Of a DNA stretch of 64,000 nucleotides, positions 1-64,000 are shown piece by piece. Under the pieces are notes generated by a model, which saw only the letters and a program-made list of their open reading frames with translations, was not told the origin of the DNA and ran no database searches. The position numbers were made by a program, and so were the translations under genes. How positions within the stretch are numbered: position 1 is the first letter of the stretch; every line of letters starts with the position of its first letter. This DNA comes from Octopus vulgaris (taxonomy: Eukaryota), in NCBI GenBank assembly GCA_951406725.2, contig OX597831.1, positions 26,598,001 to 26,662,000 of the forward strand, read 5' to 3'.

Positions 1-324
1 CAAATGTAATGCTTACTTATCCACATTGATTTGAAAGAGCAGTGGCACTTGAAATACTCACTAGACCCATTATACCCATTGCCTATTTTTTCAGTCTTCG
101 ATCACATTGTTTACATATACATATTCATTTACAAAACATCGTAACTTGCAGTGCTGTCTCTGAAATTAATAGAAAATTTATAGAGATAAACTTAAAAGGT
201 GAGAATATTGCACTGCTAACATGAGGTGAGGCACAACACGATATTGATTTGTAATCCTGTAATATCCTTGGTAGCATATGACGTGACCTTGCTAGCAATT
301 AACATATATATATATATATATATA

Positions 325-473
325 CGTGGTAAGTAGCTTGCTTATGAACCACATGGTTCCGGGTTCAGTACCACTGCATGGTACCTTGGGCAAGTGTCTT
401 CTACTATAGCCTCGGGCCAACCAAAGCCTTGTGAGTGGATTTGGTAGACGGAAACTGTAAGAAGCACGTTGTA

Positions 474-532
<59 letters not shown>

Positions 533-759
533 CTGTATGTGTGTGTATATGTTAGTAGTCTGTGTTTGTCCCCCCAACATCTCTTGGCAACCAATACTGG
601 TGTGTTTACGTCCCCGTAACTTAGCGGTTTGGCAAAATAGACTGATAGAATAATTACTAGGCTTACAAAGAATAAGTCCTGGGGTTGATTTGCTCGACTA
701 AAGGTGGTGCTCCAACATGGCCACAGTCAAATGACTGAAACAAGTAAAAGACTAAAAGA
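325..759 (+). mobile_element. tRNA-derived SINE, family A (CORE-like), 5' slightly truncated
   Basis: B-box GGTTCAGT, central CCTTGGGCAAGTGTCTTCTACTATAGCC block, internal (TA)n(TG)n, 3' hairpin CAGTC-AAAT-GACTG and A-rich tail; >15 copies in window. Confidence 0.85.
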
Positions 760-921
760 ATATATATATGTATGTATGTATATATATATGCATGTGCATA
801 TATATATATATATATGTATGTATATATATATGTATATATATATGTATGTGTATGTATATATATATATATATATGTATGTATATATATATATGTATGTATA
901 TGCGCGTGTGTGTGTTTGCAT

Positions 922-969
<48 letters not shown>

Positions 970-1135
970 ATAGAGTGTTAGGTGAGGTATACAGAAATTG
1001 AATATTGAGAAAAAAGGTCATCAGAATTTTTGAAAAAGATCTTTTTATTTTTTCATTATTATTAGTGATTTAGAATTTTGTGAATGTAGAAACAGCTTGT
1101 TCATTTACATAAAACAGATGTTGGGGGCAGGGGTG

Positions 1136-1206
<71 letters not shown>

Positions 1207-1979
1207 CAGAGAGAGAGAGAGAGAAGGGGAATCCCCCTGCCTATTCACCATTCCTTTATTTATTTAGCCATTTACCATTATACTGGAATGGATTTAAGTA
1301 TGGTGACCCCTTCAGAAAATAAAATAAAAGGTGTGGTTCGGCCATTCTGGAAGGACTTTTGCTTTCTTTCTCTCTTCCCCCTCTTTTCTTCCCTTTTCTA
1401 GTTAGGTTAAGCACATTTTTTTCACATATGTGTATTCAATTTGTTTATATTCTGCAGCTTAATGTGCTTAATCAAAATAAGAACCCCACACCTAAATAAT
1501 ACTCACTGCACCCTAATTACCCAAAGAAACTATCCAGCCTACCACAATCAAACCTCCACCTAGCAAATTTACCAGTGCAAGAACAAAATTTAATGTAAGA
1601 ATTACCACTTTTGTTTACATTACTATCACATATGTATCAGTTATTTTCACATCCTAACCGATTCATCTATCTATATTTGCATTCTGAAGAGATTTATTTA
1701 AACCAGTAAATCAAAAAGATTGTAAATGCTACCTTCATCTGCTTCCCCCTTCTTTGTTATCTAATTAAATTAAAGGCATACCAGCGAAAACCACGAGTTT
1801 CCTCTTGTTATTACATCCATTTTCTTCTCCTATATCACCTAAACTACAGTTTACCAACCGACTTTGGATTTAATTATCCCTTAGAGGTATTAAACCCCTC
1901 TAATTGATGGTTTTTGGTAAGTAGCATCGATTTTTACAATTCTGTAAATAATAATAGTAGTATTTTATGCTGGTTTTTT

Positions 1980-2092
1980 TACTTAGAATAAGTACTTGGC
2001 TTACCAAGAATAAGTCCTGGGGTCGATTCATTCGACTAAAGGTGGTGCTCCAGCATGGCTACTGTCAAAATGACTGAAACAAGTAAAAGAAT
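1980..2092 (+). mobile_element. SINE family A 3' fragment
   Basis: AAGAATAAGTCCTGGGGTCGAT...GGTGCTCCAGCATGGC...GACTGAAACAAGTAAAAG tail only. Confidence 0.8.
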
Positions 2093-2121
2093 ATTATAAT
2101 ATATATATATCTTATATTATC

Positions 2122-2154
<33 letters not shown>

Positions 2155-2155
<1 letters not shown>

Positions 2156-2400
2156 CACCACCTTCGAAACGCAGAGTAGTTGAAACCATGGCAACTGAAG
2201 AAGGGGAATTTTCCTTGTGTTATTTGTCCTGTACTCTATTTTTTGTTGTTTAAGAAAAATGTCCAGTTCCTTGGTTTTGTGTTTATGTTTTCGTTTCTCA
2301 TTGTGTTCGACGTTTTTTTTGGTGTCCTGTACCCATATATGCATGTATATATACATGTAGAGGTAGGTACGTACATATATGTATGTATATATGCATATGT
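2155..2400 (+). mobile_element. (TA)n-embedded repeat, family P (related copy at 45925-46265), possibly Penelope-like terminal repeat
   Basis: Shares TTTTCCTTGTG...GTCCTGTACTCT...TTTCTCATTG...GGTGTCCTGTAC...ATGTAGAKGTAGGTACGTAC with 45925-46265; contains GAAAC...GTA...CTGAAGA. Confidence 0.55.
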
Positions 2401-2794
2401 TATATATTATTAAATATATATATATATATCATGGAAGGCAGATGTTAAATGATGATTGCCCATATGATGTAAAGAAAGCACTCTCACTATGAGAAATAAT
2501 GTGGTTATCTTTTTGCATATCATTGAGCAGTATATAACTGGTTATGGCATACAACTGATTAGACTATTACCATTGGTTTCATGAAGTACTGCAGTTAATG
2601 ATATTGAGTTAGCAGCTTACTTCAAAACTACTGACCTTATGTCTAAATCAGAATCAATTTTATGTTATAAAATATCGACAGAATTGGTTGGTGGGTGAAG
2701 GGACAAGAACAGGAAAATATATCATTATATTCTGAAAAATATTAGAAAGTAAAATATATTGTAAAAATTATTAGAAAAATATTGCTAGATGTTC

Positions 2795-3540
2795 ATTGCC
2801 ATGTATGACTGAGTGTGTCTTGAGGGAAAAAATTGGGTATAAGAGGCATCAGATGTGTGCGAGAGAGAAGACTGTGTTGGTATGGCCATGTGATGTGTAT
2901 GGATGAGGACAGCTGTGTAAAGAAGTGCTGATCTCTAACTGTGAAGGGAACCTATGAAGAGGTAGACCCAGGAAGACATGAGATGAGGTGGTGAAGCAAG
3001 ATCTTCAGATGCTAGGTCTCATGGAGGAGATGACCTTTGGCAATTTGCTGTGCTTGAGAAGACTCATCAAGCAAAATGAAATTGTAGTTGTGGATTATAC
3101 CAGTGACACATAAAAGGTATCTGTGCTGGTGATATGTAAAAAGCACTCATGCTGGTGACATGTAAAAGACAGCCAGTACACTCTATAAAGTGGTTCCCAT
3201 TAGAAAGGGCTGTAAAGTGGTTGCCATTAGAAAGGTGGTGGCACGTAAAAGACACCATTCGAGCGTGATCATTACCAGCATCGCCTTACTGGCACCTGTG
3301 CCGGTGGCATGAGCAAAAGATTTGAGCGAGATCATTGCCAGTACCGCCTGACAGGCCCTGTGCCACTGGCACGTAAAAGCACCCACTACACTCTTGGAGT
3401 GGTTGGCGTTAGGAAGGGCATTCAGCTGTAGAAACTCTGCCAGATCAAGATTGGAGCCTGGTGCAGCCATCTGTTTCACCAGCCCTCAGTCAAATCATCC
3501 AAACCATGCTAGCATGGAAAGCACGTTAAACAATGATGAT
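2795..3540 (+). mobile_element. RTE-clade LINE 3' end (ORF2 C-terminus plus 3' UTR and (ATG)n tail)
   Basis: Degenerate LCWYGHVMCMDEDSCVKKC...GRPRKT.DEVVKQDL, homologous to the end of the RTE at 52483-53640, followed by ~62-bp UTR repeats and GTTAAAC(A)ATGATGAT tail. Confidence 0.85.
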
Positions 3541-3556
3541 GATATATATATATATA

Positions 3557-3656
3557 GGCGCAGGCGAGGCTGTGTGGTAAGTAGCTTGCTTACCAACCAC
3601 ATGGTTCAGTCCCACTGTGTAGTACCTTGGGCAAGTGTCTTCTACTATAGCCTCAG
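3557..3656 (+). mobile_element. SINE family A head, 3' truncated
   Basis: GGCGCAGG..GGCTGTGTGGTAAGTAGC head with A/B boxes; stops at CCTCAG. Confidence 0.8.
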
Positions 3657-3962
3657 GTAAGATTTCAGTTTGATTTAGAATTACTGAAGATTTCATGAGG
3701 AAGGCAGAGAAAATGACTGAAACCAGTAAATTTATATAGAAAACCCTCTTGAATCAAAGGAAAGTAATTTTGATTTTTTAATGCCTTAATCACAAGTAAA
3801 AAACCAAGCCAAAATCAAACTGGAGCTTTGTACAATTCTGTGGCTTACCAGTTCCAGTCAAACAATCAAACCCATCCCAGGATGGTAAATAGACACTAAA
3901 TGATGATGATGATAACGATGATTAGAAGAAAGTAAATGATATTCTGAAAAATATAAGAAGAT

Positions 3963-4378
3963 GGTGCAGGAGTGGCTGTGTGGTAAGTAGCTTGTTTACC
4001 AACCACATGGTTCCGGGTTCAGTCCCACTGCGTGGCACCTTGGGCAAGTGTCTTCTACTATAGCCTCGGGCCGACCAAAACCTTGTGAGTGGATTTGGTA
4101 GACGGAAACTGAAAGAAGCCAATCGTATATATGTATATATATATATATGCGTGTATGTGTTTGTGTGTCTGTGTTTGTCCTCCTAGCATTGCTTGACAAC
4201 CGGTGCTGGTGTGTTTATGTCCCCGTTACTTAGCGGTTCAGCAAAAGAGACCGATAGAATAAGTACTGGGCCTACAAAAGAATAAGTCCCGGGGATGAGT
4301 TGCTCAATTAAAAGCGGTGCTCCAGCATGGCCGCAGTCAAATGACTGAAACAAGTAAAAGAGTAAAAGAAAGTAAAAA
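3963..4378 (+). mobile_element. SINE family A, full length
   Basis: A box TGGCTGTGTGG, B box GGTTCAGTCCC, core, internal microsatellite, tail. Confidence 0.9.
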
Positions 4379-5072
4379 GTATAGCATTTGAGTATATTGT
4401 AATAAGAGAGAAATTTTGTTGGGCATCATTTATTTTCAAAGCCTGTGTATTGTTGACAAGATGGTGGCTGTTGAAGGCCAAGTAGTTAAAGTTGAAGAAG
4501 TGGTGGCAGCTGCCGAAAGCCCAGAATGTCAACCACTGAAGATATAAGTTACAAGTTGTTGCGATAGATTATGTAAGAATAGCAAGCAAAAAAGAGAATG
4601 AAAGAAAAAAAAAATAATGTCATCAAAATAGAAATATGATGGAAAAAAAATATATTCGAGAAAGCTGCAACAACAAAAACTGTTATCAATGTCAACAAGG
4701 AATGTTTTATAGAAACAGAGAAAACATAAATTTACACGTGCATCGGCAGCAAATATACCCAGCGTTGTATGGTCAGGAATATGGTGGAGAAGAAAAAGGA
4801 AAGAAAAAGAGAGCTGAGTTGCAATTTCAAAAAAAAAAGAAAAAAATGTGTGAAATGTTAGCGTGTTCTTCATAGGTTTTTGGTAAGATTTCAGTTTGAT
4901 TTAGAACTACTGAAGATTTCGTGAGGAAGGTAGAGAAAATGGCTGAAACCAGGCAAATTTATATAGAAAACCCTCTTGTATCAAAGGAAAGTAAATTGCT
5001 GTTGGACATTGATTTTTGACTTTTTTTAATGGCTTAATCACAAGTAAAAAACCAATGCCAAAGATTTGTTTA

Positions 5073-5204
5073 GTGGTGGTGGTGGTGGTGGTTGCAGTGG
5101 CGGCAGTGGTAGTGGTGGCGGCGGTGGTGGCGGCAGCAGTGGTGTTGGTGGTGTTGGTGGTGGTGGTGGTGGTGGTGGTGGTGTTGGTGTTGGTGTTGGT
5201 GTTG

Positions 5205-5236
<32 letters not shown>

Positions 5237-5292
5237 GGTGGTGGTGGTGGTGGTGGTGGTGGTGGTGGCAGCACTGGTGGTGGTGGTGCTGG
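5073..5292. repeat. (GGT)n/(GTT)n trinucleotide array
   Basis: Direct reading; explains the poly-V/poly-P/poly-G ORFs. Confidence 0.95.
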
Positions 5293-5517
5293 GAGGAAAC
5301 AGAGCAAGTCATGGGTTATCTTCAGAGCTGAAGCTTTATCAGAATACTTGCAGCAAAACAGAATTTGCTCATGGAATCCAAGCAGCAGGTGGTATTATTG
5401 AATGGGGTAATGTGTTAACCCTTTTGATATCAACCCACCTGAGACCATCCCTAGCTCTTTGATACAAACTTCCAGTTTAAAACAATCTAAATTAAAGCTG
5501 GTCATCAAAATTAGATG

Positions 5518-5915
5518 CAATAGTGACTGTGTGGTAAGAAGCTTCCTTTCCAACCACATGATTCTGGGTTCAGTTCCACTGTATGGCACCTTGGAAAAGC
5601 GTCTTCTACTATAGCCTCAGGCCAACCAAAGCCTTGTGAGTGGATTTGATAAATGGAAACTGAATGAAGCCTATCATATATATATGTATGTGATTATGTA
5701 CATGTATCAGTGTTTGTTCCCCTGCCATCGCTTGACGACCGATGCTGGTGTGTTTATGTCCTCCTAACTAAGTGGTTCAGCAAAAGAGTCTGGTAGGATA
5801 AGTACTAGGCTGACAAAGAATAAGTCCTGGAGTTGATCTCTTCAGCTAAAACCCTTTATGGTGGTGCTCCAGCATGGCTGCAGCCAAGTGACTGAAACGA
5901 GTAAAAGAATAAAAG
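5518..5915 (+). mobile_element. SINE family A, diverged
   Basis: Colinear with family A consensus. Confidence 0.8.
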
Positions 5916-5944
5916 ATGAATTCCAAATACCAGTTTAACAATCT

Positions 5945-6368
5945 TTTATCTTTTCTGTTATCTTTCATTTGTTTTGGTCATTAGACTGTGGCCATGCTGG
6001 GGCACTGCCTTGAAGAATTTTTAGTCAAATGTATCAATCCCAGTACTTATTAATAAAAAGCCTGATACTCATTCTATCAGTCTCTTTTGACAAACTGCTA
6101 AGTTATAGGGATGTAAACACACCAGCACTGGATGTCAAATGGTGGAGCAGGGAACAAACACAGACACAAAGACGTGCACGCATAGATATATAGATATACA
6201 TATAAATGACAGGCTTCTTTCAGTTTCCATCTACCAAATCCACTCACAAGGCTTTGGTCGACTCGAGGCTGTAACAGAAGACACTTGCCCAAGATGCCAT
6301 GCAGTGGGACTGAACACTGAACCATGTGGCTGTGAAGCAACCTTCTTACCACACAGCCATGTCTGTGC
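5945..6368 (-). mobile_element. SINE family A, diverged
   Basis: Reverse complement of family A head, core and tail. Confidence 0.8.
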
Positions 6369-6448
6369 CAATGTCAATGTTATTTTAGTAAATTCTTTAT
6401 TATTTTCAAAATTAATTGACTAAAAGGCAACAGATTTCTATAAAAATA

Positions 6449-6989
6449 CAGGTCGTCATCAACTTACAACCTATCCGACTTACAACCGATCAACTTTACA
6501 ATGGTTGGCGCACCAGCTCCCAGCAGCAATATTGAATAGTCCAGTTGTAATCTAATGGGTTTAATTTCTTAGAAATGAACCCATCTTCGGATGATGTCAG
6601 CTAAAAAACGCTTCCCCTAGTTTTATAAGGCGTCTGCTTGAGACGCTAAAATTTTTGACTAACGCCAGTATAATAGTATAATACAGAATGCTGCGTGTGA
6701 CTTTTACCTGAGAATGTACCTTAAGAATATTGAAAAGAATATACCTTAAGACTATAGAAACGGTTGCAAGATGCTACGAAAATTTTAGGAAAATAAAAAT
6801 AAGAAATAATTGGAAATTTTACCGGTGAGTGTGTTACATTATAAGGCACAAAAAAAAAAATGACTCTCCCCAAACACAACAGAATACCTTAAGAATGTAA
6901 AATATAAAACAAAGCTATGTGTAGGCCTATAGGCCAACTTATGACCAGTCAGTCAGAACCAATTGTGGTTGTAAGTTGATAATGACCTG
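6449..6989. mobile_element. Tc1/mariner-superfamily (pogo/Tigger-like) MITE
   Basis: 23-bp TIRs CAGGTCGTCATCAACTTACAACC / GGTTGTAAGTTGATAATGACCTG (2 mismatches), TA on both sides (6447-6448, 6990-6991), no ORF. Confidence 0.85.
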
Positions 6990-7319
6990 TACAGTAAAGG
7001 AACAGTTAAGCATACAAACAGAAAAAATATACAGCCCATCCATTGGGGGCCCATACAGCTTGCAGCTTGGGCCAACATGAAGTTATGATAAAATGCACTT
7101 AAACAAAGAGCTATGGTGTGGAATCAGAACCAGAACAGTAAGAACAATGGGTAGAATTGTGATTGTATAAGAAGTGCTGTTGTTTAGCTGGTGAGCGTGA
7201 GTTTAACCCTTGAGTTAGTCTGTTATATATTTTCTGGTTGAAGTAGAATGAACCATCGGCAAAGCAGGTATTAGAGTCTCTAAGAGGAGGAGAGGTAGGT
7301 AGGTAGGTAGATAGGTAGG

Positions 7320-7400
<81 letters not shown>

Positions 7401-8316
7401 GGCTGGATGGATGGTTGGATTGGTTGGATGGATGGATGGATTGATGGATGGGTGGATGCATGGATGTGTAGTTAAAGAAATAGAGTAGGATAGATGGATG
7501 ATTAGAAAGATTAATATATAGAAGGGTCCAATAGATATGAATACACACACACATGGATATGTCTGTGTGAGTATGTGTGTGTGAATGTACATGTTGTATG
7601 TGCAAATATTCATGTCTATATATATATATATATATATAAATATATATATATGTATATATATGTATATATATATGTATATATGTAAGTATGTATGTATGTA
7701 TACATGTATATATATCTATGTGTATATATATATATATATATATACATATCCATGCATGTGCATGTGGTATATATTTAGTAAACTATTAAATAGTTATGTC
7801 ATCATCTCCCAAACAACAAACACAACAGACAACAACAACAATAACAACAACAACACAAACTACAAACAAAGCAAACAGTGAAATCGTAAACTAAAACAAC
7901 AATAACATCATCAACGAGGTGTGTACCTATGTACATGTGAGAATCTGACATTATACATTGTCTATATTTAGTTGACCACCCCTGCTGAGGATTGTCTTCC
8001 TTGAAGAAGCACGCTGTGTCTCACCCACGGAGTTTGCTTGTAAAAATATTTGCAATCTGCCTGTGTTCATGTGTGTGTGTATCTGTGTATGTGTGTGTGT
8101 GTGTGTGTGTGTGTCTGTGTGTGTGTGAGTATGTGAATCTCATAAAAGTGAGGGTGTGATTCTTCTTACAAGGCGAGTTTATGTTTTTTTAATGCCTTGC
8201 ATCTTCCTCTTTGTGTCTCTCAATATATATTCGCTACAAACACACAAACATGTAACTATATAAAATAATGATATATGCACGTGTATTTACACACACACAC
8301 ACACACACATATATGC

Positions 8317-8362
<46 letters not shown>

Positions 8363-8823
8363 TATATATATGTAGATATATATATGCGTATATATATATA
8401 TGTGTGTATGCATGTATATATATATATGTATGTATGTACGTATACATATATTTATGCATGTATATATATGTATGTACATATATGTATGTATGTATGCATG
8501 TATATGTATGTATTGTTTGTTTTACCTATCTTACGTCTTAACAGGTGGGTATATATGTGTATGTGTATTTATCTATTTATCTATCTATCTATCTATACAC
8601 ACACAAACACACAGACACACACACACACACACACACATATTTATATATAAACATATATATATATACACATGCATATATAGATATACATATATATATACAC
8701 AAACACATATCTATATATTATATATATTATATATAATGGTGGTGCCCCAGCATGGCCACAGCTCGTGAGCTGAAACTAGAATCAATCAATCATATACACA
8801 TACACACACACATATATGTATTA

Positions 8824-8868
<45 letters not shown>

Positions 8869-9309
8869 CTCAGAACATTAGGTGTGAAATATATGCAATA
8901 CTTGTGTGTGTTCACAGATTAATTAAGTCTGCAAGTGTTCTTCAGCAAGTTAATTGTCTTTCATGTATTTTATGCAAGTTTTTTTTTTTTGTCATTTGTT
9001 TATAAGTTTTTTTATTGTTATATTGTACTACACATGTTTATGGCTTCAAAGCTTGTTGTTAATTTCAGGAAAGGATAAAAGTAGCATCTTTTATAATCTT
9101 TATGTGAATGACAGAGGGGGAAATAATTTTTACCTGTATGAAATACTGAATATGTGGAATTTAGGTTATTGTCTACATAGAATGAACAATCTTGGTTTTC
9201 AAACAGAATTATACAAAGGAGTGCTGAAATGTTCCTGACATTGGGTACAAGAAGATACAGGTGGATCAGTTAATTAGGATTTTTTTAAACATATTTAACA
9301 TATTTGGGT

Positions 9310-9718
9310 GTTGGGCTTCATGGATGCAAAGTGGTTGAGTTCCTTTCGAGTGTTGGGCCTCATGGAGGCAATAACTGAGACCCTCGGCATTATGTCATGT
9401 TTGAGAAGATCTATCCAGCCAAACAAAATCACTGTCATGGCAGATACTGGTGTCACACAAACTGGCACCCATGCCAGTGGAATGTAAAAGCACCCCCAGT
9501 GTCACGTACATGGCACCTGTGCTAGTGGCACGTAAAAGTACCCATTACACTCTTGGAAGGGTTGCCATTAGGAAGGGCATCTAGCGGTAGAAAACCATGT
9601 CAAATCAGACAGGAGTCTGGTGCAGCCTTCCAGCATGCCAACACAATAAAACTGTCCAACCCATGCCAGCATGGACAACAGACGTTAAATGAAGATTATG
9701 ATGATGATGAGGATGATA
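9310..9718 (+). mobile_element. RTE LINE 3' end
   Basis: LGLMEA..VFEK C-terminal remnant, UTR repeat, GGACAACAGACGTTAAATGAAGATTATGATGATG tail. Confidence 0.8.
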
Positions 9719-10189
9719 TTTCCCTCTCAGATACATAAACCTATTGCAGCAGTCCTCCAGTGTGCGTGTGTGCGTGTGTGCGTGTGTGTGTTTGTGCCTG
9801 TGTATCTCTGCGTCTGTGTTTGACTGTCTATCATAATCTCATTTTAATGTCTGCTTTTCCATGCTTACATTGGTCAGATGAAATTAATGATGTCTTTTCA
9901 TGCAGTTTGACTTGTCCAAAGAGGTGGCTGCACACTATAGGAAATGTGGAATAAGCACAAATGATATTTTTCTAGTAACAGGCTACAAGAGACATGGCAT
10001 GTCATCAGATAGGCCCCACAACTAAAAAAATTATTCAATGGTAATTTTTCATTAGGCATGCTATTGAGAAAGAAATTTGGAGCACAGTTTGCCAATGATG
10101 GTTCTAGAATAGCAAGCCACCCGAGCAGCATAGATAAACTACTGTATTGAGTACTTCTTTGGATTGTTATCCAACAGCTGATACACACA

Positions 10190-10380
10190 CATGTTTGTTC
10201 CCCCAACATTGCTTGACAACCGATGCTGGTGTGTTTATGTCCCCGTAACTTAGCAGTTCAGCAAAAGAGACTGATAGAATAAGTACAAGGCTTACAAAGA
10301 ATAAGTCCTGGGGTCGATTTGCTCGACTAAAGGCGGTGCTCCAGCATGGCCGCAGTCAAATGACTGAAACAAGTAAGAGT
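10190..10380 (+). mobile_element. SINE family A 3' half
   Basis: CATTGCTTGACAACCGATGCTGG through tail. Confidence 0.85.
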
Positions 10381-10409
10381 ATACACACACACACACACAT
10401 ATATGTATG

Positions 10410-10462
<53 letters not shown>

Positions 10463-10521
10463 ACATATATATATATATGTACATATATATATATGTATAT
10501 ATATATATGTATATATATATG

Positions 10522-10595
<74 letters not shown>

Positions 10596-10597
<2 letters not shown>

Positions 10598-11154
10598 CAA
10601 TTTCATTTTTGTTGATTTTCAAAAGCAAATGTTATGTGGAGCTGTGTTGCAAACTGTATTTTTCCTCAGCATTATTCGAAAGATCATTTGTTTTTAGGGC
10701 TGTTTTAACTTTTCGGTTGTGTCTTGTAGCTGTCTGAACAACTGTTATCTTATTTAGCCAAGGCTTTGGGAATTTTGTGTGTCATATATACTACTCTGGT
10801 ATATGATTCAGTCTTTCTTACCAGAATATGATTAAAAACTGCTGTAAAATTCAGATGTGGCTTTCACCTTTCTTAACTATTGTTTTGACTGTCATATGAC
10901 ATATCTCTTGAACATAAGCTCTGAGGAGACTTTCTCGTGCAGCTGTTACAAGTCTTTAACACATGGACGAAATAGAAAAACTGACCAGCCTCAAGCAATC
11001 AATCTCTGCATAAACTGATAGTGATCTAAGTTGCATTGTCTCTATGAAAACAAACAGTTTTTGGAACAAAAGCCAAAAAAGATAAAGTTTGCAGCACAGC
11101 TCCACATAAACACATAAAGATGCACTTTTGAAAATCAGCAAATATGAAACTGGT
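10596..11154. mobile_element. Old non-autonomous TIR element with long diverged inverted termini
   Basis: ACCAATTTCATTTTTGTTGATTTTCAAAAG...TTATGTGGAGCTGTGTTGCAAAC matches the reverse complement of 11030-11154. Confidence 0.65.
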
Positions 11155-11185
11155 TAAGTGCATGTGTGTAAATGTGTGTGTGTGT

Positions 11186-11502
11186 GTAAATATATCATCA
11201 TCATCATCATCATCGTTTAATGTCCGTTTTCCATGCTGGCATGGGTTGGACGGTTCAACTGGTGTCTGGGAAGCCAGAAGGCTGCGCCAGGCCCAGTCTG
11301 ATCTGGCAGTGTTTCTACAGCTGGATGCCCTTCCTAACGCCAACCACTCCATGAGTGTAGTGGGTGCTTTTTACGTGCCAGGGGAGTCTGGCAGCAGCCA
11401 CGATCGGTTGGTGCTTTTTACGTGCCACCAGCACAGAAGCCAGTCAAGGCGGCGCTGGCATCGGCCACGTTCGGATGGTGCCTTTTTACATGCCACCGGC
11501 AC
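11186..11502 (-). mobile_element. RTE LINE 3' UTR/tail
   Basis: (CAT)n GTTTAATGTCCG...GGATGCCCTTCCTAACGCCAACC, as in other RTE ends. Confidence 0.85.
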
Positions 11503-11529
11503 ATATATATATATATATATACATATATG

Positions 11530-11790
11530 AATAATAATAAATGCGCCCTTTTAAAGCCTAGCTAGGCTCATGGGCCTGGTTTCCCAGTTTCAATGGTGTA
11601 TGTGTTCCCCAGCTGAACAGGACACCAGTCCATCACAGCATTATTCATTTTTGCCAGCTGAGTGGACTGGAGCAATATGAAATGAAGTGTTTTGCTCAAG
11701 AACACAACGCGTTGCCCAGTCCAGGAACTGAACCCACAATCTTACGATCATGATGCTGACACCCTAACCACTAAGCCACATGCATTCCAC
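11530..11790 (-). mobile_element. tRNA-derived SINE, third family
   Basis: Minus strand: GTGGCTTAGTGGTTAGG (A box), GGTTCAGTTCC (B box), CTTGAGCAAAACACTTC core, (ATT)n tail. Confidence 0.8.
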
Positions 11791-11828
11791 ACACACACAG
11801 ACACGCACACACACACATATATATATAT

Positions 11829-12205
11829 AGGCGCAGGCATGGCTGTGTGGTAAGAAACTGACTTCCCAAGCACATGGTTTGGGGTTCACACCACTGCATG
11901 GCACTTTGAGCAAGTGGTTTCTACTATAGCCTCAGGTCGACCAAAGCCTTATGAGTGGATTTGGTAGATGGAAAATCAAAATATGTATGTATAATTTGTG
12001 TGTTTGTGTCTGTGTTTGTCGCCCCACAAGCACTTGACAACCAATGTTGTACCTTAGGCATTTGGCAAAAGAGACCAATAGAATAGGTACCAGGCTCACA
12101 AAGAATAAGTCTATGGGTCTTATATATATATATGCTCCACTAAAAAGCGGTGCTCCAGCATGGCCACAGTCAAAATTACTAAAACCAGTAAAAGAATAAA
12201 CGAAT
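11829..12205 (+). mobile_element. SINE family A, diverged
   Basis: Head, core and tail recognisable. Confidence 0.75.
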
Positions 12206-12317
12206 ATATATATATATGTATGTATATATGTGTGTATGTATGTATGTATGTATGTATGTATGTGTGTATATATATATACATATATATATATAAATACATA
12301 TATATACATATATATTA

Positions 12318-12354
<37 letters not shown>

Positions 12355-12399
12355 CATACATATATATTTATATATATACACATATACACACACACACAC

Positions 12400-12474
<75 letters not shown>

Positions 12475-12622
12475 GTATATATATGCATGTAACTGGAGAT
12501 GTATAGACAGACAGGTTAAATCAAAATCAAAATCAAAGAATAAAAGAAAGGAAAAGCGAGAGACACATAAGAAGAGTTAGAAAAAGGAGGAAAGTAGTGT
12601 GTGTGCACGCACGCGTGTGATT

Positions 12623-12689
<67 letters not shown>

Positions 12690-13048
12690 AAGCGAAATGA
12701 GAAATGTGTTGAATTTAGTTTTGTTCATTAAACAGAAAGAATTACAAGTTTAGTGCTAATTAAGTCACTATGCCATGTGCTAATGAGCTTACCTAATTAA
12801 ACATCCTTAAACTACAAATGTAAACATGATAATGTAGTAGCCTCTACTCAGTCAAGCGGTTTGCTAGAAATAGCAGCCAAATCTCCCCGAAATCACATTG
12901 TACTGTCTTAAAATAGGAAGGACAGATTGGATACTATAGTCCTTCATGTACTTAGCCCTAGGAAAAAGGTGGGGTGGTCAAGGCTGGAATGTTTATGATT
13001 ATATGTCTACTAAATCAGTGCTGACCTCAGGTTAAAATGCATCAAATA

Positions 13049-14550
13049 AGGAGGGGTTACCCATGAGAAACCGAAATTTTGCAATATTATTTTATTCACA
13101 TACTTTTACATGTTTACACATTTATTGCTTTCAAAGTATTTTCCATTTGAAGCAATACTTTAATCAAGATGCTTTTTTCCACCATTTGAAGCAGTTCTGG
13201 AACTCTTATTTCTTTATTGCCCACAAGGGGCTAAACATAGAGGGGACAAACAAAGACAAACGGATTAAGTCGATTACATCAACCCCAGTGCGTAACTGGT
13301 ACTTATTTAATCGACCCCGAAAGAATGAAAGGAAAAGTCGACCTCGGAAGAATTTGAACTCAGAACGTAACGGCAGACGAAATCCCTATTTCTTTATTAC
13401 CCACAAGGGGCTAAACATGAAGGGGACAAACAAGTACAGACAAACGGATTAAGTCGATTATATCGACCCCAGTATGTAACTGGTACTTATTTAATCAACC
13501 CTGAAAGAATGAAAGGCAAAGTCGACCTCGGAAGGATTTGAACTCAGAACGTAACGGCAGATGAAATACCTATTTCTTTATAACCCACAAGGGGCTAAAC
13601 ATGAAGGGGACAAACAAGGACAGACAAACGGATTAAGTCAATTATATCGACCTCAGTATGTAACTGGTACTTTTTTTATCGACCCTGAAAGGATGAAAGG
13701 CAAAGTCGACCTTGGCGGAATTTGAACTCAGAACGTAACGGCAGACAAAATATGGCTACGCATTTCGTCCGGCATGCTAACGTTTCTACCAGCTTACCAC
13801 CTTTATTTCTGGAACTCTTGTGAAGTGATGCCTTTTAATGCCTCCAGCATTTTTCTCTTCACTTCTCCCACATCTGCAAAACGTTTTCCATTAAGGACTT
13901 TTTTCATTCGGTGGAACAAAAAAAAGTCGTTGGGTGCAAGATAAGTGTATAGGGAGGGTGGGTAAATGGGGGTCATGCCATTTTTGGTCAAAAACTGTCT
14001 CATACTGAAGGTGGTGTGCACAGGCACATTGTGATAAAACAACCACTCTCCACTTTGCCACAGGTCGAGACATTTTTGTCTCACTGCATTTCATAAATGT
14101 TTCAGAACTTCCAAGTAAAATATCTGGTTAACAGTTTGACCAGGAGGAACAAATTCTGTGTGGACAATTCCTTTGGCATCGATAAAACAAATCAGCATTG
14201 TCTTGAAATTCGATCTCATTTAATGTTCTTTTGGGTGGGGACATGGTGACATTCAGTGCTCCTATTGACATGATTGCTACTTTGTTTCCGGGTAGTAGTC
14301 ATAGCACCAGATTTAATCACCAATGCTGACCTTCAAAAAATGGTCCAGGTCACCTTCCAGCTGTTCTTTAAGTTCACAGCATGCATTCTGCCCTTACTGC
14401 TTTTGATCTTCCACGAGCAAGCAAGGAACAAATTTTGTTACAACTCTTTTCATTTGCAATTCCTCACTCAAAACTCGCAGCCAGGAGCTCCAGGACATAC
14501 CAGTCACATCAACAGGTTCGTCAGTTGTTTGGCAACAGTCCTCTTAGATC
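13049..14550 (-). pseudogene. Mariner (DD34D-type) transposon remnant, interrupted by a SINE
   Basis: Minus-strand ELQMKRVVTKFVPCLL, LAPNDFFLFHRMKKVLNGKRF, EFQNCFKWW..NGKYFE; TIR-like GAGGGGTTACCCATGAGAAACCGAAATTTT at ~13051; stops and frameshifts. Confidence 0.85.
13208..13806 (-). mobile_element. SINE family B, trimeric form
   Basis: One tRNA-like head plus three ~182-bp units; 13-bp TSD TTCTGGAACTCTT (13195-13207 / 13807-13819) inside the mariner ORF. Confidence 0.9.
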
Positions 14551-15666
14551 AGTTACTCTTTTACTCTCTTTACTTGTTTCAGTCATTTGACTGTGGCCAT
14601 GCTGGAGCACTATGTGTACTATGTGGCCATATTAACACACTGCCCTCGTTTACATTAACACCTAGTACTACATGGCCATACCAACACTCATCTCTCCTAG
14701 AATAATACCCAACACCACATGATCATACCAACACACTGACCTCTCCTATATTAGTTTCACATTTTGGCACAAGGTCTGAAATTTCAGGTGAGTGGGTAAG
14801 TCAATTACTTCTACTCTAGGATCAACTGGTACTTATTTTATTGACCCCAAAATGATGAAAGACAAAGCTGACCTTGGCAAAATTTGAACTCAGAACGTAA
14901 AGACAGACAAAATACTGCTAAGCATTTTGCCCAGCATGCTAATGATTCTGCCAGCTTACCACCTGATCTCTCCTATATTAACACCCAGTTCCACATCGCC
15001 ATACCAATTTTGACTTTTATCCTTCTGGGTGCCAATAACATAAAGTCCCAGCCTAGGGTACTAGAGAAGCAAAGTCATTAGTGTTTAATGAAATACCTGG
15101 TGGCTTTTGTTTCAGCCCTTTGTTTTTGGGCAACATATTTAAAACCATCAGGCTCTAAAAAAAAAAGTGTGGTATCTTTTCCAGACAAATTGTATTGGGG
15201 ATTACATTATGTATGGTGTCCTTCATATTTTTAAGAGAGTCAAGTCTTATTCAATGAAGATTTAACTGCTATTTCTTGTAAGTGAAGATTGTTGCTGGTG
15301 ATGGTGTCAATGTTACTATATCCTTTATATTAAAATCTTAGCTGTTATTTTATAACAAATTTACATATATTTACACAAAACTCACATACATGAAACATAT
15401 GGCCACACACACACACAAGCAGATATGTATATATGTAAATACTGCCTGAAGCAGGGATATATCTATTTAAAGCATACAAGACAAGATAGTGACAGTGAAA
15501 TATGAAGCCATAAACAAATTCTATGTAATCATTCATTGAGGCTGTGAGTTGCTGTGTCTAGAATTACAGAGAATTAACATAGAGATTTCTCTTATCTCTT
15601 GCATTTAGCAGCTTTCAAGCTTTACATTGAAAACTCTTCTATGCTCTATAGAATCTTGGATGTACA

Positions 15667-16305
15667 ACAGCTTGGCTTGTCTTGACTTGGCTTGGCTTGG
15701 CTTGGCTTGGCTTGGCTTGGCTTGGCTTGGCTTGGCTTGGCTTGGCTTGGCTTGGTTTCGCTAGGCTTGGCTTGTCTTTGCTTGTTTTGGATTGACTTAC
15801 CTTGGTTTGACTTGGTTTGGCTTGACTTAGCTTAGCTTGGCTTGGTTTGCCTTGTCTTGGCTTGGCTAGGTTTGGCTAGACTTTTGCTTGTCTTCATTTG
15901 TCTTGGATTGGCTCATCTTGGTTTGACTTGTTTTGTCTTGACTTCACTTAGTTTGGCTTGATTTGCCTTGGCTATGTTTGGTTAGGCTTTGCTTGTCTTC
16001 ATTTGTCTTGGATTAGTTCACCTTGGTTTGCCTTGTCTTGCTTTGATTCATCCTGGATCATCTTGCCTTGGCTCATGTTGCTTTGGCTTGACATGACTTG
16101 GCCTGCCTTGCCATGGCTTGATTTGCTTCCAATTGGCATGGCTCATTTTGACTCTTCTTTAGGCTAATCTTAGCTTAACTTAGCTCAACTTCATTTAGCT
16201 TCATTTAACTTCACTGATCTTAACTTTGCTTGTTTTGTCTTGGTTTGGCTGGGCTCAGTATGGTTTGGCTCAGCTTGGATTTGCTTGATTTAACTTGACT
16301 CAGCT
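15667..16305. repeat. (CTTGG)n pentanucleotide array, perfect core degenerating rightwards
   Basis: Direct reading. Confidence 0.95.
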
Positions 16306-16689
16306 TATCAATCAGTAAATAGGTGCCACAGTGTGATACAGTCTACAGGACAGTAAGTAGGCACCAGAATGTACCACAATCTATCCAGCTGTATATACTT
16401 AAGAGATGATAAACAACACAACCAAGGATTGAAAGTATTAAATAGAATATACACACACACATGCACACACACATATATGCACACACACACATACACACAT
16501 GAGTACACATTGATTTGTTTTACATCTGTTTGTGAAGGGTTGGACAACTATATAAATTGAGGTACTATCTTACAGCTAGGTGCACTTCCTGTGATTAACC
16601 CTCACATGCATATATACACATAGACACACACACACACATATACATAATACATTGATACATACATACTTATATGTGTGTGTGTGTATGTA

Positions 16690-17082
16690 TTCTTTTATTC
16701 TTTTACTTTTTTACTTGTTTCAGTCACTTGACTGCAACCATGCTGGAGCACCACCTTTAATCAAACAAATCAACCCCAGGACTTTATCTTTGTAAGTCTA
16801 GTACTTATTCTATCAGTCTCTTTTGCTGAATCATAAAGTTACAGAGATGTAAACACACCAACATCGGTTGTCAAGCGATGGCAGGGGGACAAACACAGAC
16901 ACTCAAATACATACATATAGGATGGGCTTCTTTCAGTTTCCATCTACCAAATCCACTTACAAGGCTTTGGTCGGCCCGAGGCTATAGTAGAAGACACTTG
17001 CCCAAGGTGCCACGCAGTAGGACTGAACCCAGAACCATGTGGTTGGGAAGCAAGCTTCTTACCACACTGCCACTCCTGCACC
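16690..17082 (-). mobile_element. SINE family A, full length
   Basis: Reverse complement of consensus. Confidence 0.85.
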
Positions 17083-17135
17083 TATATATACACACACATA
17101 TATGTATATATATATGTATGTATATAAAATATAAT

Positions 17136-17251
17136 GAGTAAGCACATGAATGCAAAGCAAGGTGGAAAAAATAGTACTCAAATACCAAAGGTAGAGTAAT
17201 ATGCTTTTATTAGAGCAGAAAAATCTTCACAAATTGTTACTCAGAGTTTCA
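17136..17251 (-). mobile_element. Truncated copy of the 44245-44467 hammerhead element
   Basis: GAGTAA.CACAT.AATG..AAACAAGGTGGAAAAAA.AGTACTCAAATACCA..GGTAGAGTAATATGC shared; retains only GAAAC-TCTGA-GTA of the ribozyme on minus strand. Confidence 0.75.
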
Positions 17252-17311
17252 TGGTACATATATATATGTGTGTGTGTATATGTGTGTATGTATATATATA
17301 TATATATATAT

Positions 17312-17470
17312 GTCATCATCATCGTTTAACGTCCGTTTTCCATGATAGCATGGGTTGGATGGTTCAACTGGGGTCTGGGAAGCCAGAAGGCTGCACCAGG
17401 CCCAGTATGATCTGGCAGTGTTTCTACAGCTGAATGCCCTTCCTAACGCCAACCACTCCGAGAGTGTAGT
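17312..17470 (-). mobile_element. RTE LINE 3' tail
   Basis: (CAT)n GTTTAACGTCCGTTTTCCATG. Confidence 0.85.
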
Positions 17471-17497
17471 ACCTGTATATATATATACATACATATA

Positions 17498-17581
<84 letters not shown>

Positions 17582-17587
17582 CATTTG

Positions 17588-17863
17588 AGTGAGGTCATTG
17601 CCAGTGCCACTGGACTGGCTCCTGTGCAGGCGGCATGTAAAAAACACCATTTGAGCATGGCCATTGCCAGTACCGCCGGACTGGCCCTCCTGCCAGTGGC
17701 ACGTAAAAAGAACCCACTACACGCTCAAAATGGTTGGCGTTAGGAAGGGCATACAGCTGTAGAAACTCTGCCAGATCAGATTGGAGCCTGGTACTGCCAT
17801 CTGGTTTTCCAGTCCTCAGTCAAATCGTCCAACCCATGCTAGCATGGAAAGCAGACATTAAAC

Positions 17864-17905
<42 letters not shown>
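17588..17905 (+). mobile_element. RTE LINE 3' UTR/tail
   Basis: UTR repeats, GGTTGGCGTTAGGAAGGGCAT, (GAT)n tail. Confidence 0.85.
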
Positions 17906-17908
<3 letters not shown>

Positions 17909-18412
17909 TATATTATTTAATAGACACAGTACATGTTATTAGGCACTGCTAATAGTTTCATATGTTGAGAAATACCTCAAACATATTCATCAGGCACAAA
18001 TCACATATCAACAAACTAAAAATTGAATAAATATATGCGTACATGCATACATACACATATAAACAATTATTTTTTTCTCATAGTGTATCTCTTTCCTATC
18101 ATGAGTAATGTTCTATCAATTACATGAAGTCACGTCTGTGACACGTGTAGCACAAGCGCTTTTGCATGTCCATGCATATATGTATATTAATGCAGCTGCT
18201 CCTTGTGATAATACACAACATGTGCACCTATCTTACCACCTGCAGACACTCGTCAAGGCACCAGTTGTGTTCTAAATATAACACCAAACCAATCTCAAAA
18301 CCCCACCTTGGGACTTTTTATCACCTATCTTACTTGTTCCGCTTCTATGAAGCACTCTCGCACATATGAATATAGTGATGTAACTATACATATGCATAGA
18401 TGCATATATACA

Positions 18413-18443
<31 letters not shown>

Positions 18444-18540
18444 CATGCACACATATATTTGTATATATATAAATATATACATAAACATATGTGTGTGTAT
18501 GTTTTTATGTGTATGTATACAAATGTATATAGGTGAGTAG

Positions 18541-18592
<52 letters not shown>

Positions 18593-18948
18593 CAGTACCA
18601 TGCAAAAGTCTTAAACCACTTTAAACTGTTGTAAATTTCTACTAATTGCCAAATTATAAGTGAATGCTTCACAATGCATTTTTTCAGATGAAACATTGGC
18701 CTTGTTGGAGTCATTTCCATATCTAATCATTATATTTTGCTGTAAGAGTTCTGAATGATGTGAGACGACCCCCAAAAATGGCCATGCAAAAGTTTTCGTT
18801 CAGAACTACTACTACAAAATATAATGCTTATGTATGGAAATGGCTCCAACAGGACCAATGTTTCATCTGTAAAAATGCAATGCAAAACATCCACTTATGT
18901 TGGCAATTAGTAGAAATTTACAATAGATTAAAGTGACCAAAGACTTTG
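18593..18948. mobile_element. Tc1-like foldback MITE; right end clipped
   Basis: TA|CAGTACCATGCAAAAGTCTT start; ~150-bp imperfect inverted arms. Confidence 0.75.
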
Positions 18949-19004
18949 ACTGCAACCATGCCGGAGCACCACCTTTAGTCAAACAAATCGACCCCAGAAG
19001 TCAT

Positions 19005-19572
19005 TGTCATGGGCGATGACAGTGCTGCCTGATTGGCACCCATGCCAGTGGCATGTAAAAAGCACCATTCAAGAGTGGTCGATGCCAGTGCTGGCTGACT
19101 GGCTCCCATACTAGTGGCATGTAAAAAGCACCATTCGAGGGTGGTCGATGCCAGTGCTGCCTGACTGGTCCCATGCTAGTGGCACATAAAAAGCACCATT
19201 CGAGGGTGGTCGATGCCGGTGCTGGCTGACTGGTCCCATGCTAGTGGCACATAAAAGGCAACCATTTGAGTAAGGTTGTTGCCAGTGCTGCCTGACTAGC
19301 TCCCTTGCTGGTGGCACGTAAAAAGCACTATTCAAGCATGGTCGATGCCAGTACTGCCTAACTGGCCCTTGTGCCAGTGGAATGTAAAAAGCATCCACTA
19401 CACTCTCGGAGTGGTTGGCATTAGGAAGTGCATCCAGCTGTAGATACTTTGCCAGATTGGATTGGAGCCTGGGGTAGTCTTCCGGATTGCCAGCCCTCAG
19501 TCAAACCGTCCAACCTATGCCAGCATGGAAAGTGGACGTTAAACAATGATGATGATGATGATGATGATGATG
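19005..19572 (+). mobile_element. RTE LINE 3' UTR with about six ~62-66-bp tandem units
   Basis: Repeated GCCAGTGCTGSCTGACTGG..CCATGCTAGTGGCAYRTAAAAAGCACCATTCGAGGGTGGTCGAT, then the standard tail. Confidence 0.85.
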
Positions 19573-19591
19573 ATATATATATATATATATA

Positions 19592-19783
19592 TTCTCTCCT
19601 TTTTTTACTCTCCTTTTTTTTTCTCTTCTTGTTTCTCTCCTTGTTTTTTCAGTGTACCTTTCTGTAGAAGGGTGTAGGCTCGAAACGTAAAAGACTTTTT
19701 CTATTCCTGAGTGTTATACTAATACATCTGTTTGTTTTGTACACCACCTGTCTTCGTCTTTTGTTTTTTTCGTAAACTCTCCT
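19592..19783 (+). mobile_element. Family E element with hammerhead-like motif (Penelope-like terminal repeat candidate)
   Basis: CTTT-CTGTAGA-A-GGGT-GTAG-GCTC-GAAAC-GTA-AAAG; flanked by (TA)n; homologues at 55205-55400 and 60700-60810. Confidence 0.6.
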
Positions 19784-19796
19784 TATATATATATAT

Positions 19797-19957
<161 letters not shown>

Positions 19958-20466
19958 TAGATGTACATATAGATATGTAAATACATTTATATACACATGT
20001 GTGTGTATGTATGCATAAGAGAGAAAGCAAGAGGGAGGGAAAAGAAAGATTTTTTCATATAAAATATTATTGGTCAGAAATTACTGTCATATATCTTCAT
20101 TTGTATTTTATTCTTTTTTTTATGTTTTATTCATACATTATTTTTATTATTTTCTTTTCAACCGAAATGGAAAAGAAATTTTTACCTGCTCGTCTTGAAA
20201 GCCATCATGTAATTTACCTGGTGCAAACATAAAATTTCTGTCATCTGTCATAACTCTTGTTAATGATGCTTTTAACTTTAAAGTCTTGTACAAAGTTATT
20301 TCATTAATTGAATCAGGTAAAAAAAGAAACAAAAGCAAAAAAAAAGTTACAAAAACTCATTTTTCAATTTTTTTTTGTTTTGTAAATGAATGTCAAAAAA
20401 TATTGTTTTGAGTTTGTTAATTATTTTTATTACATATATATATGTAATGTATATACATATACATAG

Positions 20467-20591
<125 letters not shown>

Positions 20592-21597
20592 CATGCATGC
20601 ATGCATGTATGTATGTATGTATGTATGTATATATATAGTTAGATAGACAAAAAGATAAGTACATATATATACACTCATACATGCATATATGTATGTCTAT
20701 ATATATAAATATATATATGTATATATTTATGTATATATTTATATATATGTATGTATAAGTATATGTGAGTGTGTGTGTATGTATCTTTGTGTGTGTGCAT
20801 GTGTGTGTAGATATATATATTATATTATATATATATTATGTATATATTATATATGTTCATTATATATATATGTATCCCTATATATATATATATTCTCCAT
20901 CACTCTCTCCCTCCTCTTGTAAATATGAATAAACATGTAGCCCCCCTACAGCAAGAAACCTGCTCAGCTCTGGCCCTTTTCTCTCATATTTTAACCTTCT
21001 TGCCACTTAGCATAAAGCAAACCAACTTACCTTTTGGGTATGTGGTCATGACACATTCATTCTGCTTCTCCCATCATATTCTCTCTTTTCTCTCGTCCTC
21101 TTACCCTGGTCCTTCTCTTTCATCACTCCCTCTTCTATTCACCCTTATAGTTATATTCCCATGAATAAACAGAGATGGTGTTATTGATTGAAGACTCTTT
21201 AATCCCACCGGGGACAAGGTTACCTCTCTTGTGTTGGTGTCACAGTAAAATTCATCTATTACATTCCATTAAGTAGTTGGTAGTAGAAAAACAAACAAGA
21301 AAGTGCATCCAGCCATAGAAACCATATCAAAATTGGAATATACAAGTGAAATGTGGCCCCTGAACTGTCCAGGAAAGTATTAACTCCAAATAGAAACTAA
21401 CTTGGAATGTGATGATATAACCATGTCATGTCAGCATAGAAACTATGTGGCCAAGAGTTTACAGTCTTGGGATCATAATCATAAGATTGTTAGTTCAATT
21501 CTTGAACCAGCAGCACACTTAACCTTGGTCCTGTCTTTTCAGCTGAAAATGAAGACCAGCTAAGTGCTGATATAGGCCTTTCTTTTTCCAGTTATTA

Positions 21598-22164
21598 TTG
21601 GGTTGTCCAGAAAATTTGTGCCAATTTATAGTAGCTTACCTTTAGACTTGTTTTAGAACATGGTTGAGTCCATAAAATAGGAATTTGACTACTCCTCCAT
21701 TTAGAGCACAGTTTAAGCTATCTTTTCGTGGAAGAAGGTTTATGTTCCTATAACCTGTGTTAATTCTGTAACCCTTTAAAATGGAAGACAAGAAAGTTCA
21801 TTTTTGGCACTTGATGCTTTGGGAACCAGACAAAAATTGCTGCAGCTCGGCTGGGATGTGTTATCCCACTCTCCATATTCACCAGATATTGCTCCTTTGG
21901 ATTTCCACTTATTCAGGTCTCTGCAGAATAGTCTTAATGGTAAAAATTTCCATTCCTTGGATGACGTAAAAAGATACCTTGATGAATTCTTTGCCATGAA
22001 ACCACCTCAGTTCTGGGAAAAGGATATTTTCAAGTTAAAGGAAAGATGGAGACACATTGTGCAACAAAATGGTTCATATTTGGTTGATTAAAAATGTAAT
22101 GGCTAATAATTATTGACCTTTTTCTTTCCTTTAAAAATCAGCATGAACTTTCCAGACAACCCAA
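21598..22164 (+). pseudogene. Internally deleted mariner element with both TIRs
   Basis: TIRs TTGGGTTGTCCAGAAAATTTGTGCCAATTT / AAATCAGCATGAACTTTCCAGACAACCCAA, TA flanks; N-terminal MEDKKVHFWHLMLWE joined to C-terminal WDVLSHSPYSPDIAPLDFHLFRSLQN. Confidence 0.9.
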
Positions 22165-23337
22165 TATATACTCAATGTTCCACAAGATCACATGTGGAAG
22201 AGCCAAGAGGAGGTTTCTGTCTGCTCATAACTGCACAAGCAGCTGATATGTTTGTCTTCAGAGAAACGAGACACATTTAGTCATCCTAAACTCTTTAGCA
22301 TTCAGATTTCTCTGTCAAATGTAATACTTATTTATTCACATTGATTTGAATTAGTAATGCACTACCTTGCAGCTGTGGGATTTCAATGACATGATTGTTT
22401 ATTACCTCCACCTTAGTGAAGGCAGAGGTATTTTTTCAGTTGTATTTGTTTGTTTGTTTGACAAAAGGATGAAAAATAAAGTCAACTTTAGCAGAATTTG
22501 AACTCAGAATGTAAAGCCAGACAAAATGCTTAGTGACATTCTGGTGTGCTAATGTTTCTGCTCACCACCTTAATCTCTTTTAATACTGGTTTCAAATTTC
22601 AAAGAAGGGCATAAGTTGATTACATCAACCCCAGTGCTCAACTAGTACTTATTTTATTTTCCCCAAAAGGATGAATGGCAGAGTCAACTTTGCCAGAATT
22701 TGAACTCAGAATATAAAGACATACAAATATATATATATGTATATATTTATGTATATATTTATATATATGTATGTATATGTATATGTGAGTGTGTGTGTAT
22801 GTATCTGTGTGTGTGCATGTGTGTGTAGATATATATATAATCTGATCATGGCCGTTGCCAGCCTCGCCTGGCCTCCATGCCAGTGGCACGTAAAAAGCAC
22901 CATCCAATCATGGCCGTTTGCCAGCCTCGTCTGGCACCTGTGCATTTTGCCCAGCATGCTAATGACTCTGCCAGTCTGCTGCCTTAATATCTTTTATTAC
23001 AGGTATTCAAATTTTGGCACAAGGCCAGCAGTTTTGAGGGAGGGAGAGCTCGATTACATCGACCCCCATTGCTCAGCTGGTACATATTTTATCGATGCTG
23101 AAAGGCAGAATTTGAACTCAGGATATAAAGACACACAAAATAAATGTCTTTTGATATAAAAAGCATTTTTCCTCATTTATCATATTTAAAATTATTGCCA
23201 CCAATTAACAATGATTAATGAAGTTATAGATGTAAATTCATGCACACATACATATATACATACGAACATACTGACACAGAAACACATGCCCTTACACCTT
23301 GCACAAACATACATACATATATATGTACATATGTATA

Positions 23338-23376
<39 letters not shown>

Positions 23377-23789
23377 GTATGTATAAAAGCAGGATGTGTG
23401 TGTGTGTGTACATAAATGTAATTTATGCATGTCCACAAATTACCACGCATGTTGCTCCAATTTTAGGAGGACATTCGTTATGACCCTAGCTGTTTTTTCA
23501 TCAACTAATTTTTCCCAGAGACACCAGCGAATAGAAGTAAATATTAATTTTCAACCAAAACTTTTAACAATTTTCAAGTCAGAGAAATCACCATTGTTTG
23601 CAAACAGGAGTTAAGTCCCCTTCTAGCAACAAGTGAGTTTTCTTTAAGACTTGTTTTTTTTCATCGAGGCAAAAAGTATTTTGTTGATATACGGGCAACA
23701 CACACATACACATACACGAACATGTATGCATACAAAAATCATGTATGCAATAGGTGTACATACATACATGTGTATGTGTGTGTGTTGCC

Positions 23790-23931
23790 CATATATTTAT
23801 ATATATAAACCAATTGCAATGGATTTCCCCCACATTTGACATCAATGTTACTTAGTTTGGTTTGAAATAAAGAACTTTATTAGCTTAATAATCCTAACTT
23901 AATCCAGGGCAAAGCCAGGTTATACTGCTAG
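23790..23931 (+). mobile_element. Helitron-like 3' end
   Basis: Subterminal CCAGGGCAAAGCCAGG then CTAG|T; matches the terminus at 52075 (minus); left boundary approximate. Confidence 0.55.
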
Positions 23932-24399
23932 TATATTATAAATGATATATGTATATTCACATATACACATATATTTCATATTGTATTCATACAATTATAT
24001 TGCAAAGTGTACTTTTATAAACATGCAGTCACAGTTTCAAAATCATCAGTATCATAGTTATCACCCCCACCACCATTGCCACCACAGCTGCCATAGATAG
24101 ACAGACAGATAGATATAGATAAATAGATAGATAGATAGACAGATAGATGGGTATGTGTGTGTATATATGACGGGTTTCTTTCAGTTTCTGTCTACCAAAA
24201 CCATTCACAAGGCTCTGGTCGGCCGAAGGCTATAGTAGAAGACACTTGCCCAAGATGCCACGCAGTGGGACTGAACCCAGAACCATGTGGTTCGTAAGCA
24301 GCCACTTCTATGCCTATGAAACCGGGAATCCAGGCCTTATGAGCCAAGAACAACAACAAGAAGGAACAACAACAACAACAACATATTTTTGAATGTGTA

Positions 24400-24692
24400 T
24401 ATAGATCATAATCACCATCATCATCATCATTATCCTTAAGCGTTCATTTTTTCCATGTTGGACGGATTGACCAGAGCTTGGCAAACCGGGAAGCTACACC
24501 AGGTTCTAGTCTCATTTGGCTTGGTTTCTATGGCTGGATGCTCTTCCTGACACCAACCACTTTACAACAGTGTGTGCTGGGGGATTTTAATGTGCCACAG
24601 GCACATGTATATACGTATATGTGTGTGTGTTTGTCTGTGTGTGTGTGTGTAAAAACTATGTATTTGAATGTGTATATATAAAAACTATATAT

Positions 24693-24730
<38 letters not shown>

Positions 24731-25040
24731 TCATCATCATTCTTTAACGTCCGTTTTCCATGCTAGCATGGGTTGGATGGTTCGACCAGGGTCTGGGAAG
24801 CCAGGGGCTGCATCAGGCTCCAGTCTGATCTGGCTGTGTTTCTACAGCTGGATGCCCTTCCTAATGCCAACCGCTCTGTGAGTGTAGTGGGTGCTTTTTA
24901 CGTGCCACCAGCACAGGTTCCAGGGAAGGCTAGCAAGGGCCACGATCAGTTGGTGCTTTTTACATGCCACCAGCACGGAAGCCAGTCAAGGCGGCACTGG
25001 CATCGGCCACGTTTGGATGGTGCTTTTTACGTGCCACCAG
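24400..25040 (-). mobile_element. Two adjacent RTE LINE 3' tails (24400-24610; 24727-25040)
   Basis: (CAT)n tails and GGATGC(C/T)CTTCCT motif. Confidence 0.8.
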
Positions 25041-25043
25041 CAG

Positions 25044-25079
<36 letters not shown>

Positions 25080-25418
25080 ACTCGAACATACACACACAGA
25101 GTTTTAAGAATGATGCGTATGTGATGAGAGTACTGTGATGGCCATGGAAACCTGATGTGATAAATATTCCCACATCATTGATCTCTTACTTCATGACTGG
25201 GTCAGTGAGGTCAGCGAATTTATGTATCCACAGCTGCTTCCTTCGCTAAACTTCATTTCTGACTACATCCACGTTTGTTGTTCCCTTCTTCATATATATA
25301 ATCACCTTCTCTCATGCTCTCTCACTTTCTCTCCTTCTGTCCTTCTGTCTATTTATTTATTTATCTATCTATATCTATATCTATATGTATGTGTATGTGT
25401 AAGAGTGTGTGTGTGTAT

Positions 25419-25461
<43 letters not shown>

Positions 25462-25466
25462 GTATG

Positions 25467-25499
<33 letters not shown>

Positions 25500-25811
25500 G
25501 TATATACACACACACATGTATATACATGTATATACATGTGTGTGTATATATATATATATATATATGTATATACATGTATATATATATATATGTATGTATA
25601 TATACATGTATATATCTGTACATACATGCACACAAACTCACATATGCACATCATCAACATCATCATCATCATCATTGTTTAACGTCCGCAATGATGACGA
25701 TGACAATGTGCGTATGTGTGTTTGTGTGCATGTATACATATATGTATGTATTTATGATTTTACTGCATATGCTCACGTGCCCACAAACCTAGGCATTTTG
25801 TATGTATATGC

Positions 25812-25857
<46 letters not shown>

Positions 25858-26205
25858 TCGTATATATATATATGTAAATATAGATATACATATATATGTG
25901 TGTGTGCGTGCGTATATATTGACAGGCACATTATGGGATTGATGGCAAGATAGGCTGCTGATTAGATTGATGCATGACTGATGGTTAATGGACGATGGAG
26001 TGGTGTATATATGGGTGGCAATATAGATGTATAATATGTTGTATATGGATGTATAATATGATGGATAGATGGGGAGACAGATGGACAGAGATAATAATTT
26101 AATAGAGATGTAAAATGACACACAGATTGAGTGATAAATAGACTGTTTATATGTGTTTATCAGATGCACTTTGCCTATGGTCAAACAGATAAGTAGGTAA
26201 ATAGG

Positions 26206-26308
<103 letters not shown>

Positions 26309-26404
26309 GATAAGATAGAAAAATAAGATAAGATCGATAGGTTGATAGATAGATAAGATAGACAGATACATAATATAAGATAGATAGATAAGACAAGATA
26401 AGAT

Positions 26405-26439
<35 letters not shown>

Positions 26440-26600
26440 GTTTCTTTATTGGCCACACAGGGCTGCACACAGATGGTAGAGCTTTTCTTTTGGGGGATGA
26501 AAAAAACAAAAAAAAAACAAAAAACAAAAGAAACAAAAAGAGGAGAAAAAAAATGTGGCGTAGGTTTTCGATCAAAAAGGATCTTAAAAGGGAAAAAAAG
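26440..26600 (-). mobile_element. Short retroposon 3' end inside a (GATA)n array
   Basis: TTTCTTTATTGGCCACACAGGGCTGCACACAGA resembles the family B tail TTTCTTTATTGCCCACAAGGGGCTAAACATAGA; (GATA)n on both sides. Confidence 0.5.
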
Positions 26601-26685
<85 letters not shown>

Positions 26686-26940
26686 GTTGTAGTGGTGTTA
26701 GTATTGGTACTGGCTGTGTATCTAGTTATACTTTAAACATTGGGTGTTTGCATTGGTGCTGTGTGTGTGTCAGAAGTTGAAGAACTAACATGCTCTGAGG
26801 AGGCCTGTCCGGTTCATGCCTGTGTGGAAAAACAGATGCTACAAAAGAATTATTAGGTGACATGCTGATACGATGATTATGATATTGACATATGTATGTG
26901 TGTGTGTGTGTGTCTGTGTGTGTGAGCCTATGCATATGTA

Positions 26941-26976
<36 letters not shown>

Positions 26977-27003
26977 TACTGACACATATATAAATATATA
27001 TAT

Positions 27004-27054
<51 letters not shown>

Positions 27055-27158
27055 CAGAGAGAACAAGTAAAATAGAGAGAGGGTGAGTTGGTGAGGCCAT
27101 ACAAAGCAAGATTCATATACATATATATATATATACATATATATATACATATACAGAG

Positions 27159-27231
<73 letters not shown>

Positions 27232-27404
27232 GGCTGTGACGAATTATGAATGAATTGGTAAGAGATATGAGTAATTAATCATTAATGATTTGCTGAATCA
27301 ACCAATAGCTGTAAATAATTTCTTACGTTTATTGATCTCATACGGTGTATATAATAATTTATATCACATTTGCATTACAACTGCTATCACGCTGAGACCG
27401 ACAA

Positions 27405-27970
27405 CATCATACCACCTCCACCACCAACACCACCACTACCACAGCTACCACCACAGCTGCTACCATTACCACCACTGCTGCCACCACTACTAACATCTCT
27501 GACTTTACCACTTCTTACTCCCATAACTGTGACCACCACCACAGTGCCCCCCCCCCCCGCCAGTGCTGCTACTATTGCTGCCACTACCATCATTGCTATC
27601 TCCCACCACTACCACCATTTCACCACCACCGTCACCATCACCACCATTATTTTGCTAAGACTGTCACTGCCATCACCACCACTACCAACTTCACCATCAC
27701 CACCACCACAACCACCACCACAATCACCACCGCAACCACCACCACCATTCACTATGATCACCTCTACTACCATCATTATCATCATCATCATCATCATCAC
27801 CACCACCACCACCACCTTCACTACCACTCCTATCACCATGATTGCTATCACTATAATTGTCATCATTATTCCACCCTCCCTACCACTACTTCCACCCTCT
27901 TCCCCTACATGACATCTACTTCAACTACCACATGTACTGCAACCACCATCAACACCGCAACCACCACTAA
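27405..27970. repeat. Degenerate (ACC)n/(ATC)n array
   Basis: Direct reading. Confidence 0.9.
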
Positions 27971-28167
27971 CACCTCTACCTCAACTTTTTCTCTCTCATT
28001 AATCATATTTCTCCAATTCATTATGATAAATATGGCTTCTATTTTCAGATGTAAGAGTCAAGACTGCAGTTAACTGAATCACTCTGAAGCCCAGCATATG
28101 ACTGGTACTCTCTCTTATTAATTTCACCAGGATTTGAAATCACAGTGTTATGTCATTCAGTCTTATA

Positions 28168-28510
28168 CTTTTAGTCGAGCAAATCGACCCCAGGACTTAT
28201 TCTTTGTAAGCCTAGTACTTAGTCTATCGGTCTCTTGCCGAACCACTAAGTTATGAGAACGTAAACACACCAGCATCGGTTGTCAAGCGATGTTGGGAGG
28301 ACAAACACAAGCACACAAACACACACATATATATATACATATATATGATGGGCTTCTTTCAGCTTCCATCTACCAAATCCACTCACAAGGCTTTGGTCGG
28401 CCCGAGGCTATAGTAGAAGACACTTGTCCAAGGTGCCATGTAGTGGGACTGAACCCGGAACCATGTGGTTGGTAAGCAAGCTACTTACCACACAGCCACT
28501 CCTGCACCTA
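28168..28510 (-). mobile_element. SINE family A
   Basis: Reverse complement of consensus. Confidence 0.85.
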
Positions 28511-28519
28511 TGTTAATAT

Positions 28520-29560
28520 CAGTTTCAAATTTTGGCACAAAGCCAGCAATTTTAGAGTAAGGGGTAAGTTAATTACTTTGATCCAAGTACTCACCTAGTA
28601 CATCTTTAATTGACCCCAAAAGGAAAAGCAAAATTGCCCACGGCAGAATTTGAACTCAGAACGTAAAGATGGATTCAGCATTTTGCCTAACACGCTAATG
28701 CTAATATTCCATTCTACTCGAGGCACAAGGCCTGAAATTGCTGAACCAAGTGCTCAACTGGTACTTATTTCAACAATCCCTTTGAACTCGGAATGTAAAG
28801 ACATGAAATGCCACTCAGCATTTTGTCCAGCATACTAAGGATTCTTATTTCTTTATTACCCACAAGGGGCTAAATATAGAGGGGACAAACAAGGACAGAC
28901 AAAGGGATTAAGTCAATTACATCGACCCCAGTGTGTAACTGGTACTTAATTTATCAACCCCGAAAGAATGAAAGGCAAAGTCGACCTCAGCGGAATTTGA
29001 ACTCAGAACGTAACGGCAGACGAAATACTGCTAAGTATTTCACCTGGTGTGCTAACAATTCTGCCAGCTCACCGCCTTTGCTAATGCTAATATTGGTTTC
29101 AACTTTTGACACAGAAGTCAGTAAATTCAGGAGAGGGGTAGGCCAATTACATCAACTCTGATGCTCAAATCGTACTCATTTTATCAACCCCAAAATGATA
29201 AAAGGCATAACTAGTCTCAACAAAATTTGAACTCAGAACATAAAGACAGACAAAATGCCATAAAGCTTTTTATCCAGCATGTTAACGCTTCTGCCAGTTC
29301 CACTGCCTTTGCTGATGCTTGTATTAGTTTTGAATTTTTGGTACAATTTCAGGGGAGGGGGTAAGTCATTACATCGACCTCAAAAGGCATAAAAGGCAAA
29401 GATGACCTCAGCAGAATTTGAAACCAGAACCATAGTGACAGACAAAATATTGCTAAGCATTTTTCCCAGCACGCAAACAATTCTGCCAGGTTGCTGCCTT
29501 TGCTAATGCTATATTGGTGACTAATCAACCCCAGCACATAACTGGTATTCTATGTATGGG
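28520..29560 (-). mobile_element. Cluster of old family B SINE fragments around a younger copy (~28845-29075)
   Basis: At least five recurrences of GAATTTGAACTCAGAAC and AACTGGTACTTATT. Confidence 0.75.
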
Positions 29561-29593
29561 ATATATTATTTCCAATTAGGAAAATATACTTAA

Positions 29594-29819
29594 CACTTTA
29601 ACATGTAAATCGACCATATCTGGCCCAGAATATTCCATCTGTTTTAAGTTCAAATTGGCCAGCTCTAGCTTTTCACATTTATGCTATGATGTCATTCTAA
29701 AAATTAAATTAAAATTACATCATTGAAATCCCAAAGCTATGAGATAATGCATGATTAATTCAAAACAATGTGAATAAAAAAGGCATTACATTTGACAGAG
29801 TAATCTGACTGCTAAAGGG
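29594..29819. mobile_element. piggyBac-like MITE, family G
   Basis: TTAA on both sides (29590-29593, 29820-29823), ends CACTTTAACAT / CTGCTAAAGGG; fragments also at 1-37 and ~22290-22420. Confidence 0.75.
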
Positions 29820-30198
29820 TTAAAGACAAATTGAGTGATGATGCAATGAAATAAACTAACCAATGATACTCCATAATTATTCTTCAAATTCATTGATTGA
29901 CATCAGAAAAAAACTGATGAAATAAAGTTGTTGAATGCAAATATTTTCAGCTTAAAATAAGTTAACTCATATTAGAAGAGAACAGACAAGGTTTTGAGAG
30001 CTTGTTAGAACAGAGAACAGAACAGAACACAGTCATGTATTCATGCCAGGTACAATTAAATATCAGATGATGTTTGGCAGCCAGACCTACTAAATATGAA
30101 TATTCTGCAACATGAATGACCTGACTTCTGTTAGCTTAAGGGACACTCATGACTGATGATATATGCCTTCCATGCACTCTTTCTTTGTCTTTGTCTTG

Positions 30199-30232
<34 letters not shown>

Positions 30233-30456
30233 TTCTCCCTCTCTCTCTCATACACACACACATACACACACATGCATGTACACAAATACATCCACATAAA
30301 TACAGAACCAGTCCATAATCCAAACACTATGTAAAGAACTTTTCATGACTTCTCATGAAGTTCTTCATTGGACAATCGTGTCCAATTCAAGCTTTTGATA
30401 ATAGACACACAATGAACAAAAAGCCTTCAGCTTTCCTCCCCATCCACCTCTCTCTA

Positions 30457-30499
<43 letters not shown>

Positions 30500-31284
30500 C
30501 TCTCTCTCTCTCTATCTATCTATCTATTTATTTGTCTATCTATCTCATTCATTCATCCAGCTTTCCATTCATACATTATGATAACATAGGTGACCACATT
30601 TATTTACATGTTTGAATATTCATTAATTAACCCAGGGTGCATTTGCAGATTTGTATGTTTTATGTTTGTATTCTCATGCATATAGTTGCATGTTTACACA
30701 TGCTTATATATATACTTAAATTGTAAAGTTCTGCAAAGTTTTACAAATTCTTATATGGCTTCTATTTTCAGATGTAAGAAGCAAGGCTGCAGTTAACTGA
30801 ATCACACTGAAACCCAGCATATAACTGGTACTCACTCTTATCAATTTCACCAGGATTTGAAAATACAGTATTATGTTAATATTGGTTTCATGCACTGACT
30901 CCTTTGTAATGCAGCAGTACACTGTTTGTGAAGAATTCATGTAGAAACCCTCTTCCATACAGAATTAAAGGCAATTCTCTTGTGTGGTCTTCATCTCCAA
31001 ATTACCTCCCTCTCCTCTTGGTCATCATTTTACTTGCAAACATTCTATATACACACCTACAATCCTATATACATCCTCTATTACACACACTGAGCTCCTC
31101 CCTACTGGGTCCAAGCAGAAACATTAGACTCTACTTCATCTCACTACATACAAACACACACACACGCACAAGCATGCATGCACATACATAGGAATGCACA
31201 CATGCACACACACACACACGTGCATAGATACATACATACATACATACATACATACATACATACATACATACATACATACATACA

Positions 31285-31626
31285 TGAGCTGAGACCCCCT
31301 TCGATCATGACTGACCATGGGATTGCACCTAGAAAGTTACCCTCCTAGTCACAAGTCCGGGCAAGGTTGTTTATGGAAGACCAGCAGTCGCCCATGCATC
31401 CCGGCCTCCTCTCTCCATGCCACCAGTGTTATCCAAGGGAAAAGCAAAGGCTGATACAGCATGGCATCTGTGACGTTGCAACTCATTTCTACAGCTGAGT
31501 AAACTTGAGCAACGTGAAATAAAGTGTCTTGCTCAAGAACACAACACGCAGCCCGGTCCGGGATTCGAACTCACAATCTCGCAATTGTAAGATTGACGCT
31601 CTAACCACTGAGCCATGCACCTTCAT
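31285..31626 (-). mobile_element. tRNA-derived SINE, fourth family
   Basis: Minus strand: TGGCTCAGTGGTTAG A box, GAGTTCGAATCCC B box, CTTGAGCAAGACACTT core, distinct 3' tail. Confidence 0.8.
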
Positions 31627-32038
31627 ATACATACATACATACATACATATGTAGCACAGTGCCTAAGTGCCAATCTTGAGAACTTAGGCTTTTCAAAACC
31701 AGGGAGGGGAAAGCTGATTTTAAGGCTTCAGATCCAAGCCATCACTGGAACTATAAGAATTTGTAAAGCTTTCCAGAATTTTACAATTTAAGTATATATA
31801 TGCATATCTAAACATGCAATTATATGCATGAGAATACAAACATAAAACAAAACATACAAATCTGCATGTGCACCAACTCCAAATGTTGCACATATACACA
31901 TAGAACTGCAAAAATATGCCATTAATGGTGTTGAAAATCCAATAAAGGAACCTTGAATCTAGTTTAGAAACTGGCTCTTTTTCTATTGATATGAAAACCT
32001 GAAATGAAACTGAATAATGACATACATACATACATACA

Positions 32039-32070
<32 letters not shown>

Positions 32071-33096
32071 CATATATACGAGTATGCACATGTTTGCATA
32101 TTATATATATTGTCTGTAAATGTAATATGTGACAATTATTCAGTAGCCATGATAAAACTCCGAGTTTCATCATCATCATCATCATCATCATCAACATCAT
32201 CATTATTTAACATTCGTCTTCCATGCTGGCATGGGTTGGACGATATGTGTGTGTGTGTGTGTGTGTGTACATACATACTCAGATACATAAATACATATAC
32301 ACACTCGTGTCAGCATATATATACATAAGCACATGCACATAACATACACACACACACACATACACACACACAGCCAGCCAACACAGACCATCATCACATA
32401 CACCTGCCTCTTAAAATCATTATCCTAACGAGAATACAGAATCAGATGTGCAAATCATGTGTACATTGTCGAATGTTGTCGACTGAATAAGTAAACTCAC
32501 GTTTATTTCGTTGGAAATATACTAAATTATAACAAGATGAAAAACAATTAAAATAATTTCATCATGTTAGCAAAAGAAGACAAATTATTATTTGTATATG
32601 ATGTAAAACTGTAAAACTGCTTCCTTGGGAAGTGGGGTATGTGACCTGTCTTGCCTTTTCTTGAAGGTTTGCCAACAAAGTGTAACATCTTTGTTTGACT
32701 CTCTAATGATCAAATACGCTTTCATCTCCATAGCTAATTCTCATATGGGCAGCATCCAAGATGAGTTCAATCTATCTATCTGTAGTTCTTTCACTTCATG
32801 CTAAAAAGTATGTGATTTAGTGTAAAGGGTGGCATATATATATTTACCCATTATTTAAACATAGTAATTTACAACGTTTGCGAATAGTTTTGCAAATGAG
32901 CAAGTTTCAGTTTATTCAAACTAAATAAACAGAAACCATTTTTTATTTGGAAAAATGGCAGTGCATCAGCATGGCCACAGCTCTGAGCTGAAACTAGAAA
33001 GAAATTTTTAAAAAAAACAAAAAAAAAAGAGTTGCAAATGTTGTAGGATGTTTCCAAACAACCTTTTGTTTTATCATTTATCTTTAATCAAATATG

Positions 33097-33249
33097 ATGG
33101 CTGTGTGGTAAGTAGCTTGCTTACCAACCACATGGTTCTGGGTTCAGTCCCACTGCATGGCACCTTGGGCAAGTGTCTTCTATTATAGCCTCAGGCCGAC
33201 CAAAACCTTGTGAGTGGATATGGTAGACAGAAACTGAAAGAAGCCCATC

Positions 33250-33301
<52 letters not shown>

Positions 33302-33550
33302 ATGTGTGTGTGTGTGTGTGTGTTTGTGTGCCTGTGCTTGTTCCCCCCCTCCTGCATCATCGGTTGACAAATGATGGTGGTGTGTTTACATCCCAGTAAC
33401 TCAGCAGTTCAGCAAAAGAGACCAATAGAATAAGTACTAGACTTACAAAGAATAAGTCCTGGGGTCAGTTTGTTTGACTAAAGGCGGTACTCTAGCATGG
33501 CCACAGTCAAATGACTGAAACAAATAAAAAGAGTAAAAAAAAAAAGAGTA
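33097..33550 (+). mobile_element. SINE family A
   Basis: Head, core, internal (TA)n(TG)n, tail. Confidence 0.85.
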
Positions 33551-33832
33551 AACAAAATTCATACAAAATACAGCATTAAAAATGGCTGGTATAAAGAATT
33601 GTGATGTGAAAATGACTGGAATATTTGAGCGAACTGAAGCAACAAGAAATAAAATTCTGAGGAATATAGAATTGCATTAGCCAATTGATATGGAGCTGAC
33701 ATAACACATCAATGAAGGTTTATAAGTCTTAAAAATTCACTCTGACACTACTTAAAAGTCTAGCATAGTGAATAAAGATGTTGGTTAATGCGGCCTAGAG
33801 GTTCTGAGTTCAATCCTTGGCAATGCACTAAG

Positions 33833-34145
33833 GTTTGTTGTTTGCTTGTTCCTTCTCAAGCCATGTCTGACTCAGAAGGGCCAGTTTCCCGGTTTCCTTG
33901 TCGTATAGGTTCCCCACCTGGATGGGACACCAGTCCATCACAGGTGAGCTGCAAGATGCAGGAGGAAAGATTGAGAGAAAGTTGTGGCGAAAGAGTCAGC
34001 AGAAGTTCGCCATTACCTTCTGCCGGAGCCACATGGAGCTTAGGTGATTCGCTCATAAACACACACATCGCCCAGTCTGAGATTCGAACCCACGATCCCT
34101 CGACCGCAAGCCCGCTGCTTTAACCACTAGGCCATGTGCCTCCAC
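33833..34145 (-). mobile_element. tRNA-derived SINE (second copy at 39514-39764)
   Basis: Minus strand: TGGCCTAGTGGTTAA A box, GGGTTCGAATCTC B box; body shared with 39514-39764. Confidence 0.8.
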
Positions 34146-34326
34146 TTAAGGCACTAAGGGTGAATCTCAAGATACCAAATGAAGACCGAACTGTACACAG
34201 CTGAAATGTAGGAAAAGCAATAACCAAGATGAGGACCACTCAGACTAATACACAACATAAAATTCTTCATTTTCAGAAATACAGAATTGTATTACCAATC
34301 AGTATAGAGCTAATATAAGACAGCAA

Positions 34327-34748
34327 AGAGGCGGCGAGCTGTCAGAATCGTTAGCACGCCGGGTGAAATGCTTAGCGGTATTTCGTCTGCCGTTACGTTG
34401 TGAGTTCAAATTCCGCCGTGGTCGACTTTGCCTTTCATCCTATCGGGGTCGATAAATTAAGTACCAGTTACGCACTGGGATCGATGTAATCGACTTAATA
34501 CCTATGTCTGTCCTTGTTTGTCCCCTCTATGTTTAGCCCCTTGTGGGTAATAAAGAAATAGGTATTTCGTCTGCTGTTACGTTCTGAGTTTAAATTTTGC
34601 CGAGGTCGACTTTGCCTTTCATCCTTTCAGGGTCGATTAAATAAGTACCAGTTACGAACTGGGGTCGATGTAATCAACTTAATCCGTTTGTCTGTCCTTG
34701 TTTGCCCTCTCTGTGTTTAGCCCCTTGTGGGTAGTAAAAAAGAAATAG
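34327..34748 (+). mobile_element. SINE family B, dimeric form
   Basis: Head plus two units; 14-bp TSD ATATAAGACAGCAA (34313-34326 / 34749-34762). Confidence 0.9.
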
Positions 34749-34966
34749 ATATAAGACAGCAATGGATGAGTTCAATCCTAGGTAAGGCAATAAGGTGAAT
34801 TACAAGACACCTGAAGAAGGCTGAAGTGTAGTGAAAGCATTAATCAAGATGAGGGTACCACCCCATGTAATGCATAATGTGAAATAAAATATCTTGCTCA
34901 AGGACACATTGCTCCACCGAGTATTGAACTCATAACCTTATGATTGTGAGTCAAATACCCTAACCT

Positions 34967-35395
34967 AGGCGCAGGAGTGGCTGTGTGGTAAGTAGCTATA
35001 GGCGCAGGAGTGGCTGTGTGGTAAGTAGCTTGCTAATCAACCACATGGTTCCGGTTTCAGTCCCACTGCGTGGCATCTTGGGCAAGTGTCTTCTGCTATA
35101 GCCCCGGGGCGACCAATGCCTTGTGAGTGGATTTGGTAGACGGAAACTGAAAGAAGCCTGCCGTATCTATGTATATATATATATAAGTGTGTGTGTATAT
35201 GTTTGTGTGTCTGTGTTTGTCCCCCTAGCATTGCTTGACAACCGATGCTGGTGTGTTTACGTCCCCGTTCGGCAAAAGAGACTGATAGTACTGGGCTTAC
35301 AAAGAATAAGTCCCGGGGTCGATTTGCTCGACTAAAGGCGGTGCTCAAGCATGGCCGCAGTCAAATCCCTGAAACAAGTAAAAGAGTAAAGAGAG
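34967..35395 (+). mobile_element. SINE family A with duplicated first ~30 nt
   Basis: TAGGCGCAGGAGTGGCTGTGTGGTAAGTAGC occurs twice in tandem. Confidence 0.85.
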
Positions 35396-35702
35396 TAACC
35401 ACTGAGCTATGCTCCTTCTCAATTAAATATATTACTTTAACTCTTTAATGTCACAATTACTGAATATAGTTTCCCCCTCCATAATTGTTCTGCATTTGTT
35501 CAAAATGAATGGTGATGAGTGAACATTTAGATAAACCATTTACATCTGTTGATTGGTTCTGATCTTCACACAGAAATGGATGACTTTAGTTCTGCCTCAC
35601 CGAACACTCACAAATGGGTTAATATTTACATAAGGGGCCATGTTTTAGGGGAATGTTTAACCAACGTTAATGGATTATTGAAGATGATAGCAGTAATAAC
35701 AT

Positions 35703-36500
35703 GTGGTGGTGGGGGTGCAAATGGTGGTGGTGGTGGTGGGGGTGCAAATGGTGGTGGGGGGGGGGTGCAAATGGTGGTGGGGGGGGGGGTGCAAATGGTG
35801 GTGGTGGTGGTGGGGGTGCAAATGGTGATGGTGGGGGTGCAAATGGTGGTGGTGGTGGTGGGGGTGCAAATGGTGGTGGTGGGGGTGCAAATGGTGGTGG
35901 TGGGGGTGCAAATGGTGGTGGTGGGGGTGCAAATGGTGGTGGTGGGGGTGCAAATGGTGGTGGTGGTGCTGGTTGTGCTGGTGCTAGTCATCATTGTAGT
36001 GGTGGTGGTAGTGGTGGTCATCATGGTAGTGGTGGTGGTGGTGGTGGTGGTGGTTGGGGGTGGAATCATCATGACGGTAGTGGTGACAGTGCTGCTACTG
36101 CAGCTGCTTGTCATCACAATGATGGTGGAGACAGTGCTGGTGGTGGTGGTGGTGGTGGTGGCGGTGGCGGTTGCGGCGGCGGCGGCAGTGGTGGTGGTGG
36201 TGGTGGCAGTAGTGTTTGCCATGGTGATGGTAGTGGTGGTGTAATAGTAGGTTGGTGGTGATGAGTAGTAGTAGTGGTGGTAGTAATAGGTAGGTAGTAG
36301 GTGGTGGTGGTGGTGGTGGTGGTGTTGGTGGTGGTTGGCGGCGGCGGCGGCGGTGGTGGTGGTGGTGGTGGTGGCAGTATTGTTTGCCATGGTGATGGTG
36401 GTGGTGGTGTAATAGTAGGTTGGTGGTGATGAGTAGTAGTAGTGGTGGTAGTAATAGGTAGGTAGTAGGTGGTGGTGTTGGCGGTGGTGGCGGTGGTGGT
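35703..36500. repeat. G-rich minisatellite (21-bp GGTGGTGGTGGGGGTGCAAAT) followed by (GGT)n array with a higher-order ~170-bp duplication
   Basis: Direct reading. Confidence 0.9.
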
Positions 36501-37260
36501 TGTGGGGTGAGATGGGGTAAACGGTTATACTATGTTTGGATCTCCTATGTGAGCATTAATGTGGCATCAACAGCAGAACAATCCTTCATACCACCAGTAC
36601 TATAACAAAGTACCCTGGAACCATCATACGTGTCAGGGGAAGTTAGTATAACACAGGTGAGACATATTTCAATTTCAAAACTGTCAATTGGCTATTACAC
36701 ACCACACTGAAGGAATTGGCACCTTGACCAAAACACCGGAATACCAGATTAAAAAAAAATTTACAGTATTCACCTATGTCCCTTTAAATTGTGAGTTCAA
36801 AACCCCACACAAGTTGTTGTGCGCTTTTTATCTCTCAAGGGAAGAAAGGTAGGACATGAATTAAACACCTGTAATATACAGTGGTCATTTCAATCAACAA
36901 GATGACTTCTGCACAAATTTACAACCTCATGCAGAGAACTAGATTTGAAATTTTTCAACATTAATTTGTCGTGCCCTGTATTTATTATCACAAGTCTTGT
37001 GGCTTAGGGGCATCTTTGTCTCTCTTTTATTTTTCTATTAGATGTTTACTGTCTTTTTTCCTCTTCTAGACTGATACATAAAGCCACATCTTTTATAATG
37101 ATACATTACTTATTCATGATGCTGACAGATTACTTTTCCTTTCTGTATAACTGTCATAATCTATCTTGTGTGAAATATAGATATAGACACATATACACAC
37201 ACAGATACACACACACATGCACACACAATTGTATATATGTATTCATTTATATATATTAAT

Positions 37261-37304
<44 letters not shown>

Positions 37305-37491
37305 CATATATACATACATAAATATATATATGTATGTATATATATATATTAATATATATTATTGTGTATATATACATATATATATATATACATGCACATA
37401 TATGTATGCATTTCTTTATATATGTACATTTGTATATATATAATTTATGTGTGTGTATGTGTATATATATATATATACACATGCACATATA

Positions 37492-37523
<32 letters not shown>

Positions 37524-37760
37524 CTTGTTTGTTTTTATGTCAGATTATTAAAATAATTTAGCATTCATCTGAAGGATTACTGAATACCTTTTAGCTGAGT
37601 ATATATATTTATTAAATTTTAGAAGGAAAAGAACAACAGTTACTTTGAAGATGAGCAACCCAAAACTTTGAAGTCACTGTCAATATTTTCCTCATAAAAG
37701 ACTATACATACACACATGCATACATACATACATACATACATACATACATACATACATACA

Positions 37761-37794
<34 letters not shown>

Positions 37795-37829
37795 CACTCA
37801 CACACACACACACAGACACACATATGCAT

Positions 37830-39330
37830 GAGGTTTCACTTGAGTAAGCAATTCAGCAAAGAGGTGTCTGGAAGCACCACTATGAAAGGCTGCTAAATGT
37901 AGAGAATGTATGGGTGAAGGAGAATCTGCCTAATATGACTCCAATAGTGGCACCCACTATCCAAACCAACAGTAGCCTAGTAGATAAAACAATAAAGGAT
38001 ATAAAGACAGGGAAAGCCTCTGGCCCATGAGGAATCACCCCTGAGATGCTTAAAATATCTGGTGGAGTTGGATATGGCCTGTTCACCAGTTTAGTTAATC
38101 AGGTTTTCCATGGTGTAGCAGCATTATGGTCATTTGCTACAAAAGTAAAGGTGATGCCTTAGAAATAATTACAGAGGTATCAAATTATTGGACCCAATAA
38201 TGTAAGTTACAGAAAGAGTCTTAGTTCAATTGATTAGGAACAAAGTTAATCCAGATGAAATGCAGTTTGGTTTTGTGTCAGGAAGAAGCATAACTGATGC
38301 TATTTTCCTGGCAAGGCAATTTCAGAAGTATTTAGCCAGAAATAAACCTGTATACTTAGATTTGTTTTCAAAGAGAAAGCTTTTAACAGGGCCCCCTGCT
38401 CCCTTATCTGGTGGGCAATGCAGAAGATTGGGATAGATGAATGGTTGGTGAGAGCTGTACAAGCCATATATAGGGATGCTGTCAGTAAGATGAAAGTTGG
38501 CAATAAGTACAGCAAAGAATTTAGAGTACAGGTAGGAGTCCACAAAAGATCAGTTCTCAGCCCCCTATTGTTTATCAAAGTTCTCCAGGCCATTACAGGA
38601 ATTTAGGATTGGCTGTCCTTGGGAGTTCCTCTATGCTGATGATTTTGTTTTTATTGCCAAATCACTACTAGAACTAGAGAAGAAATTTCAGGTGTGGAAG
38701 TAAGGCCTGGAATCAAGGAGCCTTAAAGTTAATTTAGAAAACAGACAAATCACAGATCTTTTCAGGGGAGATAGCTCAGCTTGATATATAGAAAAGGGAT
38801 TGGTAGGAACACCATATTTTGTACCCAGAGCAGGCTATGGACAGAGAAGAGGTGCAGTAGTTTCACAGGAAGGTTAACAGAGAAAGTAATCTGTGTGTGG
38901 TAGATGTGCAGCTGTACAATAAACACAAGTAATATACAGAAAATTAATTTTGTCAGATGTTTGGTGGGGCAGGGGGGTCCTTAGAAGTAGTTGATAATTT
39001 CCATAACCTAAGCAACCAAGTCAGCAGTGGTGAAGGAAGTTCTGAAAGCATTGTTCCTAAAATAAGAATGGGTAAAGTTCAGAGAGCTTTTAAAAAAGGC
39101 CTGTCCCTCAGAGTGAAAGGCAGATTGAACATACAGCTATGCTACATGGTAGTGAAACATGGGCTATGACTACAGAGGACATTTGAAGGCTTAAAAGAAA
39201 TGAAGCCAGCATGCTCTGCTGGATGGACAATGTCAGTGTACATGTATGACCGAATGTCATTTAAGTGGAAAATTAGGTGTAAGAGGAACACAGAAAATGG
39301 ACATTAAATGATGATGATGATCATCGTCAT
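37830..39330 (+). pseudogene. RTE-clade LINE ORF2 (reverse transcriptase) pseudogene
   Basis: GKASGP, QFGFVSGRSITDAIF, GIDEWLVRAVQAIY, GVHKRSVLSPLLF, LYADD; many stops and frameshifts; ends GGACATTAAATGATGATG after an internal deletion. Confidence 0.9.
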
Positions 39331-39513
39331 GATCATGATCATCATCATGATCATGATCATGATGATCGTGATGATCACAGCAATGATGATGATGATGACG
39401 ACAATGATAATACAGGTTCTTTCAGTTTCTGTCTACCAAATCCACTCACAAGGCTTCGGTTTGCCTGTGGTTGGGAAGCAAGCTTCTTACCACACCACCA
39501 CTCATATACATGC

Positions 39514-39764
39514 TGTTTGTTCCTTCTCAAGCCATGCCTGGCTCATAAGGACTGGTTTCCAGGTGAACTGCTAGATGCAGGAGGAAAGCGTGAGAAAAAG
39601 TTATGGTAAAAGAGTCAGCAGAAGTTCACCATTACTTTCTGCCGGAGCCGCGTGGAGCTTAGGTGTTTCGCTCATAAACACACACGTCGCCTGGTCTGTG
39701 ATTCAAACCCATGATCCCTCGACCATGAGTCCACTGCTCTAACCGCTAGGCTGTGTGCCTCTAC
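39514..39764 (-). mobile_element. tRNA-derived SINE, same family as 33833-34145
   Basis: Colinear, with one internal deletion. Confidence 0.8.
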
Positions 39765-40103
39765 ACTTATATACATACATATTTATATTTCTAATCTCCA
39801 TCCAACCAACAGATGAGTGCATGTTATCTGCAATATCTTCCATAGTCTTGTTCGTTGTCATGGCAACAGGAATCAAGCAAGGAATTTATCAGCAACTATC
39901 AGTTGCTTAGTTAGCTTCTAGATATTTTCTCCCTTATGCCATCAATTATGGTCGACATCATTCTTGAGTTATGCTATTGTTATTGCTGTTGTTGTTGTCA
40001 TTGTTATTTAGCCCCAGATAAATAAACCCTGATTGAGAAGATCTCTAATGAAATATATTCTAACCATGCAAATTCTGTTTTTTTTTTACAGCCATATGAA
40101 GCT

Positions 40104-40222
40104 GTCAGGATGGCCGAGTGGTCTAAGGCGCCAGATTTAAGGTACATGTAATGCACCTTAATCGGAACTTTGAGTACTCTGGTCCACGAATGTGGGCGTG
40201 GGTTCGAATCCCACTTCTGGCC
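40104..40222 (+). tRNA. trnL: Intron-containing tRNA-Leu (CAA-type body, anticodon now TAA); probable pseudogene
   Basis: GTCAGGATGGCCGAGTGGTCTAAGGCGCCAGA-TT-TAA-G, 35-nt intron 40142-40176, TCTGG, variable arm CCAC-GAAT-GTGG, T arm GTGGG-TTCGAAT-CCCAC; 3' end TTCTGGCC instead of TTCTGACA. Confidence 0.9.
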
Positions 40223-40506
40223 ACAGCTCTGAGCTGAAACTAGAGAAAAAAAAATATATGCAGGAATACATTAACTAACATCTCCTTTCCTCCTTAAAGA
40301 AGAATGGGAAGATTCAACTGCTATTTCTACCATTTCATGTGACGATGTACAAGACTCCCTCATTGACTTAGAAATTGTTTGTTTAATTAACAGTGTGTAC
40401 ATTTTTATGTTCCTCTGTCCAAGTGACAAAGACCATCTAGTCATCCTTAAGGATGGTTGATGACTTGCAGAGTGACTTTGTTTAAAGTGAAGAAGAGTTA
40501 TGTATC

Positions 40507-40924
40507 TATTTCTTTTACTACCCACAAGGGGCTAAACACAGAGAGGACAAACAAGGACAGACAAACGGATTAAGTCGATTATATTGACCCCAGTGCGTAA
40601 CTGGTACTTATTTAATTGACCTTGAAAGGATGAAAGGCAAAGTCGACTTCACCGGAATTTGAACTCAGAACGTAGTGGCAGACGAAATACCTATTTCTTT
40701 ATTACCCACAAGGGGCTAAACATAAAGGGGACAAACATGGAAAGACATAGGTATTAAGTCAATTACATCAACCCCAGTGCGTAACTGGTACTTTATTTAT
40801 CGACTCCGAAAGGATGAAAGACAAAGTCGACCTCAGCAGAATTTGAACTCACAATGTAACGGCAGACGAAATACCGCTAAGCATTTCACCCGGTGTGTTA
40901 ACGTTTCTGCCAGCTCCCCACCTT
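40507..40924 (-). mobile_element. SINE family B, dimeric form
   Basis: 17-bp TSD AAGAAGAGTTATGTATC (40490-40506 / 40925-40941). Confidence 0.9.
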
Positions 40925-41601
40925 AAGAAGAGTTATGTATCATCCTCTTCACTCTCTCAAATATGATCCTCTTCAATGCAGTGGCAAAACCAGGTCAAGA
41001 TGACCAGGGATTGTAAGATGGATGAAGTGGATGACCAAGATGTCTTACTTGGATCACCTTGCTCTCCACACTCCACAATGCATTGCTGAAGCCAGCCGCC
41101 TTTCCTTCTGTTGAACCATGAAGGTTTCTTCCAGAGAGTCTGCCAGATCCAGTCTTCACATGCATAGGTAGGTAAGCCCTAATATGCTAATTAACCCATA
41201 ACTGAGACCTTGACAGATGCTGCTACTCTACATCAGTATAGAGTAGATTTTGGAACAAAATGGCTACCACTATCACCACTATCACTACCACCACTACCAC
41301 CACCACCACCACCACAATCACCACCACTGCCACCGCCACCACCAACACCACTACCACCATCACCATTACACATTCCTCAAAACTCAGGAACTCCTAAACC
41401 AGGACCCCACTACTGGATGCTGTTCAAAGTCATACCCAAGACACAATGTCTATATAATGTCTGTCCTGTAGTTTTTATATAGTGTCTGTCTTGCTGTAGT
41501 AATACTAGTATTAGTAGTATTAGTTTTGTTGCAGTAGTAATAGATTTCAGAATAAACTAATAATTCTTTTAACTCTTCAGTATTCAGATTACTGTGTTTA
41601 A

Positions 41602-41822
41602 CCCTTTCGTTACTGTATATATTTCGAGATGCTCTGTGTTTCTTTCAATTACTTTAAATATAATAAATAATTTAGTAAAATAACTTAGTTATCATTCGGC
41701 TAGTGTTAGGAACATAAATTGTAACTAAGGTTTGGTGGAAGATTTTAATTCAAAACTTATGAAAACAAAACATTTGTACTACAGAGCCAGAGCCGGTTTC
41801 AGCCGGGTTGGTATCGAAAGGG
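41602..41822. mobile_element. piggyBac-like MITE family F, copy 1
   Basis: TTAA|CCCTTTCG...CGAAAGGG|TTAA. Confidence 0.85.
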
Positions 41823-42010
41823 TTAAATGCAATCCTTATTTATTCATATTTTATTCAGAATTAATCAGGTATTATTTTGTAGCTTTGAGATTTCATTGAT
41901 GTGATTATATATTTCTAGTATGATATTAAAGGGTAGGTGTAATTGTCTGGATGTGGCTGGTTTAAACATGAAACAGTCAAGAGTATTTTGGCTGGATATG
42001 GCTGGCTTAA

Positions 42011-42226
42011 CCCTTTCAATACCAACCCGGCTGAAACCGCCTCTGGCTCTGTAGTACAAATGTCTTGTTTTCATAAGTTTTGAATTAAAGTCTCCCACCA
42101 AACTTTAGTTGCAATTTATGTTCCTAACACTAGCTTAATGATAACTAAGTTATTTTACTAAATTCTTTGTTAAAATTAATTGAACAAAACACAGAACATC
42201 TCAAACTAAATACGGTAACGAAAGGG
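42011..42226. mobile_element. piggyBac-like MITE family F, copy 2 (inverted relative to copy 1)
   Basis: TTAA|CCCTTTCA...CGAAAGGG|TTAA; reverse complement of copy 1. Confidence 0.85.
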
Positions 42227-43233
42227 TTAAATACTAAAGTGTTTAAAATTGAAAAATATTTGGCTTGCCCTTATGACTGCACTTATATAAGAACTCACTT
42301 CTTTTTAGTGTCTCCCTGGAAGTATCTCCTTTGTAATACCTCTTTGTAGTATCTGGAAGTACCTCCTCCATAGAGTCTATCTAGAAGTGTCTCTTTTGAG
42401 GTAGCTATCTTGTGTCTCATTTGTGTTGTCTACCTGTCAGTTTTCTCCTCCATAGTGTATCTATGCATCTGTGTCTTCTTATTAGTGTCTATCTGGCAAT
42501 GTCCTCTCTATAGTGTCTGTCTTGCAGTGTCTCCTTCCGTAATATCTCCTCTGTTGTGTAATATTTGTTGCGTCTATCTTTTGAGTCTTAGTGTAGTATA
42601 GACACTAAAACCAACACTAAAACTGCAACCACCGTTTCTGTTAACACTCTACCATCACCAGCAATGTCAATACCACCACCACCACCACCACCACCACTAC
42701 TACTACTACCACAGCCATCAACACATGCTGTCTTACACGTTACAAATACACACATATGCGCATACACATGTTTGCCTGCAGAAATGTGTGCACGTGTGTG
42801 CGTGTGTGTATGGAGGTGTAACAATTTTATAAAGTTAACACTGAATCAATCACAATGTTGTCAGTAATTACTTGTTTGCATGTTCCAAAACTATAAGGAA
42901 CAATCGCAGAGAATCATGCCAGCTTTTGTCATTCTTATTCAAATATTTAAAAGAACCAAAATCCATTTGGGATTTTTGTTCAACACATAAAAACTAATCA
43001 TCTCAAAATATTGATTGTTTTATAAAATATTCCCCTTTGATGAATCAGGTAATTATCTGCAGTAATTACTCCAACTTTGATCCACAAAACTTTAACCAAA
43101 ATTTGCCAGGAGATTTCCCATTCAAATCCAATAACTTTGATCAACAAAACTTTAAAAAATATTTTGGGGAGAGAGTTTTGCAAAATCTTTGTGGGTTCAA
43201 GTAACAAAAGAGCAGAGTTATAGTGGGTACTAC

Positions 43234-43810
43234 CTTGCCATATCTTGTCTTAGCCACTTAACTCCTTGATGAGGATCATATCAGTGCCGTTGTGACATGG
43301 GTTATAATGGGTATTGCCTTGCCTTATCTTGTCTTGGCTCCTTGATGAGGGTCATATCAGTGCTGTTGTGACATGGGTTATAATGGGCATTGCCTTGCCT
43401 TATCTTGTCTTGGCTCCTTGATGAGGGTCATATCAGTGCTGTTGTGACATGGGTTATAATGGGCATTGCCTTGCCTTATCTTGTCTTAGCCCCTTAACTC
43501 CTTGATGAAGGTCATATCAGTGCTGTTGTGACATAGGTTATAATGGATATTGCTTTGCCTTACTTAGTCTTTGCCTTACTTAGTCTTTGCCTTTCAAATC
43601 CTTGATGAGAGTCATAACAGTGTTGTTGTGACATACATTATAGGAGTACTGCCTTGCCTTATCTTACCTTGGCCCCTCTATTTGTTGGTGAGGACATATG
43701 GGTACTGTTATGATGTATGTTGTAGTAGGTGTTGCCTTACCATGTCTTGCCTTGAATTTTCAACTCCTTGATGGGGTTATAGGGAAACTGTTGGGACACA
43801 TCATATCTTG
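43234..43810. repeat. 76-bp minisatellite, about seven units
   Basis: Units start at 43317, 43393, 43469 (period 76); flanking units more diverged. Confidence 0.9.
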
Positions 43811-44197
43811 GGTAGTTTCAGGTTAGTACTTGTCTATGCTGTTCAAATACATGCCACTGTCCATTTCGACTTATCTCCCTTGACTCATTTTTGCTTAAAT
43901 TATACACACACACACACATGCACACGCACACATGCATACACACACATGCACGTGTATATATCTTTATCTTTTTCTTGTTTCAGTCATTGGACTGCAGCCA
44001 TGCTGGGGCACTGCCTTGATGTGTTTTGGTGAAATGAACCAACCCCAGTAATAATTTTTTCAAAGCTTGGTACTCATTCTGTTAGTCTCTTTTGTTGAAC
44101 CACTAAGTTACAGTGATGTAAATGTACCTATACTAGCTGTCAAGCGGTGGTGGGGGACAAACACAAAGGCACACACATAATTATATATACATAGACA

Positions 44198-44990
<793 letters not shown>

Positions 44991-44994
44991 TCAT

Positions 44995-45225
44995 CGGCAG
45001 TGAACTGGCAGAAACGTTAGCATGCCGGGCGAAATCCTTAGCGTTATTTTGTCTGTCATTACGTTCTGAGTTCAAATTCCGCCGAGATCGAGTTTGCCTT
45101 TCATCCTTTCGGGGTCGATAAATAAAGTACCAGTTTCGCACTGGGGTTGATGTAATCGACTTAATCCCTTTGTCTGTCCTTGTTTGTCCTCTCTATGTTT
45201 AACCCCTTGTGGGTAGTAGAGAAAT
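44995..45225 (+). mobile_element. SINE family B, monomer
   Basis: Head plus one unit. Confidence 0.85.
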
Positions 45226-45245
45226 ATATATATATATATATATAT

Positions 45246-45438
45246 GTAGGTCCCGGGTTGAGTCGAGGTTAACCACAGTAAATAAGGTACTCAATACATA
45301 GCAGAGTAAATTAATTTATTTTATAGAAGGAGCTTCTACAGGACTAGAACTGTTTCATTCAAAAGAAATCATCAGGAGCTTCCTGATGATTTCTTTTGAA
45401 TGAAACAGTTCTAGTCCTGTAGAAGCTCCTTCTATAAA

Positions 45439-45444
<6 letters not shown>
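45246..45444. mobile_element. Second palindromic hammerhead-bearing element in (TA)n, different family
   Basis: Perfect 64-bp inverted arms 45314-45377 / 45381-45444; AATAAA and tail on the minus arm. Confidence 0.75.
45374..45430 (+). ncRNA. Type I hammerhead ribozyme (predicted)
   Basis: Stem I AGGAGCTTC/GAAGCTCCT (9 bp); CTGATGA 45383-45389; stem II TTC-TTTT-GAA; GAAA 45402-45405; stem III ACAG-TTCTAGTC-CTGT; predicted cut after GTA at 45421. Confidence 0.8.
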
Positions 45445-45477
<33 letters not shown>

Positions 45478-45481
<4 letters not shown>

Positions 45482-45766
45482 TAGTTATTGCCAAGCTAAC
45501 ATGGCAGTCTAGAAAAATAGGACGAATGCTGCCATTGATTAGCTCCAAGAGGCCATCGCCTCTAGCTAGCTATGTGACACACGAACCTGTATCCATTATA
45601 AACTTCAAACAGAGGAGGTCAGCTGCTTCTCCTGTTCGAAGGTTATAGTGGACACAAGTTCGTGTATCACATAGCTAGCTAGAGGTCATGGCCTCTTGAA
45701 GCTAATCAACAGCAGCATTCATCCTATTTTTTGGGACTGCCATGTTAGCTTGGCGATAACTATTAA
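45478..45766. mobile_element. Foldback MITE (almost entirely palindromic)
   Basis: TTAATAGTTATTGCCAAGCTAACATGGCAGTC...GACTGCCATGTTAGCTTGGCGATAACTATTAA; arms ~140 bp, TA flanks. Confidence 0.8.
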
Positions 45767-45854
45767 TATGTGTGTGTGTGTGTGTGTGTGTATAATATAT
45801 ATTATAGATATGTTCCTACACCTGTCTTTGTCTTTTGTTTTTCTATAAAATTTC

Positions 45855-45904
<50 letters not shown>

Positions 45905-45924
45905 TACATTTTTTCTTGCTTGTC

Positions 45925-46265
45925 TTTACCCCTCTGCGAGGTAATTTTATTTTAATTCTCTCGCAGGAAGGCCTAGTTTTTGACGAGTCATGTCCTGTCT
46001 TGCCTTCGAAACACGCTTAAGTCTAACTAGCGACAGCTGATGATTGGGGATTTTTCCTTGTGTAGTATTGTCCTGTACTCTGTTTTTTCTGTTGTAAAAA
46101 AATTTGTTTTTCCCGTTTTTGTTTCTCATTGAGTTCCGTAAAAAAATGGCTTTTCCGTTTTCGTTTCTCATTGAGTTCTACGTCTAGTTGTGGTGTCCTG
46201 TACTCACGTATATATATTTATATATGCATGTATATATACATGTAGATGTAGGTACGTACATATAT
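45925..46265 (+). mobile_element. Family P repeat (related to 2155-2400)
   Basis: Shared 3' blocks; contains GAAAC...GTC...CTGATGA. Confidence 0.55.
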
Positions 46266-46296
46266 GTTTGTATGTATGCATATATTTTATTTATTA

Positions 46297-46344
<48 letters not shown>

Positions 46345-46914
46345 GTTTAAATATATATATACACATCCACACACACATACTTTATGATGTGCTTCTGTGT
46401 CGAATGTATATCCATATAAATTAGGTTTCAAAATCCATGTAACATTAAACTCTCATATTCTTGCACTGCGCATTTAACATTGTATAAAACAGCAAATATT
46501 TAGATTTGCTTTAATATAGAAGAGCCTCATAAAATTGAAATAATCACAGAAAACAAATTATAGATATTTCAAGTCTCTCACTGCAATCTAATAAAATGAT
46601 CTTATAAAATTCCATAACATTATTTTCCTAAAAATTATATAATTTTACAAAACCATTTTGCTGAGCAAAATCTTCAAAAACATAACATAGCTGATATAAT
46701 TTATGGGTCCTGCTTAAGAGCATAAAACATTTTGGTGCCAACTGTTTGGCATCACTGGTGTGATGCTGAATTTTTTCTCATCTTCATCATTGTTGTTAGA
46801 TTCTGTACACTTTTGAAGCACATTGATGACACTACAACAAAGGTCTTTCCCAACTGAGCACAAGTTTTCCCGTCAGATGACACCATGGCATTACTTCATT
46901 CTGATTTACTTACT

Positions 46915-47114
46915 CTTTCTCTCTTTATTCTTTTACTTGTTTCAGTCATTTGACTGCGACCATGCTGGAGCACCGCCTTTAGTCGAGCAAATCGACCCTG
47001 GGACTTATTCTTTGTAAGCCCAGTACTTATTCTATCGATCTCTTTTGCCGAACCGCTAAGTGACGGGGATGTAAACACACCAGCATCGGTTGTCAAGCAA
47101 TGCTACGGGGACAA

Positions 47115-47145
<31 letters not shown>

Positions 47146-47314
47146 CATATACGACAGGCTTCTTTCAGTTTCCGTCTACCAAATCCACTCACAAGGCATT
47201 GGTCAGCCCGGGGCTATAGCAGAAGACACTTGCCCAAGATGCCACGCAGTGGGACTGAACCTGGAGCCATGTGGTTGGTTAGCAAGCTACTTACCACACA
47301 GCCACTCCTGCGCC
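46915..47314 (-). mobile_element. SINE family A, young
   Basis: Reverse complement, near consensus. Confidence 0.9.
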
Positions 47315-47429
47315 TTATAGTGTTTTCTTGGCAGAGATATTGGAGAGGTTTGCCAATGCCTTCCCCCAAACTGGATTGCCATTGGCACACAAGGAGCTCC
47401 TCTGCCCCTTGACAGGTCCTACTGAACAC

Positions 47430-47965
47430 TTGCAATGTCATCTGGATTCTTTATTGCCTATGATAATTTTGTACTGTCAGCATAGCTAGTGACAGAGGTT
47501 GTCTGAGTAACCATAGGCATGTCTGAGAGTAATAGCTCCAAGACAGTTCCCTGGGGGATGCCACTTAGAATCTGAGATTCCTCAGAGAGGGCACCATTGG
47601 CTGCAACTGCCTGACTTCTGTCCTTAAGCAAGTCATGCAACCACTATCCCAGTTTACCTGCTATGCCAAGGTCTTGCAGCTTGTGACATATCAGGCAATG
47701 ATCTACCTTATGAAAGGCCTTTGCAAAGTCACAATATATCACATTGACATCTGAATGGTCAAGCAGCTGTTTCAAAACCCAGTCATAATGCTGTAAGAGC
47801 TGTATGAAGCAGCTTCTTGGATGAAAGCCATGCTGTGTATTGTTCAGACACTCTCAAGAGTGACAAGCTAATCAAGTGGGGAAGCAAGTTTAGTTACTGG
47901 TCACCCAACCATGAAACAGGTTCCACTTGGTTTATATGGTATGTGTAGCAGGTTCCAGCAGCCTG
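47430..47965 (-). pseudogene. CR1/L2-group LINE reverse transcriptase fragment
   Basis: Minus strand VIYCDFAKAFHKVDH, LSGIPQGTVL, SYADS; stops and deletions. Confidence 0.8.
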
Positions 47966-48379
47966 TGATGAGATCCCTGACCTGTCTAATTATTTGACAC
48001 CAAGTGTATTAACCTCATTCTCTCCCTCTCTCTTTCTCTCACCAACTCCTCCCATTCTTCCCCTCACCTGTACCCTTCTCACCCCTCCCCAGTCCCTTTT
48101 CTCCCCCCTCTCTCCTTCTTTCTCCCCCTCACCCTCATTTTCTCCCTCTCTCCTTCTTTCTCCCTCTCCCCTTTCTTTCTCTCTCGCCTCCCCTCTCTCT
48201 GCCCTTGTCTGCCTGTCTTTCTCTCTATCCCAATTTGTTTCTCTCTCTCTGTCTTTCTCTCTTTCTTTCTGTCTCTCTCTCCTTTTCTTTCTCGTTCTCG
48301 CTCACTCTCTTTCTTTCTCTCTCTCTGTTTATGTGTGCTGACATATTTCTATTTATGTGTATCAGGAGAGGGAAAGTTA

Positions 48380-48566
48380 CTTCTTGTTGTTGTCACCACC
48401 ACCACCACAACCACCACCACCACCATCAGCATCATCATCATCATCATCAAAGACATGAGAATGGTATTCCAGGGTTGGTCCCTTTTGGGAAATTCAAAAC
48501 TTTCTATTCCTGAACAAGGAGCCAATATTTGTGATGCAGCTTTTATATTTCCTACGTCAAGGACAT

Positions 48567-48636
<70 letters not shown>

Positions 48637-48641
48637 CAGCG

Positions 48642-48677
<36 letters not shown>

Positions 48678-49135
48678 ATAGTAGTAGCAGCAGCAGCAGC
48701 AGTGATAGTAGTAGTAGTAGTAGTAGTAGCCTTTGTACTGTTGTCATCAGTCTTACTGTAACCACACATCATTAGCATGGCAGCCACCACCACTACCACC
48801 ACCACCACCACCATCACAACCACCACTACCACCACCACCAACAACAACAACAACAACAACATCATTAACACCACTGTGGTTAAGACCATCACTACTACTA
48901 CTACCACCACCACCACAACCATCACCAACACAAACAGCACCACCATCCCTGCTACCTCCACTACTACCGCTAGCACCATTGGTACCACTACCCCTGATAG
49001 CACTAACCCCAATACCATCACTTACCCCATTGCCAACACCATCACAGCCACCACCACAGCAACAGCTACCTCTGCTATCACCACCACCACCACCACCACC
49101 ACCACCACCACCACCACCATCACCACAACTATATC
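48380..49135. repeat. Compound trinucleotide arrays (ACC, ATC, AGT, AGC, AAC)
   Basis: Direct reading. Confidence 0.9.
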
Positions 49136-49221
49136 TAATGCAGCATTTTTACAGTTTTCTCGACATTATGGAATAGATGTAGTTTATCAGTAAAACCTAT
49201 TAATGTGTTATTTAAAAATTT

Positions 49222-49280
<59 letters not shown>

Positions 49281-49509
49281 ATATATATATATATACATAT
49301 ATATACATACATATACATACATATATATACATCACACACATACATACACAAATACATACATACAAGCATACATACATATGTACATACACGCACAAAATAG
49401 TTCTTCTAAATATTAATTAAAAGCAACATCGAAATTCATTAATTCTAAAGATAAGCTAAACTTAATAATCTATAATTATTTTTATTAGTGTTGTTATTCT
49501 TATTATCAT

Positions 49510-49594
49510 AAGTAATAGTAGTAGTAAAAGAAATCATTATTATTAGTGTTGTTGATGTTCATTATTATCATGGTTATCATCATCATCATCATCA

Positions 49595-49679
<85 letters not shown>

Positions 49680-49742
49680 CAGCGGCAGCAGCAGTGGTGG
49701 TGTTGGTGGTGGTGGTGGTGGCGGCGGTGATGTTTTTTACTG

Positions 49743-49804
<62 letters not shown>

Positions 49805-50002
49805 TCTGTGCTTCGAGGTGAGCAAACATGCCAAAACACAGCTCCAAGGAAAATGAATAATTACCAAGTTCCACTGGATGAACATTTTCCTGTTTGGAAT
49901 TTATTTGATAAACAAGATAGTCTTTGGAAAGTTGGAACATCGGAACATCAGAACATCGGAACATCAGAACATCAGAACATCAGAATATCAGAACATTTGA
50001 AT
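49510..50002. repeat. (ATT)n/(AGT)n arrays and a 9-bp (GAACATCRG) tandem at ~49932-50002
   Basis: Direct reading. Confidence 0.85.
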
Positions 50003-50064
50003 ATCTATCTATCCCAACACAGAGAATAGACAAAAGATCTGTCATTAAACACTATTTCTCTCTT

Positions 50065-50275
50065 TCTCTTTTTTACTTGTTTCAGTCATTTGACTGCGGC
50101 CATGCTGGAGCACTGCCTTTAGTCGAGCAAATCGACCCCGGAACTTATTCTTTGTAAGCCCAGTACTTATTCTATCGATCTCTTTTGCCAAACCGCTAAG
50201 TGACGGGGACGTAAACACACCAGCATCGGTTGTCAAGCAATGCTAGGGAGACAAACACAGACACACAAACACACG

Positions 50276-50309
<34 letters not shown>

Positions 50310-50463
50310 ACAGGCTTCTTTCAGTTTCTGTCTACCAAATCCACTCACAAGGCATTCGTCAGCCCGGGGCTATAGCAGAAGACACTTGCCCAAGATTCCA
50401 CACAGTGGGACTGAACCCGGAACCATGTGGTTGGTTAGCAAGCTACTTACCACACAGCCACTC
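50065..50463 (-). mobile_element. SINE family A, young
   Basis: Reverse complement, near consensus. Confidence 0.9.
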
Positions 50464-50930
50464 CAAAAACTTTTCTTCTGTTTCTAGTGTTCGTTAGGAT
50501 TTTTTTTTACTGGTGGGACATTAAAACATATCAACAAGAAAAGATGTAGATAGGTTTTGTGATAGAGAGCTCCATGGATAGCCGGTCATAATGATCTAAT
50601 CCCTTTCTGTTGAAGACACATCCTAGGTGTTACACATGTGGCAGCAATAACTCCCTAGGGTTTCTGGTTGGGAGAGTTGGAAAGATGGAGGAGGTGAGAG
50701 AAAACAGGGCCATAAACAAACCAACACCAGTTGTCAAAGGTGGGGGGGGGGAGACAAACACAGAGGCTAAGATACACACACATGTGCATGCACATGTACA
50801 TGCACACACAGACACAGACACACACACAAAATATCCTGGAAACAGCTGCAAGATTTTCTCTTTACAAATGTTCTGAAATCTTTCACAGCCTTGCATTTTT
50901 GTCTGTTAATTATATATATATATATATATA

Positions 50931-51506
50931 GGTAGTTTTCTCTTGTGCTTAAATGTACACTATTTTATATTGAGAATATGTTGTCTATCGACTTTTTATA
51001 CATGCTAGGCCACTGATGGTGAAATTTCTAAAAATATTTGCCATCTAAAAATATTTACAAATATGATTTTAGCATTTTGAAGATTGGTTTGGCATTATTA
51101 ATTTACTGCTGATTGAAACTGTGCTTGTGCAGTGAATTTTGAAAAATTATAACATATAATGATAAGACACATGCTATTTGTCTCTAAATTATATGTTAAT
51201 TGTTATGGCACAGTTACTGATGAGGATTCGCCTAGCAAATTATTTTATTTGGTGAAGAAATCTGAAACCTAGGTATAACAGTAAAAAAATAACAAGATAA
51301 AAGTTTTTATTTTTCATTCCCTTCGAAAATTGCTCTTAAATGTGGTTTTGGTCATTTTGACTGCTTCTTCTAGCATGTAAAAATTACCTGTAAAAGGTAG
51401 TTTTCTCTTGTGTTTAAATGTACCCTATTTTATATTGAGAATATGTTGTCTATTGACTTTTTATACATGGTGAAATTTCTAAAAATATTCGCCATCCTAT
51501 ATATTT

Positions 51507-51508
<2 letters not shown>
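50931..51508 (+). mobile_element. Partial-tandem (A-B-A) element with central hammerhead; retrozyme/Penelope-like
   Basis: ~110-130-bp direct repeats starting at 50931 and 51396 (period 465); dinucleotide microsatellites on both sides. Confidence 0.7.
51213..51279 (+). ncRNA. Type I hammerhead ribozyme with palindromic stem III (predicted)
   Basis: Stem I GTTA/TAAC; CTGATGA 51217-51223; stem II GGA-TTCGCC...GGTGAA-GAAA-TCT; GAAA 51264-51267; ACCTAGGT palindrome; predicted cut after GTA at 51275. Confidence 0.75.
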
Positions 51509-51560
<52 letters not shown>

Positions 51561-52032
51561 TATATATATAAAATATATTACATATATAATGTATGTTTAT
51601 ATGTGTGTGCATAATATATATATATATATATATATACATGCACATATGTAATATACATTGTGAGAATACTACATCATTCAAAATAATGAAATGAAGAATG
51701 GAGAGAGAGAGTGATATAGAAAGGTATAAAGAAAGAGAGAAAGATATGGTAAGTGGAATAGGAGTGGGATGAGGAATTAAATAATGGAAGTTGTTAGATT
51801 TACCAATGATGTCATCACGAAGACATCGTATTTCATCAGATTGTGTCTGATTTCATGTTTCTATGATGAAGAAACCAAACAAGTGTGGCAGAAATTTAGC
51901 AAAGCAGATTCTTTCACCAATGCCAAGGAACCTGTTGCCACGCTATACTAATAAATCTTTTGTAATTAGTTCCTAATGATATAATGGGGTGACACACAGC
52001 GAACAGTCAAAATACATATATATCCATGTCTT

Positions 52033-52074
<42 letters not shown>

Positions 52075-52446
52075 CTAGCAGTATTGCCCGGCGTTGCTCG
52101 GGTTTGTTTCGACCCTTTAGAATTGGAATTTTTGAAAAGTAAAAATTTTGCATTATGTAGCTTGTTATTCTCTTTAAGTGAACATTTTTCTGGTTGAAGT
52201 ACACCAAAAACTGGTGACACAGCAGTCAAAAAATCGTAAAAAGTAGGGATTTTCATAGAAAAAAAGCACCTTTTTGATGTAAATAATTTTTGGTGTTAAC
52301 ATGGTCCAATTTGAATTTTTTTTCTACAGAAGGAAGAGCAAGCCTTCTTCTATCATACTCTCAATTTTGGTCAACTTTCTCCGCAGGGTCTCGGAGGAGA
52401 GTGTTAGTTGAAGGCTACCAAACCTGCCATACACAGACAACTTCAG

Positions 52447-52452
<6 letters not shown>
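52075..52452 (-). mobile_element. Non-autonomous Helitron-like element
   Basis: Minus-strand 3' end CCCGAGCAACGCCGGG hairpin then CTAG|T; other end runs into (TA)n. Confidence 0.65.
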
Positions 52453-52482
<30 letters not shown>

Positions 52483-52485
<3 letters not shown>

Positions 52486-53640
52486 CCCAACTAATTAGGG
52501 AGAGAGTTAGTTTAATGAGATGCAGTTTGGGTTTGTACCAGGGAAAAGCACCACTGATGTTATATTTCTGGTAAGACAGCTGCAGGTGAAATACCTAGCC
52601 AAAGATAAACCTCTGTCCCTGGCTTTTGTAGACATGGGAAAGCCTTTGACAGGGTCCCACAATTCCTTATCTGGTGGTCAACGCAGAAACTAGGGATAGA
52701 TGAGTGGTTAGTGAGAGCTGTACAAGCCATGTACAGGTATGCTGTCAGTAAGGTTATGGTTGGCCACAAGTATACTGAAGAATTCTGGGTCGGGATAGGG
52801 GTCCACCAAGGATCAGCCTTCAGCCCCTTCTTATTCATCATAGTTCTCCAGGGAATAACAGAGGAATTCAAGTCAAGATGCATCTGGGAGCTTCTCTATG
52901 CTGATGACCTTGCTCTGGTAGCTGAGTCACTATCAGAACAAGAGAAGTTTCAGGTGTGGAAGCAAGGTCTAGAATCGAAGGAAGGCAGACAAATCACAAA
53001 TCCCTTCAGGCAGATGACCCTGCTTGATATGTAGAAAAGGCATAGGTAGTAACTCCATAAGATGTACCCGGTGTAAGCTATGGATACATAGGACGTGCAG
53101 CAATATCAAAGGAAGGTTAACTGAGAAGATAGTTTTTGTGTGTGGCAAATGTTCAGGAGCAATAAACACTGAAAATGTGCTGAAAACAGCTTCCATCACA
53201 TTCCAGGGGGAAAAACTGGAAGTAGTTGACAGCTTCCATTACCTAGGTGACTAAGTCAGTAGTGGGGGTGGTTGCTCTGAAAGTGTAGCTGCTAGAATAC
53301 GAATAGCCTGAGCAAAGTTCAGAGTACTCCTACCTCTGCTGGTAACAAAGGGCCTTTCGCTCCGAGTAAAAGGTAGACTATATGATGCATGAGTACGAAC
53401 AGCCATGCTACATGGCAGTGAAACATGGGCTGTGACTGCTGAGGACATGCGTAAGCTTGCAAGGAATGAAGCTAGTATGCTCCTCTGGTTGAGTAATGTC
53501 AGTGTGCATACACAACAGAGTGTAAGCACTCTGAGAGTAAAGTTGGACATAAGAAGCATCAGGTGTGGTGTGCAAGAGAGATGACTGCACTGGTATGGTC
53601 ATGTGTTGCATATGGATGAGGACAGCTGTGTGAAATAGTG
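52483..53640 (+). pseudogene. RTE-clade LINE ORF2 pseudogene (RT with C4HC3 finger insertion)
   Basis: GVHQGSAFSPFLF, ELLYADDL, CLIC..CTRC..HRTC..CGKC, VVDSFHYLGD, LLHGSETW, LHWYGHV; stops and frameshifts. Confidence 0.92.
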
Positions 53641-53930
53641 ACTTATATCCGATATCTTCACAGACAACATTTCTGACTGTTCTTTCTGACACTTGGAGAT
53701 CTTTTTGAAATTGATCTCATGGACTTTCTGGGATTGTAATCAATCATCTGTTGAACTTGCTGGATAAATTCAGGTGATTTCAGAGTATTTAGAATGCTTT
53801 TTATGCTCTAATACTGGTGATACATTTCCATCTTCAGTCTCTAACTCCTTACGAACTTTGTAGACAAAAGATCTGGCAACTTTTAAAAATCAAGATATTT
53901 CTAAATTGCTATGTTCAGCCTTTATAAAAT
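53641..53930 (-). pseudogene. Tc1/mariner transposase N-terminal (HTH) fragment
   Basis: Minus strand LKVARSFVYKVRKEL...NPRKSMRSISK.LQVSERTVRNVVCEDIGYKS. Confidence 0.7.
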
Positions 53931-54368
53931 ATATAATATATATTTATATCATCATCATTATCATCATCATTTAACATCCATGCTAGCATGGGTTGGATGA
54001 TTTGACTGAGGTCTGGCGAACCAGATGGCTGCACCATATATATTTATATACACATAAATACATAAATGACATATATATTTATATACACATGATCATCATC
54101 ATCATCATTGCTTTAATATCACTCTTCCATGTAGCTGGATATCCGATATGTTGCTAAGCATCAACTGTTTCCAAGTAAGGTAATATCTTCCTATGACAAG
54201 ACACGTCTTCATGGAACATTGGAAACACAGCAGAGTGCTTACGTGGTCCATTTACGGATATCATACAAAATCAAAGCAAGGAAACAGTAGAACAAAGAAA
54301 TACATACACACATCCACACACACACAAGCACACACACATACATATACACACATATAAATATTATATGC

Positions 54369-54399
<31 letters not shown>

Positions 54400-54449
54400 T
54401 ATATATATACACACATACACATATATACATATATATACATACACATACA

Positions 54450-54483
<34 letters not shown>

Positions 54484-54711
54484 CATACATACATATGTTT
54501 TATATATGTGTGTGTAAAGGTAAGATCCAAGGATCAAAGTGTAGGAAGTCAAACAGTCCATAGAAGATATAAAAAACAACTTTCAGGAACAAAAGTGGTT
54601 TATTGGCATACGAGGTTGTGAATTTTTCCCATATTGTGGTACGATAATCTGAAAAATGTTAATATCATAGTTCACAGTTAGCAACAGGGGTTCTTGTATA
54701 TGTGAATAAAC

Positions 54712-55182
54712 ATTTCAAAAATTAGAGAATGAAGCTGATAAAATCCAGGCTACATATGTTTCATTGCTAGTGGAACCTCAGAAGTAGGAAATTATCCAAA
54801 TGAGGGTGAAACTGCAAGCTACGCTTCAGGCTAAAAATACCTTAATTATATGAAGTTTACTTTGTCAATGGGAGATCCTGTCTTAATTCATTGAGGATTC
54901 GATTGAAATACATAGAAAATACAGTTTGAGAGGAAGACATAGTCGTGAAGAAGAAATAGAAATAAAAGAACTATACTTTCTATGCATTTTGATCGAATTT
55001 CCAATGCATTAACACAGGATCTCCCAACGACAATGTAAACTTCATGTAATCAAATTATTCTTGGCCTCAAGAGTGGTTTGCAGTCCAACCCTCATTTGGA
55101 TAATTACTACTTCTGAGGTTTCGCTAGCTATGAAACATGTGTAGCCTGGATTTTATCTATTCCATTCCCTAATTTTTGAAAT
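54712..55182. mobile_element. Foldback element with ~200-bp imperfect inverted arms
   Basis: TTTCAAAAATTAG.GAATG...GATAAAATCCAGGCTACA.ATGTTTCAT mirrored at the right end. Confidence 0.75.
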
Positions 55183-55204
55183 ATATATATATAATCCTTC
55201 ACCG

Positions 55205-55400
55205 AATATATATATATATATATGCCATGCTGGACCACTTAACTCAACACATCTTTTTTCATTCTCTCTTTATTTATTTCCTCTTATTCCTTTCTGTTGA
55301 AGAGCATAGGCTCAAAACATAAAAGACTTTTTCCATTTTTTTCTAGTGTCATATATTTATATTTACATAATATTGAGGTCTCTTTCTTTCTTTTGTTATC
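55205..55400 (+). mobile_element. Family E element (decayed hammerhead-like motif)
   Basis: CCTTT-CTGTTGA-A-GAGC-ATAG-GCTC-AAAAC-ATA-AAAG; boundaries approximate. Confidence 0.55.
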
Positions 55401-55414
55401 TTACCATTTTTACC

Positions 55415-55520
<106 letters not shown>

Positions 55521-55994
55521 TCATATATATATTATTATTATTATTGTTGTTGTTATTATTAAGATGATGATGTATAAGTGTGTTTATATGTTGATATTTG
55601 TATGTCTATATGTGTGTGTGTGTGTGTGTGTCTGCATTTGGCAGAGAGAGAAAGAGAGAGAGAGAGAGGGAGTGAGAAATTGACAACTATTTTCTAGGGT
55701 TAACACTTGTATTGAGGATTCTCCGTTTTTCCTTTTTAGCAACAAGCCAAAGCCAACCTCTTCATGATTGCTGAGAAATATCAAGCATCATTTATCAAAC
55801 AATTTTAAAGTCTGGTGATAATAAATAATAAACAGACAGAACAGAATTCCACTGATTCTGGCCTCGAATCTTTTTTGAAAAATCACCAATAACATCCATC
55901 ATTGCAATTATTTCTTCCAGAAGACTGGAAAATTTTTCGAAAATGTTTAATGGATGTAGTATATTTATGGTTCCATACAGAAAATAAGCAAATA

Positions 55995-56412
55995 GGCATA
56001 GGAGTGGCTGTGCGGTAAGTAGCTTGCTTACGAACCACATGGTTCTGGGTTCAGTCCCACTGCGTGGCAACTTGGGCAAGTGTCTTCTACTATAGCCTTG
56101 GGCCGACCAAAGCCTTGTGAGTGGATTTGGTAGACGGAAATTGAAAGAAGCCCGTCGTGTATATGTATATATAAATGTATGCGTGTGTGTGTATGTTTGT
56201 GTGTCTGTGTTTGTCACACACCCCCCCGCCCCCCAACATCGTTTGACAACTGATGCTGGTGTGTTTACATCCCCGTAACTTAGCGGTTCAGCAAAAGAGA
56301 CCGATAGAATAAGTACTAGGCTTACAAAGAATAAGTCCTGGGGGGTCGATTTGCTCGACTAAAGGCGGTGCTCCAGCATGGCCACAGTCACATGACTGAA
56401 ACAAATAAAAGA
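55995..56412 (+). mobile_element. SINE family A
   Basis: Head, core, tail. Confidence 0.9.
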
Positions 56413-56469
56413 GTAACAAATATAAAAATATGAAAAATAATTAACAAAAAAATTTAACCTTTTATGTTG

Positions 56470-56690
56470 CAACTAGTCTCCACAGAAGAGTTGATGCCAG
56501 TGCTGGTGCCACATAGGAAGCACCCAGTACATTCTCTGGAATGGTTGGCGTTAGGAAGGGCATCCAACCATAGGAACCATACCAAAGAGAATATTGGAGC
56601 CTGGTGTGGACTCAGGCCTCACTAGATCCGGTCAAACTGTCTAACCCATGCCAGCATGGGAAATAGACATTAAATAATGATGATGATGAT
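56470..56690 (+). mobile_element. RTE LINE 3' tail
   Basis: GGTTGGCGTTAGGAAGGGCATCC...(GAT)n. Confidence 0.8.
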
Positions 56691-57099
56691 GACTGACGAC
56701 ACACACACACACATATGTATATAAATCCTTAAAAATGTTTTAGCCCGAAGGCCGCAACCATGCTGGGGTACCACCGTTCAAATTTATAGAAAAACAAAGG
56801 TCTTTGTGAGTGGATTTGGTAGACGGAAACTGAAAGAAGCCCGTCGTATATGTGTGTGTGTGTGTGTGTATTTGTGTGTCTTTGTACCTGCAACATTGCT
56901 TGACATCCGATGCTGGTGTGTTTACATCCCCATAACTTAGCAGTTCAGCAAAAGAGACCAATAGAGCAAGTACTAGGCTTACAAAGAATAAGTCCTGGGG
57001 TCGATCTGCTCAACTAATGGCTATGCTCCAGCATGGCCACAGTCAAATGATTGAAACATGTAAAAGAATAAAAGAATATAAATATGTATATATACATGT

Positions 57100-57158
<59 letters not shown>

Positions 57159-57360
57159 CTGCTTTGGTATGGTTTCTCTGGTTAAATACATTTCCTAACA
57201 CCAACCACTTTACAGAATATTCTGGATGCTTTTACACATGGTTCCAAAATCTGAATGGTAATCCCCTTTACTGCTAATTTGGTCATCTATGTAGCAGAAC
57301 CTTGGTAACAGAAGTTAACAGTTTCTTCAATGGAACCTTCTAAGTAACTGAAAGAATATA

Positions 57361-57594
57361 TATTTCTTTACTGCCCACAAGGGGCTAAACATAGCGGGGA
57401 CAAACAAGGACAGACAAAGGGATTAAGTCGATTACATCGACCCCAGTGCGAAACTGGTACTTTATTTATCGACCCCGAAAGGATGAAAGGCAAAGTCGAC
57501 CTTGGCGGAATTTGAACTCAGAACGTAACAACAGACGAAATACTGTTAAGCATTTCGCCCGGCGCGCTCACGTTTCTGCCAGCTCACCGCCTTA
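57361..57594 (-). mobile_element. SINE family B, monomer
   Basis: TSD TAACTGAAAGAATATA (from 57345 and 57595). Confidence 0.9.
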
Positions 57595-58208
57595 TAACTG
57601 AAAGAATATATATTTCATTTGAACTGACTTTAATTGCAAATGTTCCTCCATTATGCTGCAGAAAACTGGGGTTTTTTTAAATTCTTCTTTAATATCTGAA
57701 ACAGAGAAAGAACACAAGAAGAAATTTCAGTGATTTAACTCTAGCGGAAAAATGGAGTACAGTGACAATATTGAAAACTGGGCCTTTGGTGTCATTTAAG
57801 CTATATTTCAATGAACGCCAACAGTCTCAAATATAGTTTGATAGAGCAAGAAGAAATTTAAGTGAATTGACTTGAATAGGAACTGAGACTGCAACCACTT
57901 TATTTAATGTGTTGTTACCATATTTCTGTTGGAAAAAAAGTAGTTCTTTCATTTAGTTTTGGAAACAAAGAAGAATGCAGGAAAATGATTTTGTTGTTAT
58001 GAAGCTGAGGTTTGAAACAAATTAAGCATGGAATTTTAAGGGGAAATTGTAATTCAGATCACTTTAAAATTGAAAGAATTTTTCTAGAGAACCAAGAGTA
58101 GTTTCAGGTTGGTTGGTAGCAAAAGAGTTAAACACTGGAAACAAGGGAAGGAGCTTGTTTGACAAGCTAGAAATAGCAGTCAAATCTCCTTCAAATCACA
58201 CCTTAACC

Positions 58209-58728
58209 CAGAGGTTCTCAAACTTTTGGGGCCATCGCTCCCCTCATGACTACATAATACCCCCAGTGCCCCCACTCCTGTTTTTATGTAGCATGGAATT
58301 TTGTCAGTGAACAGGTCGCGGTTTCAAAGTGACAAAAATATTTTGGCAAATTAAATTTAAATGTTGAAGTGAATCTAACGGTTTTTGTGTGTTTCTTAAA
58401 TGGCTTATAAACACCTTCCATGCTGCAATTGTTTTCGTTCCAGCACACGATCTCTGATCAGGTCACTTGCTATGCAAGTACATCTCCATAATATATAAAT
58501 TATATTTTACTAATTTATATATACTATGAATCATTTGATATTTAATATATTATATAATTTGTATACAGCACTATAATAATAATATAATAAATTCATAGCA
58601 TCCCCCCAATCCACTACCTTCCTCCCAACACCTCCTTTTAAATCTACACCGCCACTTAGGCACCAGTGCCCACTTGGGCCGTCTCACCGACTACTGGTGG
58701 GTGGTAATGCCAACTTTGAGAACCTATG
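58209..58728. mobile_element. hAT-type (Charlie-like) MITE
   Basis: TIRs CAGAGGTTCTCAAACTT / AACTTTGAGAACCTATG; 8-bp TSD CCTTAACC / CTTTAACC. Confidence 0.85.
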
Positions 58729-59169
58729 CTTTAACCGCTTAAAAAGAGATTAGTTGGTCAAAAACGGGATGCATTTGATCATTGGTCAAGCAGCTCTGGA
58801 TTGACCTTGAGGACTGGAGAACAACACATGTGGGCCTTATTATTGCCCCATGGTGGCTATATGAGCTAAGGACCACGAGAAATCGGAACCTGAGACCAAA
58901 GTACTAAATGAGTTCTTTCCAGAATAAACATTTCTTTTGAGTATCTGAGAGTATTTACACAATTTAAAAATATCACGCTGCTATGGTGAAGAGTTTCAAT
59001 GGGAAGGATCAGATGGCAAAAAGGGATGAGATTTTGCAGGGAGCAGGTAGGAGGGTTTGTTGTCTTTTGGTAAGAAAACAAGAAGAAAGGATCAGGTAAC
59101 ACTGAGATGGTGGTTCAAGGTATGGCTTTGTAAACATTAAATGGTTGAGGTATTGGTGTATCAAGGACC

Positions 59170-59950
59170 TATACACACGTGTATGTTATGTGAGTGTGTG
59201 TGTGTGTGTATGTGAGCATATGTGTGCAATTGTGTATGTGTGTGTGTGTGTGCATGAGTGTGTGAGCATGCCAGAGTGTGCATGTGTGCAAGTGTGTGTG
59301 TGTGTGTGTGTGTGCATGAGTGTGTGAGCATGTCAGTGTGTATGTGAGCATGTCAGTGTGTGCATGTGTGTGTGTGTGAGTGTGTGTGTTAGTGAGTATG
59401 AATGTGGGTGAGAGTATGTGAATGCCAGTGTGAAGGGGAGGTGCATGTGGATGTGTGTGAATGTGTGCTCGGTGTGTGTCTGCATGTATGCATGTGTTGG
59501 TGTCTTTGTGTTGTGCATAAGTGCGTATGCATGTGCATGTGAGTGTGTGTGTATGCATGTGTGTGTGTGAATGGTGTGAGCATGTCAGTGTATGAATGTA
59601 TGTGTGAATATATGTGTGAATGTGTGCAATGTGTGAGTGTGTGTGTGTACATAAATGTGTGCGCATGTGAGTGTGCATGTGTAATGTGTATGTGTATGCA
59701 TGCGTGTGTATGTGTGTACGTTTGTGTACAATATGCGGGTGTGTGAATGTAGCTGTGTGTGTGTGTGTGTGTATAAGTGTGTGCATGTGCATATGTGTGT
59801 AAGTGTGTGTGAATGTCTGTGTGCATCATATATATCATGTGAAAGTGTGTGTGTATGTAAATATGCGTGTGTGCATGCGTGTGTAGATGTGTGTGAATTG
59901 TGGGTATAATGTGTATGTGTGTACATGTGTGTGTGTGTGTGTGTGTGTGT
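59170..59950. repeat. Long degenerate (TG)n-derived low-complexity tract
   Basis: Direct reading. Confidence 0.9.
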
Positions 59951-60277
59951 CTTGTTCCAAGATAGAATGATTGTATAGGTGCTTACCAAGAATGTTTAAA
60001 TAGAAGTAAAAGAAATATTTTGATATACTTTAAGGAATCTGTTAACTTATCAGAGAAAGAGGGAGAGAGAGAGATAGAAAGAAAGAGAGAGAGAGAGAGA
60101 AAGAGATACAGCTGAAGAGGCATGAGAGAGTATAGGGGACACAATTACTATGTAGGAGAATGTGCGGGGCAGGTGATAAGATAGAAGGTCAGGCTGATGG
60201 ATGGATGGATATAGGCAGAGAGGTAGATAGATAGATAGATAGATAGACAGAGATTTGACTGCTATATATACTTATAT

Positions 60278-60431
60278 AGGTGCAGGTGTGGCTGTGTGGT
60301 AAGAAGCTTGCTTCCCAACCACATGGTTCCGGGTTCAGCCCCACTGCATGGCACCTTCTACTATAGCTTCAGGCTAACCAAAGCTTTGTGAGAGGACTTG
60401 GTAGACGGTCATTGAAAGAAGCCCATCGTAG

Positions 60432-60462
<31 letters not shown>

Positions 60463-60625
60463 TGTATGTTTGCCCCTCCCCCCTAATAGCTTGACAACCG
60501 ATGCTGGTGTATTTACGGACCTGAAACCTAGCGGTTTGGCATAAAAATCTGATAGAATAAGTATTAGGCTTACAAAAGTAAGTCCTAGGGTCGATTTGTT
60601 TGACTGCATGAAACAAGTAAAAGAG
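60278..60625 (+). mobile_element. SINE family A, diverged
   Basis: Head and tail with internal deletions. Confidence 0.8.
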
Positions 60626-60650
60626 CATGTGTGTCAGTAGTTATGTATAC

Positions 60651-60691
<41 letters not shown>

Positions 60692-60699
60692 GTTAGCAA

Positions 60700-60810
60700 C
60701 TACACACATTTTTTTTCTCTCCTTGTTTTTTCTGTGTACCTTTCTGTAGAAGGGTGTAGGCTCGAAACGTAAAAATGTTTTTCTATTCCTGAGCGTTATA
60801 CCAATACATC
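60700..60810 (+). mobile_element. Family E element, interrupted by the LTR element
   Basis: Nearly identical to 19630-19730 up to ATACATC, where the LTR begins. Confidence 0.75.
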
Positions 60811-61419
60811 TGTAGTGATCCGACAACGGCGCGCGCTCGCGCAACGCCCATTTGTATTTCGCGCGTGTTGGTGCCTTTACCAAGGCACAGAAAGGAAGGC
60901 CCTCTCGCGCATGCGCGAACCACCGGTAGCACGACCCTATTGCCTACGTAGCAGTTAGCGAGGCAAGGGGGTCGTAGAACGTTTGACCGCTAGCGTCCAG
61001 CAAGCGGTGACTTGGGACCCAGCGATTGACGGCGACGGTCACGCATATATTCTCTCCATTCGAACGGATTCTAGCAGTCCTTTGGCCGAAGACTTTTAAC
61101 CAAAATTGTTGCAGACCAACATCGTCTCCATTGTTCGACGCCATCTTGGACCCTTTCTGTTTTCATCGGCTGGACATTGTAAATATTACAATCTATGAAC
61201 TTTCAGCCTTGCGCGCCCAGAATCAAGGACATCAGATAACACACTTATTGTTATTGTTTACCAAGAAAGAGAATAAAGTAGTTATATGTATATTTTACGT
61301 CTGCGTCTTGTTGTTTCTGACTTGTAGAATTCTGGATTATTAAAGTAACGGCTAGTGAGAGATTGCTTTGTGCACCCCAAAAGTCCACGAGGATAGACAC
61401 TCACACTAAGTTCGTTTCA
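60811..61419 (+). repeat. LTR 1 (609 bp)
   Basis: TGTAGTGA...CGTTTCA; TATA-like CATATAT ~61044, CGCCATCTTG motif, AATAAA 61272-61277. Confidence 0.85.
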
Positions 61420-61420
61420 C

Positions 61421-61438
61421 TGGTGACCCCGACGTGAT
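61421..61438 (+). promoter_or_regulatory. Primer binding site complementary to tRNA-Trp 3' end
   Basis: TGGTGACCCCGACGTGAT is the reverse complement of ATCACGTCGGGGTCA-CCA; 1 nt after LTR end. Confidence 0.9.
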
Positions 61439-62958
61439 TCTGGTCTAAAACCAGAGATCACTTATCAACAAAAAAATCCAGTTTTTCTGCGAAGTCGGAA
61501 CACGATTTAACTCTACGCATCAACTTTCGACGATTTGTTTCCGTCCTCTCGGACCGTTATAGAAGGAGCCTCTTTCTTATTCTACAGCCATGATGACGGA
61601 CGCCATCATCTATTCGATGCCTTTTCTCCACCTTCGTCATCATCATCGTCGTCTTTCTACTTCACGTCGTCGCTATCTTCGTCGCCATCATCACTAAGAA
61701 CGATGTTGTCCCAAGTCCACTACAGTCGCCTTCCACCACCAACGTCGCCTTTCAACACCGTCGACCTCCACCAAGATGTACATAGCAACTCGCGGAAGTT
61801 TGGTCCACTTGCCGTTTGTGCATATGCACACCAAGGATAAACAGCACCGTCTATCTACGAGATTTCTTCTGTTCCAGTTAACCTGTCACAGCATTGAAGC
61901 CACAACCGTTACACGATATGTGTTCAACCGGCATCTGCATTTTGTGATTTCAACATTTCTGTTACAGAACGAACTGCTATTGTACATCAGGCTATTATAG
62001 ACTGGTAAACTAATTCCATTGTCTGGAATAGCCCGAGAGACATTTTTTCTATGCGCTGTATGTTTTTATATTTTGCTCGCATTCACCTTGTATGTATTTC
62101 TGTCGCACACACGTACACACACATAAATGCTCTCTCTCACATACATACGTCACACATGCTTTTCTCGCTTGTTTTTTTTTACATGCTAAATTTGCCTTTT
62201 GTGGACACCCCTCATTTCTATAGACCCTGGCGGTCACGTATACATAGAGAGGGTTGTTTGTCCATTATAACGCGCCAGCATGTCATACTTTTGTTCCTAT
62301 ACGAACGAAGCATATAATCGCTTAACCACTGGCATATTCATTTGCTGTTTTTTCGGTCTGGCAAGCACTATTGCATTTCATGCGCCTTTTGCTTCGCACG
62401 TGTATTGCCTTGTTTTTGCAACACGTTTGCGCTAGATTAATTCCTTTCCCGACTCATAGACGTCGGATGTTCAAATGCGCTGCGCCGATTTATAGGCGTA
62501 ATTATTTTTCCCTGTTAGACCACTGTTGGTCACGTAATTAACAGAAAATTATCTGTGTCGTGCATCACACCAGCATGTTTGCACTTTTGCCTTTTGTGTT
62601 ACTAGCGATCTTCTGTCAATTCCATTTCCTCTCCTGCAGAAATTGATTTAACTGCTATTTTGCAGGATCAACCACCTTTAGAGAAGTTGGATTTTAATTT
62701 CGCCTAGGTTCAATAACTGTGAGTTCTGCCTTTTCTTCCGCTCCTTTCAGCGGAAGGGTTTATACTTTGTGACGTATACACTTTCATGCATGCACTCTTG
62801 ATTTTTGCTCATTGAGTATTTTTTCTCTTTTTCCTTTAGTAAATTTCTTGTGTATGTTATAAATTTTGCCATTATATTATTGTGTGCTATTTGGTTATCT
62901 GGTGTCCACCTTGAGTTTTGCAGTCACTACAATAAGTTTCCTTTCGTGCGTACGCACT

Positions 62959-62967
62959 GGAGGGGAG
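62959..62967 (+). promoter_or_regulatory. Polypurine tract
   Basis: GGAGGGGAG, 2 nt before the TGTAG start of LTR 2. Confidence 0.75.
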
Positions 62968-62969
62968 CC

Positions 62970-63376
62970 TGTAGTGATCCGACAACGGCGCGCGCTCGCG
63001 CATATATTCTCTCCATTCGAACGGATTCTAGCAGTCCTTTGGCCGAAGACTTTTAACCAAAATTGTTGCAGACCAACATCGTCTCCATTGTTCGACGCCA
63101 TCTTGGACCCTTTCTGTTTTCATCGGCTGGACATTGTAAATATTACAATCTATGAACTTTCAGCCTTGCGCGCCCAGAATCAAGGACATCAGATAACACA
63201 CTTATTGTTATTGTTTACCAAGAAAGAGAATAAAGTAGTTATATGTATATTTTACGTCTGCGTCTTGTTGTTTCTGACTTGTAGAATTCTGGATTATTAA
63301 AGTAACGGCTAGTGAGAGATTGCTTTGTGCACCCCAAAAGTCCACGAGGATAGACACTCACACTAAGTTCGTTTCA
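62970..63376 (+). repeat. LTR 2 (407 bp; 202-bp U3 deletion)
   Basis: Matches LTR 1 except for loss of 60844-61045. Confidence 0.85.
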
Positions 63377-63377
63377 C

Positions 63378-63395
63378 TGGTGACCCCGACGTGAT
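63378..63395 (+). promoter_or_regulatory. Second tRNA-Trp PBS
   Basis: TGGTGACCCCGACGTGAT after LTR 2. Confidence 0.9.
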
Positions 63396-64000
63396 TCTGG
63401 TCTAAAACCAGAGATCACTTATCAACAAAAAAATCCAGTTTTTCTGCGAAGTCGGAACACGATTTAACTCTACGCATTCAACTTTCGACGATTTGTTTCC
63501 GTCCTCTCGGACCGTTATAGAAGGAGCCTCTTTCTTATTCTACAGCCATGATGACGGACGCCATCATCATCTATTCGATGCCTTTTCTCCACCTTCGTCA
63601 TCATCATCGTCGTCTTTCTACTTCACGTCGTCGCTATCTTCGTCGCCATCATCACTAAGAACGATGTTGTCCCAAGTCCACTACAGTCGCCTTCCACCAC
63701 CAACGTCGCCTTTCAACACCGTCGACCTCCACCAAGATGTACATAGCAACTCGCGGAAGTTTGGTCCACTTGCCGTTTGTGCATATGCACACCAAGGATA
63801 AACAGCACCGTCTATCTACGAGATTTCTTCTGTTCCAGTTAACCTGTCACAGCATTGAAGCCACAACCGTTACACGATATGTGTTCAACCGGCATCTGCA
63901 TTTTGTGATTTCAACATTTCTGTTACAGAACGAACTGCTATTGTACATCAGGCTATTATAGACTGGTAAACTAATTCCATTGTCTGGAATAGCCCGAGAG

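What the first reader, a model, noticed from the sequence alone, without database searches (positions are those of the whole stretch)
45246..45444. Second, unrelated hammerhead palindrome 0.8 kb away, with a visible fold-back origin
Seen: 64-bp perfect arms with a 3-nt spacer. The plus arm has a 9-bp perfect stem I, a 4-bp stem III with CTAG in the loop, and a GUA site. The 5' strand of stem I overlaps the palindrome centre AGGA-GCT-TCCT, a natural micro-hairpin. Inference: the inversion arose by snap-back priming at this hairpin just upstream of the ribozyme core. In both palindromes the inversion point lies within ~10 nt upstream of CTGATGA, suggesting a reproducible mechanism. Caveat: U-U at 10.1/11.1.
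Basis: partly seen in the sequence, partly recalled or inferred. Interest (0 to 1): 0.78.

Follow-up and report, generated by a model that had tools for sequence, protein, structure and literature searches.

The report
Palindromic hammerhead-bearing mobile element copy
The 199-bp "hammerhead palindrome" is real, but it is one copy of a young, dispersed mobile-element family that lands in (TA)n microsatellites and looks like a miniature Penelope-like retroelement inserted as a head-to-head dimer, not an inversion that arose at this spot.

Summary

It is not local and not an artefact. At least 40 copies, 98-100% identical, sit on about 25 chromosome-size contigs, with the same junction and the same ends, and 29 of 30 inspected lie between (TA)n tracts.

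It is related to the palindrome 0.8 kb away. Both have the plan (TA)n | one-sided tail | arm | spacer | arm' | (TA)n, and the tails are homologous. Two more families share the plan. One of them also has monomers with a constant tail end and a variable other end, which is the signature of a retroelement.

Hammerhead-type motifs are about 90-fold enriched here over permuted-core decoys. Four families share the unpaired 10.1/11.1.

Hammerhead, (TA)n target, inverted 5'-truncated partner copy and one-sided tail together match published Penelope-like element (PLE) insertions. In a transcript the -106 kcal/mol hairpin would outcompete the -16 kcal/mol ribozyme fold.

Verdict: new member of a known kind, moderate interest.

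The parts
45224..45245 (.). (AT)n microsatellite flanking the element on the left, taken to be target sequence
   Evidence: 29 of 30 copies have a (TA) run of at least 8 nt on this side, median 37 nt.
45246..45313 (-). 68-nt one-sided 'tail' (head). On the - strand it is the 3' end of the inferred sense RNA and ends ...AACCCCGACUCAACCCGGGACCUAC. It has no counterpart beyond the right arm.
   Evidence: Present and constant in all 30 inspected copies. Homologous to the tail of the neighbouring palindrome. In the L030 family this is the constant end and the other end varies.
45314..45377 (-). Left arm. This is the tail-bearing copy of the HHR region; its HHR reads on the - strand, with a weak helix I.
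   Evidence: Seven of 16 arm variants among the 30 copies fall in its last 5 nt, consensus positions 128-132.
45378..45380 (.). 3-nt spacer GCT at the palindrome centre. It supplies 3 of the 9 pairs of + strand helix I.
   Evidence: The spacer is GCT in 29 of the 30 head-first-oriented copies; L020 carries an extra G beside it (GGCT).
45381..45444 (+). Right arm. This is the tail-less copy of the HHR region and ends ...CTATAAAATAAAT, next to (AT)n.
45374..45430 (+). Type I hammerhead-like motif. Helix I 45374-82 / 45422-30; core CUGAUGA 45383-89; helix II 45390-401 (U.U plus 3 bp); GAAA 45402-05; helix III 45405-20 (loop contains CUAG); predicted cut 45421|45422.
   Evidence: Not recognised by Rfam.
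45445..45478 (.). (AT)n microsatellite flanking the element on the right
44247..44472 (.). Tail 44247-44312; arms 44313-44388 / 44397-44472; 8-nt spacer AGCAAAAA; HHR core at 44401-44407; (TA)n on both sides.
17136..17254 (+). Non-palindromic relative of the sister element, 83-89% identical. It has the tail plus a partial arm ending at the GAAAC box, followed by (TA)n.
58291..58486 (-). Monomeric copy (tail plus one arm) of the L030-type family. That family also occurs as a 165-nt-arm palindrome in locus L030.

Best explanation
45246-45444 is one insertion of a young, non-autonomous retroelement family whose structure matches a miniature Penelope-like element (PLE) insertion.

The unit is two inverted copies of the same ~130-nt RNA region: a PLE-type hammerhead followed by a 3' region.

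Inferred mechanism:
1. A PLE RT/GIY-YIG protein supplied in trans cuts both strands of an AT-rich (TA)n target.
2. It primes reverse transcription on both strands.
3. One cDNA starts at a distal start site and therefore keeps the 68-nt tail. The other starts at a proximal site 68 nt further in and has no tail.
4. [quoted passage not shown]
5. They are joined head-to-head by a template jump or microhomology (AGGA/TCCT). That junction is the palindrome centre.

Either this is repeated at every insertion, or the dimer, once formed, is transcribed and copied as a unit.

What is shown: a dispersed family, the identical junction in all copies, (TA)n flanks, the one-sided tail, relatedness to the neighbour, and monomers and 5'-truncated copies in a sister family.

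What is inferred: the PLE enzyme, two-strand priming, and the junction chemistry.

The hammerhead is a passenger inherited from the PLE terminal region. In a transcript of the whole palindrome the 64-bp hairpin should prevent it from folding.
For: 1. Dispersed family. 40 scored places at 98-100% identity on about 25 contigs, out of 653 first-look candidates. 30 copies inspected show 0.55% divergence and 9 are identical to the consensus. Their flanks are not colinear.

2. Target. 29 of 30 copies have (TA) runs of at least 8 nt on both sides.

3. Architecture. The plan (TA)n | tail | arm | spacer | arm' | (TA)n recurs in pal1, pal2, L030 and L014. L011 has the same plan with a 42-nt AC-rich tail.

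4. Retroelement signature. Four L030-family copies share the exact tail end, while their other ends differ: 119 nt, 195 nt, 197 nt or more, and a palindrome. A pal1 relative has the tail and a partial arm only.

5. HHR motifs are real and of the PLE type. There are 8 hits against 0.087 for decoys. Helix III is short and palindromic: CUCAGAG, CUAG, GUAUAC, CAUAUG, CAGCUG, AUAU. This matches PMC4209133, which also reports paired min-HHRs on opposite strands 100-700 bp apart.

6. Literature.
- PLE insertions often carry an inverted 5'-truncated copy and a 30-40-bp tail at one end only. The Hydra and Naiad clades insert into (TA)n, and Hydra always has HHRs (PMC8557442).
- A purified PLE protein cuts and extends both strands of AT-rich DNA. 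It starts reverse transcription at two internal sites that define the tail, 85-92 nt downstream of the HHR cut (PMC11167929). Here the cut site lies 23 nt from the proximal end and 91 nt from the distal end.

7. Junction. 7 of 16 arm variants, including all 4 indels, lie in the 5 nt just left of the spacer and none at the mirror positions. One copy (L029) has the same change in both arms.
Against: - No RT/GIY-YIG-coding partner with a matching terminus was found.
- The tail is 68 nt, against the 30-40 bp described for PLEs.
- There is no tandem pLTR arrangement here.
- Helix II is short and 10.1/11.1 is unpaired, whereas published PLE min-HHRs have 6-8 bp and a conserved G10.1-C11.1.
- Rfam models do not score the motif.
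- All 30 copies have exactly one tail, and 29 of 30 keep the GCT spacer in the same orientation. That fits inheritance of a ready-made dimer at least as well as re-formation at each insertion.
- Only the 30 best-scoring copies were seen.
Confidence: 0.62

Rival explanations
1. A SINE-like element mobilised by a microsatellite-specific non-LTR retrotransposon, for example an R4/Dong-type LINE. The inverted half would arise by a twin-priming-like reaction. The HHR would be an independent acquisition.
For: Constant 3' end with variable 5' end, and microsatellite flanks. Dong-R4 LINEs are reported as recently active in Octopus vulgaris (PMC13282606), if this genome is an octopus. That identity is my unverified guess.
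Against: Twin priming inverts adjacent, non-overlapping RNA segments. It does not duplicate the same segment into a perfect palindrome. To my knowledge, HHRs, a one-sided tail and inverted duplicate copies are PLE signatures and are not described for LINE/SINE pairs (PMC8557442, PMC11167929).
Confidence: 0.15
2. A fold-back MITE moved by a cut-and-paste DNA transposase that targets TA (Tc1/mariner-like).
For: Long hairpin, small size and flanking TA. A symmetric inverted-repeat element with TIR-like ends lies next door at 45479-45765.
Against: The two termini are not inverted repeats: GTAGGTCCCGGG... against ...ATAAAATAAAT. One arm is 68 nt longer in every copy. Sister families have monomers and one-sided truncations with a constant end. 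The element carries an HHR motif.
Confidence: 0.08
3. One reading: a local fold-back inversion produced at this locus by snap-back priming at the AGGA-GCT-TCCT micro-hairpin.
For: The centre is a micro-hairpin, and the junction lies just upstream of the core in both neighbouring palindromes.
Against: At least 40 copies on other chromosomes have the same junction and ends. Self-priming of a single strand cannot leave a 68-nt tail on one arm only.
Confidence: 0.03
4. An assembly fold-back artefact.
For: Perfect palindromes are a known artefact of some library preparations.
Against: The same 199-bp structure, with private point differences, occurs at 40 or more independent sites with different flanks.
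Confidence: 0.01
5. A host hairpin-RNA gene family (miRNA or endo-siRNA precursor) that is under selection as such.
For: Perfect 64-bp hairpin at -106 kcal/mol. Weak, sub-threshold Rfam miRNA-precursor matches.
Against: All the miRNA matches are below gathering score and are generic hairpin matches on both strands. The copy number, the (TA)n flanks and the truncated relatives indicate a transposable element. Small-RNA production would be a consequence, not the identity.
Confidence: 0.05

Closest known systems
Penelope-like elements (PLEs), especially the (TA)n-targeting Hydra and Naiad clades, and their typical insertion structure (Craig et al. 2021, PMC8557442; Frangieh et al. 2024, PMC11167929)
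   Same: HHR motif near the end of the unit. AT-rich or (TA)n target. An inverted 5'-truncated copy abutting the main copy. An extension ('tail') at one end only, explained by two reverse-transcription start sites. Heavy 5' truncation. The distance from the HHR cut to the distal end (91 nt) is close to the 85-92 nt reported for the anole PLE.
   Different: No ORF and no tandem pLTR. The whole unit is only 199 bp. The tail is 68 nt rather than 30-40 bp. The inverted dimer with an invariant junction is the form seen in all inspected copies. The autonomous partner is unidentified.
PLE minimal hammerheads (Cervera & de la Pena 2014, PMC4209133)
   Same: Type I topology. Canonical CUGAUGA/GAAA core. 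Short helix III with a palindromic sequence, so it could form a dimer. Many divergent families per genome. Pairs found on opposite strands.
   Different: Helix II is only 2-3 bp, with unpaired 10.1/11.1, instead of 6-8 bp with G10.1-C11.1 and a bulge after A9. pal2 has a longer, monomer-capable helix III (4 bp plus an 8-nt loop) and a 9-bp helix I.
Animal non-LTR retrozymes (Cervera & de la Pena 2020, PMC7229834; Li et al. 2026 preprint, 10.64898/2026.07.22.740005)
   Same: Short, non-coding, HHR-bearing repeats proposed to be non-autonomous derivatives of PLE pLTRs.
   Different: Retrozymes are head-to-tail tandem arrays that yield circular RNAs. Here the two copies are head-to-head, so unit-length excision by two same-strand ribozymes is not possible.
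L1 twin priming / 5' inversion
   Same: Two priming events on opposite target strands give an inverted 5' part.
   Different: Twin priming does not duplicate the same segment, so it gives no palindrome. It involves no ribozyme and no tail.
Fold-back MITEs with a TA target (Stowaway / Tc1-mariner type)
   Same: Size, hairpin potential and TA-rich insertion sites.
   Different: MITEs need matching terminal inverted repeats. This element's ends do not match, and its sister families show one-sided truncation.

Membership tests
Hammerhead ribozyme (type I) | Conserved core C3-U4-G5-A6-N7-G8-A9 ... G12-A13-A14, and cleavage after N-U-H | tested here: met
   CUGAUGA 45383-89, GAAA 45402-05, GUA 45419-21.
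Hammerhead ribozyme (type I) | Three helices around the core, with helix I open | tested here: met
   Helix I 9 bp, helix II 3 bp, helix III 4 bp. The helices differ in sequence but are kept in 8 local families. Enrichment over decoy cores is 8 against 0.087.
Hammerhead ribozyme (type I) | G10.1-C11.1 closing pair of helix II | tested here: not met
   U.U here. A.A, A.A and C.A in three sister families.
Hammerhead ribozyme (type I) | Scores above the curated Rfam threshold (RF00163, RF00008 and related models) | tested here: not met
   No hit at gathering score. The best is Hammerhead_3 at 17.7 bits against a 48.5 cut-off, in another register.
Hammerhead ribozyme (type I) | Self-cleavage activity | not testable with these tools
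   Needs an in vitro transcription and cleavage assay. The competing hairpin is -106 kcal/mol against -16 kcal/mol for the ribozyme fold.
Penelope-like element (non-autonomous derivative) | HHR motif in the terminal region | tested here: met
Penelope-like element (non-autonomous derivative) | Insertion into AT-rich or (TA)n DNA | tested here: met
   29 of 30 copies are flanked by (TA)n on both sides.
Penelope-like element (non-autonomous derivative) | Inverted 5'-truncated copy adjacent to the main copy, with a 'tail' extension at one end only | tested here: met
   Seen in pal1, pal2, L030, L014 and L011. Tail lengths of 68 nt (pal2), 42 nt (L011) and about 51 nt (L030) against the published 30-40 bp.
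Penelope-like element (non-autonomous derivative) | A cognate autonomous element encoding a telomerase-like RT plus a GIY-YIG endonuclease, with a homologous terminus | not tested
No such ORF lies in the window or the loci.
Penelope-like element (non-autonomous derivative) | Tandem or partial-tandem arrangement (pLTR) | tested here: not met
   No head-to-tail copies at any of the 30 loci.
TIR MITE | Matching terminal inverted repeats at both ends | tested here: not met
   The ends GTAGGTCCC... and ...AAAATAAAT are unrelated. One arm is 68 nt longer in every copy.
TIR MITE | Fixed-length target-site duplication | tested here: inconclusive
   The flanks are (TA)n, so a TA duplication can be neither seen nor excluded.
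Non-LTR retrozyme | Head-to-tail tandem repeats, each with an HHR, giving circular RNA | tested here: not met
   The copies are single inverted dimers. Circular RNA is not testable here.

The most novel reading that the evidence does not exclude
The palindrome is not inherited. It is rebuilt at every insertion from a ~135-nt monomer RNA. Two cDNAs are primed on opposite target strands at two different start sites and fused by a template jump at the RNA's 5' end. These copies would then be in vivo footprints of the two-strand priming so far seen only in vitro for one PLE. They would also point to a fixed division of labour, because the tail is always on exactly one side. The perfect hairpins would seed the genome with hundreds of potential dsRNA sources.
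Probability: 0.25. Interest if true: 0.6.

Novelty: new member of a known kind. Interest (0 to 1): 0.4.

Why it matters
Few PLE insertion intermediates are understood. A young, tiny, high-copy family may preserve both reverse-transcription start sites and the head-to-head junction at base resolution. That would make it a convenient natural read-out of the mechanism.

For ribozyme work, the locus adds a recurrent HHR variant with unpaired 10.1/11.1 and a very short helix II. A sister family has a core that reads G3...C8 instead of C3...G8.

For genome annotation, these elements would otherwise be called MITEs, miRNA-like hairpins or assembly fold-backs.

Tried and rejected
- **Rfam.** Scans at gathering score and at E up to 10, on the window and on five loci, call no hammerhead. 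They return only generic sub-threshold miRNA-hairpin matches.
- **Global MAFFT of the two palindromes.** The alignment was uninformative. Segment-wise pairwise alignment showed the homology.
- **MAFFT of eight HHR motifs.** It could not align the 3' halves, so no covariance model was built. A descriptor with shuffle and decoy-core controls was used instead.
- **Search for coding capacity.** The ten longest window ORFs have no TE domains in Pfam. The loci hold only LINE-RT-like and mariner-like ORF fragments (judged by eye from their sequences, no domain search run) and no PLE-like ORF. The 290 nt downstream of the L026 HHR has no long ORF.
- **Helitron reading.** Rejected: no 5' TC or 3' CTRR ends.
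- **Pol III SINE reading.** Rejected: there is a B-box-like GGTTGAGTC in the tail, but no A box and it is at the wrong end.
- **Organism identity.** Not established. A literature string search for the neighbouring SINE found nothing. ARAGORN found no tRNA.
- **Papers.** The supplementary HHR lists of PMC8557442 and the paper PMC5785218 are not held.

Full report
**1. What is there**

The window is a stretch (C18:26598001-26662000) of a 2.8-Gb eukaryotic assembly in 227 contigs. It is rich in (TA)n microsatellites and SINE-like repeats. My guess from memory is an octopus, but I could not verify that.

- The perfect 64-nt arms are 45314-45377 and 45381-45444, with spacer GCT.
- On the + strand there is a type I hammerhead (HHR) layout. 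Helix I is AGGAGCUUC/GAAGCUCCU (9 bp), and its 5' strand spans the palindrome centre. It is followed by CUGAUGA and a weak helix II (U.U plus 3 bp). Then come GAAA, a 4-bp helix III with a CUAG-containing loop, and a GUA site. The predicted cut is at 45421|45422.
- The hairpin is overwhelmingly non-random (z = -21).
- The mirrored motif on the - strand has only two contiguous helix-I pairs, because the spacer is not symmetric.

**2. It is a mobile-element copy, not a local inversion or an artefact**

A search of the window's own genome with 45300-45445 returned 40 scored places, out of 653 first-look candidates. They are 98-100% identical and spread over about 25 chromosome-size contigs.

In the 30 copies I could read:
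- The unit is the same 199 bp, with the same ends and the same centre.
- There are 33 differences in 30 x 199 nt (0.55%), and nine copies equal the consensus.
- Flanks beyond the unit are unrelated apart from other dispersed repeats. 29 of 30 copies have (TA) runs of at least 8 nt on both sides, with medians of 37 and 32 nt.

The unit is asymmetric. A 68-nt 'tail' (GTAGGTCCCGGG...GAGTAAATTA) precedes the left arm, and nothing corresponds to it after the right arm.

**3. The neighbouring palindrome is a relative**

The element at 44247-44472 has the same plan: (TA)n, tail, 76-nt arms, 8-nt spacer, (TA)n. Its tail aligns with that of pal2 (GTACTCAA(A)TAC..AGAGTAA..TTTATTTTA). Its arms carry CUGAUGA...GAAAC at the same place. 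So 'unrelated' is wrong.

**4. The plan is general, and it points to a retroelement**

The 3-kb loci fetched around other pal2 copies happened to contain more elements with the same plan.
- L030 has 165-nt arms and a 51-nt tail.
- L014 has 129-nt arms.
- L011 is (TA)n | tail-less inverted copy | 38 nt plus a single HHR | direct copy | 42-nt AC-rich tail | (TA)n.

The L030 family also exists as monomers. L020 has the tail plus one arm, with (TA)n on both sides. The window copy 58291-58486 has the tail plus one arm. L019 is cut off after 119 nt. All four L030-family copies begin at exactly the same tail nucleotide, while the other end varies. A pal1 relative at 17136-17254 likewise has the tail and only part of one arm.

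A constant end with a variable opposite end is the classical signature of target-primed reverse transcription. [quoted passage not shown] For pal2 the sense strand of the tail-bearing copy is therefore the window's - strand.

**5. The hammerhead motifs are real as a class**

A relaxed descriptor was run on the window plus the loci. It requires CUGANGA or GUGANCA, helix II of at least 2 bp with an optional bulge or 10.1/11.1 mismatch, GAAA, at least one self-complementary pair in the helix III inner segment (the stretch between A15.1 and U16.1), a U-H site, and helix I of at least 4 bp.
- It found pal1, pal2 and six further motifs in other elements.
- Shuffled 64-kb windows gave 0.09 hits.
- With the pal2 family counted once and the CUGANGA core only, there are 8 distinct hits. 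150 decoy descriptors with permuted core boxes, run on the same real sequences, gave a mean of 0.087 and never more than one hit.

Across families the core is constant, while the helices differ in sequence and stay paired.
- The helix III inner segment (between A15.1 and U16.1) is short and palindromic: CUCAGAG, CAG..CUAG..CUG, GUAUAC, CAUAUG, CAGCUG, AUAU.
- Four families share an unpaired 10.1/11.1 followed by 2-3 bp.

Short palindromic helices III are the published hallmark of PLE hammerheads, which are thought to act as dimers and cleave poorly in vitro (PMC4209133; PMC6765202). Unlike those, pal1 and pal2 lack G10.1-C11.1 and a long helix II. Rfam models do not score them. Catalytic competence is therefore open.

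**6. Match to Penelope-like elements**

Craig et al. (PMC8557442) describe PLE insertions as follows:
- heavily 5'-truncated
- often with an inverted 5'-truncated copy abutting the unit
- with a 30-40-bp 'tail' at one end only

The Hydra clade (HHRs always present) and the Naiads insert into (TA)n.

Frangieh et al. (PMC11167929) studied a purified PLE protein.
- It cuts and extends both strands of AT-rich DNA.
- It starts reverse transcription at two internal sites in an AC-rich stem-loop. The tail is the sequence between those sites.
- The sites lie 85-92 nt downstream of the HHR cut.
- HHR cleavage is not needed for insertion in vitro.

In pal2 the predicted cut lies 23 nt from the tail-less end and 91 nt from the tail end. 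The tail end is an AC-rich hairpin (AACCCCGACUCAACCCGGGACCUAC).

Four features coincide here: HHR, (TA)n target, inverted partner copy and one-sided tail. That is why I file the element as a non-autonomous PLE-type insertion. Its two arms would be two cDNAs primed on opposite strands from the two start sites and joined head-to-head at the template's 5' end.

The defining test is a cognate RT/GIY-YIG element with the same terminus. No such ORF lies in the sequence I hold.

**7. How the centre formed**

If the tail-bearing cDNA ended at ...CATCAGGA, its end could pair AGGA with the TCCT end of the tail-less cDNA and be extended on it. That extension gives exactly the observed ...CATCAGGA-GCTTCCTGATG.... 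In that case the source RNA began with the full 9-nt helix-I strand.

Plain self-priming of one strand cannot leave a tail on one side only. In L030, comparison with the monomers shows that the 8-nt spacer is colinear with the tail-bearing copy. So which partner overshoots differs between families. In L011 the inverted copy stops 3' of the HHR. The breakpoint is therefore not fixed relative to the core across families.

It stays open whether pal2's junction is rebuilt at every insertion or inherited from a dimeric master.
- For rebuilding: 7 of 16 arm variants, including all four indels, lie in the five bases just left of the spacer, and none lie at the mirror positions. One copy (L029) has the same substitution in both arms.
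- For inheritance: all 30 copies have exactly one tail, and 29 of 30 keep the GCT spacer in the same orientation.

**8. Function**

A transcript through the whole unit folds into a 64-bp perfect hairpin at -106 kcal/mol, against -16 kcal/mol for the ribozyme fold of one arm. The right arm would zip onto the left as it is made. I therefore expect the ribozyme to be silent in the dimer and to be a passenger from the PLE terminus. A likelier consequence of such copies is dsRNA. That last point is inference.

**9. Verdict**

It is wrong on 'unrelated' and on a local origin.

The element is a new member of a known kind. It is of moderate interest as a compact natural record of PLE integration and as a source of unusual hammerhead variants.

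Noticed in passing
L030:1334-1370 (+) and mirror 1299-1263 (-); related copies window:58291-58486 (-) and L020:2832-3017: The L030-family motif fits the published PLE min-HHR layout: 7-bp helix I, a bulged G after position 9, a 5-bp helix II closed by G10.1-C11.1, GAAA, and a palindromic AAUAUU helix III. Its core, however, reads GUGAACA, which is G3...C8 instead of C3...G8. In the laboratory that double swap is known to partly rescue activity (PMC11167929). It may be a natural core covariation.
   Followed up: partly
window:45479-45765: A third, older inverted-repeat element lies directly after pal2's right (TA)n tract. It has 163-nt arms at 83% identity and a 19-nt spacer. Its ends are symmetric and TIR-like (TTAATAGTTATTGCC...GGCGATAACTATTAA). 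It has no HHR core and no one-sided tail, so it looks like an ordinary fold-back MITE.
   Followed up: partly
L014:1161-1438; L022:1822-1984; L023:1296-1398: Further long palindromes next to (TA)n tracts, with arms of 129, 74 and 40 nt and no canonical HHR core. L014 has the same one-sided tail plan. (TA)n tracts in this genome seem to be a general landing site for hairpin-shaped elements.
   Followed up: partly
L023:846-807 (-), L023:~1161-1200 (+), L009:595-630 (+), L026:1286-1253 (-), L023:3070-3107 (+): More HHR-type motifs in other short elements. Several have perfectly palindromic 6-nt helix III segments (CAGCUG, CAUAUG) and a long helix II. One L023 copy has a decayed core (GTGATGA, with GAAA lost). 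At L026 the element's 3' end faces an inverted partial copy across a short (TA)n tract.
   Followed up: partly
pal2 consensus positions 128-132 (window 45373-45377), seen in L014, L018, L020, L021, L023, L025, L028: There is a mutation hotspot confined to the tail-side edge of the palindrome centre. It holds 4 indels and 3 substitutions among 30 copies, and the mirror positions hold none. The CUGAUGA box of the right arm is intact in all 30 copies.
   Followed up: yes
window:40104-40222 (+): Rfam calls a tRNA (43.3 bits) with a 38-nt insertion in the anticodon region, probably an intron-containing eukaryotic tRNA gene. ARAGORN, run in bacterial mode, reported nothing.
   Followed up: no
window:44590-44960 and 44965-45220: Two SINE-like repeats lie between the two palindromes. 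The first starts with a tRNA-like GGCGCAGGAGTGGCTGTGTGGTAAG...GGTTCCGGGTTCAGTCCC. Similar sequences recur in the flanks of several loci.
   Followed up: no
L010:3-1115 (+); L005:609-1205 (+); window:52609-53031 (+): ORF fragments that look, by eye from their sequences (no domain search was run on them), like a non-LTR LINE reverse transcriptase (FRPGRSC...DFAKAFD) and a mariner-like transposase. None looks PLE-like.
   Followed up: no
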